DNA from: Alphaproteobacteria bacterium
GTDB lineage: Bacteria > Pseudomonadota > Alphaproteobacteria > SP197
Direction of reading: 5' to 3'
NCBI GenBank assembly: GCA_964291265.2
Contig: OZ219747.1
Location: forward strand, 3,872,001 to 3,936,000
Length of the DNA stretch: 64,000 nt
Below the pieces are notes generated by a model. That model was given only the letters and a program-made list of their open reading frames with translations. It did not search any database and was not told the origin of the DNA. Both the position numbers and the translations under genes were made by a program. This document shows, in pieces, positions 1 through 64,000 of the stretch. Every line of letters begins with the position of its first letter. Position 1 is the stretch's first letter.

Positions 1-465
1 CGCCACGACGTTCCCGCGATGATCGACGAGAAAGGTCGTCGGCAGGCCAAAGAGCCGCATGGAACGCGCCAGCTTCATGTCCGGATCACGCTGGATCGTC
101 AGGTGACCAAGTCCGTGTTCATCATGGAAGGCCTTGATCTTCTCTTCGCTCGCCCTGTCCATCGCCATGGTGATGACAGCGAGATGGCTGCCGGCATGAA
201 GCGCCGCGAGGCGGTCAAGCGAGGGCAACTCCTCGATGCAGGGTGGACACCATGTCGCCCAGAAGTTGAGCACGATGACCTTGCCCCTGTACTCGCCAAG
301 AGTACCGGATCCGCCGCCCTCGATCAGATAGGAGGTCTCCGGCACCTGGAAAGGAGAATCGAGCCAGGCCAGGGTGTCGAGGGCCGTCGCCGGTTTCACG
401 CCGACCGCAAGGCAGAACAGGGCCGCCTGGCTCCACCAGATGACCGGCCGCCATGGTGTGATCAC
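1..465 (-). CDS. TlpA-family thiol:disulfide oxidoreductase (3' end beyond the left window edge)
   Basis: Manual translation from GTG at 465, which overlaps the dsbE stop: ...GEYRGKVIVLNFWATWCPPCIEELPSLDRL...GLPTTFLVD. Thioredoxin-fold WCxxC motif. Not in the ORF track because it is truncated. Confidence 0.88.
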   Translation of the reverse strand, partial: MITPWRPVIWWSQAALFCLAVGVKPATALDTLAWLDSPFQVPETSYLIEGGGSGTLGEYRGKVIVLNFWATWCPPCIEELPSLDRLAALHAGSHLAVITMAMDRASEEKIKAFHDEHGLGHLTIQRDPDMKLARSMRLFGLPTTFLVDHRGNVVA

Positions 466-995
466 GATCCGGCTCCCGTGATCATGGGCAGCATGTCGCG
501 GCGCCATGCATCCCGTGTGAGGGGCCCGACATGCTTGTAGACAATGACGCCGCCGGCATCCACGACGAAGGTTTCGGGAACTCCCCGCACACCCCACTCC
601 ACGCCTCCCCTGCCGTCGACGTCGGCAACGGTCGCGGTATAGGGATTGCCATGGCGGTCCAGCCACGCAGACGCCGCTGCGGGATCGTCCCTGTAGGCCA
701 GACCGAATATCCGCGCCGCTCCGCCGGCCGCAATCTCCATCAGCAGGGGATGTTCGTCACGACAACTCGCGCACCAGGAAGCGAAGACATTGACCAGTGT
801 GGGCTCTCCCTTGAAGTCCTGCGACGTGAAGGGCGGTCCGTGGCCCTTCACGGCAGGCAGAACGATCGCAGGCGCCGGATCCCCGATGAGGGCCGACGGC
901 ACGTGGGACGGGTCGCGCCCGAGACCGATCGCCAGTGACGCGGCAAGGGCGGCGAAGACCAGAAACGGAACCGCATGCCGCAATCGATGACGCAC
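462..995 (-). CDS. dsbE: DsbE/CcmG thiol:disulfide interchange protein
   Basis: N-terminal TM anchor, PSALIG.PAP, NVFASWCASC, GV.GVPETFVVD..G.I.YKHVGP. Confidence 0.9.
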   Translation of the reverse strand: MRHRLRHAVPFLVFAALAASLAIGLGRDPSHVPSALIGDPAPAIVLPAVKGHGPPFTSQDFKGEPTLVNVFASWCASCRDEHPLLMEIAAGGAARIFGLAYRDDPAAASAWLDRHGNPYTATVADVDGRGGVEWGVRGVPETFVVDAGGVIVYKHVGPLTRDAWRRDMLPMITGAGS

Positions 996-1013
996 CTTCG
1001 CCTCCCCCTCACC

Positions 1014-2195
1014 TCATCCACCGGGCAGTGTGGCGGCGAATCCGGCCATGCGAGCCCCGGCGCGGCGGAGATCGTCGTCGGACGCCGTCAACGACAGTCT
1101 GACAAAACCGGCGGCGGCACGACCGAAACTCTCACAGGCCAGAACGGCAACACCGGCTTCCTCGAGCAGCCTCCAGGAAAAATCCATGGAGGAGAGACCC
1201 GTGGCGCGCACATCGATCATCATGAAACAGGCGCCCTGGGGCCTGACGACGGAAAGATTGCCGCAGGGGGCCAGACTCTCGCACATCAGATCGAGACGTT
1301 CCTGGTAGCGCCGCGTCATCTCCCCGACCTCGGGGTAGTCCCCGCGAACCGCCTCGGTGGCCGCAGTCTGGATGAATGTCGGCAATCCGTAGTGGATCGC
1401 CAGCGCCAGATTGTACATATGCCTGGCAAATGCCACGGGGGCCACTGTCCAGCCGACACGCCATCCTGTCATCGCATGAGACTTGGAGAGGCTGTCAATG
1501 ACGACACAATGCGACGCCATGCCCGGAAGGCTGCAGGGGGAGACATGCCGGCGGCCATCGAAGAGAGTCCGGCTGTAGACCTCATCGCTGACAAGCCACA
1601 GGTCGTGAGCCCGGCAGAGATGCGCCAGCCCTTCGAGTTCGTCCGGGCCAAGGGCAGCTCCCGTCGGGTTGTGCGGCGTGTTGATCAGAACCACCCGTGT
1701 TCTCGGGGTGATGGCCGCCGCCACATCATCGGCATCGAGATGGAACGCTCGTTCGGGGCGCAGGGGAATGCTGACCAGCGTGGCGCCGCTGGCCTGGACC
1801 ACCGAGTCATAGGTCACGTAGCAGGGCTGCGGCACCACCACTTCGTCGCCGGGCTGGGCAAGGCACATGATGGCTCCGAAGAGCGCACCCTGGGCGCCGG
1901 GTGTCACGGTGACATTCTCCCAAGTGACATCCGTTCCGGTGTCACGGGCATGCCTGTCGGCAATGGCGCGCCTCAGCTCCCTGGCGCCGTCCACGTCCCC
2001 ATAGTGGGTGTCGCCCCGAGAGACACTCTCCACCAGGGCATCGACGATACCGGGAGGCGTGGGAAAGTCGGGATCGCCGATACTGAGGAGGATGACGTCA
2101 CGTCCGCAACGACGCCGTTCCAGGGCACGGGCATGAATATCCCAGGCCCGCGATCCCTCGTTCTCGAGGCGCGCAATCGTGGCGCTGTACCGCAT
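1014..2195 (-). CDS. Class I/II PLP-dependent aminotransferase (AruH/aspartate aminotransferase-like)
   Basis: LSIGDPDF, NTPHNPTG, DEVY and SLSKSHAMTGWRVG (PLP lysine) motifs. Confidence 0.9.
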   Translation of the reverse strand: MRYSATIARLENEGSRAWDIHARALERRRCGRDVILLSIGDPDFPTPPGIVDALVESVSRGDTHYGDVDGARELRRAIADRHARDTGTDVTWENVTVTPGAQGALFGAIMCLAQPGDEVVVPQPCYVTYDSVVQASGATLVSIPLRPERAFHLDADDVAAAITPRTRVVLINTPHNPTGAALGPDELEGLAHLCRAHDLWLVSDEVYSRTLFDGRRHVSPCSLPGMASHCVVIDSLSKSHAMTGWRVGWTVAPVAFARHMYNLALAIHYGLPTFIQTAATEAVRGDYPEVGEMTRRYQERLDLMCESLAPCGNLSVVRPQGACFMMIDVRATGLSSMDFSWRLLEEAGVAVLACESFGRAAAGFVRLSLTASDDDLRRAGARMAGFAATLPGG

Positions 2196-2237
2196 CGCTT
2201 CCCTGGCATTCGCCCGCAGGCTGAGGATTGCGGTGGC

Positions 2238-3335
2238 TCAGGCGGTCAGCAGCAGGGCCGAGTCTTCATGCCAGGTCAACCAGACACGTTCATGGTGCTG
2301 GCCAACGGCGGAGAGTTGACGCTCGGCATTCTGGGCGGCGACGGCGATCGGCTCCTCGCGCCCATCCACGGTGACATAGTAGTGACTGCGGTCGCCGAGA
2401 TAGGCCGTTGCCTGCATCGTGCCGGTGACCATGTTCCCTGTCTCTTCCGGTGCAGAGAAGGTCAACTGGAACTTCTCGGGGCGTATGGCGACGGTGATCG
2501 GTCCCGCCTGGGGCGCCTCGACACCGGAGGCCGTCGAGCGGACGGTCCCCAGACCTTCCGCATCGACAATGGTACTGTCACCCTCCCGGCCCTTGATGGC
2601 GCCTTCGAAGAGATTGATTGTACCAATGAAATCCGCCACTTCCTTCACCTGCGGCACCTCGTAGAGCCGGGTCGGTGAATCGATCTGCAGAACCTTGCCA
2701 AGCGACATGACCGCAATGCGGTCGGACATCGTCATGGCTTCTTCCTGATCGTGGGTGACGAACACGAAGGTGATGCCGACATCGCGCTGGAGAGCCCGCA
2801 ACTCCAGCTGCATCTGTTCTCGCAGCTTCTTGTCAAGAGCACCAAGCGGCTCATCGAGCAACAGCACCTTGGGCTGTTTGATGAGAGCGCGAGCCAGGGC
2901 GACGCGCTGGCGCTGACCACCGGACAGCTGATGAGCACCGCGGGCACCGTACCCGGGCAGCTTGATGAGATTGAGCATCTCGTCCACCCGCCGGTCAATC
3001 TCCGCCTTGGAGAGGCCCGACTTGCGCATGCCGTAGGCGATGTTCCGGTTGACGTTGAGATGCGGAAAGATGGCGTAGTTCTGGAACACCATGTTGACCG
3101 GACGATGGTGCGGCGGCACTCCGGCCTGCGGCTGGCCATCGATGAAGATGTTGCCCAAAGAGGGTTGTTCGAAACCTGCCAGCATCCTCAGCAGGGTCGT
3201 CTTGCCGCACCCGGAGGCGCCGAGAAGGGAAAAGAACTCTCCCTCGCCGATGTCGAAGGTCACATCATCGACAGCCTTGACGCTGCCGAAGTGTTTCGAC
3301 GTGTTTCTCATCGAGATGTAGTCGTCACGTGCCAT
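2238..3335 (-). CDS. Polyamine-type (PotA/PotG-like) ABC transporter ATP-binding protein
   Basis: Walker A GASGCGKT, LSGGQRQR signature, LLLDEPLGALD, C-terminal TOBE-like region. Confidence 0.92.
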   Translation of the reverse strand: MARDDYISMRNTSKHFGSVKAVDDVTFDIGEGEFFSLLGASGCGKTTLLRMLAGFEQPSLGNIFIDGQPQAGVPPHHRPVNMVFQNYAIFPHLNVNRNIAYGMRKSGLSKAEIDRRVDEMLNLIKLPGYGARGAHQLSGGQRQRVALARALIKQPKVLLLDEPLGALDKKLREQMQLELRALQRDVGITFVFVTHDQEEAMTMSDRIAVMSLGKVLQIDSPTRLYEVPQVKEVADFIGTINLFEGAIKGREGDSTIVDAEGLGTVRSTASGVEAPQAGPITVAIRPEKFQLTFSAPEETGNMVTGTMQATAYLGDRSHYYVTVDGREEPIAVAAQNAERQLSAVGQHHERVWLTWHEDSALLLTA

Positions 3336-3395
3336 GAGCCCTGTCCGTCATGATTGCAAGGTGAAACTGTACCAGGCCATTCCTCCGCAATCCGG

Positions 3396-4301
3396 TCAGA
3401 TTGCCGACCCGCTCTGCGGGCCGACACCGCGTCTGCGCAACACCTCGGCGACAGTCACGATGAAGAACGAGAAGATCAGGATAGTGGCGCCAAGGGCGAG
3501 CACCATCGGCAGTCTGCTCGGAAAGCGCAGCTGACTCCAGATGTAGACCGGAAGCGTCGCCTCGTTGCCCGCCAGGAAGAATGCCAGGATGAACTCGTCG
3601 AAGGAGATGGTGAAGGTGAGAAGCAGGCTCGCCAGAATGCCCGGCCAGGCAAGCGGCAGGGTGACCCGGAAAAAGGTCCGGACCGGTCCCTCGCCAAGGT
3701 CGAGCGACGCTTCCTCGAGGTTCTTGTCAAAGCCTTCGAGACGGGACATCAGCACCAGCATGGCAAACGGCACGCTGACCAGCGTGTGCGCGAGTCCGAT
3801 GGTGTAAAGGGAGAGTTCCATCCCCACCATGTTGGTGATCACCAGCAACGAGATGCCGAGAATGATGCCCGGCACCACCAGGGGCAGCATGATGAAAGCC
3901 GTGATGGCACCCTTGCCAGGCATCACGTAGCGCGTCATGGCCTTGGCCGCGAACAGCCCCAGGACCGTGGAGAGAACCGCAACGGCGCCCCCCACCTTGA
4001 CACTGTTGGCGAGGGCATCGAGCAACTGCTGCGTGTTCACCATGTCGCCGTACCACTCGAGGGAGAAACCCTTGAGCGGAAAGGCGACGTAAATGGAGTC
4101 GTTGAACGAAAACAGCGGCAGGAACAGCACCGGAATGTACAGGAAGGCGAGATACCATACCGCGTAGAGGAACATCGGTGCCTCGGCGGTCCAGTGATAC
4201 CCCTCGTGCTTGGAGGCGAAGTACTGCGGCACTTCCTCGCCGCGTTGATCCTGTGCGGCCTTTCGAGCCGTCAGGCTCCCCTGGGCGGTTGTGTCGGTCA
4301 T
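3396..4301 (-). CDS. Polyamine-type ABC transporter permease (PotC/PotI-like)
   Basis: FLYIPV..FSFN, GFSLEWY, EAA loop LEEASLDLG, FTISFDEF. Confidence 0.9.
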   Translation of the reverse strand: MTDTTAQGSLTARKAAQDQRGEEVPQYFASKHEGYHWTAEAPMFLYAVWYLAFLYIPVLFLPLFSFNDSIYVAFPLKGFSLEWYGDMVNTQQLLDALANSVKVGGAVAVLSTVLGLFAAKAMTRYVMPGKGAITAFIMLPLVVPGIILGISLLVITNMVGMELSLYTIGLAHTLVSVPFAMLVLMSRLEGFDKNLEEASLDLGEGPVRTFFRVTLPLAWPGILASLLLTFTISFDEFILAFFLAGNEATLPVYIWSQLRFPSRLPMVLALGATILIFSFFIVTVAEVLRRRGVGPQSGSAI

Positions 4302-5236
4302 GCGGATTTCGCCCTTCCGCGGGTCGTCGTGACAATGAAGACGACCACCAGGAAGGCAATCATCAACATGACTATCACCGACAGCGCCGCACCCAACGGC
4401 CAGTTGTTGGCCTTGCCGAACTGCGACTGGATGATGTTGCCGATCATGATGCCTGTCGTCCCGCCCACAAGGCGCGGCGTGACGTAATCGGCAACGGTCG
4501 GGATGAAGACCAGGAGGCCCGCCGCGATGACGCCGGGAAGCGACAGAGGCCAGGTCACCCGCCAGAAGCGCTCCGCAGGTGTGTCACCCAGATCGGTGGC
4601 GGCCTCGAGGTAGGATCTGTCGATCTTCTCCAGCGACACGTAGATGGGAAGAATGGCGAAGGCGGCCCAGGCGTGCGCCAGGGTCAGCACCACAGCCGTG
4701 GGATTGTAGAGCAGGAACTGCAGGGGTTCGTCGATCAGGCCGACGCTGATGAGCCCCGAGTTGACGACACCGTTGTACCCGAGGATGACCTTCCAGGCGA
4801 AAACGCGAAGCAGATAGCTCGTCCAGAATGGCACGGTGATGAGAATGAGCCAGACCAGCTTGTTGCTCTTGACCTTGAAGGCGATGAAGTAGGCCATCGG
4901 GTAGGCGAGGATGATGGTCGCAAAAGTGCAAAAGAGCGACATCCTGACCGACTTCATGATCAGGGCGACATAGATCGGCTTCTGGAAGAAGGCCTCGTAG
5001 TTGGCAAGCGTGAACGTCCTGTCGATGTCCAGATAGTTCTGGGTCCAGAAGCTGTAGGTCACCAGCATGAACACCGGCAGGCACATCAGCATGACCATCA
5101 CCAGCAGGGTCGGTGACAGCAGGGTGTATCCCCTGATCCACTCGTAGCGCAGGAACAGGGCGTTCACGCGGAAGATCAGGGAAGTCTGCCGCGTATCCCG
5201 ATAAGCAAGGGTCCGAGCACTGTCCGTCATTGCCAT
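4298..5236 (-). CDS. Polyamine-type ABC transporter permease (PotB/PotH-like)
   Basis: PFWTSYLLRVFAW, ILPIYVSLEKID, LEAATDLG, NWPLGAALS. Confidence 0.9.
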   Translation of the reverse strand: MAMTDSARTLAYRDTRQTSLIFRVNALFLRYEWIRGYTLLSPTLLVMVMLMCLPVFMLVTYSFWTQNYLDIDRTFTLANYEAFFQKPIYVALIMKSVRMSLFCTFATIILAYPMAYFIAFKVKSNKLVWLILITVPFWTSYLLRVFAWKVILGYNGVVNSGLISVGLIDEPLQFLLYNPTAVVLTLAHAWAAFAILPIYVSLEKIDRSYLEAATDLGDTPAERFWRVTWPLSLPGVIAAGLLVFIPTVADYVTPRLVGGTTGIMIGNIIQSQFGKANNWPLGAALSVIVMLMIAFLVVVFIVTTTRGRAKSA

Positions 5237-5470
5237 GGTGCCTTAAATGCCTCCCTCGGCGATTCAGCGCAGTGCTCACCCATAGCACACACTCCGGCCC
5301 CTCTGCCACCCCGGAATCTTCCCCGGCCGCAGGGAAGCTGCGGAACTTCCTGTCTGCCTCCGGCAAGGCCAGGAGCGGGAACTCATCGCCGAGGCGGCCA
5401 CTGCCGCGCCGCCATCGGCCGAATGCGTTGCGTGGCAACCACCGGAACTCTCTTCAACCCCGGCTGACCG

Positions 5471-5533
5471 ACATCCCGGTTGAGGCATGGATGTTCACGT
5501 ACATCCCGGTTGAGGCATGGCTGTTCACGTACA
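5471..5533. repeat. 30-bp tandem duplication (2 copies plus 3 bp)
   Basis: ACATCCCGGTTGAGGCATGG(A/C)TGTTCACGT at 5471-5500 and 5501-5530, one mismatch, no spacer. Confidence 0.9.
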
Positions 5534-5647
5534 CGGGCCTTCGCGCGGCGTGCGCGATCAAGGCCCATTTGGCAAGGAAGGGCTGGCGGCCCTTGCCATG
5601 GCTCCTTGTCGGTAAGCGTTCGGCCACGCGGTGATTGTTGGTGATAT

Positions 5648-5955
5648 TCACCGGTTGAGGATGCGTTTGGGAGGCGCACCACGTGGCGGTTCGCTGTTGG
5701 GTCCGAAGACGATGGGTCCGGGTCGGGTTGCTCGTCGTTGGGGTGGCGGCAGGGTGATGAGGCCGTCGCGGTGCATGGCCAGAAAGGCGACATTCGCCAT
5801 CATGTTCTTGAGGCCCCGTCGGGCTTGTATCAGCCGGTCTCGCGGCAGAAGGCGCGGGCGATGGCCGCACGGGTGGGGTGCTGGGTGATCAGGGAGCGCA
5901 ACAGCGCCATCTCGTGCGCGGTGAAGTCACGGCCGTCGTAACGGCACTCGATCAC
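5648..5955 (-). pseudogene. DUF4338 (DruA-like) passenger gene remnant with nonsense, frameshift and internal deletion
   Basis: GTG overlapping the tnpC stop gives MIECRYDGRDFTAHEMALLRSLI...FCRETG*YKPDG, then frameshifted GLKNMMANVAFLAMHRDGLITLPPP...PIVFGPNSEPP, and a final KRILNR* at 5648. Family assignment is from memory of DUF4338 N- and C-termini. Confidence 0.6.
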
Positions 5956-8408
5956 CCCGGTTCCATGAGGTCCCTTCGACGCTCCGGGGTCATCGACCAT
6001 GGCAGCCACGGGTCGAGGTCATCCGGCGGCTTGCCGCCGTTCTGCGCGCAGGCCTCAAGCCACTCATGAAGCCAGCGCCGAACATTGATGTTGTTCATGG
6101 CAAGGGTGCCGATGACCGAGTACATGATGGCGGTGAAGGCGGCGCCTTCCTCGCTGTCGGAGCCGAAGCTCAGCTTTCTCGCGGTCACCGCACCCCGGAG
6201 GGTTCTCTCGGCAAAGTTGTTGTCCATGGGCACCTGGGGATGGTCGACAAAGACGCACAGTCCCTCGCGGTGACGGATCAGGGAACGCAAGGGCTTCGCT
6301 TCGCGTGCACCCTCGGGCAAGGCGTCGAGTTCCTCCTGAGCCTGCCTGAACAGCGCCTCGACAGCCGCACGAAGGTCCTTCTGCAGGGCATTGAACCTCG
6401 CTGACTGACGCTTGCGTGCGGGATCGTAGTGCTTCAGCCGTTGCCCATTCAGTGTGTAGATCAGCGCGATCCTGTCGAGCCACTTGTCGCACCACTCTTC
6501 CAGCCCCTCTTGGCCTGCCGCAGCCTCGATCACATCGCGCCTGGAGTGCGCCCAGCAAAGGCAGAGGATCACCTTGCCATCAAGCTCACGCTCCAGTTTC
6601 CTGTAGACCACGTAGCGGTCGCAAACAAGGAAGACGACACCTTCGGTGGAGGCGAACAGCACCATGGCCACCCGGGTGCTGCGTGACGGGTCGATAAGGA
6701 AGAAGACGGAGTCGGCGCTGACCGCGGTCCACAGCCAGGCCTTCTGCGAGCGCCCCGAGGCCTTGAGGGACTGGATGCGCCAGCTGGTCTCGTCGCCGTG
6801 GCGCACCGTCAGCCGGTTCTGATGATCGAGGATGGCCTGAGCGAGAGGCGCGAACATCGGCGTCATCTTCTTCATGCCGCCAGCGATCGTTCCCGGCGCC
6901 ATCGGCAGTCCCTGGTCTTCCAGCCATCGCGAGACCCGGCGCAGGGGACGCAAGCAGGCGAAGCGCTCATAGAGCACGCATGCCCAGACACTGATGCCGA
7001 AGGGGGTATTCGCAAGCAAGCGCAAAGGTGGCGGCGCGATGATCTCCGCAGGCGCCGACGAACACTGACAACCACGGCGCCAACGCCCACGTTCAATCCG
7101 CCGGATATGAGCCTTGACATGGACCTCCATGATCGAGGTCTCGTGGCTGCCGTTGGCCACATAGGGCTCGCCGCAACACGGGCACGTGCGCTGCGATGCC
7201 GGTGGATCATGGCGTTCGTGCTTCTCCTTGAGCTTCGGACGCGGAGTGCGCCCGTGGCCGCTCTTGCCGGGTTGCTGACCCCGCTTGTTCCCGGTGCCTT
7301 CCTTCTTCTTCCGTTTCTCGCTCTTCGACCCGAAGCGCGCCGTCGCGTGCTTGGCACGCGTCCCGCGGAGATTCCTCAGCTCGCTCGCCTGTTCAGCGTT
7401 CTTGAGCTTCAGAGCGTCCCTTTCCCGCTCCAGCGCCTCCGCTCGGGCCTGTCCACGCTTCACCTCCCGGCGAGCCTCCTTGAGCTGATCACGAGTGCGG
7501 TCGAGATGAAACTTGAATGTGCCCGCACGGGCACGGGCAGAATTCTTCGCACGGCGCAGGTCAGACGCGGTAGGGATGCGCATTGCTGCGCACCCCCCGC
7601 GCAGATCCGGACGTGGACGTTAATCCATCCGGCTCCTACCTCGGGTACTGGACGGCAAACCACTGGACTAGCCTGCGGCTTCCCGTATCCGATCCGCCGC
7701 CTGTGGCACGCTTGCCCGACACTGCGTTCGGTGCGTGCTTTAGCGTCCCGGATTCCCCTTGGTTGAGGCCCTTTCCTCCAGCGACTCCGCAGAAGCTAAC
7801 GCTTCCTTGTTCGCCGCCTTCACAGGTACTACGGCCTCATCCGACTTCTTCAAACCGTACATCATAGGCTTCGGTTTTCTCCTTCCCCATGCGGTCCCGC
7901 CACAACCGGCGGGACGGTTTGAAGATCTCCCAGGGTCCCAACAGAAGGCGTGCGGACGTGCATGGGTTCTCTGACACCGCGGGGCTCGCCGACATCTCAC
8001 CAAATCGATGCCTGCGATGTTGCCTTCGACCAATGCGAAAGCCTCGGCACCCCGGATGATAGCTTTTTCGGTGCTCATTAGCCCTGCCCATCCGTACCGC
8101 TACCGACGCTTCGCCTGCCCCCTCGCGGGAACCGACGCACGGCTCGCGGAGAAACGTGGTTTGGTTACTCCTTCGTTCCAGGGGACTTTCACCCCCTACC
8201 TTCCGCCAGTTCGCCTGGCACACCGCATACGCGCTTCCGCCGCATCCGCACGAACCCGCTCCGCCTCATAGAGCGCACGCCAGTCAGGCGCCTCGCATGA
8301 CAAGGCCACTGACGCCCGACATAGGCCGTCACCACCTCCCGTCAGCTGCTGTGTCGCTCCGCGCGTCTCGGCAAAAGTCTTCATGGCCTCGACCATAATC
8401 GAGACCAA
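5952..8408 (-). CDS. tnpC: IS66 transposase TnpC interrupted by a group II intron (exon 1 8408-8224, exon 2 7563-5952; ~598 aa spliced)
   Basis: Coiled-coil N-terminus, CPCCG zinc finger, DDE motifs HGDETSW, LVCDRY, CWAHSRR, DNNFAERTLR. The exon join CG|T gives ...AEARMR-DLRRAKNSAR... in frame. Start could be 8408 (TTG), 8396 or 8384. Confidence 0.9.
7564..8223 (-). mobile_element. ORF-less group II intron (IIB-type, tentatively bacterial class E), 660 nt
   Basis: 5' GUGUG at 8223. Domain V GAGCCGGATGGATTAACGTCCACGTCCGGATC (7635-7604) with AGC triad. Domain VI hairpin ending CCCTACCGCGTC with bulged A at -8. Putative EBS1 CGCAU (8037-8033) complementary to exon end AUGCG. Only stubs of the intron-encoded protein (IEP) remain: MMYGLKKSDEAVVP...RIREAA and QWFAVQYPR. 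Confidence 0.92.
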
Positions 8409-8713
8409 ACGAGTTTACCAGCACTTTCTCAGACGATAGTCAGCAAGACCCAAACCAACCAAAATCAGCCATCACCGAACGGCCGAACGCTTACCCTTGT
8501 CGTGAGTGCTTGCGCGGTTCCCCGGAACGGCCATCACCCCGCAGGGATGCCCGCGATCTCCGAGGTCATCGCGGTCGCGTTGCAACGATGAGCATCCCGG
8601 CGCAGCGCCGTCTGCCGCCGGGCCTCTCCGTGGCGCCATCGAGGGACTGGTCCGTCGAGTCCTTCGACGATGCGGTGATCCGGATAGAGGAAACGGTCTT
8701 GACAGGGGAGAAC

Positions 8714-8772
8714 GCGCCCACCATGTGTGTTGGCACTCGACATCAGCGAGTGCCAACACACATGGTGGGCGC
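8714..8772 (+). promoter_or_regulatory. CIRCE (HrcA operator, 8730-8756) inside an extended perfect inverted repeat; CTTGACA -35-like element at 8698-8704
   Basis: TTGGCACTC-N9-GAGTGCCAA; arms extend to GCGCCCACCATGTGTGTTGGCACTC / GAGTGCCAACACACATGGTGGGCGC. Confidence 0.92.
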
Positions 8773-8805
8773 CGGTCCCGCCACTCACGAAGAGGAAGAG
8801 AGCTC

Positions 8806-9090
8806 ATGGGTTTCAGACCGTTGCATGACCGTGTTCTCGTGCGCCGTACTGACAGCGACGATGTGTCCACGGGTGGGATCATCATCCCTGACACTGCCAG
8901 GGAAAAGCCGATGGAAGGCGAAGTGATTGCCGTCGGACCGGGAGCACGTGACGACCGCGGCTCCGTTCAGCCCCTCGATGTCGCCAAGGGTGACCGGGTG
9001 CTGTTCGGCAAGTGGTCAGGCACCGAAATCAAGATCGACGGCGAGGAACTCCTCGTCATGAGGGAATCCGACATCATGGGTGTTCTCTAG
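8806..9090 (+). CDS. groES: Co-chaperonin GroES (copy 1)
   Basis: [14 protein letters not shown]...[24 protein letters not shown]; purine-rich RBS upstream of ATG 8806. Confidence 0.97.
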
Positions 9091-9120
9091 GGCGACAGCC
9101 GCTCTGCACCCGCACCCTAA

Positions 9121-10809
<1,689 letters not shown>

Positions 10810-10837
10810 CCCTCCAGTTCACCGAACTCCCTCCAGC

Positions 10838-10870
10838 GGGGGGCCGTGGCATGGCCATGGCCCCCTTTTT
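10838..10870 (+). terminator. Rho-independent terminator of groESL copy 1
   Basis: GGGGGCCGTGGC-ATG-GCCATGGCCCCC hairpin followed by TTTTT. Confidence 0.8.
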
Positions 10871-10981
10871 CTTGTGCGGAACCTGTGCGGACAAGCGCCA
10901 GCGAACAAGCGGCATGCCCGGCAGACCGTCGTCGGTCTCCGGGCATCCAACCGCAAGGCGACAGCGTTGGCCCCGGACGGA

Positions 10982-11338
10982 TCAGATCAGGCGGTTGGCC
11001 GTGCGCAGGAAGACGGCGAGCGTGCAACCGGTCCGGGTGGTCGATGAATGAACCGTGCCCGGCCGGAACGACACGAAGTCCCCCTGGCGGAAGACGCTGC
11101 CGTCGTCATCGATGAGCTCACCGTCGACCACGAGAAAGTCCTCGTGGCCGACGTGCTCATGAGGGAGTGACGAGCAACCTGGTTCGAGGCGCAGCAGATA
11201 GGATCCGCACCCGGTCTCGGGATCGAGACTCATGTTGATCCACGACAGCCCGGGAATGGCCTCACCGTAGCGGTCATAGGGCACAAACTCGGTGAAATCG
11301 TCGCCGCGCCGGACGATGCGGCGGGATTCATCCGTCAT
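10982..11338 (-). CDS. Cupin-domain protein (ChrR-like cupin)
   Basis: YLLRLEPG...HEHVGHEDFLVVDGEL...GDFVSFRPGTVH; start moved to ATG 11338 to avoid overlapping the ompA-family gene. Confidence 0.82.
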   Translation of the reverse strand: MTDESRRIVRRGDDFTEFVPYDRYGEAIPGLSWINMSLDPETGCGSYLLRLEPGCSSLPHEHVGHEDFLVVDGELIDDDGSVFRQGDFVSFRPGTVHSSTTRTGCTLAVFLRTANRLI

Positions 11339-11348
11339 CGCGCCGCTG

Positions 11349-12206
11349 TCACTCGAACGAGACCTCGACACGCCGGTTGCCCGGGTTGCGTACGCCGTCA
11401 CCGGTCTCGATCGCCGGCATGGCCTCGCCGTACCAATCGAGAACCATGATCGAGGGATCGATTCCTGCTCCCGTCAAGTGGGCCGCGACCGCCTCCACAC
11501 GCTCCCTGGAGAGATCCAGGTTGAAGCCGTCGTCTCCCGAGGTGTCGGCGTGCCCGGCGAGCGCGATGGAGGACGGCTGCTGGCGCACGGCCTCCGCCAC
11601 GACTCCTTCGAGAAACCCTGTCGCAATCTCCGAAAGCTCCGCGCTGTTCCAGGCAAAGTAGACGACAAACTCAGTTTGCGGCGCGGGTTCCGGCTCGACA
11701 TGGAGGAGTTCTTCCATGGCCGCGTAGAAGGCATCGCGACACGACGCCATCTCGGCTTCCTGGTGGGACGCGATCGGGCCAGGATGAGGGGGGCCTTCTT
11801 CGGCCTCCTCGATCCAGCAGTCAAGACTCGTCTGTGCGCGGGCCGCGGCCTGCGGACGCTCAACCCTGCCGCCTGCCTCCAGTTCGGCCATCAGGTTCGC
11901 CCGTTCGCCGACGAGAAGGTCCATCGTTTCCGCCGAGTCGATGCGCCATTTCGTGGGATCCCACGGTTCTACGGCAACACCCTGCGCCGCCATCTCCGCC
12001 CTGTCGCGGAATGCCGAGGCATCGACCCGGTCGTAGTACGCCGTTTCCTTGCGTGCGAGGTCCACGTAGCCTTCGTGAAGATGCTGGAGAAATGGGTCAT
12101 CCGCAACGGTCATTCCGGCGACACGATCAATCGATGCCGGTGTGCCGCACCCGGCCATAAGAAGCGCCGCCGCGCCTGCGAACAGCATCCCGGAAATCTT
12201 GCCCAT
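11349..12206 (-). CDS. OmpA-family lipoprotein
   Basis: Lipobox MAGC; C-terminal OmpA domain VYFAWNSAEL, GHADTSG, NLDLSRER, NRRVEV. Confidence 0.9.
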   Translation of the reverse strand: MGKISGMLFAGAAALLMAGCGTPASIDRVAGMTVADDPFLQHLHEGYVDLARKETAYYDRVDASAFRDRAEMAAQGVAVEPWDPTKWRIDSAETMDLLVGERANLMAELEAGGRVERPQAAARAQTSLDCWIEEAEEGPPHPGPIASHQEAEMASCRDAFYAAMEELLHVEPEPAPQTEFVVYFAWNSAELSEIATGFLEGVVAEAVRQQPSSIALAGHADTSGDDGFNLDLSRERVEAVAAHLTGAGIDPSIMVLDWYGEAMPAIETGDGVRNPGNRRVEVSFE

Positions 12207-12448
12207 GTTTGTTCCCTCGTCGTCCTGACCACGCTCTAGGCCACACCCAGGCGCCCTATTGACATTGTTCAGTGGTCATTGTCACGCGAAGTCTACCATG
12301 AACGCTTCACGACAGTGTGGCGGTATGGTGGTTTTATCCCCAGATGGCAGACCGAAGCCGCCTGGCGCCGGGCGCAACGCACTGCCGAGGCACGGCAGAC
12401 GAGTCGCGCACGCCGCGCCCGCCGTGACGCGCCGACCCTCCTCACGCA

Positions 12449-13789
12449 TCAGGACGACGACTGGCGCGCCGTGATCGCCAGGGCATGGGCATCAAATCCT
12501 TCATAGTCCGCCAGAACTCGGGTAGCGGGAGCGAGGGCATCGTGTCCGGCAGGGGTCAGTTCGGCAACGGACTGGCGCTTGAGAAAGTCCATGACCCCGA
12601 GCGCGGACCGGCTTGCCGCCCTGCCACCGGTGGGCAGCACCGCGTTGACGCCGATCATGTAGTTCGCCATGGAGAACGGCGCATCTTGACCCAGGAGGAT
12701 CTCGCCGGCATTGCTGATGGCATCAAGCCATGCACGGGGGCGCCGGCTGGCTATCTGCAGGTGTTCGGGGGCGAAGGCATTGACAAAATCAAGCGCATCC
12801 CCGGCATCCCGAGCCACGACAAGGCCGCCATTGGCACCCAGCGCCGCACAGGCGCAGCGCCGACGTTCCCGGGACAGAGTCTCGAGGTGCCCGTCAAGGG
12901 CAACGGCCACGGCCTCGGCGAAATCGTCGTTCCAGGTCACCAGGAATACGGTTGAGTCATCGCCGTGTTCGGCCTCGATGAGAAGATCGAGAGCCACACG
13001 GCCGACGTCCGCGGTATCATCGGCGAACACCACGGCCTCCGAGGGCCCCGCTGGCGGTCCGGGCTCGATGTAGTCCGCGCACAAGATCATGGCCGCGCCA
13101 ACCCAGGGTGAGCCGGGTCCGACAATGCGCACGCAACGGGGCACGGTTTCCGTACCGAAGGCGACGGCAGCGACAGCCTGGGCGCCTCCGGCCAGGCACA
13201 CTTCCTCCACTCCCGCCGCCCGGGCCGCCACCAGGGTTGCCGGATCACAACACCCACCCGGCCCCGGCGGCGTCACGATCACCACCTTCTTCACCCCGGC
13301 GATGACCGCCGGGATGGCCGTCATGAGAGCTACCGAAGGAAATGCACCCTTGCCGCGCGGCACGTAACAGGCAACGGAATCAATCGGCACATGGCGTTCT
13401 CCGGCCATGACTCCGGGCCGGACCTCGACCATGTCGAGAGTCGCCGGACGCTGCCTTTCGTGTACGACACGGATGTGGTCTGTCGCCATGTCAATGGCCT
13501 CAGCCACCTCGTCCGGAACGTTCCGGCGTGCCCGGGTGAAATCCTGCGGCGTCACTCTCAGTTGTTCCTTCGACATGGGAACACCATCGAATTCTTCCGC
13601 AAGTCTTATCAGAGCCCGGTCACCCTGCTCGCGCACCGCCTCGACGATGGGACGCGCTCGCTCCACATGACGCGCCATGTCAGGCGCATGACGCACCATG
13701 AGGGCGTCGCGCCGTGCCTGCGACAGGCTCGCCAGACGCAGGATGCGCGGCACGGCAGGAGGAAGAACCGGCTCAGCCAAGGCTGTCAT
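12449..13789 (-). CDS. hisD: Histidinol dehydrogenase homolog (non-canonical metal ligands)
   Basis: ACYVPRGKG, GGAQAVAAVAFGTE, GPGSPWV, AGPSE, EAEHG, APEHL, GVNAVLPTGG; ATG 13789 chosen as start. Confidence 0.85.
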   Translation of the reverse strand: MTALAEPVLPPAVPRILRLASLSQARRDALMVRHAPDMARHVERARPIVEAVREQGDRALIRLAEEFDGVPMSKEQLRVTPQDFTRARRNVPDEVAEAIDMATDHIRVVHERQRPATLDMVEVRPGVMAGERHVPIDSVACYVPRGKGAFPSVALMTAIPAVIAGVKKVVIVTPPGPGGCCDPATLVAARAAGVEEVCLAGGAQAVAAVAFGTETVPRCVRIVGPGSPWVGAAMILCADYIEPGPPAGPSEAVVFADDTADVGRVALDLLIEAEHGDDSTVFLVTWNDDFAEAVAVALDGHLETLSRERRRCACAALGANGGLVVARDAGDALDFVNAFAPEHLQIASRRPRAWLDAISNAGEILLGQDAPFSMANYMIGVNAVLPTGGRAASRSALGVMDFLKRQSVAELTPAGHDALAPATRVLADYEGFDAHALAITARQSSS

Positions 13790-14174
13790 CCGTCTCCGGA
13801 TCGATGCCCAGTTCGGCAAACACCTTGCGGGCAACGCGGAAGCTCTCGACGCCGGCGGGCATGCCGCAATAGACGGCGATCTGCATCAGGGTATCACGCA
13901 ACGCCGCCAGGGTGACGCCATTGCGCAGGGCCCCTCTGAAGTGCAGCTCGAACTCGTGCATGCGTCCGGACGCTGCCGTCATGCACAGGTTGTTGAGACT
14001 GCGCTGGCAGCGGTCGAGACCTTCTCCGCTCCAGATCTCTCCCCAGCAATAGGTGGTCAGCAGATGCTGGAAACCGGCGTTGAACCGATCCGCTCCGTTG
14101 ATCGCCTTGTCGACGTAATCGACCCCGAGGACGTCACGCCGGATGGCCAGTCCCTTCTCATACATCTCGCTCAT
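13773..14174 (-). CDS. Carboxymuconolactone decarboxylase family protein
   Basis: YEKGLAIRRDVLG...YCWGEIW...RSLNNLCM...H.RGALRNG...Q.AVYCGMPAG. Confidence 0.88.
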   Translation of the reverse strand: MSEMYEKGLAIRRDVLGVDYVDKAINGADRFNAGFQHLLTTYCWGEIWSGEGLDRCQRSLNNLCMTAASGRMHEFELHFRGALRNGVTLAALRDTLMQIAVYCGMPAGVESFRVARKVFAELGIDPETDDSLG

Positions 14175-14226
14175 GGCACTCTTCCGGTGATGGACATTTT
14201 TGCGTCCTGTTGCGAGGGGGAAGCAG

Positions 14227-15315
14227 TCAGGCCTGATCGGCAAACAGTCCGGCAAGGGATGCGGCACTGGCTCCGCACAGGCCCCGCTCGGTGATCAACC
14301 CGGTCACGAGTTCGGCCGGAGTGACATCAAAGGCCGGGTTCTCCGGTATCGTTGTCTCGGGCGCAATCGCGACCGATCCCATGGTCCCGTCCTCCGCACG
14401 GCCGGTGACGGTTGTCACTTCGCCGCCACTGCGTTCCTCGATTGGTACGGCATCACCGTCCATGAGGCGCCAGTCGACGGTCGGTGACGGCAGTGCGGCA
14501 TAGAACGGCAGACCATGCCGATGTGCCGCCAGCGCCTTGAGGTAGGTTCCTATCTTGTTGCAGACATCGCCCGAGGCGGTGACACGGTCGGCTCCGGTGA
14601 TGGTCATGTCGACCCGGCCGGTGCGCATGAGATGTCCGGCGGCGTTGTCGACCACGAGGGTGTGCGGCACCCCATGCTGTGCCAGCTCCCATGCGGTCAG
14701 CGACGCACCCTGGTTTCTCGGACGCGTCTCGGAGACCCAGATATGAACGGGAATTCCGGCGTCATGGGCCTTGTACACCGGCGCCAGGGCGGTACCCCAG
14801 TCAACGGTGGCCAACCAACCGGCATTGCAGTGGGTCAAGATCTGAACCGGCCGGCCGGTGTCCTCGTGATGGTCCTTCAGGATAGCCATGCCGTGCTCGC
14901 CGATTGCCTCACAGGTCGCCGCATCCTCATCGCAGATCTCGCGGGCAAGAGCGTAGGCCTCGTCCTCACGGACATTCCGGTCAAGCGTGGTCAGTCTGGC
15001 GAGCACGCGTTCGACCGCCCATCGCAGGTTGACCGCCGTCGGCCGGGTCGCCAGCAGGGTCCGGGCTGCCTCGTCCATGGACGCATCCGATGCATCGCGT
15101 CTCATCGCAAGCGCCATGCCGTAGGCGGCAGTGGCGCCGATCAGTGGCGCCCCTCGCACCAGCATGGCGCGGATGGCATGGGCCGCATCTTCGAGGGTCA
15201 CGAGGGCCGTCGTCACGAACCGGTGCGGCAGACAGGTCTGGTCGATGACAATGACCGTCCTCTCATCATCGGCGACCTGGATCGAACGCCAGACAACACC
15301 GTCGATCTTCATCAC
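14227..15315 (-). CDS. mtnA: S-methyl-5-thioribose-1-phosphate isomerase
   Basis: MLVRGAPLIG, TRPTAVNL, LTHCNAGWLATVDWGTA, ETRPRNQG, NKIGTY, NPAFDVTP. Confidence 0.95.
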   Translation of the reverse strand: MMKIDGVVWRSIQVADDERTVIVIDQTCLPHRFVTTALVTLEDAAHAIRAMLVRGAPLIGATAAYGMALAMRRDASDASMDEAARTLLATRPTAVNLRWAVERVLARLTTLDRNVREDEAYALAREICDEDAATCEAIGEHGMAILKDHHEDTGRPVQILTHCNAGWLATVDWGTALAPVYKAHDAGIPVHIWVSETRPRNQGASLTAWELAQHGVPHTLVVDNAAGHLMRTGRVDMTITGADRVTASGDVCNKIGTYLKALAAHRHGLPFYAALPSPTVDWRLMDGDAVPIEERSGGEVTTVTGRAEDGTMGSVAIAPETTIPENPAFDVTPAELVTGLITERGLCGASAASLAGLFADQA

Positions 15316-15835
15316 GATCCCCCGAAGCTGCGCCCGGCAGACCTGGCGACATCGATCCGGCGGAGCGGATGGCGCGGAACGTCACGCGGTCCACCGGGAC
15401 GCGACCGGGTCTGCGGTCCGTCGAAGGACCGGCATGTGAGACCGGGGGTCCTGATGGTGACATGACCAAGTCCCCAGACGATCATGGCCAGCATTCCCTC
15501 CGTGATGGTGGCGAAGTCTACTCCAGACCTGCAACCAGTGCACAACCGGATCATCGACCTGCCAGGACCATTGCGTTGTCGCGATCGGCGGTGGACAACC
15601 GCGTCAGTGGCCGTTCCTGAAGTTGGTGGCACCTTCTCGAGGTCGGAACCGGCATATCGACAACGAAATCCGGTCTCGAATGGGCCTCCAGATCTGCCTA
15701 CGACGCCCCCTCGTCGGACGAAACCGGACAAAAGAATAGTGCTGATCGACCTGCAGTTGACTTTGGGGCGTCGATCGCAGACTTTCCGGCGCCTTCAATG
15801 ATGATTCTCCTGCCCTCACCGATGCCTCATCGACC

Positions 15836-16714
15836 ATGACGGCCGCCCGTACCATCCGCCTCGGTCTTCCCAAGGGCCGCATGCAGGACAATCTCCATGC
15901 CCTTCTCGAGGATGCGGGCATTCACATTCGTTCGGGACGCGCCACCAGCACCCGCGACTATCGGCCGGCGATCTCGCTGCCGGATTTCGATGCCAAGCTT
16001 CTCAAGCCCCAGAACATCGTCGAGATGCTCCACATCGGCAGCCGCGACATCGGTTTCACCGGCCGGGACTGGGTGATCGAGAAGGAAGCCGACCTTGTCG
16101 AACTCGTCGACACCGGACTCGATCCGGTCGAACTCGTCGCCGCGGCGCCCGTGAAGATTCTGCGGGACGGGCGATTGCCCGACCGTCATCTTGTGGTGGC
16201 GAGCGAGTACGAGCGCCTGACCCGCTCGTGGATTGCCGAAGCCTCACTCGACGCCACCTTCGTACGCTCGTACGGAGCCACCGAGGTGTTCCCGCCGGAG
16301 GACGCCGACTGCATCATCGACAACTCGGCCACCGGAGCCACACTGCGCGCCAACGGACTCGAGACCGTTGCCTCCATCCTGACGTCGTCGACGTGCCTCT
16401 TCGCGCATCCGGCAGCCCTTGACGACGCCAACAAGCGCAACGCCATCTCGAGTTTTTCGATGATGATCCGTTCGGTCATCGATGCCAGACGGCGGGTGAT
16501 GGTCGAAGTGAACGTCACAGCCGATTGCCTCGAACCGGTCGTTTCCAGCCTGCCCTCCATGCGCGAGCCGACCATCTCGCCGCTTCACGGAAACAGCGGC
16601 TACTCCGTCAAGGCCGCCGTGCCACGCGACAGGCTGGCGCGTATCATTCCGCGCATCAAGGCGATGGGCGGCTCCGACATCGTTGTCAGCCCCATCAGCA
16701 ATATCGTGGCATGA
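15836..16714 (+). CDS. hisG: ATP phosphoribosyltransferase, long form
   Basis: LGLPKGRM, DIGFTGRDW, SYGATE, ADCIIDNSATGATLRANGL, C-terminal regulatory domain (PTISPL). Confidence 0.93.
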   Translation: MTAARTIRLGLPKGRMQDNLHALLEDAGIHIRSGRATSTRDYRPAISLPDFDAKLLKPQNIVEMLHIGSRDIGFTGRDWVIEKEADLVELVDTGLDPVELVAAAPVKILRDGRLPDRHLVVASEYERLTRSWIAEASLDATFVRSYGATEVFPPEDADCIIDNSATGATLRANGLETVASILTSSTCLFAHPAALDDANKRNAISSFSMMIRSVIDARRRVMVEVNVTADCLEPVVSSLPSMREPTISPLHGNSGYSVKAAVPRDRLARIIPRIKAMGGSDIVVSPISNIVA

Positions 16715-16744
16715 GGCCGCGGGCCATCGGAGCACGGGAGAATC

Positions 16745-17332
16745 ATGATGGAACGCGTTGCGACAGTCAGCCGATCGACCCGCGAAACCGTCGTGACGGT
16801 TACCGTCAATCTTGACGGCACCGGCCAGAGCGATGTCGTGACCGGACTGAGATTTCTCGACCACCTCCTGGATTCCCTGACGCGGCACAGCCGCATGGAT
16901 GTGGCGCTTCACGCCGAGGGTGACCTGGATGTCGACGATCATCACACGGCGGAAGACTGTGCTCTGACGCTCGGCGCGGCCGTCGACGAGGCTCTGGGGG
17001 ACAAGCGCGGCATCCGCCGCTTCGCCGATGCCCATGTACCGCTCGACGAAGCCGTGGCAAGGGCGGTGATCGATCTTTCCGGACGCCCGTTTGCCCATGT
17101 CGATCTGGACCTCAGGCGCGAGCGCATCGGCGATACGGCGGCGGAGATGATTCCGCACGTTCTCTCGAGTTTCGCCATGGCCGGGCACCTCACGCTTCAT
17201 GTCGACGTGTTGCGCGGCATCAACGACCACCATCGCGCCGAAGCGGCGTTCAAGGCGGTCGCTGTCGCCCTGCGCCAGGCGGTCGCCCTCGATGATCACG
17301 ACGAGATTCCGAGCACGAAGGGACGCCTGTGA
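16745..17332 (+). CDS. hisB: Imidazoleglycerol-phosphate dehydratase
   Basis: R.TRET, FLDHLL, DDHHTAED, PLDEA, NDHHRAEAAFKA, PSTKG. Confidence 0.96.
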   Translation: MMERVATVSRSTRETVVTVTVNLDGTGQSDVVTGLRFLDHLLDSLTRHSRMDVALHAEGDLDVDDHHTAEDCALTLGAAVDEALGDKRGIRRFADAHVPLDEAVARAVIDLSGRPFAHVDLDLRRERIGDTAAEMIPHVLSSFAMAGHLTLHVDVLRGINDHHRAEAAFKAVAVALRQAVALDDHDEIPSTKGRL

Positions 17333-17934
17333 CCGTGCCCGAGGTCGTGGTCTGCCGCACGGGAACGGCCAATCTTGCCTCGGTCCTCGCTGCACTCAGA
17401 CGTGCCGGCGGCGTGCCCCGCACCGGCCGCTCGGCCGACGACATCCGGACGGCTACCCATGTCGTGCTGCCTGGCGTGGGGACCTTCGGCGCCGCCATGG
17501 ACACGCTTCGCGACAGCGGGACGGACGTGGCCCTGAAACAGCACATGGAGAGCGGGAAGCCGCTTCTCGCCATCTGTGTCGGATTCCAGCTCCTGTGCCG
17601 TTCCAGCGAGGAATCCCCGGGCGTCACCGGCCTTGGCCTTGTCGATGACGGGGTGACGCGGTTTCCCGCAGGGGTGCGGGTTCCCCAGTTCGGCTGGAAC
17701 AGTCTGGCGCCCGAGAGCGGCTGCAGGGCGCTCGTCGCCGGCCATGCCTACTTTGCCAACTCCTATCGTCTCGAGCGCGCTCCCCGGGGCTGGCATGCCG
17801 CCATGGCGGACCATGGCGGACCCTTCGTTGCGGCACTGGAACGCGACGCCCTTGTCGCCTGCCAGTTCCATCCGGAACTATCCGGTTCCTGGGGCGCGGC
17901 ACTGATCGGCCGCTGGCTGGCCATGCCATGTTGA
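17329..17934 (+). CDS. hisH: Imidazole glycerol phosphate synthase glutaminase subunit
   Basis: LPGVGTF, ICVGFQ (catalytic Cys), QFHPE. Confidence 0.93.
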   Translation: MTVPEVVVCRTGTANLASVLAALRRAGGVPRTGRSADDIRTATHVVLPGVGTFGAAMDTLRDSGTDVALKQHMESGKPLLAICVGFQLLCRSSEESPGVTGLGLVDDGVTRFPAGVRVPQFGWNSLAPESGCRALVAGHAYFANSYRLERAPRGWHAAMADHGGPFVAALERDALVACQFHPELSGSWGAALIGRWLAMPC

Positions 17935-18713
17935 CTGCACGGGTCATCCCCTGCCTCGACGTCGACGCCGGGCGCGTCGTCAAGGGCATCCGTTTCCAGG
18001 GGTTGAAGGACGCCGGCGATCCGGTGGAACGGGCCACGGCCTACGAACGACAGGGTGCCGACGAGATCGTCATGCTTGATGTGTCGGCAACACCGCGAGG
18101 CAGGCACAATGCCCGCGACGCCGTGGCAGCGGTGCGCCAGGACCTGGCCATTCCACTTACCGTGGGCGGTGGCGTCAGGTCGGTCAACGACGCCCGTGCC
18201 CTGCTCGAGGCCGGAGCGGACAAGGTCGCGGCCAACACCGCCGCTGTTTCGAGACCGGAACTCCTCGCGGAGATGGCCAGCAGGTTCGGGCGCCAATGCA
18301 CCGTCGTTGCCATCGATGCAGCCGCCCGTGGTAAAGCCTGGGAGGTCGTCACCCTGTCGGGCCGCCAGCGCACGGGCATGGATGCCGTCCACTGGGCCGT
18401 CAGGGCGGTCGAACACGGCGCCGGCGAAATCCTGCTGACCAGCTGGGATCGAGACGGGACCCGTTCGGGCTACGAGACCAGGCTCATCGCCGCCGTGGCT
18501 GCCGCCGTACCGGTTCCGGTCATCGCTTCCGGCGGCGCCGCCTCACCCGGCCATCTCGTGGAGGCCCTCAGACACGGCGCCGACGCGGTGCTGGCCGCCT
18601 CCATCTTCCACGAGTCCGACTACACGGTCGGTGACGTCAAGCAGGCCATGGCCGGAGCGGGCATTCCGACACGACCGTGTCCCGAGCACGAACACCGGGG
18701 AACACACCCATGA
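17928..18713 (+). CDS. hisF: Imidazole glycerol phosphate synthase cyclase subunit
   Basis: RVIPCLDV, VVKG, PLTVGGG, GAGEILLTS.DRDGT, PVIASGG, LAASIFH. Confidence 0.96.
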   Translation: MLTARVIPCLDVDAGRVVKGIRFQGLKDAGDPVERATAYERQGADEIVMLDVSATPRGRHNARDAVAAVRQDLAIPLTVGGGVRSVNDARALLEAGADKVAANTAAVSRPELLAEMASRFGRQCTVVAIDAAARGKAWEVVTLSGRQRTGMDAVHWAVRAVEHGAGEILLTSWDRDGTRSGYETRLIAAVAAAVPVPVIASGGAASPGHLVEALRHGADAVLAASIFHESDYTVGDVKQAMAGAGIPTRPCPEHEHRGTHP

Positions 18714-19957
18714 TCATCCCGTCGATCGACCTGTCGAATGGCCAGGCCGTGCAGCTTGTCGGTGGCAGGGATCCTCGCATCGAGGCCGGTGATCCCCGGC
18801 CGATTGCCGAGCGCTTCCGCCTGGCCGGGGAGATCGCGGTCATCGACCTCGACGCCGCCCGCGGGACCGGTCACAACCACGCTCTCGTCGAGGAGCTCGT
18901 GCGCATGGCCCCCTGCCGGGTCGGGGGCGGTATTCGGGACATCGACACGGCACGGCACTGGCTCGATGCCGGTGCCCGCAAGGTCATCCTCGGGACCGCG
19001 GCCACTCCGGAGATTCTCTCTCGCCTGCCGCGCCAGCGCGTCATCGTCGCCCTCGATGCCCTGCATGACGAGGTGGTCACCCACGGCTGGACAACACGGA
19101 GCGGCGAGACCGTGGTGGCCGGGATGGCACGGCTGCGCGGCCTTGCCGGCGGCTTTCTCGTCACCTTCGTCGAGCGCGAGGGGAAAATGGAAGGAACGGA
19201 TCTCGACCGCGCCCTTGCCCTCGCCGGGGCGGCAGGCGATGCCCGCCTGACGGTGGCAGGCGGATTCACCAGCCCCCTTGAAATCGCCACGGCCGATCGT
19301 GCCGGCATCGACGCCCAGGTCGGAATGGCGCTCTATTCGGGAGCCCTTCACCTTGCCGATGCCATTGCCGCGCCGCTGGCAAGCGACAGACCGGATGGCC
19401 TGTGGCCGACCGTCGTGGTGGACCTGCACCAGCGGGCCCTTGGGCTGGCGTGGTCGGATGCCGAGAGCCTGCGCGCCGCCGTCGAGCGGAAGGCAGGTGT
19501 CTATCACTCTCGCACCCGGGGGCTGTGGATCAAGGGTGAGACATCCGGCGCCACACAGGATCTGCTGAGGATCGACCCCGACTGTGACCGCGATGCCCTG
19601 AAGTTCACCGTGCGCCAAGCGGGCAGCGGCTTCTGTCACCTCGGAACTCCGACCTGCTGGGGGGGCGACTCGGGCCTTCCGGCCCTTGTCCGCGTTCTCG
19701 CCGACCGCCTGGCGGACGCTCCCGCCGGCTCGTACACCGCCCGGCTCCTCAGCGAACCGGCGATGCTCGAGGCAAAGCTCCTCGAGGAAGCCGGAGAACT
19801 GGCCCGGGCCGGGACACGGGCCGATGTCATCCACGAAGCGGCCGACGTCATCTTCTTCGCCCTGGTCGCCGCGGTCCGTGCCGAGGTGGACCTCGCCGAC
19901 ATCGAAGGAGAACTCGACCGCCGGGCCCTCGCCGTTACAAGGCGCTCGGCCACCTGA
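18710..19957 (+). CDS. HisA-HisI-HisE fusion (ProFAR isomerase / PR-AMP cyclohydrolase / PR-ATP pyrophosphatase), 415 aa
   Basis: HisA: MIIPSIDL, VIDLDAA, VGGGIRD, VALDA. HisI: SRTRGLWIKGETSG, DCDRDAL, FCH..TCW. HisE: SYTARLL, EEAGE, EAADV. ATGA overlap with hisF. Confidence 0.9.
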   Translation: MIIPSIDLSNGQAVQLVGGRDPRIEAGDPRPIAERFRLAGEIAVIDLDAARGTGHNHALVEELVRMAPCRVGGGIRDIDTARHWLDAGARKVILGTAATPEILSRLPRQRVIVALDALHDEVVTHGWTTRSGETVVAGMARLRGLAGGFLVTFVEREGKMEGTDLDRALALAGAAGDARLTVAGGFTSPLEIATADRAGIDAQVGMALYSGALHLADAIAAPLASDRPDGLWPTVVVDLHQRALGLAWSDAESLRAAVERKAGVYHSRTRGLWIKGETSGATQDLLRIDPDCDRDALKFTVRQAGSGFCHLGTPTCWGGDSGLPALVRVLADRLADAPAGSYTARLLSEPAMLEAKLLEEAGELARAGTRADVIHEAADVIFFALVAAVRAEVDLADIEGELDRRALAVTRRSAT

Positions 19958-20000
19958 AGGCACGGCGTCCCAAAAAATTGTCTTTGCCGGCATTCTCCCC

Positions 20001-20065
20001 CTTGAACTCGCCGGTCTGCCTCCTACATCACTGTTGGCACTCTCATCCGGTGAGTGCCAACAGTG
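20001..20065 (+). promoter_or_regulatory. Sigma32-like promoter plus CIRCE (20034-20060) of groESL copy 2
   Basis: CTTGAA-N15-CCTACAT (20001-20028); TTGGCACTC-N9-GAGTGCCAA with CACTG/CAGTG arm extension. Confidence 0.9.
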
Positions 20066-20107
20066 CTTGAACCCGAAAGGAATCACATTCATACAGGAGG
20101 TTGCAAC

Positions 20108-20395
20108 ATGGCATTCCGTCCGTTGCACGACCGCGTTCTGGTTCGCCGCCTTGACAGCGACGAAGTCACCGCGGGCGGCATCATCATTCCAGACACTGCC
20201 AAGGAAAAGCCGATGGAAGGCGAAGTCGTCGCCACCGGCCCTGGCGCTCGCGACGAGTCCGGTGCGATCCAGGCGCTCGACGTCAAGGCGGGTGACCGGA
20301 TTCTCTTCGGCAAGTGGTCTGGCACCGAGGTCAAGATCGATGGCGACGAACTCCTCATCATGAAGGAGTCCGACATCATGGGTGTCATCGAGTGA
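20108..20395 (+). CDS. groES: Co-chaperonin GroES (copy 2)
   Basis: [14 protein letters not shown]...[13 protein letters not shown]; RBS AGGAGG upstream. Confidence 0.97.
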
Positions 20396-22069
<1,674 letters not shown>

Positions 22070-22094
22070 ACGTACCATCAGGGTGTGTTCCGAC

Positions 22095-22128
22095 GGGAGC
22101 CGCGGCGGATGCCGCGGCTCCCTTCGTT
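22095..22128 (+). terminator. Hairpin/terminator after groEL copy 2
   Basis: GGGAGCCGCGGC-GGAT-GCCGCGGCTCCC 12-bp stem followed by TTCGTT (weak U tract). Confidence 0.7.
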
Positions 22129-22147
22129 CCGGCTGCGGGAGTCGTCC

Positions 22148-23806
22148 ATGACGTTCGACCACGACACCGAGTTCGTCATCGTCGGTTCCGGATCAGCCGG
22201 CTCGACCCTCGCAAACCGGCTCTCCGCCAATCCGGTGCACCGGGTTCTGGTGCTCGAGGCCGGACCGATGGACCGCGGCCTCTTCAGCTGGATGATTCAC
22301 ATGCCGACGGCCTTCGCCTGGCCGTTGCGCGACGATCGCTTCAACTGGTTCTACCACACCGAACCGGAGCCCGCGCTCAACGGCAGGGTGATCCACTGCC
22401 CGAGGGGCCGTGTGCTCGGCGGATCGAGTTCCATCAACGGTATGGTCTACATTCGCGGCCATGCCCTCGATTACGACAAGTGGGCACAGCGCGGCTGCCG
22501 CGGCTGGTCCTACCGCGACGTTCTGCCTTATTTCCGGAGAGCCGAAACCCACGAGAACGGGAGCGACGACTACCACGGTGGCAGGGGGCCTCTCCATGTC
22601 ACCGCCGGGCGCCTCGGGAGCAACCCGCTGCATCGGGCCTTCACGGCGGCGGCCGTCGAGAGAGGCTACGCCGAGAGTTCCGACCTCAACGGCTTTCGCC
22701 AGGAGGGTATCGGGGCCATGGACCGCACGACCCGCAACGGAAGGCGCTGGAGCACGGCGACGGCCTACCTCAGGCCGGCGCTGCACCGGGCCAATCTCTC
22801 GCTTGCCACCCGGGCGCTCGTGACCCGCGTTCTCTTCGAGAACGGGCGAGCGGTGGGCGTCGAATACACACACCGCAACAAGGTTCTCAGGGTTCGCGCC
22901 ACGCGCGAGGTCATTCTCGCGGGAGGCGCCATCAACTCGCCCCAGGTCCTGCAGCTCTCCGGCATCGGCCACGCCGACCGCCTTTCCGGTCTCGGCATCA
23001 CGCCTTGTCACGACCTGCCCGGAGTGGGAGAGAACCTGCAGGACCACCTCGAGGTCTTCGTGCAGCACGAATGCACGGAACCGGTCAGTCTGCTGCGCCA
23101 CCTGACACCCCTTGGCAGGCTGAAGGTCGGCCTCAGGTGGTTCCTCGCGAAATCCGGGCCGGCCACCACCAATCACATGGAATCGGGCGGATTCATCCGC
23201 AGTCGGGCCGGCATCGAACATCCCGACATACAGTTCCATTTCCTGCCCATGGCCATGACCTACGACGCCTTCAACGTGAACCGCGTGCACGGTTTCCAGG
23301 CGATGGTCGACATGATGCGGCCACTCTCGCGGGGATATGTGCGGATCCGCAGCACTGATCCGCGCGAGGCGCCCGAGATTCTCTTCAACTACCTCAAGGA
23401 ACCCGGGGACGTGCGATGCCTCGTGGACGCTGTCCGCCTGACCCGGGAGATCCTTGCCTCGAAGGCCTTCGACCGCTACCGCGGCCAGGAGATCTGGCCT
23501 GGAGAAGACCGGCAGACCGATGAGGAACTCGAGGCATGGATTCGCGCGACCTGCGAATCGAGCTACCACCCTTCCTGCACCTGCGCCATGGGGAGTGTTG
23601 TCGACTCGGAACTGAAGGTCCGTGGCATCGAGGGCCTGAGGGTGGTGGACGCCTCGGTCATGCCCGACATCGTTTCGGGCAACCTCAATGCCCCCGTCAT
23701 CATGATCGCGGAGAAGGCCAGCGACATGATTCTCGGGCACCCTCCACCCGATCCATCAGAGGCCCCGGTGTGGGTTCACCCCCGGTGGGAAACACACCAG
23801 CGCTGA
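22148..23806 (+). CDS. betA: Choline dehydrogenase (GMC oxidoreductase)
   Basis: IVGSGSAG FAD motif, PRGRVLGGSSSINGM, GENLQDHLE, FIRSRAGIEHPDIQFHF, YHPSCTC, GNLNAP, betA-like C-terminus. Confidence 0.85.
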   Translation: MTFDHDTEFVIVGSGSAGSTLANRLSANPVHRVLVLEAGPMDRGLFSWMIHMPTAFAWPLRDDRFNWFYHTEPEPALNGRVIHCPRGRVLGGSSSINGMVYIRGHALDYDKWAQRGCRGWSYRDVLPYFRRAETHENGSDDYHGGRGPLHVTAGRLGSNPLHRAFTAAAVERGYAESSDLNGFRQEGIGAMDRTTRNGRRWSTATAYLRPALHRANLSLATRALVTRVLFENGRAVGVEYTHRNKVLRVRATREVILAGGAINSPQVLQLSGIGHADRLSGLGITPCHDLPGVGENLQDHLEVFVQHECTEPVSLLRHLTPLGRLKVGLRWFLAKSGPATTNHMESGGFIRSRAGIEHPDIQFHFLPMAMTYDAFNVNRVHGFQAMVDMMRPLSRGYVRIRSTDPREAPEILFNYLKEPGDVRCLVDAVRLTREILASKAFDRYRGQEIWPGEDRQTDEELEAWIRATCESSYHPSCTCAMGSVVDSELKVRGIEGLRVVDASVMPDIVSGNLNAPVIMIAEKASDMILGHPPPDPSEAPVWVHPRWETHQR

Positions 23807-24031
23807 GTCCCGAACCCCACCCAAGTGCATGCGCACCGGCATATCCGGAAGATGCATGCCATGGCTGCGAGCCAGTCGACGAATGCCGCTTTCTGCAGAT
23901 TGGCATGGCTGCCTGTCGGTCAGCACGCCAGCCGCAGGGCGCGAGTGCCTTCGTGTTTCTGTCGCCGAACAACCCGGAAAGGCCGCAATCTCAGACGTCC
24001 TGACCTCGTTCTTCAGCCGGTCGAAGAAGCG

Positions 24032-25105
24032 TCAGACCATGTCGAGGGACTCACGCACCCAGCGCTGGAGGATGGCAATCGAGTGCTCGCTCATCACGCC
24101 GCCCCGGGGATTGACGACGAGCGGACCCGGTTCGTAGTGACCGCTCTCGAGGCCACGCTGAACCGATTCCACGATGTCGATATCCTCCGCCAGGGTGGTT
24201 TCGCGGTCGAGCCGCGCCAGTTGGCGGGCCGTCGCGTCACTCGCGTCATGGCGTCCATACCAGCCACGGCGCACCGTGACCGTGGCATGACTCGTTGCTT
24301 CCCAGTGGAAGGTGTTGAGAAGACTCCCGGGGTAGACCTGGAAGGAACAGGTCGGCCACAGATACCAGGAACTGTAGGACAGGGCTCCAGCATCCGAGGC
24401 ATCGACGTCGTAGGTCATGAAGTCGGACCGTGCGGCGAAGGTCGTATGCCTGAGGCAATGACCCTGCGGCCGGATGTCGTAGCTGTCGGGATCGAGGACG
24501 CCACTGGACAGCGTCGGATGACGCAGTTTGCAGTGGTAGCACTCGTTGTAGTTCTCCACCGAGACCTTCCAGTTGCAGGCTTCCTCGACCACCACCTCGT
24601 CCACGGGCCGCAGATCGTCGATGAAGGGCACCAGGCCACGCAGTTCCTCCTTGACGCCGGGGTACCAGTCTTCCATTGGAAGCGCCTCGCGATCGGGGTT
24701 GACGAAGACAAAGCCGCAGAACACTTCGCAGCGAACCTCTCCCAGGCGGATCGAGCCGGCATCGAAACACGGCACGTCATCACTTCCCGGGGCACTCTTG
24801 AGATCACCGTCGAGGTCATAGCACCAGCCGTGATAGGGGCAGGTGATGAGTCTCCTGTTGCCCTTGCCGGCAAGGAGCTCGTGACCCCGGTGCCGGCAGA
24901 CATTGTGGAAGGCCTTGACCGCTCCCGAAGGGTGGCGGACGGCCATGACTGCCTCCCGGACGACATAGTCTCCGGGGCGGGGCAATTCGGACTGATGGCA
25001 GACGAGTCGCCAAGTGTGGCCGAAGATCTTCCTGCGCTCTTCCTGGAAGATGCCGTGATCGGTGTACCAGCGGGCACCCAGGGCCCGTTGCAGTTCACTG
25101 GTCAT
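24032..25105 (-). CDS. Rieske non-heme iron oxygenase alpha subunit (CntA/choline monooxygenase-like)
   Basis: CRHRGH...CPYHGW Rieske motif, NWK..VENYNECYHC...HP iron site, ED..IVESVQRG. Confidence 0.9.
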   Translation of the reverse strand: MTSELQRALGARWYTDHGIFQEERRKIFGHTWRLVCHQSELPRPGDYVVREAVMAVRHPSGAVKAFHNVCRHRGHELLAGKGNRRLITCPYHGWCYDLDGDLKSAPGSDDVPCFDAGSIRLGEVRCEVFCGFVFVNPDREALPMEDWYPGVKEELRGLVPFIDDLRPVDEVVVEEACNWKVSVENYNECYHCKLRHPTLSSGVLDPDSYDIRPQGHCLRHTTFAARSDFMTYDVDASDAGALSYSSWYLWPTCSFQVYPGSLLNTFHWEATSHATVTVRRGWYGRHDASDATARQLARLDRETTLAEDIDIVESVQRGLESGHYEPGPLVVNPRGGVMSEHSIAILQRWVRESLDMV

Positions 25106-25205
25106 GGGCCGACTCCACCCTCGTCGTGGTTCCTGTCATTCCGTAATGTATGCGCTTTCATCTCGACAGGTGAACCTCTCCCCTGATACAAACTGCTCGT
25201 GTGGC

Positions 25206-25281
<76 letters not shown>

Positions 25282-26344
25282 GTTCTTTCAAGGGCTTGGA
25301 CACAGGCGCCCAAGTCCTGTTCTCTTCGGGCAAGTACGGGGCGATACACGATGTATCCGGGCGGAAGCCGCCGCTGCCGGTGGGCTGTCGCCAGCTTGTC
25401 CGTCCGACCCTGCCTGCTTGTCGGAGTTGGACATTGTCCGGCAGGGGATTCGTCCGTGAACTGGATCCGGACTTTGCGAATCGGTCCGGGTCTTGACAAG
25501 TCAAGCGCGAACGTCTCTCGGAGTCGATGCCAACGTATGGCAGCTACCCCATGTGGCCTCGACAACAGGCCATTGGGTGCTTTCCTTCCCTGATCTCACC
25601 AAGATGCCTCTTGTTGAACAGGGCGCGTCGGCCTGGCGGTCAGGCGCATGCCTGAGCGCAGTGTGGTGGTGCTGGCCGACGCTCGTTGACGAACCCCGGG
25701 GATTTCCGGCAACACCCGCGTCCATGGCCATCAAGGGTCCGCTTCGCATCAGGTGTCGGGAGTGGTCCACCTTGAGGACAACAACACCCTGCATGAAGAT
25801 TCCTCCTGTCGTGGGGCAGCGGGTGGAAGCGGAAACCGGCGGACAGCCGGGGCCCGTGAACCCCGAGAGGCGCGCGCTCCATGCTGCTGTTCGTCCCCGG
25901 CCAGGCCGGGTCCATCGCGGAGTGCGGTGGCGCTGGTCGGGCACGGTTTGGCAACGGGCTCGATGACGCCGCACTGCAAGGTCCTCGTCGCCCATGTCCA
26001 CCTGCTCGCATCATCGTGCACCCACGCGCCGGACCACGCACCCGTCCGACGGTCACGACAGGCTCAACACGCATGTCGCGGGATGAGCAGGCACAGTGAC
26101 TCGAGAGAAATCCTGATGCGAGGAGTGACAATGACCCTGAGTCATGAACCGTTCCATGACGCCACCTCGCCGCATGGATGGGTTGGCGACGGGGAGGGCA
26201 CCATCTGCTGAAGGGCCTCGATCGAAACCTTCGGGCCAGCCAGCGCGAGCTGCGTGCAAGAGTCGCATCGTCGTGCCTGTTCACGGCGCTCGCTCAGAAG
26301 CGGTGTCGCTTGGCGTCCGGGTGCCATCTCGAGGTGAGACATCT

Positions 26345-27514
26345 TCACATGAGACCGGTGGTGTGGCGCGGGACCTCCGTGTCGCGGTGCACATGGACGT
26401 TGGCGATGAGTCCGAAGGCCATCATCAGGGTCAGCATGGCCGTGCCGCCGAACGACACCAGGGGCAGGGGCAGGCCGACGATGGGAATCAGTCCGGTCAC
26501 CATGGCAATGTTGGAGAAGACGTAGAGAAAGAAGGTCGACACGATTCCCAGCGCCAGCATTCGGCCGAACTGGCTGCTGCTTCGTGACGCGACCCCGACG
26601 CCATAGAGCACGATAAGGCAGTAGAGAAGGATGAGACCGAGGGCGCCGATCAGTCCCAACTCCTCGGCGAGCATGGTAAAGATGAAGTCGGTGTGTTTTT
26701 CGGGCAGGAAATTCAGCTGGCTCTGCGTGCCGTTGAACAGGCCCTTGCCCCACACGGCTCCCGAACCGAGAGCGATTTTCGATTGCTGGATGTGGTAACC
26801 GGCACCCAGGGGATCAAGGCTGGGGTTGAGGAACGTCAGCACACGGTCCCTCTGATAGGGCAGGAGCGTATCCCAGACCACCGGAGCCAGGCCCACGATG
26901 GCGGAAAACCCGGCGACGAACCAGCGCTTGCGGACGCCGGCAAGGAACATCAGCGTGAGGCCACCAGCAACCATCAGGAGACCGGTCCCGAGATCCGGCT
27001 GGCGGACCACCAGGATCGAGGGCAGGAGGATGAGGATCAGTGGAACCGGCAGGCTGGTCCATCGCCGCGCAACATTGAGCGCCAGGCTGTGATAGTAGCG
27101 GGCAAGCGCCAGGATCACGGCAAACTTCATGAGTTCCGATGGCTGGAACTGGAACGTCATGCCGCCAAGCGTGATCTGAATCCAGCGTTGCACGCCGATG
27201 CCGCTGATCCCCGGAATCGCCATGGCGAACAGCAGGGCAAGCGCTCCGGCGTAGATCAGGTAGGCCCACCGGTGCACGTGTCTGATGTTGATCACGGCGA
27301 TGGCGAGAAAGAGAAGCATCCCTGCGCCGAAACGCAGAAGCTGGGGCAGTGCCCATGGTCTCCACTCGCCCCCTGCTGCCGAATAGAGCATCAGGACCCC
27401 GAAGCCGGCGACCAGAGCCAGGAGAAGGAGCAGACCCCCGGCCATGCTGGCGAGTTTGCCGCCGACAAGACGGGGGCCGCTGGCAAGGGAGTTGGGCGAC
27501 ATCGCGACCATCAC
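26345..27514 (-). CDS. rodA: Rod shape-determining protein RodA
   Basis: QRWI, FQPSELMK, QPDLGT, YQRDRV.TFLNP, GYHI.QSKIA.GSG, FLPEKHTDFIF, GLPLPLVSFGG. Confidence 0.96.
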   Translation of the reverse strand: MMVAMSPNSLASGPRLVGGKLASMAGGLLLLLALVAGFGVLMLYSAAGGEWRPWALPQLLRFGAGMLLFLAIAVINIRHVHRWAYLIYAGALALLFAMAIPGISGIGVQRWIQITLGGMTFQFQPSELMKFAVILALARYYHSLALNVARRWTSLPVPLILILLPSILVVRQPDLGTGLLMVAGGLTLMFLAGVRKRWFVAGFSAIVGLAPVVWDTLLPYQRDRVLTFLNPSLDPLGAGYHIQQSKIALGSGAVWGKGLFNGTQSQLNFLPEKHTDFIFTMLAEELGLIGALGLILLYCLIVLYGVGVASRSSSQFGRMLALGIVSTFFLYVFSNIAMVTGLIPIVGLPLPLVSFGGTAMLTLMMAFGLIANVHVHRDTEVPRHTTGLM

Positions 27515-29355
27515 GCGGCCCCCGACACCGCGTCGCCGGTGTTCCAGCGGACCGACTGGCGCCTCTGCGCCTCACGCAGCACATCGCGCACCACAGGCGC
27601 CGCGGAGCCGGACCCGGCCCCCCCGTGATCAACGATTGCGGCGGCGACGTAACGGGGTTCGTCGAGTGGCGCATAACCGACGAACAGCCCATGGTCCCGT
27701 TCTGCCCAGGGTATGTCCTCGTCGTTCGAGCGCCCTTCCCGTTCTGCCTTCCTCAGACGACGCACCTGGGAGGTGCCGGTCTTGCCCGCCATCTCCATGC
27801 CCTTGTCCCGGATCCTTGCCTTGTAGGCCGTCCCCCCGGTACTGTTGACCACCTCGACCATGCCCTGGCGTACGATCTGCAGGTGAGCGGAATCGACATC
27901 AAGGGCGGCAAAGTCAGGCACCTCCTTGTCGGCGGGATGGCGCACCAGCCGCGGTGTCACCCGAAACTCCCCGTTGGCGATACGCGCCGTCATGAGCGCG
28001 AGCTGGAGAGGCGTGGTGAGGACATCACCCTGACCGATACCGACATTGATCGTGTCACCGCCGTACCACGGCACGCCATAGACGGCCCGTTTCCAGGCTA
28101 CGGTAGGAACCAGGCCCGTCCGTTCCCCGGTGAGCTCGATCCCGGTCGTCTCTCCAAGGCCGAACCGCCGGGCCATGGCAGCGATCCGGTCTGCACCGAT
28201 GAGATGGGCCACCTCGTAGAAGTAGACGTCGCACGATGCCTTCAGGGCATCGATGAGATCCATCCAGCCATGCCCCCAGTGCCGCCAGCACCGGAAGGTC
28301 CGGTCGCCCAGGGTGAAGCTCCCGGGACAGTGGAATGTTGTCTCAGGCGTCACCGCTCCGGCTTCCAGTGCCGCCAGGGCAACGATCATCTTGAACGTCG
28401 AGGCTGGGGGGTACTGGCCGGCAACGGGCTTGTTGAGCAGGGGCGAACGGGAATTGTTGAGCAAGGCCTGCCAGGCATCCCCGGTCAGTCCGATATTGAA
28501 CACGTTGGGATCGAAACTCGGAACCGATGCCAGGGTGAGCACATCGCCATTGCGGGCATCAAGAACGACCACGGACCCCGTCTGATTCTCCATCCGGCGC
28601 ACGGCAAACTCCTGGAGCGTCATGTCGATGGTAAGGCGGATGTCCGAACCTGGATCATCCTCGCGGCGCTCGATCTCCCGGATGACGCGTCCCACGGCAT
28701 TGACCTCGACCTGGCGTGTGCCCGGCGTTCCCCGCAACTGCTGCTCGTAGACCTTCTCTATTCCCGTCTTGCCCGTGCGGAAACCGGGGAATTTCAGCAC
28801 CTTGTCGCCTTCGAGTTCGGCTTGTGACACTTCGCCGACATAGCCTGAAACATGGGCCACGAGGTCAGCAAAGGGATAGTGGCGATGCGGAACCGTCTCG
28901 ATGACAATTCCCGGCAACATCGGCAGGTTCACTTCGATGCGCGCCACCTCCTGCCAGGACAGGTTCTGACGCACGGTAACGGGGATGAATCCCTCCTGAA
29001 CTCCGGTCTTGCGCAGCACCTTCGCCATGGCGCCGCCATCAAGCTCGATGAGAGTGGCGATGCGTTCGAGCGTGATCTCGACATCGTCGGTCTGCTCGGG
29101 TGTCATGATCAACTGGTAGGTGGGGCGGTTGACTGCAAGGCCCTCGCCAAACCGGTCAACAATCAGACCGCGGCGGGGCGGCAACAGGCGGATACTGATG
29201 CGATTGTCATTGGACAGCCGCTGATAGCGCGCCGCATCGACAACCTGGAACTCGTAGAGGCGCCCGGCCAGGGCAGCGATCAGCAGTCCCTTGACGCCAA
29301 AGAGGACGAGCGACCGGCGGTTGACCAGGGTTCGCTGCTCGAAGTCCTCACGCAT
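27511..29355 (-). CDS. mrdA: Penicillin-binding protein 2
   Basis: P.RGLIVDR, YPPASTFK (SxxK), SCDVYFY, GKTGTSQV; start 29355 (or 29388). Confidence 0.96.
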   Translation of the reverse strand: MREDFEQRTLVNRRSLVLFGVKGLLIAALAGRLYEFQVVDAARYQRLSNDNRISIRLLPPRRGLIVDRFGEGLAVNRPTYQLIMTPEQTDDVEITLERIATLIELDGGAMAKVLRKTGVQEGFIPVTVRQNLSWQEVARIEVNLPMLPGIVIETVPHRHYPFADLVAHVSGYVGEVSQAELEGDKVLKFPGFRTGKTGIEKVYEQQLRGTPGTRQVEVNAVGRVIREIERREDDPGSDIRLTIDMTLQEFAVRRMENQTGSVVVLDARNGDVLTLASVPSFDPNVFNIGLTGDAWQALLNNSRSPLLNKPVAGQYPPASTFKMIVALAALEAGAVTPETTFHCPGSFTLGDRTFRCWRHWGHGWMDLIDALKASCDVYFYEVAHLIGADRIAAMARRFGLGETTGIELTGERTGLVPTVAWKRAVYGVPWYGGDTINVGIGQGDVLTTPLQLALMTARIANGEFRVTPRLVRHPADKEVPDFAALDVDSAHLQIVRQGMVEVVNSTGGTAYKARIRDKGMEMAGKTGTSQVRRLRKAEREGRSNDEDIPWAERDHGLFVGYAPLDEPRYVAAAIVDHGGAGSGSAAPVVRDVLREAQRRQSVRWNTGDAVSGAA

Positions 29356-29356
29356 G

Positions 29357-29893
29357 TCAGCCTGAACCGGCAACCTCCCGCGCGGCAAGGGACAGGAGAC
29401 CCTGACACCACGCGAGGAGTCGGTAGACCACCGGGAACAGGGCCACCGTCAACAGGACCTGGAAGACATGGACAAGCAAACCGGGGGTGGACCACAGATA
29501 GAGAGCAGCCAGCATCCAGTCAATGATCGCCGCGGCCGTGAGCACGAATGCATACTCGGCCCAGACGATATGGAAGGACTTGCGCAGGAAGTAGCGGCGG
29601 CGCATCAGGACGCCATGGCGCACCATGACAAGGACGAGAGCCGTGATGCCGAGCGGCAGCCCGGTCATGAGGTCCGCAACGATGCCGAGAAAGAAGGCGG
29701 AACCGTAGCCGAAGAGATCGGGGCGGTAGACAGTCCAGAAAATGACGGCAGTCACCCCGAACCGCGGGACCACATCACCAACATGACCGAAGTAGAGCGG
29801 TGTCGAGGTGATGAGCACCAGAGCGACGCCAGACACCATGGGCAGGAATGATGCCCCCCGGTGCTTCAGATTTCCTCGCCAGTCCTCGATCAC
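29357..29893 (-). CDS. mreD: Rod shape-determining protein MreD
   Basis: Hydrophobic, FWTVYRPD, GIVADL.TG.PLG; lies between mreC and mrdA. Confidence 0.85.
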   Translation of the reverse strand: MIEDWRGNLKHRGASFLPMVSGVALVLITSTPLYFGHVGDVVPRFGVTAVIFWTVYRPDLFGYGSAFFLGIVADLMTGLPLGITALVLVMVRHGVLMRRRYFLRKSFHIVWAEYAFVLTAAAIIDWMLAALYLWSTPGLLVHVFQVLLTVALFPVVYRLLAWCQGLLSLAAREVAGSG

Positions 29894-30750
29894 CACAACG
29901 GTTCCAGCATCCCGGCCTCGCGTGTCTTCTGCATGAGTCCGGGCAATGTGTAGTCGAGCACGCGTACATGCTCGATGCGGGCAGGGTCGACGAAGGGTGT
30001 CACGTGGGGAAGACCGCCCTGTGAACCGGTCACAACCCCGACAGGAATGCCAGGAGGCAGCATTCCTCCATCTCCTGAAGTCACGAGGCGCTGGCCGACA
30101 TCAATGGTGCCGGCCAATTCCGTGAACAACAACGACAGGACGCGCGAATTGTCGCCGCTGACGATGGCGGGCCTGCGACTGGATTCGAAGACAACGGGAA
30201 CACGGCTGTTGAGATCGGTGAGCAGCAGAACCCTGCTGCTGTGCCGCGCCGCCTCCGTGATTCTGCCGACAAGTCCATGGGTCGCAACCACCGCCTGCCC
30301 CACCCTGACGCCGTCACGGGTTCCGGCGTTGAGAACCGCCGTCCTGACGAACGTTCCGCTGGATTGACCGACTATGCGGGCCGTGACGAAGGCCGAGCGC
30401 GGTTCGGCGACACTCGAGAGGAGTTCACGGAACTCGTGGTTCTCGGCCAGCAGCTGGCGTGCCGTTGTCTGCCAGTGCATCAGGCGCGCGTTTTCGCGGC
30501 GCAGTCTTTCGTTCTCGGCCGCAACATCGAGCCAGCCGCTGACTGAGTTCACCACCGCGTTGACTGCCGATACCGGGCGGGAGGCCACATCGATGACGGG
30601 AGCCAGGACATCCAGGGTGACCGTGCGAGCATCCGTGACCCAGGAATTGTCCGTTCGACTCATGAAGATGAAGGCGAAAGCAGCGACGACAAAGAAGGGT
30701 AGTGCAAAGCGTTGAGTGGTCTGTCGGTTGAGCAGGACTAGCTTCAGCAT
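29890..30750 (-). CDS. mreC: Rod shape-determining protein MreC
   Basis: TM anchor, ENERLRRE coiled coil, GLVGRI, VLLLTD.NSR.PV, TSGDGG..PPGIPVG. Confidence 0.94.
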   Translation of the reverse strand: MLKLVLLNRQTTQRFALPFFVVAAFAFIFMSRTDNSWVTDARTVTLDVLAPVIDVASRPVSAVNAVVNSVSGWLDVAAENERLRRENARLMHWQTTARQLLAENHEFRELLSSVAEPRSAFVTARIVGQSSGTFVRTAVLNAGTRDGVRVGQAVVATHGLVGRITEAARHSSRVLLLTDLNSRVPVVFESSRRPAIVSGDNSRVLSLLFTELAGTIDVGQRLVTSGDGGMLPPGIPVGVVTGSQGGLPHVTPFVDPARIEHVRVLDYTLPGLMQKTREAGMLEPLW

Positions 30751-30785
30751 GCGTCAATCACCACCTCGTCAATGCGCAGCGTCCA

Positions 30786-31898
<1,113 letters not shown>

Positions 31899-31983
31899 TC
31901 AACACCGGCTGACAACCATACAACCATGTACCCTTCATATCACGATCGGCCGCCACATTCGAACGCAATCAGGTCAAGGCCGG

Positions 31984-33003
31984 TCAATTTCGCGCCTTGT
32001 CCACGAGCCGGTCCTCGGAGATCCACGGCATCATGGCACGGAGCCTCTCGCCGACTTCTTCGATGGGATGCTCGGCAGCACGCCGACGCATTGCCTTGAA
32101 GCTCGTCTGGCCGACCTCGTTCTCCAGCATCCAGTCCCGGGCAAAGCGTCCCGACTGGATCTCGGCGAGAATCGTCTTCATGCGCAGCCTCGCCTCGTCA
32201 TCGATGACACGGGGGCCGCGGGTGTAATCGCCATACTCTGCCGTGTTGGACACCGAATAGCGCATGTTCGCGATCCCGCCCTCGTAGATCAGATCGACGA
32301 TGAGCTTCACCTCGTGGAGTGTCTCGAAATAGGCCATTTCGGGGGCGTAGCCGGCATCGACCAGGGTCTCGTAGGCAGCCATGATGAGAGCCGTCAGCCC
32401 GCCGCACAGCACGACCTGTTCTCCGAAGAGATCGGTCTCGCATTCCTCCCGGAACGTGGTTTCGATGACGCCCGCGCGCCCGCCCCCAATGGCGCAGGCA
32501 TAGCTCAGGCCGATCTCATGGGAAAGGTTGCCCGGATCCTGGGCCACAGCCAGCAGGCAAGGAACGCCCGCTCCCCTGGCAAACTCGCCACGCACCGTGT
32601 GCCCGGGCCCCTTGGGAGCCACCATGATCACGTTGAGATCGGCACGGGGCTCGATGAGATTGAAGTGTATGTTGAGACCATGGGCAAAGGCAAGGGTTGC
32701 CCCGTCGCGCAGGTTGGGCGCGAGGTCGTCATTGTAGAGGCGTCTTTGCCCTTCGTCGGGAGTGACGACCATGACAAGGTCGGCCCGGCGTGCCGCTTCG
32801 GCAGTGTCCATCACCTTGAGTCCCTCGGCCTCGGCCTTGGGCGCGCTCGGGGAGCCTGGCCTCAGGCCGATCGCCAGGTCCCTGACTCCGCTGTCCCTCA
32901 GATTCAGCGCGTGGGCGTGCCCCTGGCTGCCATAGCCGATGATGGCGACCTTGCTGGCCTTGATGAGGTTCAGGTCAGCGTCGTGATCGTAGTAGACGCG
33001 CAT
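31984..33003 (-). CDS. ilvC: Ketol-acid reductoisomerase
   Basis: [37 protein letters not shown]. Confidence 0.98.
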
Positions 33004-33030
33004 GGCAGTGCTCCGGACAAGGTGGTGGGT

Positions 33031-33555
33031 TCAGATCGGATCGGGGCCGCGGGAAATGGCAGCCACGCCGGTGCGGGAGACATCGACAAGTCCCAGCGGG
33101 CGCATGAGATCGACAAAGGCCGAGATCTTGTCGAGCGATCCGGTGATTTCGAACACAAAGGAGCCGATGGTGCTGTCGACGACCCTGGCGCGAAAGATAT
33201 CGGCGATCCGCAGGGCCTCGACCCGCCTGTCGCCGGTGCTCGCCACCTTCAAGAGGGCCAGTTCCCGTTCGACGTGCGCGCCCCGGGTCACGAAATCGCA
33301 GACCCTGTGCACCGGTACGATGCGCTGCAACTGCGCCATGATCTGGGCGATCACCATTTCGGATCCGCTCGTCACGATGGTGACGCGTGACAGCCCGGCG
33401 GACTCGTCGACCTCGTTGACGGTCAGCGAATCGATGTTGTAGCCGCGCCCGGAGAACAGTCCGACGACGCGCGCCAACACGCCCGGTTCGTTGTCGACCA
33501 GAACGGCGATCGTCGCTTTCCTCGTGGAGACGGTCCTCTTTTCGGCAACAGGCAT
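33031..33555 (-). CDS. ilvN: Acetolactate synthase small subunit
   Basis: VDNEPGVLARV.GLFSGRGYNIDSL ACT domain; ERELALLKV. Confidence 0.96.
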   Translation of the reverse strand: MPVAEKRTVSTRKATIAVLVDNEPGVLARVVGLFSGRGYNIDSLTVNEVDESAGLSRVTIVTSGSEMVIAQIMAQLQRIVPVHRVCDFVTRGAHVERELALLKVASTGDRRVEALRIADIFRARVVDSTIGSFVFEITGSLDKISAFVDLMRPLGLVDVSRTGVAAISRGPDPI

Positions 33556-33567
33556 GTCGTTTGGATC

Positions 33568-35340
33568 CTAGACCAGGACCATGCCCTGTTCTCTGTGGGC
33601 CTGATCGAGCACCACTTCCTCATCGGGACTCATGGTCACCTGATTGTGGGCGGCGCCGGCAGGGATCATGGGATAGACGTTCTCGTCCGGGTCGACGACG
33701 ATATCGGCGATCACCGTGCGGGGCGTGGCGATCATCTCGTCGACAACATCCTCGAGTTCGTCGGGGTTGGCGGCCCGCAATCCGACAGCACCATAGGCCT
33801 CGGCGAGTTTCACGAAGTCGGGCAGCGAATCCATGTAGCTTTCGGAGTAACGTCCGCCAAAGAAGAACTCCTGCCACTGGCGCACCATTCCCATCCACCT
33901 GTTGTTGAGAATGAACGCCTTGACCGGCAAACGGTACTGCGCCAGCGTCGACATCTCCTGCATGTTCATGAGGATCGAGGCCTCGCCTGCGACATCGACG
34001 ACAAGAGCGTCAGGGTGGGCGATCTGGACGCCGAGCGCCGCTGGCAGCCCATAGCCCATGGTGCCCAGCCCGCCGGACGTCATCCAGTGGTTGGGCTTCT
34101 CGAAGTGCAGGAACTGGGCTGCCCACATCTGGTGCTGACCGACCTCGGTGGTGATGTAGACATCGTCCCTGCCGGCGATGCGCCGGTTGAGAACCTCGAG
34201 CGCCTGCTGCGGCTTGATCAGGGTGTCGGAGCGCTTGTAGCTGAACGACTTGCGCCGGCGCCACGCGCCGATCTGGGTCCACCACTGGTCCAAAGCGTCA
34301 CCGTCACAGCGCGCCTGACGCGACTTCCAGAGCTTGATGAAGTGTTCGAGCACGTAGCCGCAGTCGCCGATGATGGGCACATCGACATGGATGTTCTTGT
34401 TGATCGACGAGGCGTCGATGTCGATGTGGATCTTGCGCGATTCAGGCGAAAACGCATCGGTCCGCCCCGTCACGCGATCATCAAACCTGGCGCCTATGCA
34501 GAGCATCACATCGCAGTCGTGCATGCACATGTTGGCTTCCAGCGAGCCGTGCATGCCGACCATGCCGATGAAGTTCCGGTTGGACGCCGGCAGGGAGCCC
34601 AGCCCCATGAGGGTGAGCGTAGTGGGAATGCCTGTCATGTTGACGAGATTCGTCAACAGCTGTGAGGCCGCGGGACCCGAATTGATGACGCCGCCTCCGG
34701 CATAGATCAGAGGCCGCCTGGCGCCTGCCAGCAGATCGACAGCTTCGGAAATCCGCTCGGGGTCTCCCTTGAGGAGGGGACTGTAAGTGGGATGCTGCAT
34801 CGGCGCCGATGGCCGGGCATAGACGGTGGAGGCCGTCACCACGTCCTTGGGCAGGTCCACCACAACCGGACCGGGACGTCCGCTGGCGGCGACCAGGAAC
34901 GCTTCCCTGACAACGCGCGCGAGGTCGCCGACATTCTTCACCAGATAGTTGTGCTTGGTGCAGGGCCGTGTGATGCCGACGGTATCCGCTTCCTGGAAGG
35001 CATCGTTGCCGATCAGGTGCGTGGGCACCTGGCCCGTCAGACAGACCACGGGCACCGAGTCCATCCAGGCGTCGGCAAGGCCGGTCACGCAGTTGGTTGC
35101 TCCCGGGCCGGAGGTCACAAGCACGACGCCGACCTTGCCGGTCGAGCGGGCATATCCTTCCGCCGCATGCACCGCTGCGCCCTCCTGGCGCACCAGGATG
35201 TGTCGCAGGCTGTTCTGCTGGCACAGCGCATCATAGATCGGCAGCACGGCGCCGCCTGGATAACCGAAGATGACATCCACACCGAGATCCTGGAGGACCT
35301 TGACGAGAATCTCCGAACCGGTCATCTGCTTGTCGGTCAC
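33568..35340 (-). CDS. ilvB: Acetolactate synthase large subunit (biosynthetic)
   Basis: FGYPGGAVLPIYD, TSGPGATN, DAFQEAD, GMVGMHG, VGQHQMWAAQ, SGGLGTMGYG, GMVRQWQ; GTG 35340 chosen as start. Confidence 0.96.
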   Translation of the reverse strand: MTDKQMTGSEILVKVLQDLGVDVIFGYPGGAVLPIYDALCQQNSLRHILVRQEGAAVHAAEGYARSTGKVGVVLVTSGPGATNCVTGLADAWMDSVPVVCLTGQVPTHLIGNDAFQEADTVGITRPCTKHNYLVKNVGDLARVVREAFLVAASGRPGPVVVDLPKDVVTASTVYARPSAPMQHPTYSPLLKGDPERISEAVDLLAGARRPLIYAGGGVINSGPAASQLLTNLVNMTGIPTTLTLMGLGSLPASNRNFIGMVGMHGSLEANMCMHDCDVMLCIGARFDDRVTGRTDAFSPESRKIHIDIDASSINKNIHVDVPIIGDCGYVLEHFIKLWKSRQARCDGDALDQWWTQIGAWRRRKSFSYKRSDTLIKPQQALEVLNRRIAGRDDVYITTEVGQHQMWAAQFLHFEKPNHWMTSGGLGTMGYGLPAALGVQIAHPDALVVDVAGEASILMNMQEMSTLAQYRLPVKAFILNNRWMGMVRQWQEFFFGGRYSESYMDSLPDFVKLAEAYGAVGLRAANPDELEDVVDEMIATPRTVIADIVVDPDENVYPMIPAGAAHNQVTMSPDEEVVLDQAHREQGMVLV

Positions 35341-35433
35341 GAGTCCATCTCTCCGCTGCAGGCGCCAACGGCGCAATCAGGTCAATTCACGGAAGTCCCC
35401 GCGCGCGTCTTGGCGCCGCGTCGCAAGTGCCGG

Positions 35434-35462
35434 AACTTATGCGGACGGCCGTCCGCGGTCAA
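35434..35462 (-). promoter_or_regulatory. Putative sigma70 promoter of ilvBNC with a palindromic spacer
   Basis: Minus strand TTGACC-N17-TAAGTT; the spacer contains the perfect 16-bp palindrome GCGGACGGCCGTCCGC (35441-35456). Confidence 0.5.
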
Positions 35463-35503
35463 CAGAAACCTCACTCTTCCAGGCATCCGCGCCTGTCGAT
35501 ACT

Positions 35504-35527
35504 CCCCCCCCCCCCCCCCCCCCCCCC
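35504..35527. repeat. Homopolymer C24 (G24 on the minus strand)
   Basis: 24 consecutive C counted in the sequence. Confidence 0.9.
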
Positions 35528-35859
35528 GAGCGTGGATTCGCAGGACACGTTCAAGTTCACCGGCAACCGCGCCGCCCCTTCTGCTTGCGACGGGTTGATC
35601 GGTGTTGCCGTTCTGCCCCCCGACACCATCCCGTGACGGAGTTCCGGCAAGCCACCCGATCAGGACAGATGGAGTCGGGCGCGATCCTCCCCGCAAGGAA
35701 ACACTGCACGTTCCGCCGCGGTCGTTGAGAAGATCGCCGGTCCAGCGACGGCCAACCGACATCGACTCCTTGCGCGATCGACATCCAACACAGTGCGCGG
35801 GCCGGCGGTCAAGATTCTCAACGTGAGATCATCAATGGGCGTCGCCCCAACAGCGGGCT

Positions 35860-36219
35860 TGCGCGAGGTCATCATTCGGCATCTGGATCGCTCCCTTCTC
35901 GAACCTGATCGGCGTCGCCCGTCAGACGACGGTTGAATAACGTCGCTCAACCGTGGAAAGTAGTGAAGGAGCCGGATACGGGCCGTCGCTCACTCTCGTC
36001 ACACGGCGCCAGGAGAGGTGCACAGAGATCAACATCAAGGACAACGCAAGCGGCGTGTCGCCCGACATCATCGCCAAGGCATGCCCCCCTTTGCACCGCC
36101 GGGGCGCCGTTCGGACCATGCTGTTCCAGGCGATGTCGTTCGTCTCCGGAAGGGGTGAGATCAGGGTGGAGTCCGAACCGCCGCCGGAAACGGCGGCGAA
36201 GGAATCGAGGACGCGCTGA
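35860..36219 (+). pseudogene. Decayed histidine kinase HATPase_c fragment
   Basis: TLVTRR...EINIKDNASGVSPDII.K (G1-box like) and GEIRVESEP; frameshifted N-box-like LL/NLIG upstream; G2 box lost. Boundaries approximate. Confidence 0.55.
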
Positions 36220-36241
36220 ACAACGGCCGGGAGCACATCAC

Positions 36242-37507
36242 ATGGCGCCAGCGACGAGACGGTGTTTTCTTCGATACGGCCTCGCCGGATGCCTGATGGG
36301 GCTCGGTGCGAAGTCGTCTCGCGCGACAACGTCACCGGGGGTCACCGACAGCGAGATCGTCTTGGGAATGTCTGCCGCGTTCTCGGGACCCTCGCGAGGT
36401 CTCGGCATCGAGCTGTTTCGTGGAGCCAGCGCCTACTTCGAACATGTCAACCAGAACGGCGGCGTCAGGGGCAGGAAGGTCGTCCTGAAGACCTACGACG
36501 ATGGCTATCAACCGGATCCCGCGGTCAAGAACACACTGACTCTCATGCTGGAAGACGAGGTCTTTGCCTTGTTCGGCTATGTCGGCACGCCGACGGTGAC
36601 GCGCGTCCTTCCCATGCTCAAGAAGTTTCAGGAGAGACAGGTCTACCTGTTCTTTCCGTTCACCGGCGCACAGCCCCAGCGGGAGCCGCCCTACGGGGAC
36701 TTCGCCTTCAATCTGCGCGCCTCCTACCGGCAGGAGACAGCGGGTCTTGTCGAGAACCTTGTCGACATCGGTCGCAGGCGCATTGCGGTCTTCTATCAGG
36801 CCGACGCCTACGGCCGCAGCGGCTGGGCGGGCGTGCGCCAGGCCTTGAAGATCCACGGCGAGCGGATTGTCGGTGAAGCGACCTACAGGCGGGGTTCGAA
36901 GTTCACCGGCGTCATGCGTGACCAGGTGGAGATCCTCAAGGCCTCGCGCCCCGATGCCGTCATCTGCATCGGGGCCTATGCCGCATGCGCCGCCTTTCTC
37001 CGGGACGCCGTGGACCTCGGACTGCAGGTGCCCATCGCCAATGTTTCCTTTGTCGGGAGCGAAAACCTGCTCAATCTCATCACCCAGGGGCGTGGCGACG
37101 GCGAGCGATACACCGATCTCCTGGTGAACTCGCAGGTTGTGCCCAGCTACCATGACACGACGATCCCGGCGGTCAAGCAATACCAGGAGCTGATGGCGCT
37201 CCATGCTCCCTCGGCCCCAGAGAAACTGCTGAAGGAAAGCTATGCGCCGTTCTCGCACAGCTTTGTAAGCCTTGAGGGCTTTCTCGATGCCAAGATGATG
37301 GTCGAGATTCTCGAGCGCCTTGGCCGAAGCCCGGAACGAGGCGCACTGGAGGATGCGGTCTTCAGCATATCGGACTACGACCTGGGAATCGGCGAGGCCG
37401 TGTCATTCGGACCGCAGCGGCGTCAGGGCCTGCAGGGAGTCTATTACACCGTTGTCGATGAGGGTCGCTTCGTTCCGCTCCACCACTGGCAAGGCAGGTT
37501 TGGCTGA
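36242..37507 (+). CDS. LivJ-like periplasmic solute-binding protein (branched-chain amino acid ABC SBP fold), Tat-like signal
   Basis: TRRCFL signal; GVTDSEIVLGMSAAFSGP, GGVRGRK...YDDGYQP, GYVGTPT, FNLRASY..E, FYQADAYG. Confidence 0.88.
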   Translation: MAPATRRCFLRYGLAGCLMGLGAKSSRATTSPGVTDSEIVLGMSAAFSGPSRGLGIELFRGASAYFEHVNQNGGVRGRKVVLKTYDDGYQPDPAVKNTLTLMLEDEVFALFGYVGTPTVTRVLPMLKKFQERQVYLFFPFTGAQPQREPPYGDFAFNLRASYRQETAGLVENLVDIGRRRIAVFYQADAYGRSGWAGVRQALKIHGERIVGEATYRRGSKFTGVMRDQVEILKASRPDAVICIGAYAACAAFLRDAVDLGLQVPIANVSFVGSENLLNLITQGRGDGERYTDLLVNSQVVPSYHDTTIPAVKQYQELMALHAPSAPEKLLKESYAPFSHSFVSLEGFLDAKMMVEILERLGRSPERGALEDAVFSISDYDLGIGEAVSFGPQRRQGLQGVYYTVVDEGRFVPLHHWQGRFG

Positions 37508-37508
37508 C

Positions 37509-38258
37509 ATGAAAATACCCAAACTGTTCCGCAAGACACTCTTTGGCGTTTTCCTTCTGTTCGGTGTGATCGGGGTATCGACGTCCTTGCTGTGTATCTA
37601 CACGGTCGACACGCACTTGTCCAGAGAGTATGAGGCGAACAGCAGGGGCATCGCCAAGACCATTGCCAATGCCAGCGTGAATATCCTGCTCAACAGCAAC
37701 CTCACCGCCCTGCAGTCCATGATTGATCAGTTCATCGAGATTCAGGGTGTGAGCTACATTTACATTACAAGCGAAACCGGGGAAATCCTTGCCCATACCT
37801 TCGTGCCGGGCATTCCAGACGAAATCACGGCCGGTGATGTGACCGGCACGGCAACGGTGGAGCGCAGCCTGCCCGGCAAGGGCGACTTCATCGAGGTAGG
37901 GAGCCCGATATTGGCGGGCGTGGCCGGTACGGTTCACATAGGCATGGACACGGGGTTGATCGCATTGAAAATCCAGAGGGCCATCGGTCAGCAGATTTAC
38001 CTTATCTGCACGATATTCGTCGTCGGTGTCTTTGCCGCCATCTGGTTCGTCAACTATGCGGCCAGACCGGTTGACGGGCTTCTGACTTTCGCTGTCAGTC
38101 TCGCACGTGAGCAGGCGGCTGATGGAGCAGCCGGTGAGAAGTTGCTGACCCGCAACGACGAAGCCGGGGATCTGGCGCGACTGATACTTCACTTTTCGCA
38201 AGTGACGGAGTCCGATGGAACGAAACGGCAGCCAGAGTCAAGGCACGACGGGGAGTAG
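37509..38258 (+). CDS. Membrane sensor-like protein: 2 TM, periplasmic domain, degenerate HAMP, no output domain
   Basis: Two hydrophobic segments flank a ~125-aa loop (ILAHTF, GTVHIGMD); HAMP-like RPV..L...RNDEAGDLAR, then stop. Confidence 0.75.
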   Translation: MKIPKLFRKTLFGVFLLFGVIGVSTSLLCIYTVDTHLSREYEANSRGIAKTIANASVNILLNSNLTALQSMIDQFIEIQGVSYIYITSETGEILAHTFVPGIPDEITAGDVTGTATVERSLPGKGDFIEVGSPILAGVAGTVHIGMDTGLIALKIQRAIGQQIYLICTIFVVGVFAAIWFVNYAARPVDGLLTFAVSLAREQAADGAAGEKLLTRNDEAGDLARLILHFSQVTESDGTKRQPESRHDGE

Positions 38259-38264
38259 TCCGAC

Positions 38265-39581
38265 ATGACACGGTCGCGAATAGTCACGATCCTGTGCTGT
38301 ACACTGCTTCAAGTCTGCCTGGGTACCGTCTACGCGTGGAGCTTTTTCCAGACACTCCTCGTCAGGCAGCTGGGTTGGTCGTTCACGGACACGGCCCTGG
38401 CCTTCAGCATCACCATATTCTCGCTCGGCATGTCCGCGGCGGGAGCGGGCATGCTCTTGCCGAGGGTTGGTCCCCGGCGACTGGCGCTCGCTGGAAGCGC
38501 GATGTTCTCGGCAGGCTACATCCTGGGGGGATTCGCACTCCACATGGACAGTCTTGCGCTCTTCTATCTTGGTTACGGCGTGATCGGGGGTATCGGCATC
38601 GGCCTCGGCTACGTCACACCCGTTGCCACAGTGGCCAAGTGGTTCCCTGACCGCAAGGGACTGGCGACCGGCATTGTCGTCATGGGCTTCGGGGTAGGGG
38701 CCGTTGTCCTGAGCATGGGACTCGCGCCGTTGCTGGTGGTCGAAACACAAGGAGACCTGCCGCTTGTCTTCATATGGCTTGGCGTGGTGTTTGCCGTCGT
38801 GCTGATCCCGTGCAGTTGGGCGCTGCGGGATCCACCAACAGACATCACGGACCACCTTGCTGGCGCTGAGAGTTCAGGTGAGCGAGAGGACGACCCTGGC
38901 TCGACTTCGCGTTGCCTGCTGTCCGGTGAATTCGCCATCATGTGGATTGTCTTCTTCTTCAACATCGCCGCCGGAATTGCCGTAATCAGCTTTCAGTCAC
39001 CCCTGCTTCAGGACGTCTGGGGACTCGCCGATCCGTCAGTGGAGCCGGAAACTCTCGCCGAGTATGGCGCCACCCTGATTGCCGTAAGCTCGCTTTGCAA
39101 CGGTATCGGACGGCTGTTCTGGGGATTGCTTTCCGATAGAATTGGTCGTGTCCGCGTGTTCAGAATTCTGCTTGCCAGCCAGATGATCGCCTTTGGAATT
39201 CTGATGACCGAACGTGATCCGTGGATTTTTTCAATTCTCGTGTGCTACATCCTCCTGTGTTTCGGCGGCGGCTTCGCGACGATGCCCTCCTTCATTCTGG
39301 ATGTCTTCGGAATACGGAGAATGCCGTCAGTTTACGGCGTGATGTTGACGGCCTGGGCGGCGGCAGGGGTTTGTGGTCCCCTCTACATCGGCTATCTCAA
39401 GGATCAGTATCCAGACCGCGCCATCATCTACAGCTTCCTCATCGGTGTGCTGATCCTGGGCGCTGGATACGTCTTTTCCTATCTGTTGAATGACGGTAGA
39501 ATTCGACTTCGACGACCCACTGTGGAAGGCACCTTGCGGCAGTACGGAATTGCGGTACCGCGTCACGGATCTGCGGGGTGA
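38265..39581 (+). CDS. OFA-family MFS transporter (oxalate/formate antiporter-like)
   Basis: LGTVYAWS, GIGLGYVTPV...KWFPDRKGLATG..VMGFG, NGIGRLFWG.LSDRIGR, FGGGFATMP. Confidence 0.9.
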   Translation: MTRSRIVTILCCTLLQVCLGTVYAWSFFQTLLVRQLGWSFTDTALAFSITIFSLGMSAAGAGMLLPRVGPRRLALAGSAMFSAGYILGGFALHMDSLALFYLGYGVIGGIGIGLGYVTPVATVAKWFPDRKGLATGIVVMGFGVGAVVLSMGLAPLLVVETQGDLPLVFIWLGVVFAVVLIPCSWALRDPPTDITDHLAGAESSGEREDDPGSTSRCLLSGEFAIMWIVFFFNIAAGIAVISFQSPLLQDVWGLADPSVEPETLAEYGATLIAVSSLCNGIGRLFWGLLSDRIGRVRVFRILLASQMIAFGILMTERDPWIFSILVCYILLCFGGGFATMPSFILDVFGIRRMPSVYGVMLTAWAAAGVCGPLYIGYLKDQYPDRAIIYSFLIGVLILGAGYVFSYLLNDGRIRLRRPTVEGTLRQYGIAVPRHGSAG

Positions 39582-39744
39582 ACACAAGACCCTCCCTGGT
39601 GTCCCTGCCATGTCGAGCGGGTGTGACAACCGGGAGACTTGCCCCCTGACGAGGAACGGCAGGCCTCCCCCTGTACTCGGTTGCCCGCAGCGTGTCGGCG
39701 CACGTCTCACGGGCGGCGGCACACCGACGTGGGCTGCCTGAAGA

Positions 39745-40698
39745 TCACGCCATGCGGGTGGAAGAGGCTGACAGGAAACGCCGGGCCAGGGTGATGATGT
39801 GGTCCGCGCTTCCGTCGTCACCGAAGGCATCGAGGAGCAGTGCCTCTTCGGCCTGATGGCGGAACCACGTGAACTGCCTGCGGGCGTAGCGTCGCGTTGC
39901 CCGCCTCGCCTCGTCACACGCCTCTTCGAGAGTGAGACGTCCGGTCAGGTGAGCCGTGAGACTAGCGAGACCGACACAACGTGTGGCCGGCAGGGATGGG
40001 GCGAGACGTCGTGCCGCGAAGGCCTCGGCTTCCTCGAGGGCGCCCGCTGCCATCATCCCGTCAAAGCGGCCAACCGCGCGTTCGAAGAGCAGGGCACGGT
40101 CAGGAAGCAGGCTGATCTGCCACAGTGGTCCCTTCCAACCTCCCTCGCGGGATCGCGTCATCCACTCGGAGAGCCGCGTTCCGGTGGCCTCGTGAACCTC
40201 GTGGGCCCGGGCGACCCGCTGGCCGTCGGTGGACGCAAGAACCACCGCCAGGTCCGGGTCGATCCGCTCAAGGTCGGCGTGAAGCGCTGCGGGGCCCTCG
40301 GTCGCCAGACGCTGGCGGACCCTTTCGCGGATGCCGCCCGGAATGTCCGGGATCGGCGCCAGTCCCTCGCGGAATGCCTTGAGATAGAGACCGGTCCCGC
40401 CGACAACGATCGGCACCAGGCCGGATGAGGACACCTCGAGGCAGATCCCGCGTGCACGACGATGCCACAGACCGGCCGAACAGGGTGCGGCCGCATCGAG
40501 AAAGCCGAAGAGGTGGTGCCCGCAGCGCGCTTCGTCCGAAGCCGTCGGACGGGACGTCAGGATCGCGAGATCTGCATAGACCTGCATGCTGTCGGCATTG
40601 ACGATGACGCCGCCCACGTCCTCGGCAAGGCGCATGGCGAGGTTCGACTTGCCCGATGCGGTCGGCCCGCCAATGAGGATGACCGGACCGGTCTCCAC
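39745..40698 (-). CDS. miaA: tRNA dimethylallyltransferase
   Basis: GPTASGKS, NADSMQVY, VGGTGLY, TRRYARRQFTWFR; GTG 40698 chosen as start. Confidence 0.95.
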   Translation of the reverse strand: METGPVILIGGPTASGKSNLAMRLAEDVGGVIVNADSMQVYADLAILTSRPTASDEARCGHHLFGFLDAAAPCSAGLWHRRARGICLEVSSSGLVPIVVGGTGLYLKAFREGLAPIPDIPGGIRERVRQRLATEGPAALHADLERIDPDLAVVLASTDGQRVARAHEVHEATGTRLSEWMTRSREGGWKGPLWQISLLPDRALLFERAVGRFDGMMAAGALEEAEAFAARRLAPSLPATRCVGLASLTAHLTGRLTLEEACDEARRATRRYARRQFTWFRHQAEEALLLDAFGDDGSADHIITLARRFLSASSTRMA

Positions 40699-40732
40699 GC
40701 CCTTGTTAAGCGCGCTCACCGGCGAAGGGGGA

Positions 40733-42202
40733 TCAACCGGAGATGTCCAGGGCCAGGTACCTCGGATCACCCTCGCGTTCGACGAGAACGACCACGGACC
40801 GGGCATTTCTTTTCCGTGCTGCCTCGAGGAGGTCCCTCACCTGCTGAACGGACTCCACCGCCTCGCGTCCGACATGGAGCAGGATGTCGCCGGCCTGGAC
40901 ACCTCCACGGTCCGCCGGGCCACCCGGTTCAACCCTCGCGACAACAAGACCCGTTGCCTCATCGTCAAGCCCGAACTCACGGGCAAGATCGGGGTTGACC
41001 GGACGGATCTCCATTCCGAGCAGAGCCTCTTGCCGGACATCCTCGGTGCTGTCGGCGCCGTCGCCTGTCTGGTCCGTGGCGCCGGCAAGGCTGGCTTCGT
41101 AGGCTTCGAGTTCTCCCAGCACCACATCGATGGCACGCTCCTCGCTGTCGCGGATGACGATGACCTCGACCTCGAGGCCTACCTCTGTCCGCACGACGGC
41201 ACGCGGCAATTCGCGCATGTCGTCAATCGGGATGCCGTTGAAGCTCACGATGGTGTCGCCGATCTGGAACCCGGCAGCTTCAGCAGGACTGTCAGGCGTG
41301 ACACTCGCCACAAGGGCGCCGCTCGCTTCGGGGAGACCGAGACCTTCGGCGATTTCCGGGGTGACCGGCTGAATGCGCACGCCGAGCCAGCCGCGGCGTG
41401 TCCGGCCATACTCCTTCAACTGGTGGACGACATGCGCCACCACGTTCGAGGGGACGGCAAATCCGATTCCCACGGATCCACCCGACGGCGAGTAGATCAG
41501 GGTGTTCACGCCGATGACCTCGCCGTCGATGTTGAACAGCGGTCCCCCCGAATTGCCGCGGTTGATGGGCGCGTCGGTCTGCAGGAACTGATCATAGGGA
41601 CCGGCGTTGATGTCCCGCTGGCGCGCCGAAATGACACCCGCCGTCACGGAATTGCCGAAGCCGAAGGGGTTGCCGATGGCAAGGGCGACATCTCCGATGC
41701 GCACGACATCCGAATCGCCGAAGGCCACCGCCGGCAACGTGCCGTCTGCCTCGACGCTGAGCAAAGCAATGTCGGTCTTGGAATCAGTCGCCACCACGGT
41801 GGCCTCGTGTTCGGTTCCGTCGTCAAGGCGCACGAGGATCTTCGAAGCCTTGTCGATGACATGGGCGTTGGTCACGATGTGGCCATCTTCGTGGATGATG
41901 AACCCGGATCCCAGCGCCCACGGCGCCGAGCGCGGCGCGCTGTTCTCCCTGTCAGGATTCTGCCGGTTGAAGAACCGCTCGAAGAACTCCTCGAACGGTG
42001 TTCCCGAGTAGGGATTGGTCCCTGAACGGTTTCCGTCGGCGACCTCGGTTTCGGTGAAGATCGATACCACCGAGGGAAGCAGGCGCTCCGCCAGGTCGGC
42101 ATGGCCTTCGCCCGTCCCGTGTGCATGGCTTGCGGTGCCGGAGAAACCGGCAAGGAGAAAAGTCAAAACAACAGGGAGATAACCAGTCCGGTTCATCGTC
42201 AT
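40733..42202 (-). CDS. degP: Do/DegQ-family serine endopeptidase with two PDZ domains
   Basis: Signal peptide, LGSGFII, TNAHV, TDIALL, QTDAPINRGNSGGPL, RGWLGV. Confidence 0.92.
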   Translation of the reverse strand: MTMNRTGYLPVVLTFLLAGFSGTASHAHGTGEGHADLAERLLPSVVSIFTETEVADGNRSGTNPYSGTPFEEFFERFFNRQNPDRENSAPRSAPWALGSGFIIHEDGHIVTNAHVIDKASKILVRLDDGTEHEATVVATDSKTDIALLSVEADGTLPAVAFGDSDVVRIGDVALAIGNPFGFGNSVTAGVISARQRDINAGPYDQFLQTDAPINRGNSGGPLFNIDGEVIGVNTLIYSPSGGSVGIGFAVPSNVVAHVVHQLKEYGRTRRGWLGVRIQPVTPEIAEGLGLPEASGALVASVTPDSPAEAAGFQIGDTIVSFNGIPIDDMRELPRAVVRTEVGLEVEVIVIRDSEERAIDVVLGELEAYEASLAGATDQTGDGADSTEDVRQEALLGMEIRPVNPDLAREFGLDDEATGLVVARVEPGGPADRGGVQAGDILLHVGREAVESVQQVRDLLEAARKRNARSVVVLVEREGDPRYLALDISG

Positions 42203-42229
42203 GTCACGACCTCTGTCTAGGCATGTCAT

Positions 42230-42405
42230 TCAGCCGCGCAACAACCAGACGGCTGTCACGGCGGCCAGGTCTACCGGCAGACCGTTCGCACGGTGGACTG
42301 GGCCAGAACATGCACCATGGCCCGCTTCATGGCGCCCGGGAACTGTGCCCAGGCGACGCCTCGAGGAAACAGGGCCATGGCACGCGCCACAGCAAGGTCT
42401 GTCAT
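42230..42405 (-). pseudogene. DUF2065-family small membrane protein, frameshifted remnant
   Basis: MTDLAVA..ALF../..VAWAQFPGAMKRAMVHVL... stops early; the typical C-terminus AVWLLRG* lies in another frame. Span is 176 nt, at the usual position between hflC and degP. Confidence 0.6.
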
Positions 42406-42433
42406 CGGCGCCCGGTCAGACGGTGTTCCACCC

Positions 42434-43330
42434 CTATTCGGCGAATGTGTCAGAACGAGGGCCGGTCTGCAGGCCCTCGAAACTCGTCAGGAAACGCAGG
42501 AAGTCTCCGTCCGGCGACAGCACCAGTGTGGTATCCGTGGAATTGAGCGCCTCGCGATAGGCCTGCATGGTGCGATAGAACGTGAAGAAATCCACGTCGC
42601 GGCCGAAGGCCTCGGCAAAGATGCGCACCACTTCCCCGTCCCCCTCACCACGCAGGATTTCGGAATCGCGCCTTGCTTCCGACAGCAGCACGGTGCGGGT
42701 CCGGTCGGCTTCGGCGCGAATGCGCAATGACTGTTCCTCGCCTTCGGCGCGGATCTCGCTTGCCTCGCGCTCACGCTCGGTCTGCATGCGCCGGTAGATG
42801 GCCTGGCTGTTTTCCTGGGGAAGGTCGGTGCGCTTGATGCGCACGTCCGTCACCTCGATGCCATACTGCTCGGTCGCCCTGATCAGGGATTCCTGAATCG
42901 CGCTCATCAACGCCTCGCGTTCACCCGAAACGACATCGACCAGCGGCACGCGCCCGATGTGCTGGCGCAGCGTTCCGGTCAGCGTTCTCAGCATGAACCC
43001 CTCGAAACGGTCGATGGTGATCGCCGAGTTCTTGAACTTCAGGGGATCCGTGATTCGATAGAGTGCGAAGGCATCGACAACCAGGCGCTTCTGGTCCGAC
43101 GCGGTCACCTGTTCGGGCTCTCCATCGACCTGGATGATGCGTTTTTCGTAGTAGATGACGTCCTGCCAGGGAAGCTTGAAATCGAGACCAGGCTCGGTCA
43201 CCACCCGCTTGGGATCACCGAACTGGACGACGATCCCCTGCTCGTACTCGGCGACGGTGAAGACCGACATGGAACCGACCACCATGAGAGCGGCAACGGC
43301 GATGACTGAGAGAATGATCTTGATGTTCAT
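42434..43330 (-). CDS. hflC: FtsH protease modulator HflC
   Basis: SPFH domain, DQKRLVVDAF, VRIKRTDLP..NS..IY.RM.TER, FFTFYRTM.AY. Confidence 0.96.
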   Translation of the reverse strand: MNIKIILSVIAVAALMVVGSMSVFTVAEYEQGIVVQFGDPKRVVTEPGLDFKLPWQDVIYYEKRIIQVDGEPEQVTASDQKRLVVDAFALYRITDPLKFKNSAITIDRFEGFMLRTLTGTLRQHIGRVPLVDVVSGEREALMSAIQESLIRATEQYGIEVTDVRIKRTDLPQENSQAIYRRMQTEREREASEIRAEGEEQSLRIRAEADRTRTVLLSEARRDSEILRGEGDGEVVRIFAEAFGRDVDFFTFYRTMQAYREALNSTDTTLVLSPDGDFLRFLTSFEGLQTGPRSDTFAE

Positions 43331-43333
43331 GGT

Positions 43334-44386
43334 TCAGCCCTCCTGGTCGCTGCTTCGCCGCAGCTGGTCGAGCGGCAGGTAGGGTACGACCCCCTGGCCA
43401 TCGATGGCGCCGGTGTCGATGACGATCTTCTCCATGTCCCGCAGCACCGTCTCCATGGTCTCGAGGTAGATGCGCCGCTCCGTCACGTCCTCGGCCAGGA
43501 TGTATTCGTTGTAGACCGACATGAAGCGGGCGGCATCGCCCTCGGCCGTGTTGATCACCTGTTCCTTGTAGGCCTCCGCCTCCTGGATCATGCGCTGCGC
43601 ATCACCTCGGGCCACCGGCACGATCTGGTTCTGGTAGGCCTGTGCCTCGTTGATCGAGCGTTCCTGGTCCGCTCGTGCCGCCTGGACATCGCGGAAGGCG
43701 TCGATTACCGCTGCCGGTGGATCGACGCTCTGCAACTCGACCTGGCGGACCTCGACCCCGGCGCCGTACTCATCGAGCATCGCCTGCATCAGCTCCAGGG
43801 TCTTCTGTTCGACTTCCGCCCTTCCTTCGGCAAGCGCCGTCGCCAAGGGGGTGCGACCGATGGCCTGACGCATGGCACTCTCGGCCACGTTGCGTGTCGT
43901 TCCCTCCGGATCGGAGATGTTGAACAGGAACTTTCCGGCGTCGTCGATCTTCCACTTCACGACGAACTTGACGTCGATGATGTTCTCGTCGCCGGTCAGC
44001 ATCAGGCTCTGGTTGGGTGTGGTGCCGATGTTGAACTGCTGGATTTCCGTCACGGTCGGCGTGAAGACCTGTCCGACGGGCGACGGCCAGTTGTAGTCGA
44101 GACCGGGTGTCGTCGTGTTGACCCAGCGTCCGAAGACAACCTCGACACCCTGCTCATTGGTGTCGACGCGGTAAATTCCGCTTGCCAGCCAGACGACGAC
44201 CAGCACGACGAGAATGATCAGGATACTCCTGATTCCGCCGAAGCCTCCGGGCAGGAATCGCCGGCCCTTCTTCTGCATGTTGCGGACGAGTTCCTCGAAT
44301 TCACGGCCGCCGCCTGTGGGTCGTCGCCCCCAGGGACCGCCGCCGGAACCACCCCATCCACCTCCACCACCGTCATTCCAGGACAT
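43334..44386 (-). CDS. hflK: FtsH protease modulator HflK
   Basis: MSWN..GGPWG N-terminus, MLTGDENIIDV, DPP..VIDAFRDVQAA, GVVPYLPL. Confidence 0.96.
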   Translation of the reverse strand: MSWNDGGGGGWGGSGGGPWGRRPTGGGREFEELVRNMQKKGRRFLPGGFGGIRSILIILVVLVVVWLASGIYRVDTNEQGVEVVFGRWVNTTTPGLDYNWPSPVGQVFTPTVTEIQQFNIGTTPNQSLMLTGDENIIDVKFVVKWKIDDAGKFLFNISDPEGTTRNVAESAMRQAIGRTPLATALAEGRAEVEQKTLELMQAMLDEYGAGVEVRQVELQSVDPPAAVIDAFRDVQAARADQERSINEAQAYQNQIVPVARGDAQRMIQEAEAYKEQVINTAEGDAARFMSVYNEYILAEDVTERRIYLETMETVLRDMEKIVIDTGAIDGQGVVPYLPLDQLRRSSDQEG

Positions 44387-44509
44387 GGGTTCGCTGCCTT
44401 CCTGGCGGATCCTGGTGTGCCGGGCTCCGCACTTTTTGGGTTGTTGCCAAGGGTTCGTGCGTTATATGTCACCTGCGTGTTGTCTGCAACGCGGGAAGGA
44501 TGGCGAGCG

Positions 44510-45580
44510 ATGGCACGAGTTAAGCAAGAGACAGTCGAGGCGGCGCTTCGCGGAGTCATCGATCCCGGAAGCGGCCGACCGATCAGCGACGAGGGACTCG
44601 TCTCCGATCTCGTCGTCAAGGACGGCAATGTCGGTCTTGTCATGGAGGTGCCGGCTGACCGCGGCCACATGTACGAGCCGGTGCGCAAGGCCGCCGAAGA
44701 TGCCATTCGCGCCCTGCCCGGTGTTCTCTCGTCAAGCGTCGTCATGACCGCTCACCGAGATCAGGCCGCCTCGGCGCAACCGGCCGGAGGCGTCGATGGC
44801 GTCAAGGCCATCGTGGCGGTCGCCAGCGGCAAGGGCGGCGTCGGCAAGTCGACCACCGCAGCCAATCTGGCGCTCGCCCTGGCCGCCGGCGGCAGCAAGG
44901 TGGTTTTCCTTGATGCGGACATCTACGGGCCTTCGGCGCCGCGCCTCTTCGGACTGACGGGCAAGCCCGAGACCGACGGCACCCTGCTCTATCCGAAGCT
45001 GGCCCACGGCATCGCGATCATGTCGATCGGCCTGCTGATCGAAGAGGACCAGCCCATGGTGTGGCGCGGACCGATGGTGCAGAGCGCCCTCGAGCAGATG
45101 CTGCGCCAGGTGGCATGGGGCGAGGCCGACATCATGATCGTCGATCTGCCGCCGGGGACCGGCGACATCCAGCTTTCGCTCACCCAGAGAACGCCGCTCG
45201 CTGGCGCCGTGATCGTTTCGACACCGCAGGATCTGTCGCTCATCGATGCCCGCAAGGGACTCAACATGTTCCGCAAGGTGGATGTTCCCATCCTCGGCAT
45301 TGTCGAGAACATGAGCTACTTCTCCTGCCCGGCCTGCGGTCACCGCACCGAGGTCTTCGCCCATGGTGGCGCGAGGCAGGAGGCTGTCAGGCTGGGAACC
45401 TCCTTCCTGGGCGAGATTCCACTCGACATCAGGATTCGCGAGACCTCGGACAGCGGTCTTCCCATCGTCGCGGCCGAACCCGGGGGCGCCATTGCCAGCG
45501 CCTACAAGGCGGTGGCCTCGGCGGTGCTGGAGAGCCTGCCGGGCGCGCGTCCGGAAGGCCCGCGCATCGTCATCGAGTAG
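44510..45580 (+). CDS. apbC: Mrp/ApbC Fe-S cluster carrier ATPase
   Basis: N-terminal DUF59-like region, SGKGGVGKST, DADIYGPS, WRGPM, DLPPGTGD, ENMS..CPAC. Confidence 0.92.
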   Translation: MARVKQETVEAALRGVIDPGSGRPISDEGLVSDLVVKDGNVGLVMEVPADRGHMYEPVRKAAEDAIRALPGVLSSSVVMTAHRDQAASAQPAGGVDGVKAIVAVASGKGGVGKSTTAANLALALAAGGSKVVFLDADIYGPSAPRLFGLTGKPETDGTLLYPKLAHGIAIMSIGLLIEEDQPMVWRGPMVQSALEQMLRQVAWGEADIMIVDLPPGTGDIQLSLTQRTPLAGAVIVSTPQDLSLIDARKGLNMFRKVDVPILGIVENMSYFSCPACGHRTEVFAHGGARQEAVRLGTSFLGEIPLDIRIRETSDSGLPIVAAEPGGAIASAYKAVASAVLESLPGARPEGPRIVIE

Positions 45581-45589
45581 GCTCCGCCC

Positions 45590-46501
45590 TCAGGGACGGT
45601 CCTCCAGCACGGCCTGCAGTGCGTCCCACATCCGCCGTGACAGTCCGCTCGTTTCAAGGGTCACCGTCTCGCCCTTCACCATGCGGCGCACCGCGGCCAG
45701 TTGCTTGGCCGTCAGTTCCGCTCCCTCAAGCCGGCAATCGACGAAGGCCTCGTGGGCCAGAGGAACCCAGGCCTTCACCGTCTCCAGCATGGCCTCGGCG
45801 TAGACCCGGATCTCGTACTGGGCATGAGGGTCCGCCCGCAGGGCCAGGAAATGAAGCAGGTTGTGGAGGTTGGTCTTCCAGTACCACTGGGTGTAGATGC
45901 CGAGCGGCAGGTTGATGCGCGCCAGTTCACGGGCAAGGTCGGGGCCCTCTCCGTCGAGCATCTCTTCGTAGTGTGCGTAGGCGCGGCTGGCGTCCTCCTT
46001 GAGAATCTCCAGCACCCTCGCCGCCTCGTCGTCCTCGAGAATGTCGCTCCGGCCCTGCCGGTTCTGCGTCGACTGGCGCGCCAGGTTGCGAGGCGCCGGA
46101 ACATGGAACTCGCGGTCGAGAATCGAATAGCGCGCCGAGACCTCGTTGACGCTGGCCGTACGGTGGCGAATCCACTGGCGGGCCACGAACACCGGCAGCC
46201 TGACGTGGTACTTGATCTCGCACATCTCGAAGGGTGTGGTGTGGCGGTGTTGCATGAGGTAGGCGATGAGCCCCGCATCGCCGCGCACCGAGCGCGTGCC
46301 GGTGCCGTAGGACACCCGCGCCGCCTGGACGATGGCGCTGTCGTCTCCGAGGTAGTCGATGACACGCAGGAATCCGTGATCGAGCACCTCGATCGGCTCG
46401 TAGAGCAAGTCTTCCAGCCCCGGCGACACCACCCGCCGCGTCGTTTCGCAACGGGACCGCTGTGCCTCGATCTCCCGCGCCTGTGCTCGCGTGATGCTCA
46501 T
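45590..46501 (-). CDS. thyX: FAD-dependent thymidylate synthase
   Basis: [32 protein letters not shown] (ThyX motif), [15 protein letters not shown]; ATG 46501. Confidence 0.96.
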
Positions 46502-47744
46502 GCCAGGGGCATACACGAGGCGGCCACCGACGACAACGCCCCCTTGACGGCTGCCTCGACCGAGGCGTCCCCCCTGATCCCACAACTGACGTTCGCGCCG
46601 GCAATCCCGATGATCATCGCGGAACCGTTTTCTTTCGCGATCCGCCACGAGCCGGTGGCACAGGAGGTCTGGGAGCGTTCCGATTCGATGACAGTCATCG
46701 CCCGGTGGGCATTCACTGAGAACCACGAGACCCGTGACGTGCCGTTTCTGCGACAATGGCCGCGGCGTTCAGGTGGAATTCGAGAACCGACGCCCGCCCC
46801 AGATCCGTGGCGATCCTTCTGCCGCATCAGGGGCGGCATAGTGGAACTACCAACGAGGCTGCTCCACAGCCGGAAGCCCAAGCCTGACGGGACCTATCGC
46901 TCGAGCCCGTTCTGCCATGCGGTCGAGGGAATCACCGAGCGAGCGAGCGAGATCGTGGCCAGACGCGGACCGCGTCCGGTTGCGCTCTGTCGGGGCGCCT
47001 GCAGCATGGTGATCCCCGCGACCGTGCCGTCGCACTTGCCTGCATGGAGGCGGTCAGAACGCCGTCGGCGTTCGATGCAAGCGCCATTGACCAGCCGGCA
47101 AGCCCAGGCGCTGCATGGACGTTGGCAGGGCCGTCTCCGGCCTTCGAGACAAGGGTTGTCACTCTCCTCATCGGCACCGTGATGCAGTTCCTGGAGCCGG
47201 CGTCGTCTCCATGGTTCCGATGTTGAGGCCACCTGCCTGACGAACAGGTCCGCGAGTGGGGCGCACATCGCGGCCACTTGCTCTGCGTCGACGACGGCTT
47301 CGACCGCTACACCGGTCAGCCGCTCATGGGCAACGTCGCGGTCAACGTGCGGGCGGCGCATCCCCTGCAGTCGACCGAGTTCCCTCGCATGCTCGCGGAC
47401 CGCGAACTCGGCCTCCCTGCTCAGGAAGGTTCGGCGAGGCCGTGCACGTCGCCCACCTTGGCGGCCATGGCGACCTCAAGCATGGTCTCGATCCCGGCAG
47501 TCAGATCACATGTTCAGACCCGCTTCATCAGAACCGCCGCAAGACACCTCGTCGGGTTCCGGGGCCGGTCAGAGCGTGTGCAGCACCAGGAACGACAACC
47601 GCTGCTGCGTCATGTTTGTCATGACTCGACAAGACCGGCTGCCATCCCGGGCTGTCGGTGCGGCGGTGATGGCCGGAGAAGCCTGGGTGCCGTGATGCTG
47701 CGGAAAAAGGGTTGCATGGCGGCGGCGGTACGACTATATGACGG

Positions 47745-48003
47745 GTTGCCCGGTGCGCCGGGCTATGGCGATAAATGTCGTTCGGAATAGACGTTGCGGA
47801 CGCGGGGGCAGTACCCGCCGCCTCCACCATCAACCCATGGGGGCGAACCAGGATCGACGTGCGTGGCAAAGGTGCGATTTTCGCCCGGCATGATACCGCC
47901 GTTATCGGGTCAATCACACAAACGCCAACGACAACGAGGCGTTCGCTGTCGCCGCTTGAGCGACAAGCGCGGTTTGGAGGGCACCGGGCAACAGAAGCCC
48001 TCC
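47745..48003 (+). ncRNA. ssrA: Two-piece (circularly permuted) alphaproteobacterial tmRNA; tag peptide ANDNEAFAVAA
   Basis: Acceptor piece ends ...GCCGCCTCCACCA (47829), followed by a 9-nt spacer. Coding piece starts GGGGGCG (47839; G3-U pair with CGCCTCC). Tag ORF 47924-47959. GTTGCCCGGTGC pairs with the distal GCACCGGGCAAC. Upstream of sspB. Confidence 0.93.
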
Positions 48004-48035
48004 GTCATGTCATTCCCTGACGGTCCGAACGAGCG

Positions 48036-48473
48036 ATGAGAGAATCCATCCACTATGGACTTCTGGTTGACGGCGCCCTGCGCAGCGTCGTGGCCCGCGC
48101 CCTTGAGATTGCCGCGCGTGACGGCTTGCCCGGTGAGCACCACTTCTACATCACTTTCCGTACCGACCACCCCGGCGTCAGGATGGCCAAGGCCCTGAAG
48201 GCCCGCTATCCCGAAGACATCACGATCGTCATCCAGAACCAGTTCTGGAATCTCGAAGTCGACGAAGAAGGTTTCTCCATCGGTCTTTCCTTTGATCGAA
48301 TGCCCCACGAACTCGGTGTTCCCTGGACCGCGGTCACCTCGTTCGTCGACCCAAGCGTCAAGTTCGGCCTGAACTTCAAGGCGGGCGTGGGGGAACCGGC
48401 CGCCGAGGAAGAGCCTGAGCCACCCGAAGGCGATGGCACCATCGTCTCCCTCGATGCCTTCCGCAAGAAGTGA
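48036..48473 (+). CDS. sspB: ClpXP adaptor SspB (alphaproteobacterial type)
   Basis: GLPGEHHFYITFRT, YPE.ITIVIQNQFW, F.DPSV.FGL.F, C-terminal VSLDAFRKK. Confidence 0.93.
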   Translation: MRESIHYGLLVDGALRSVVARALEIAARDGLPGEHHFYITFRTDHPGVRMAKALKARYPEDITIVIQNQFWNLEVDEEGFSIGLSFDRMPHELGVPWTAVTSFVDPSVKFGLNFKAGVGEPAAEEEPEPPEGDGTIVSLDAFRKK

Positions 48474-48487
48474 AGTTGCAATCCACG

Positions 48488-48505
48488 ATTGAGAATCGTT
48501 CGCAA
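48488..48505 (+). promoter_or_regulatory. Putative Fur-type iron box upstream of fumC
   Basis: ATTGAGAATCGTTCGCAA; its reverse complement TTGCGAACGATTCTCAAT resembles the two boxes upstream of the Fe3+ binding-protein gene. Confidence 0.65.
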
Positions 48506-48559
48506 GGACGAGGCACAGTGTGGTAAGGAAGGCCTGCCCTGACAGGGAACCTTGAGCTC

Positions 48560-49959
<1,400 letters not shown>

Positions 49960-49963
<4 letters not shown>

Positions 49964-51630
49964 ACCTTCCGGGCACACGGATGCGACCCGCTTCCGGCTG
50001 GTGGCAGCTCTTTCCGGCGGCGGCGCTCTTCATTGCCGTCGTCATCTCCCTTCCCATCCTTGCCGTGGTGTCGAATCTCTTCACCGGCAGCGGTGTCGTG
50101 TGGACCGGTCTCATCGATCGCATTCTCTCGGTCTATGTCGTCAACACCGTGGTGCTGCTGGCCGGAGTGGCCGTGGTTGCCGGGATCATCGGAACCGGGA
50201 CCGCGTGGCTCGTCACCATGTGCGAGTTTCCGGGACGGCGTCACATGGAATGGCTGCTCCTGCTGCCCTTCGCCGCTCCGGCCTATGTCATCGCCTACGC
50301 CTACACCGACTTCCTGGAATTCGCCGGGCCGGTGCAGACTCTCCTGCGCGACCTGACCGGCTGGGGGCGCCGTGACTACTGGTTCCCGGAGATTCGCTCC
50401 ACAGCGGGCGCCATCGCCATGCTGTCGCTGGTGCTCTACCCGTATGTCTATCTCCTGGGGCGCAACGCGTTCCTGTCACAGTCGGTCCAGGCTCTCGGTG
50501 TCGCCCGGTCCCTGGGGCTCGGCCCCTGGTCCGCATTCGCCCGTGTTGCCCTGCCCATGGCCCGCCCCGCCATTGCCGCCGGCCTTGCTCTGGCGCTCAT
50601 GGAGACGCTTGCCGACTTCGGAACCGTCGAGTTCTTCGGGGTCCAGACATTCACCACCGGCATCTACCGGACATGGTTCATCAGGGGTTCGCCCGAAGGC
50701 GCGGCACAGCTAGCCAACATCCTGCTCCTCTTCGTCCTGGTCGTGATTCTCCTGGAGAAGGGCTCCCGGGGACGGGCCCGGTATGCGACCGGGACGGGCC
50801 GCTTCCAACCGTTGCCGCGCTTTGCCCTCGGCGGAATCAGGGCCTGGGCCGCCTTCCTTGCCACCACGGCGCCGGTCGTGCTGGGATTCGCGGTTCCGGC
50901 CTGTCTTCTTCTTGACCTCTCCTTTGCCTCAGGTGACCCGATGCCCTTCGCGGCGTTCATGACCTACGCCGGCAACTCGATCCAGGTGGCCGGACTGGCC
51001 GCCCTCCTGGCCGTTGCCGCGGCCGTGACCCTGGGTTACGCGGCACGCCTCGCGGCAGGACCGTTGACGATCGGCGCCGCACGGATCGCCTCCATGGGCT
51101 ATGCCATCCCGGGATCGGTCATCGCAGTCGGGGTCCTGGTTCCCCTTGCCTGGTTCGACAATCGTCTCGATGCCTTCATGAAGGCGGCGTTCGGGGTGTC
51201 GACAGGACTGCTGCTGACCGGCTCGATCGCCGCGCTGCTTCTCGCCTACGTCGTGCGATTCATCGCGGTTGCCTACCACAGTACCGATGCGGGGCTGGCC
51301 AGGGTGACGCCGGCGATGGACGGCGCCTCGAGATCGCTGGGCCGCAGCCCCTTCTCCACCCTGACCGCGGTTCATGCGCCGCTGTTGCGGGGCAGCCTCC
51401 TCACCGGAGGCCTGCTGGTCTTCGTCGATGTCCTCAAGGAACTGCCGGCCACCTTGCTGGTGCGCCCCTTCAACTTCGAGACCCTGGCCACCAGGACGTG
51501 GCGGCTGGCGGCGGACGAACGGCTGGCCGAGGCCTCGACGGCGGCGCTGGCCATCGTGCTGGCGGGGGTTCTCCCCGTCATCCTGCTCTCCGGGAGGATC
51601 GCCCGGTCACGGCCGGGATCCCGGCCGTGA
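49960..51630 (+). CDS. Fe3+ ABC transporter permease (FbpB/FutB-like)
   Basis: Two permease halves; [46 protein letters not shown]; GTGA overlap with fumC. Confidence 0.92.
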
Positions 51631-51634
51631 CCGG
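51603..51634. terminator. Perfect 32-bp palindrome between convergent iron-uptake genes (candidate bidirectional terminator/hairpin)
   Basis: CCGGTCACGGCCGGGATCCCGGCCGTGACCGG overlapping the permease stop codon. Confidence 0.55.
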
Positions 51635-51649
51635 TTGTGTCCGGAGGTC

Positions 51650-52660
51650 CTACTTCCAGCCGTTCTCTTCCATGATCTCGAGAGCGCGGGCGCGGTTGGC
51701 TCCGAACACCGCCGCATCGATGTCGTCGGCGACGAAGTCCCCGTAGAGAGCATCGAGCACATCCGCATGGGTGATGCCGTCGACCACCGGCCATTCGTTG
51801 TTGCTGTCGGCGAAGACCTGCTGGGCCATGTCGCTGGCCAGAAACTCCAGGAAGGCGATGGCGTTGTCGCGGTTGGGGGCGTGGGCGGCCACACCGGCCC
51901 CTGAAATGTTGACGTGGACCCCGCGGTCACCCTGGTTCGGCATGACGACGCGGATGGCATCGGCGATGTTCCGACTGGCCGGATCGTCGGATCTCGCAAG
52001 ACGTGCCAGGTAGTAGGTGTTGGCGACGGCGATCTCGCACTGGCCGGCGGCCACCGCCCTGATCTGGCCTGTATCGTTGGATTCCGGTTCACGCGCCATG
52101 TTGGCCACCAGCCCCCTCACCCATTGCGCGGTGTCGTCCTCGCCATTGGCGACGATGAGCGAGGCCACCAGAGACTGGTTGTAGATGTTCCCGGATGAGC
52201 GAATGCAGATGGCATCGTCAAACCGCGGATCCGCCAGATCCTCATAGCGTTCGAGGCCTGTCGAATCGAAGTCGCTCTTCACCATGATCACGCGGGCGCG
52301 CCTGGTGAAGGCAAACCACTCGCCATCGGGATGGCGCAGGGAGGCGGGTATCCGGGATTCCAGCTCGGTCGAGGAGACGCCCTGGAGTAGTCCGTTGAGG
52401 GAGGCGGACATCAGGTTCGAGGCATCGGCCGTCATGAAGACGTCAACGGGACTGTTCCTGCCTTCGATCCTCATCCTCTCCATCAGGGCGCCGGCCTTGT
52501 CCTCGATGACATTGACGGTGACTCCGGTGGCCTCGTGGAAGGCTTCATAGAGCTGGGTATCGGCATCGTAGTGGCGTGCCGTATAGAGGTTGACCTCACC
52601 GTCCGCCGCTGCCTGCAGCGACAGGGAGACGAGAGTGAGCGCAACAATTCGCACGGACAT
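51650..52660 (-). CDS. Fe3+ ABC transporter substrate-binding protein (FbpA/FutA-like)
   Basis: VNLYTARHY..D, EG.NSP.DV, RARVI, CIRSSGNIYNQSL, ANTYYL (Tyr ligands), GVHVNISG; ATG 52660. Confidence 0.93.
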   Translation of the reverse strand: MSVRIVALTLVSLSLQAAADGEVNLYTARHYDADTQLYEAFHEATGVTVNVIEDKAGALMERMRIEGRNSPVDVFMTADASNLMSASLNGLLQGVSSTELESRIPASLRHPDGEWFAFTRRARVIMVKSDFDSTGLERYEDLADPRFDDAICIRSSGNIYNQSLVASLIVANGEDDTAQWVRGLVANMAREPESNDTGQIRAVAAGQCEIAVANTYYLARLARSDDPASRNIADAIRVVMPNQGDRGVHVNISGAGVAAHAPNRDNAIAFLEFLASDMAQQVFADSNNEWPVVDGITHADVLDALYGDFVADDIDAAVFGANRARALEIMEENGWK

Positions 52661-52675
52661 CGTGTTCCCCTTTTC

Positions 52676-52749
52676 TTGCGAATGATTATCACTAGCCCCT
52701 CTGTGGCGCACCACCAGCCGCATGTCAAGTCGTTTGCGAATGATAATCA
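52676..52749 (-). promoter_or_regulatory. Two Fur-type iron boxes upstream of the Fe3+ binding-protein gene
   Basis: TTGCGAATGATTATCA (52676-52691) and TTGCGAATGATAATCA (52734-52749), 15/16 identical, containing the AATGATAATCA Fur core. Confidence 0.75.
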
Positions 52750-53346
52750 ATGTCAAATACGCAATGCGCCACCGAAGCCCCGGCGCCTTGTCTGGCTCCC
52801 CCTGCCTGTGAGAGCTCGCAATGTCCCCGCCACGACCAAGGTCCTTGCCGCTGCATTGCGCCATGTTGCCAACGTGTTCCCGGATGAACGTCGTGAACGA
52901 CTGCTCGCTCCTAGCGATCATGGGTCGTCCTGACGGCGCAGGGGTAAGGACATCGTGGCCCGGCGAGCTCGGGCCTGGCGCTGTTCGGCGTGTCGAATCG
53001 CGCCGGTCCCGCACTGGAGGATTCGGACGTGACCGCGGAACCCAAGTGCCTGCTCGACGATGAGCCGACCGGACGGCAGGAGATGACGGGGGCGACCGAC
53101 GCGGTGTGCGGCCCGGCAGCCGGTCCCGGTGCTGTCGAGCGCGGCGCGTGTGTTGCGGCCATCTTTCATATGCTTTACGGATTGCACTGATGGGTTCGCT
53201 GCGGTCGTGCGGGCGCGGCGGCCCGGATTTCGTGACGGGAGGATGAGGTCATGACGCAGACGCCTTACGATATCGGGATGCATGGCCTGCGGCTTTTCGG
53301 ACGGAGCGTGAGCGCCTCACGCACGCGCGAACCCCAGAACTTTGTA

Positions 53347-53357
53347 CCCCCCCCCCC
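53347..53357 (+). repeat. C11 homopolymer in the 5' region of the autotransporter (slippage tract)
   Basis: TTTGTA-C11-GCTCAAGAG; separates the ATG 53251 frame from the 53388-59339 frame. Confidence 0.9.
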
Positions 53358-53387
53358 GCTCAAGAGTTAGGGCGCGGGGCTGAGCCG

Positions 53388-56300
53388 GTGGGCGCCCTCG
53401 GGAGAACCGTCCGCCGCCTGAGCGCGGAACTCGCTGCCCTCTTCCTCATCACGCTGGCCGCCGCCCTCGCGCCCCAGGACGCACAGGCGCAGGAGAAGCC
53501 GGCGCTCACGGCAACCGCGGGTGTCGGCAGTGTCACACTCACCTGGACTCGTACCGGCAACACTGGATTTGGATATTGGGTCTACCGACAGGGGGTCACC
53601 GGAGGAGGTTACGGCGACTGGATCGATATACCGGGCGGCGCCACCATCAGAGCCCACACGGTCACAGGGTTGACCGCCGGCACCTCCTATACCTTCCAGG
53701 TGGCAAGGGCAGAAGGTACCGGTCTCAACTTTTCCGTCTTCGCTAGTGGGGGAGGGTACTCGAACGGGGCGTCAGCTACGCCGACGGCGGCCACGACCAC
53801 GACGCCCGCCGCCCCGACGGGTCTGACGGCGACGCCCGGCGGCCCCGCGCAGGTGTTGCTGACGTGGACCAAGCCGACTGGCACGATCACCGGCTACAAG
53901 CTGCGCTACGCCAAGACGCCGTCAAAGGCCAGCGCCACCTGGGGTACCATGACGGGTTCGGGCGCGAACACCGTGAGGCACATGGTGACGGGCCTGGACA
54001 ATGGCAGCGAATACAGTTTCATGATCCGTGCGGTGAACGCCTCCGGCGACGGCGCCGCCACGGGCTGGGTGACGGCGACGCCTGCGGACAGCTGCCCTGG
54101 CGTGGGAGCACCGACGAACCTGAGCCTTGCGCCGCGTTCGGACGGGTTTGCCGTCACCTGGACGGCGCCGACCGATGTACTCCGCAACGGCTGGGAATTG
54201 TCTTACAAGAAGACCGGGGGCAGTTCGACCTCTGTCACGATCTCGAATGCCGCCGCGACCAGCCACACGCTGACCGGCCTGGAGGCCGGCACCGAATACG
54301 AGATCGCTCTTCAAGCAACGCATCCTTTCAATCCCGATCCTACTGCGTCATGTCCTCCAGGCTCCCGCGCAAAAGCCACCGGCACGACCACGGCCGCTGC
54401 CACCGCCGGGGTGACGATCTCGCCGACATCGCTGACGGTGGAAGAGGGGAGCAGCGAGACCTACACGGTGAAGCTGGACAAGGCGCCCTCGGCGAACGTG
54501 ACGATCACGGTGGGCGGCGCATCGGGCGAGGTGACGGTGGCGGGTTCACCGTTGACCTTCACGCCAAGCAACTTCAGCACCGCGCAGACGATCACGGTGC
54601 GTGCCGCAGCCGACGACGACACGCTGGACGACACGGCGACGCTGACGCACGCGGCGTCGAGCACCGACACGGACTACGGCGCCTCGCTCGACATCGACGA
54701 TGTGGACGTGACGGTGACGGACACGACGCCGATCCTGCAGCTTCTGACCGACCCGGCGGCGGTGACCGAGGGGACGGCGATCAGCCTGACGGTGACCTCC
54801 GACAAGGCGCAGACGGGGGACCTGACGGTGAGCATGGTGCTGTCGGACCGTGGTTCGAGCGGTTTCGATGCGGACGACATTACCGGCACGCTGGGCCCGC
54901 GCGCCTTCATCGTGGCTTTTGGCAACACTGCCAGCACGACGGGCACGGTGACCATCCCGACCAGCACCGATTCGACTGTGGAGGGCGCGGAGACCTACCG
55001 CATCACGCTGGAAGGCGGTGCCGGCACCTACAAGGTCGGCACCGATGCGACCGCCGACGGCACGCTGAACGACGGCACGACCGCTTCCGTTCCAGCCGCA
55101 CCGGCGGGCCTGTCGGCGGAGGCGGGCAACGCGCAGGTGAAGCTGACGTGGACCGATCCGGACGACGATTCGATCACGCGGTATCGGGTGCAGCAGAGGA
55201 AGGGGACCGCCGCCTGGGGCAGTTGGACCGCGATTCCCGGTTCGGACGCCGACACGGTGAGCTACACGGTGACGGGTCTGACGAACGACAGCGAGTACCG
55301 CTTCCGCATCCGGGCGCGGAACAGCGGCGGCAACGGCGCCGCGTCGGCGGTGGTGGAGGCGACGCCGTCGGCGTCGGCGGCGGTTCCCAAGCCGGTGCTG
55401 AGCGCCGAAGCGGGTTACGCCAGGGTCACCCTGAGCTGGAGCGCGCTGTCGGGTGTGACGGTAGCGAGCTGGGGCTATCAGTACAAGCCCGCGGGCGGCA
55501 GCTGGATCAGGACCCGGACGGTCACGGGCGCCAGCACGACGAGCACCACGGTGACGGGACTGACGATCGGCACGGAATACACGTTCCGGCTGTTTGCGGC
55601 AGTCAGTCCCGGGGTGCAGTCGGTGTGGTCGGACCAGGTGAAGGCGACGCCGACGAATACGGTTCCCAAGCCGGTTCTGACGGCGGCAGGGGGCGATGCC
55701 TCGGTCACCCTGAGCTGGAGCGCCTTGACGGGCATTCCGATCACGAGCTGGGGCTATCAGTACAAGAGCACGGGCGGCTGGAGCACGACCACGACGCTCA
55801 CGGGCGCAAGCAGGACGAGCGTCCGGGTGACGGGTCTGACGAAGGGCACGGACTACACGTTCCGCCTGTTCGCGGCGGTCCGTCCCGGGGAGCAGTCGGT
55901 GTGGTCGGATCAGGTGACGGCGAAGACCGATCCGGCGGCCCCGGTGCTGACGGCGGCGACTTCGACGACGAACGGGCAGATCGACCTGACCTGGACCCAT
56001 GCCGGCGGCTCGAACGAGTTATCGGATGCGGACGACTATGTGAAAGACGCGGCCAAGTTCCATTGGTGGAGAGCGCAGACCCGGCTGAAGGGGGCAAGCA
56101 CCTGGACGGATCACAGTCTCAACCAGGCGAGTGCCAGACAGAATCCGGGCTCTCGCAACAATCGGCTTCTGCTGAACTATCCTGACGGGGCATCGGTCGA
56201 GGTCCGGGTTCGGGCGACGGGCTATCGCATGGCGGGGGTCGCCGGGGGAACGGGGAACCTTCAGGGTCCCTGGTCGAACATCCGTACGGTGACCTTCAAG

Positions 56301-59300
56301 GACGACACCACGGCGGCGCTCACGCTGACCGGGACGCCGGTGACGGTGGCGCCCGGTTCCACGGCGACCTACACGGTGGCGCTGACGAAGGCCTATGCGG
56401 GGACACTGCGGGTGACGAGCGACGACACGGCGGCGGCGCGGGTCAGTCCGGCGAGCCTGACCTTCACCACCAGCAACTACAGCACGGCGCGGACGGTGAC
56501 GGTGACCGGGGTGGCGAACGGCACGGCGGTGATCAACCACGCCTTCCGTCTGACGGGAGCTTCTGCGGATGCGATTCCCGACGCGGGCACGGTGGACGTG
56601 ACGGTGGCCGATACGCCGGGGGTGACGGTGTCGACGGCGGCGCTGACGGTGGCGGAAGGCGGCAGCAGGACGTACACGATGCGGCTGAACACGCCGCCGA
56701 CATCGGATGTGACGATCACGGTGGCGGGCGCGTCGGGGGACGTGACGGTGACGGGCGCGTCGCTGACCTTCACCAGAGCCAACTGGAACCAGCCGCAGAC
56801 GGTGACGGTGAACGCAGGCACGGACACGGACACGACGACGGACGCCGCCGTAACGCTGACCCACAGCGCGTCTGGCGGCGGCTACGCCTCGGTGACCATC
56901 GCCTCTGTGGTGGTGAGCGTGGCGGAGAAGGATGTGGCGCCCGGGAAGCCGGCCGGCCTTGCCGGCGCGGCGGGCAACGCTTCGGTGACGCTGAGCTGGA
57001 CCGACCCGGACAATCCGACCATCACCAAGTGGCAGGTGCGGCGGAAGGCCGGCAGCGACGACTGGGGCGCGTGGGAGGACATTCCCGGCTCCGCTGCGGG
57101 CACCACCAGCTACGAGGTGAGCGGTCTGACGAACGGCACTGCCTACCAGTTCGAGGTGCGCGCGGTGAACGGGGCCGGCAACGGCGCCGGTCCGGATGCG
57201 CCGGTGACGGCGACGCCGGCGGCGCCGGTGGCGCCCGGCGGAGGCGGCGGTGGCGGTGGCGGAGGCGGCACGACGCCCACCGCAGACGCAAGCGTGACGG
57301 TGACACCGACCGCGCTGACGGTGGCGGAGGGGAGCAGTGCGGCCTACACGGTGGTGCTGGACACGGAACCCTCGGGCGAGGTCACGGTGACGGTGGGCGG
57401 CGCTTCGGGCGAGGTGACGGTGGAACCGGCGAGCCTGACCTTCACCACGGCCAACTGGGACACGGCGCAACGGGTGACGGTGCGCGCGGCCCGTGACGAG
57501 GACACGACCGACGACACGGCGACGCTGACCCATGGTGCGAGCGGCGGGGGCTACGCTTCGGTGACCATCGATTCGGTGGCGGTGACGGTGACGGACACGA
57601 CGCTCTTGCCGGTGCTGACCCTGGCGCAGGATCCGGCGGCGGTGACCGAGGGCGAGGCCATCCGCCTCGTGGTGAGCGCCGACCGGGCGCTGACGGGCAG
57701 TCTGCGGGTGAGCCTGACCCTGGCGTCCCGGGACGGCGGCGGCTTCGATGCCGGTGACGTTCCGGGCGGTCTGGGTCCGCGTTCGTTCGATGCGGTGTTC
57801 GGCGCCGCGGGGCGGCGAACGGGCGTGGTGACGATCCCGACGGCGGCCGATGCGGATGCGGAAGGCGCGGAAGCCTACCGCATCACGCTGAACGATGCGG
57901 CGGACTACGTGGTGGGGAACGACGCCACGGCGCTTGGCGTTCTGCGCGACCGGGCGGCGGGGTCCATGGCAAGGTCGAACCGGGTGAATGCGGCGGTGCT
58001 GCCGCACGTGGCGGCGGCGGCGATGTCGCAGACCCTGGGGGCGGTGACGGGTCGCATCGAGGCGGTGGCCTCCGGCGAGGGGGGCGGCACGGTGCAGTTC
58101 GGCGCCCTGCCGTCACCGGTGGAGGACGCGTGGGCGTCGCCGCACCCGGAGGAGCCCGGCCCGAGCATGGCCGAGGTGCTGGACGGCGCCTCCTTCACCC
58201 TGGCGGCGGGCGCCGAGGGCGAGGCCTCCGCGCCGCCGCTGGCCGTGTGGGGCCGGGGCGCGTGGCTGTCGCTGTCGGGTTCGCAAGGCGGCGTGTCGTG
58301 GGACGGCGGCCTGTGGTCGGCGCAGCTGGGGGCGGACGTGCGCCTGCGCCCCGACCTTCTGGCCGGGGCGGCGCTCTCCCATGTGCGGGGCGAGCTGGAC
58401 ACGCAGACGGACCAGGTGAAGGGCGTCCACGAGACCACGATCACGTCGGTGCATCCCTATGCGGCGTGGTTGCTGGCGGACGGCTCGACCCTGTGGGCGA
58501 GCCTCGGCTACGGGACCGGCGAGGTGCGGATTGCCGAGGAGGGGGCGCCGGTGCGCAGCACGGACCTGGCGCAGTGGAGCGCGGCGGCGGGCGCCCGCAG
58601 CGTCCTCATCGAGCATGCGGACCTCATCGAGGGCGGCATGACGCGCCTTGCGGTCAAGGGCGAGGGCGCGCTGGCGCGCCTGCGCACGGAGGCCGATGAC
58701 GGCCTGGCGGGACTGACGGCGAGGACGACCCGCCTGCGGCTGCTGCTGGAGGGGTCGCACGAGCATGCGCTGGCAAGCGGTGCGACGCTGACCCCGGCCC
58801 TGGAGGCGGGGGTGCGCCATGACGCGGGCGACGCCGCCGAGGGGGCGGGCCTCGAGGCCGGGGCGAGCGTGACATGGCGGGACCCGGCGGAGGGTCTGAC
58901 GGCGGAGCTGCGCACGCGGCTCCTGGCGGCCCACGAGGCGGACCGTGACGAGTGGGGTGTGAGCGCCCTGGTGCGCCTCGACCCCGGGGCCGACGGGCTT
59001 GGAACCTTCCTCGCCTTCGGTCCCGCGCACGGGCGCACGGAGAGTGATCTGGGAGAACTGTTCGACCACGGCCTGCCCGCGGCCGTCTCCGACACGACAT
59101 CGGCAGAGGGCCGCCTGGAGGCGGAGGCGGGCCACGGCTTCGGCCTCGCCGGTCCGGGGCCTCTCGTGGTGCTCACCCCCTGGGCGGGCTTGAGCCTGGC
59201 GGAGACCGGCGGGCGCACCCTGCGGCTCGGCGCCCGCTACCGCATGGGCGCGGGACTCTCCCTCGGCCTCGAGGGCGCGCACCGGCCGGGGCCGGTCAGC

Positions 59301-59339
59301 GAAGACAGCCTCATGCTGCGCGGCGCCCTCAACTGGTAG
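53388..59339 (+). CDS. Large autotransporter adhesin: ~8 FN3 domains, Ig/Calx-beta-like repeats, poly-Gly linker, C-terminal beta-barrel; probable true start ATG 53251 across the C11 frameshift
   Basis: Signal peptide ending AQA; repeated V.LTW...VTGL..GT.Y.F.VRA FN3 motifs; four 'LTV.EG.S..YTV.L'-type units; barrel strands VWGRG, LGADV, TPALEAGVRHDAGD; terminal Trp. Confidence 0.9.
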   Translation: MGALGRTVRRLSAELAALFLITLAAALAPQDAQAQEKPALTATAGVGSVTLTWTRTGNTGFGYWVYRQGVTGGGYGDWIDIPGGATIRAHTVTGLTAGTSYTFQVARAEGTGLNFSVFASGGGYSNGASATPTAATTTTPAAPTGLTATPGGPAQVLLTWTKPTGTITGYKLRYAKTPSKASATWGTMTGSGANTVRHMVTGLDNGSEYSFMIRAVNASGDGAATGWVTATPADSCPGVGAPTNLSLAPRSDGFAVTWTAPTDVLRNGWELSYKKTGGSSTSVTISNAAATSHTLTGLEAGTEYEIALQATHPFNPDPTASCPPGSRAKATGTTTAAATAGVTISPTSLTVEEGSSETYTVKLDKAPSANVTITVGGASGEVTVAGSPLTFTPSNFSTAQTITVRAAADDDTLDDTATLTHAASSTDTDYGASLDIDDVDVTVTDTTPILQLLTDPAAVTEGTAISLTVTSDKAQTGDLTVSMVLSDRGSSGFDADDITGTLGPRAFIVAFGNTASTTGTVTIPTSTDSTVEGAETYRITLEGGAGTYKVGTDATADGTLNDGTTASVPAAPAGLSAEAGNAQVKLTWTDPDDDSITRYRVQQRKGTAAWGSWTAIPGSDADTVSYTVTGLTNDSEYRFRIRARNSGGNGAASAVVEATPSASAAVPKPVLSAEAGYARVTLSWSALSGVTVASWGYQYKPAGGSWIRTRTVTGASTTSTTVTGLTIGTEYTFRLFAAVSPGVQSVWSDQVKATPTNTVPKPVLTAAGGDASVTLSWSALTGIPITSWGYQYKSTGGWSTTTTLTGASRTSVRVTGLTKGTDYTFRLFAAVRPGEQSVWSDQVTAKTDPAAPVLTAATSTTNGQIDLTWTHAGGSNELSDADDYVKDAAKFHWWRAQTRLKGASTWTDHSLNQASARQNPGSRNNRLLLNYPDGASVEVRVRATGYRMAGVAGGTGNLQGPWSNIRTVTFKDDTTAALTLTGTPVTVAPGSTATYTVALTKAYAGTLRVTSDDTAAARVSPASLTFTTSNYSTARTVTVTGVANGTAVINHAFRLTGASADAIPDAGTVDVTVADTPGVTVSTAALTVAEGGSRTYTMRLNTPPTSDVTITVAGASGDVTVTGASLTFTRANWNQPQTVTVNAGTDTDTTTDAAVTLTHSASGGGYASVTIASVVVSVAEKDVAPGKPAGLAGAAGNASVTLSWTDPDNPTITKWQVRRKAGSDDWGAWEDIPGSAAGTTSYEVSGLTNGTAYQFEVRAVNGAGNGAGPDAPVTATPAAPVAPGGGGGGGGGGGTTPTADASVTVTPTALTVAEGSSAAYTVVLDTEPSGEVTVTVGGASGEVTVEPASLTFTTANWDTAQRVTVRAARDEDTTDDTATLTHGASGGGYASVTIDSVAVTVTDTTLLPVLTLAQDPAAVTEGEAIRLVVSADRALTGSLRVSLTLASRDGGGFDAGDVPGGLGPRSFDAVFGAAGRRTGVVTIPTAADADAEGAEAYRITLNDAADYVVGNDATALGVLRDRAAGSMARSNRVNAAVLPHVAAAAMSQTLGAVTGRIEAVASGEGGGTVQFGALPSPVEDAWASPHPEEPGPSMAEVLDGASFTLAAGAEGEASAPPLAVWGRGAWLSLSGSQGGVSWDGGLWSAQLGADVRLRPDLLAGAALSHVRGELDTQTDQVKGVHETTITSVHPYAAWLLADGSTLWASLGYGTGEVRIAEEGAPVRSTDLAQWSAAAGARSVLIEHADLIEGGMTRLAVKGEGALARLRTEADDGLAGLTARTTRLRLLLEGSHEHALASGATLTPALEAGVRHDAGDAAEGAGLEAGASVTWRDPAEGLTAELRTRLLAAHEADRDEWGVSALVRLDPGADGLGTFLAFGPAHGRTESDLGELFDHGLPAAVSDTTSAEGRLEAEAGHGFGLAGPGPLVVLTPWAGLSLAETGGRTLRLGARYRMGAGLSLGLEGAHRPGPVSEDSLMLRGALNW
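55381..55938 (+). repeat. Intragenic tandem duplication of an FN3 module (279-bp period)
   Basis: CGGTTCCCAAGCCGGT at 55381 and 55660; shared GAGCTGGGGCTATCAGTACAAG and CAGTCGGTGTGGTCGGA blocks. Confidence 0.85.
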
Positions 59340-59717
59340 GAGAGGCGGAGCCGAGCACCTTCCCGGCGGCACGGCGCCCGTCGGATACCGCCGCGTCACG
59401 GCATCCGAGCCGTGTCTCGCGCCCGACACCTGAAACAACAACTGATGGATGAGCGGCAGCATCGTCATGCCGAGGTCTACGCAACACTTCATGATGTCGC
59501 GTGAGGCAGAACTGTCCAACGCTCACCGGGTTCTCTTCGGGCATGCAAATCGGAATCCGCACACGTCATTCTGTCATGTTGCAACCGTGCTCCCGAACTG
59601 CCATGAACGTCGTCGTATCTGGTCGAATCGGGCGCAGGCCAAAACCCATGTCTTCGTGCCGCCATCCCGTGCAACCTGATTCCCGTATCCAGCCGGCCGA
59701 TGTCGGGCAAGCTGCTC

Positions 59718-62700
59718 TCAGTCAAGCAGGCGCAGGATGCTGCCGCTTTCCTCGTTCCCCGGAACGTCCACCGTACCCTCATCGTCTTCGCCCGACACAG
59801 GCGGAGGCGATTCCGGAGTCCCCTCCTCCTCCAGGACCCAGAGAAGGAGTGAACCGCCATCCTCTTCCGGCTCAATGACGAGAGTTTCACTCTCCGGCAC
59901 GCCGGGTTCAGCCGCTGCCGGCTCATCGGATGGAGTGGGCGGCTCTTCTTTCGGCAGGAGAACGGGTTCGCTGACGAGATGCGTCTCCAGCCGTCTGGTG
60001 TCGACGACAAGATCGGTTTCGTCGAGGGGGCCGGCGACGATCATGGAGACCTCCGGGAGACCGACGCTGCCGGTCAACTGCACCGACCCGGCAAGACTGA
60101 CCCAGCGGCGCGGCAGATCGACCTCAAGCTCATAGACGCCTTCGGCGCCATTGAAGATGACGGAGAGATCATCGGAGCGGATGACACCCTTCGACATGGA
60201 AAGGGACGCGTCAGCCGTGATGATGCCGGACGTGCCCTCACCGGTGGAACGCGAAATCCCTTCTGCGATTTCGGCACTCTCCCCACCGGCGGCCAGCAGA
60301 CCCGCCATCGCCTGAAAATCGAAACCCTCCACCGCGCCACGCTGGAGCGAAAACCGTCCCTCACCGGCAAGGCTCTGCAGGAGATCGTCGCCCTTCAGCC
60401 CCCGCGCCGTCCCGTCGACCGCGAGGAGAAGGCGGCCGGAGAGCGTGTCCCGCTCCGCCATGGCAGAGAATATCTCCCGGAGTTCAACGTCCTCGAAGGC
60501 AAGGGAGTAGGTCACCTCGTGGGGCAGACCGTGACGGACGGTGCCGGAAACCAGAACGGTTCCGCCGAAGAGCGATCCCGACAGGGTCTCGAGATGAAGG
60601 AGGCCGTCCTCGGCCCCGGAGCGCAGGAGAACGTCATCGAGCGCCAAGCCGCCGACGACGAGGTGATCCGCAGCAAGGTCGACGCGTCCATCCACCTCAC
60701 CGATGGCCTCGACAAGCGGGCCGGCCAGGACATCGAGCTTGATCGTGTCCGCATCGAGAAGAAGGTTGACCACCGGCCGGACGGCGGATGCCGACCACTC
60801 GGCCGCACCCTCGAACGAAGAGGGCCCCATGGTGACCCGCTCAAACACGACACGTCCTTCCTCGAGCGACCCGGCGGCCTTGACGGCGACATCGAGCGGC
60901 CCTTCCAGGTCCGCACTCACGGCGAGGCCCACGCGGTCCATCAGGTCACCGGGATCGGCATGTCTGAGAACAGCTCTTCCTTCTTCAAGAACTCCGTTCC
61001 GCAGACGGCCATGGACGTCGAACGCGGCACCAAGGGTATCGGCGGCAACGGCAAGGTTCATTTCGAGGGGTGTCCAGTTGACATCGGTGGAGAGCGTGAA
61101 GGCATCACCCTCACTTCCGGGCAGGTCGAGCCCGGCAAGACTCGCCGCAGCCGCGAGACTCGCCCCTTCGACGTCAATGGCGCCTCGAAACGACGGGTCG
61201 GCGAGCGGTTGATTGAGGTGGCCTTCGACGGCGAAGTCCGCAACAGCGGTCGTCAGCGAACCCTCGAGGTCGACGCTCTCGAACGTCCCACGCACGGCAA
61301 GAGTCAGGTCCACGTTCCCCAAGCGCTGCAGATCGACCGGCGATTCGATGTCGGCCCCGCGCACGACGGCGTCCACGTCCGCCGTCCCGATCTCGACGTC
61401 GAACGCCAAGGCCCGGCGAACCGGTTCAATCGTCCCGGTTGCCCTGACTGCAGCACCCCAGACATCGCGTGCCTCGAGGCGTCGAAACTCCAGGGCGCCC
61501 TGGTTCAGGGCGCCATCGACAGACACCCCGGCGGCGACAACATCGCCCATGACCAGTGTTCCGACCTCGCTCCTGACATCGATGTCGAACCCGGTCCAAT
61601 CCATCTCCGGAAAGGTGCCCACCAGGCCGACGGGAAGATAGGCGTCGAGCGCCAGTTCATCGATGCCGAGATCGGCAATGAAACTCCTCTTGTCAGTGAA
61701 GAGACCGATGAGTGTCCCGGTCACACGCGATGAATCGAGAACAAGATCCATGCCGGACAGGACAGCGGAACTTGGCGTCGCCTCACAGTGCGCCGACAAT
61801 CGAGCGGTCCTCAACCGGTCCCTCGGAACACTCTCCACGTCCATCCCGAGCCATGCGAGCGCATTCCTGAGATCGCTCGATGTGATGTCAATCGGCCCAC
61901 GAAAGATTGGCACATCACCCTTGATGCTGACAACACCGGTCACCGTGGCGTGCGTGTTGCCCGGCAGGAGCGCTGCGGCACGCTCGATGTCAATCGTGCC
62001 GTCAGCGGCGGACGCCACCACTTCGACCTGTCGTGCCGCCTGATTCCGATAGAGGGCATGTTCGACCGTGACATCCAAGGCGACGTGACGCTGGCGCAAC
62101 CAGGCGAACGCAGGGTGGTCACTCTGAATCTCCCGAGCCAACGCCACAAGACGATCAAGATCAAGCCTGCTGGAGGTCATGTGGACTGCCAGCTCGCCTG
62201 GCGACGATTCGATGGCGCCGAAGGCAACCGAGTCATCGAGCTGCAAGGCGAGGTCGCTGATTTCGACCGTGTCGGCGCCAATCGACATGACGGCATCGAA
62301 CGATGTCGGCAACGTTTGAGCCCCGGCAAGTCCCGTCAATCTGCCAAGGTCCGCGATATCCAGTCTCACGGTGCCAGCGAAACGGGCGTCGCTCTTCCAG
62401 TCCTGGAGGCTCCCCGCTGCCCGCAACGAGACGCCCTCGTCGGACACAATGGCAAAACTCACCGGAAGAGACTTTCGGGTCAGCCGCCCAAGGGCAGCGT
62501 CGACGGTCCATTGTCCGACATGTCCCGAAAGACTGCCGGTGATCTCGAAGGGGCCATCCACCCCCTTGGACTCAACGGCAAGATCAAGACCCTCGAACAC
62601 GCGGGTTCCGTGGAGCTCACTGTGCCAGGTCACCGTGGCATCGACAATCTCGATGGCATCGATCCGGACAGCCGAGCGAGAATTCGCCGCCGCAGCAGAG

Positions 62701-63059
62701 AGAGAACCGGCCATGTCGGGGCCACCGATTGTGAGGACCGGTCTGACAACCCTGATCCGCTCGACAGCAAGATCAAGGGACAGAAGTGATGTCAGGGAAA
62801 CGACAGCATGGACTTCCGGCAAGCGGAGCCAGGGAGCGTTCCTGTCACCGATGGTGACGTCGTTCAGCGCCACCTTGAGATCGGGGACGAGCGCCAGGCT
62901 CAGGTCGCCGGAAACCGTCACGTCACGCCCGGTCAGCGCCTCGAGTTGTCTCTCAACCTCGCCACGGTACCGTTCGAGATCGCGTGTCAGGACCCACACG
63001 GCCCCGGCGGCCAGCACCACCGCCATGAGGGCCGCCCCCATCAGCAAGACTATACGCAA
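59718..63059 (-). CDS. AsmA-family protein
   Basis: N-terminal TM, LEALTGRDVTVSGDLSL, repeated beta-groove pattern, LLPGNT, LFGG, G..EGFD, acidic tail. Confidence 0.85.
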   Translation of the reverse strand: MRIVLLMGAALMAVVLAAGAVWVLTRDLERYRGEVERQLEALTGRDVTVSGDLSLALVPDLKVALNDVTIGDRNAPWLRLPEVHAVVSLTSLLSLDLAVERIRVVRPVLTIGGPDMAGSLSAAAANSRSAVRIDAIEIVDATVTWHSELHGTRVFEGLDLAVESKGVDGPFEITGSLSGHVGQWTVDAALGRLTRKSLPVSFAIVSDEGVSLRAAGSLQDWKSDARFAGTVRLDIADLGRLTGLAGAQTLPTSFDAVMSIGADTVEISDLALQLDDSVAFGAIESSPGELAVHMTSSRLDLDRLVALAREIQSDHPAFAWLRQRHVALDVTVEHALYRNQAARQVEVVASAADGTIDIERAAALLPGNTHATVTGVVSIKGDVPIFRGPIDITSSDLRNALAWLGMDVESVPRDRLRTARLSAHCEATPSSAVLSGMDLVLDSSRVTGTLIGLFTDKRSFIADLGIDELALDAYLPVGLVGTFPEMDWTGFDIDVRSEVGTLVMGDVVAAGVSVDGALNQGALEFRRLEARDVWGAAVRATGTIEPVRRALAFDVEIGTADVDAVVRGADIESPVDLQRLGNVDLTLAVRGTFESVDLEGSLTTAVADFAVEGHLNQPLADPSFRGAIDVEGASLAAAASLAGLDLPGSEGDAFTLSTDVNWTPLEMNLAVAADTLGAAFDVHGRLRNGVLEEGRAVLRHADPGDLMDRVGLAVSADLEGPLDVAVKAAGSLEEGRVVFERVTMGPSSFEGAAEWSASAVRPVVNLLLDADTIKLDVLAGPLVEAIGEVDGRVDLAADHLVVGGLALDDVLLRSGAEDGLLHLETLSGSLFGGTVLVSGTVRHGLPHEVTYSLAFEDVELREIFSAMAERDTLSGRLLLAVDGTARGLKGDDLLQSLAGEGRFSLQRGAVEGFDFQAMAGLLAAGGESAEIAEGISRSTGEGTSGIITADASLSMSKGVIRSDDLSVIFNGAEGVYELEVDLPRRWVSLAGSVQLTGSVGLPEVSMIVAGPLDETDLVVDTRRLETHLVSEPVLLPKEEPPTPSDEPAAAEPGVPESETLVIEPEEDGGSLLLWVLEEEGTPESPPPVSGEDDEGTVDVPGNEESGSILRLLD

Positions 63060-63215
63060 CCTTATCTGTCTCCTTCACACCCGAAGTCGTCCGGTGAGAA
63101 ACCTGGCACGCCGTGGAAGGCGTTATCATGGCACTCATCCGCCTGCCAGTGAATCCAGGCTGTCCACATGCTTGTCATGAACAGGAAAGCGAACCTGTGT
63201 TAGGAGAGGCCCGTC

Positions 63216-64000
63216 ATGCAGGATGTCTGCCCATCTCCCCTCCTTGAAGACCTCAACGAGGCGCAGCGCGAGGCGGTCGAGGCCCTTGACGGGCCTGTCC
63301 TCGTGCTCGCCGGCGCGGGTACCGGGAAGACCCGTGTGCTGACCGTGCGTCTTGCCCGCCTCATCGAGACAGGCAGGGCATGGCCTGGCCAGATACTTGC
63401 GGTGACCTTCACCAACAAGGCCGCCGGCGAGATGTCGGAACGGGTGAGTGCTCTCATCGGACAGTCCACCGCCGGTCTGTGGATCGGCACCTTTCACAGC
63501 ATCGGCGCGCGTATGCTGCGTCGCCATGCGGAACTCGTGCGTCTGAAGACGGGGTTCACGATCATCGATACCGACGATCAGGTTCGCCTGGCGCGCGAAC
63601 TCGTCGAGGCCGCCAACATCGATGACAAGCGCTGGCCCCCTCGCATGCTCTCGTTCCTGATCCAGAAATGGAAGGACAAGGGATGGAACCCCGATCAGCT
63701 GCCCGGAGAAGAATCGGGGGCGTTCGCTCACGGCAAGGGCCAAGCCCTCTACCGCGCCTATCAGGAGCGTCTCGAATCCATCAACGCCGCTGACTTCGGA
63801 GACCTGCTGCTCAAGCCCTACCGCCTCTGCCTCGACTACCCGGATGTGCTCGACACATGGCACAGGCGGTTCCGCTACATCCTCGTCGATGAATACCAGG
63901 ACACCAACGCGATCCAGTACCTGTGGCTGCGCTTACTCGCCCGCGGATCGGGCAACATTTGCTGCGTCGGCGATGACGACCAGTCGATCTACGGCTGGCG
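63216..64000 (+). CDS. uvrD: UvrD/PcrA-family DNA helicase II (3' end beyond the right window edge)
   Basis: Manual translation: LNEAQREAV...VLAGAGTGKTRVLT, AVTFTNKAA, GTFHS, DFGDLL, LVDEYQDTN, VGDDDQSIYGW; RBS AGGAG upstream. Confidence 0.93.
   Translation, partial: MQDVCPSPLLEDLNEAQREAVEALDGPVLVLAGAGTGKTRVLTVRLARLIETGRAWPGQILAVTFTNKAAGEMSERVSALIGQSTAGLWIGTFHSIGARMLRRHAELVRLKTGFTIIDTDDQVRLARELVEAANIDDKRWPPRMLSFLIQKWKDKGWNPDQLPGEESGAFAHGKGQALYRAYQERLESINAADFGDLLLKPYRLCLDYPDVLDTWHRRFRYILVDEYQDTNAIQYLWLRLLARGSGNICCVGDDDQSIYGW

Follow-up and report, generated by a model that had tools for sequence, protein, structure and literature searches.

An ORF-less group IIB intron inside an IS66 transposase gene, likely spread by retrohoming with the maturase of a full-length sister intron

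How does a group II intron that has lost its own reverse transcriptase come to sit inside the transposase gene of an insertion sequence, and what becomes of that transposase? This question is raised by mini-intron M, which splits the tnpC gene of an IS66-family element in the window, i.e. the whole stretch of 64,000 nucleotides analysed here, taken from a genome of 4.83 Mb in two contigs, in which repeats make up about 24% of the large contig. The original prediction saw in M an element riding the IS, with splicing as a possible switch on IS mobility. We will argue instead that M, a group IIB intron that is not autonomous, probably spreads by retrohoming and probably does so with the endonuclease-less RT/maturase of a 94%-identical sister intron, F, and that IS66 is its landing site and not its vehicle, a reading to which we give a probability of about 0.83. 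The features concerned are collected in Table 1.

Table 1. Features of the split IS66 element, of mini-intron M and of its targets (window positions unless a locus is named).
Feature	Position	Strand	Basis
IS66-family element, 2,223 bp without intron, 14-bp terminal inverted repeats at 8481-8494 and 5612-5625	5612..8494	-	repeats; empty site in run X2
tnpC exon 1, 61 codons + 2 nt, putative start codon	8224..8408	-	intron-free allele; conserved in homologs
tnpC exon 2 with DDE domain	5952..7563	-	PF03050, E 2e-50; NF033517 above cut-off
8-bp target-site duplication, tnpC-upstream copy	8495..8502	.	sequence
8-bp target-site duplication, tnpC-downstream copy	5604..5611	.	sequence
Empty target of F (insertion point 6779/6780), antisense to tnpC	6765..6784	+	intact and empty here; occupied in 11/27 IS copies
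ORF-less group IIB intron (mini-intron M), 660 nt	7564..8223	-	Rfam matches, 13 identical copies, precise-excision alleles
Domain I core of M	7965..8189	-	RF02005, 170.2 bits
Putative EBS2, intron nt 161-166, presumed register	8058..8063	-	5/6 paired to exon -15..-10; relatives vary most in this stretch
EBS1 CGCAUU, intron nt 187-192	8032..8037	-	5/6 paired to the exon end; in relatives, covariation with the exon ends
EBS3 = A, intron nt 252, pairing with first base of exon 2 (T)	7972..7972	-	A in M, G in F, C in variant, each complementary to its own +1 base
Domain III of M, approximate limits	7764..7839	-	predicted fold in M and sister F; weak RF01998 match, 19.2 bits, below cut-off
N-terminal IEP-frame remnant, TAA after 41 codons	7740..7865	-	frame read of M
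Junction of the ~1.26-kb deletion that took out the RT/maturase ORF	7671..7672	-	alignment to full-length sister F
Domain V with AGC triad (7634-7632)	7603..7635	-	RF00029 alignment; fold
Domain VI, bulged A at 7571, ATG at 7583 in frame with exon 2	7566..7600	-	RF00029 alignment; fold
3' end of M, UC and not consensus AY	7564..7565	-	AC in sister F and in 4/4 relatives with the 3' end in view
M in host peptide-ABC ATPase copies	L003:2838-3497 and L004 = C2:2219838 and 2242635		gene split before C-terminal cysteine motif in both

IS66 elements have GTAA-type inverted repeats and duplicate 8 bp of their target, and the accessory genes tnpA and tnpB are absent in the ISBst12 group of the family. 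The element in the window has a TnpC with the DDE domain (PF03050, NF033517) and GTAA-type inverted repeats flanked by the 8-bp duplication, which bears out the intact ends that had been proposed for it; the duplication is found in 18 of the 21 IS66 copies tested. The tnpC gene occupies most of the 2,223 bp, with no accessory ORF ahead of it, and a promoter scan of window 7400-8900 found no sigma-70 site. Several IS66 copies (e.g. C2 181806-184069 and 2745082-2748001) have a different right-end region past nt 2068, with the same terminal repeat and perfect target duplications. Many short genome matches cover the IS66 ends only, and at window 5665-8415 contigs in runs X2 and X3 join both IS ends with 2,749 nt skipped (side under 30 nt); both may possibly reflect a miniature derivative of the element. 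Directly beside the IS lie what we take to be groES-groEL (8806-10809), with an inverted repeat upstream of them at about 8722-8773, and a permuted alphaproteobacterial tmRNA is present at 47708-48005.

The intron lies in tnpC in the sense orientation, and its excision had been predicted to restore a single frame of about 598 codons. Natural intron-free alleles have exactly this junction. The IS66 copy at C2:927480-929703, which is the intron-free copy that the original prediction proposed to look for, encodes a 598-aa TnpC reading AEARMRDLRRAK, and in contigs of runs X1 and X2 the sequence passes directly from 7563 to 8224, leaving out exactly the 660 nt. All four runs compared consist of contigs from a single study, X1 being perhaps the source sample itself. 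As run X2 also has the locus without the whole IS, the IS insertion itself is polymorphic.

The boundaries, strand and length first proposed for M (8223-7564, minus strand, 660 nt, starting with GUGUG) proved right. Domain I matches the Rfam model group-II-D1D4-6 (RF02005) at 170.2 bits for a cut-off of 49, while domains V and VI, in which the predicted AGC triad and the bulged A at -8 are present, score 33.6 bits (E 1.2e-4) against Intron_gpII (RF00029), short of its gathering score of 40. The M strand folds with a z-score of -5.05, beating 20 of 20 shuffles. M thus has the GUGYG start, the domain I fold, the domain V triad and the domain VI bulged A of group IIB, and it departs from the family in its 3' end, UC where AY is expected. 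AY is a consensus and not a strict criterion, since the accepted member RmInt1 also deviates from it (CC; PMC4238363). The ribozyme domains are kept and the ORF is deleted, which supports the idea of a non-autonomous mini-intron; the two ORF stubs noticed earlier are real remnants, but the N-terminal one halts at its stop codon and the C-terminal one is in another frame. The insertion is precise and without target duplication, as seen from the intron-free alleles at both of its targets, and plasmid and PDB searches brought no resolution of the intron class.

The exon pairings lead to the same assignment. The EBS1 originally read as CGCAU does face the exon end, but it is six bases long, with five of them paired. 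EBS1 pairs 5-6 of its 6 bases in 7/7 relatives, and the base at EBS3 complements exon base +1 in M, in F, in a variant of F and in the 4/4 relatives with the 3' end in view. The group IIB pairings amount in M to 5/6 for EBS1, 5/6 for EBS2 (in its presumed register) and 1/1 for EBS3. M therefore has the structure and pairings of a group IIB intron with a deviant 3' end, and it is predicted to be active. We also considered whether EBS pairing could strongly exclude M and F from each other's sites, but found nothing beyond EBS3 and one EBS1 base; with 11/13 pairs at its own site vs 10/13 at the IS site of F, the pairing of M would separate the two targets only modestly.

An outside maturase, carried by a cognate full-length intron, had been postulated, and it exists. 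F measures 1,919 nt and differs from M at 42 positions, M being without some 1.26 kb of domain IV. Its intron-encoded protein (IEP) of 495 aa occurs in 14 identical copies and in two variant forms (99.6% and 97.7% identity); it matches TIGR04416 at 356 bits and has the YADD motif, and its termini presumably resemble those of bacterial class E. A domain search of this protein found RVT_1 and GIIM only and no endonuclease family, and the protein ends about 30 residues past GIIM. An RT and X domain without D/En is the architecture of the endonuclease-less bacterial classes, given as A, C, D, E and F/g (PMC3552965). The genome gives 16 full-length RVT_1 matches and two partial ones; the 16 are all of the F family, so F is the sole visible source of maturase. 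From the similarity of the two introns and the absence of another intact RT, we infer that the IEP of F binds and excises M RNA. M has what characterizes TeI3-like introns: a deleted ORF, a kept ribozyme, many near-identical copies at paired targets and a related intact IEP in the same genome. It did not arise from F by a recent deletion, having diverged from it in sequence and in all three pairing elements: EBS1 differs at one base, the putative EBS2 at four of six bases and EBS3 by A vs G. A variant full-length intron (L007, C2:1375030-1377785) likewise departs from F in EBS1 and in EBS3 (C), both of which match the different target that it occupies.

The genome also holds a second, unrelated family of ORF-less group II introns (Rfam D1D4-4, 62-68 bits; L030:1060-2840 = C2:4089561-4091336 and related loci), made of units of about 0.8 kb nested as twintrons, in which one copy lies inside another, between its DV and DVI. 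About six twin copies, 98-99% alike, occupy varied sites, and 14 of 15 5' ends lie along the replication fork (copies not independent). No cognate RT for this family was found in the assembly, in which only the F family is intact.

The search for further copies of the mini-intron was fruitful, as the genome contains 16. Fourteen occupy the same IS66 site and two lie in a duplicated host gene for a peptide-ABC ATPase; 13 of the 16 are identical over 660 nt, one has a 5-nt deletion, one is split by an IS and one is both chimeric and interrupted. In the ABC-ATPase genes M is inserted in sense, within the C-terminal oligo_HPY region and upstream of the cysteine-rich motif, at a site that has an upstream exon motif in common with the IS66 site. 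The chimera is the second of these copies: its 5' half resembles F, its EBS1 differs, and it contains an insertion of 5.7 kb. In run X3, one contig carries the gene without the intron, with exactly 660 nt skipped. An IS110-family element lies at intron nt 8 in one M copy and in several full-length copies (L005:7820-9785 = C2:2668820-2670785; C2:2594.6k, 3032.8k and 3954k), so that the 5' end of the intron is itself a target; other intron copies are broken at nt 395-396. No contiguous match spanning the deletion junction was found in 22 same-genus genomes, nor in 100 relatives among the matches listed (5 candidates scored per genome), and the JGI metagenomes gave no exact match to the 24-nt pattern of the junction. 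Full-length relatives of the intron, at 85-86% identity, are present in 4 genomes.

Three lines of evidence bear on how M has spread. The first is the invariance of its copies. Among M-bearing IS copies, 12 are close to one another; their IS cores vary at 35 of 2,018 sites, from which 11.4 substitutions would be expected in the 660 nt of M, and M has none (P = 1e-5, overstated since the copies, some in duplicated regions and clusters, are not all independent). Over all 14 M-bearing copies there are 94 variable IS sites, for which 30.7 would be expected in the intron, and one identical M sits in an IS haplotype that is 99 substitutions distant. The low variation of M could have other causes as well, namely selection on the ribozyme or gene conversion. 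Mohr et al. used the invariance argument likewise for the twintrons of T. elongatus (PMC2882425). The IS66 copies themselves are mosaics, and their tree, which left out one short row (F_3037k), is poorly supported, with 4 of 23 branches starred, and too weak to order events. The second line is the ABC-ATPase gene, a non-IS target, so that IS transposition is not the source of these copies.

The third is the orientation of the copies. Co-orientation of an intron with the replication fork means insertion into the lagging-strand template. There are two turning points in the GC skew of the genome, near 0.72-0.79 Mb and near 3.29-3.31 Mb, and dnaA lies at 0.647 Mb. Leaving out the origin and terminus zones (0.60-0.95 and 3.2-3.4 Mb), 13 of 14 M copies (P = 9e-4) and 15 of 16 5' ends of F (P = 3e-4) are co-oriented with the fork, P values that non-independent copies again inflate; with all copies and the origin set at 0.72 Mb, the counts are 14/16 and 17/18. 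Control pieces of IS66 are unbiased (13/23 and 9/22), and a fork bias at P < 0.05 is seen in only 4 of the 35 repeat families that measure 700 bp or more, all 4 of them group II intron sequence. A lagging-strand-template pathway has been reported for the endonuclease-less RmInt1, RmInt2 and Sr.md.I1 (PMC1802570, PMC4615759), class D, E and ORF-less introns are described as having a moderate genome-wide fork bias (PMC8919778), and ORF-less introns as keeping their target pairings under selection for trans-mobility (PMC8643678).

Taken together, copy invariance, a non-IS target and fork co-orientation in an unbiased IS argue for retrohoming in trans and against riding as the main story, although part of the copies may ride: the riding share is estimated near 17%, with a 95% upper bound of 59-68%. 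One IS-borne copy (C2:2579874) is head-on and has a perfect target duplication, and it may have ridden the IS; on a local inversion behind this copy, skew and KOPS counts carry no information at 2.54-2.59 Mb, where most of the sequence is repeats. The same evidence weighs on the idea that M is dead, and that its copies were spread by IS transposition and by gene conversion between IS copies. The non-consensus 3' end, the EBS1 mismatch and the mosaic IS haplotypes agree with it, but neither process places M precisely in an unrelated gene, that of the ABC-ATPase, or gives it a fork bias not shared by the IS itself, so we hold this idea to be very improbable.

For retrohoming in trans, the steps would be as follows. 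The IEP of F would bind M RNA and excise it, the resulting RNP would reverse-splice into the single-stranded lagging-strand template, and the nascent lagging strand would serve as primer, as in RmInt1. M reads the sense strand of tnpC and F the antisense strand, so each would reach IS copies of one orientation only.

The distribution of both introns among the IS66 copies follows this pattern. F inserts into the same IS66 at the window equivalent of 6779/6780, on the strand opposite tnpC. Of 27 IS66 copies, 24 are hit by M and/or F: 13 have M only, 10 F only and 1 both, with 3 having neither (Fisher P = 3e-4). M is present in 12/16 copies with tnpC along the fork vs 2/11 head-on ones (P = 0.006), and F in 2/16 vs 9/11 (P = 0.0009). 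As the M-type site is intact but empty in 10/10 F-only copies, and the F site intact in 13/13 M-only copies, the exclusion follows from orientation and not from site decay: the two introns target opposite strands, each reaching one IS orientation, hence their near-exclusive occupancy. The single copy that holds both has no target duplication and may be a recombinant. Each ingredient of this system is known, and the partition of the strands between helper and mini-intron is its notable part; among titles and abstract openings, a thin basis, we found no two introns using opposite strands of one IS.

What remains is the effect on the transposase. An antisense intron such as F cannot be spliced from tnpC mRNA. 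The penultimate base of M is U, vs A in F and in the 4/4 relatives, and in RmInt1 in vitro U at this position is, like G, among the most damaging second-step substitutions (PMC4238363). By analogy, the UC end of M likely lowers exon ligation, and it is predicted to weaken the second splicing step, the reverse of which retrohoming needs. For RmInt1 in ISRm2011-2, splicing has been described as essential for IS mobility, with exon ligation below 1%, and 0.07% in vivo (PMC3035460, PMC4238363). With F unspliceable and M repaired at a low rate, the net effect on IS66 would be a damping of the transposase, and we infer that M and F damp TnpC rather than switch it.

M could also ride the IS, its maturase-dependent splicing being the switch that gates most transposition. 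This fits the sense orientation of M and its precise, frame-restoring junction, and the head-on copy with its perfect target duplication. Moreover, 7 IS copies with M only have an open frame and both ends, vs 2 intron-free copies with an open 600-codon tnpC frame, both ends and a target duplication, so that efficient splicing would make the former the main source of TnpC. The 2 intact intron-free copies nevertheless mean that splicing is not required for TnpC in this genome, the rate in RmInt1 and the penultimate U speak against efficient splicing, and the fork bias and the invariance of M against riding as the main route. A switch on IS mobility is thus only weakly indicated, a concept that is moreover already in print for RmInt1 and ISRm2011-2 (PMC4238363, PMC3035460), and we regard its combination with riding as unlikely.

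A more elaborate scenario, doubtful though somewhat less so, is that M was retargeted to the IS66 strand that its helper F cannot reach, and that the A-to-U change at the penultimate base keeps M mobile but chokes exon ligation; the two introns would form a two-strand lock on the IS family, with the helper maturase gating most of the remaining transposase. Splicing could finally be bypassed, unspliced RNA being translated from the domain VI ATG into a 543-aa TnpC that works without its N-terminus. The 543-aa frame from 7583 is open and includes the whole DDE domain, and a G-rich stretch lies upstream of the ATG; this stretch is, however, predicted to be fully paired in the domain VI stem, and the 62 lost N-terminal residues carry motifs conserved in 9/9 TnpC homologs aligned, which were picked for near-full coverage from 120 listed. 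Such a bypass is the least credible of all these possibilities.

The reading that we prefer, retrohoming with the helper F and damping of TnpC, makes of this genome a clean natural experiment, seen from sequence alone, in which an ORF-less intron and its endonuclease-less helper split one IS family by replication orientation. M is also a compact natural construct of 660 nt with defined targets, on which trans-mobilisation, lagging-strand homing and damping vs gating of IS transposition can be studied. More generally, copy variation and orientation should be checked before an intron inside a transposase is taken to ride the IS.

The closest parallel is found in Thermosynechococcus elongatus, in the TeI3 introns and the IEP of their driver TeI4c, as described by Mohr et al. 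(PMC2882425). In both cases many ORF-less copies derive from one domain IV deletion, with N- and C-terminal ORF remnants, and have their own EBS sequences, a related full-length helper intron and targets in mobile elements; identical inner introns in diverged hosts were likewise read as independent homing. The TeI3/TeI4c IEPs, however, have an endonuclease domain, whereas that of F has none, with a strong fork bias as a result, and unlike them F and M target opposite strands of one IS. Trans-mobilisation is experimental in that system and, for M, deduced. RmInt1 in ISRm2011-2 and Sr.md.I1 in an IS66 transposase (class D/IIB3; PMC3035460, PMC4238363, PMC4615759, PMC1802570) resemble M and F in their endonuclease-less IEP, their lagging-template bias, their position in sense within a transposase, which can then be expressed only after splicing, and, as in M, a penultimate pyrimidine (base -2 is U in M and C in these introns; PMC4238363). 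They encode their own IEP, whereas M is a natural ORF-less form with a separate helper, from a different lineage. Finally, RmInt2 in the inverted repeats of ISRm17 (PMC4615759) also exemplifies an IS that offers intron targets on both replication strands, but there a single intron uses two inverted repeats, whereas M and F are sister introns whose two sites are unrelated and lie on opposite strands.
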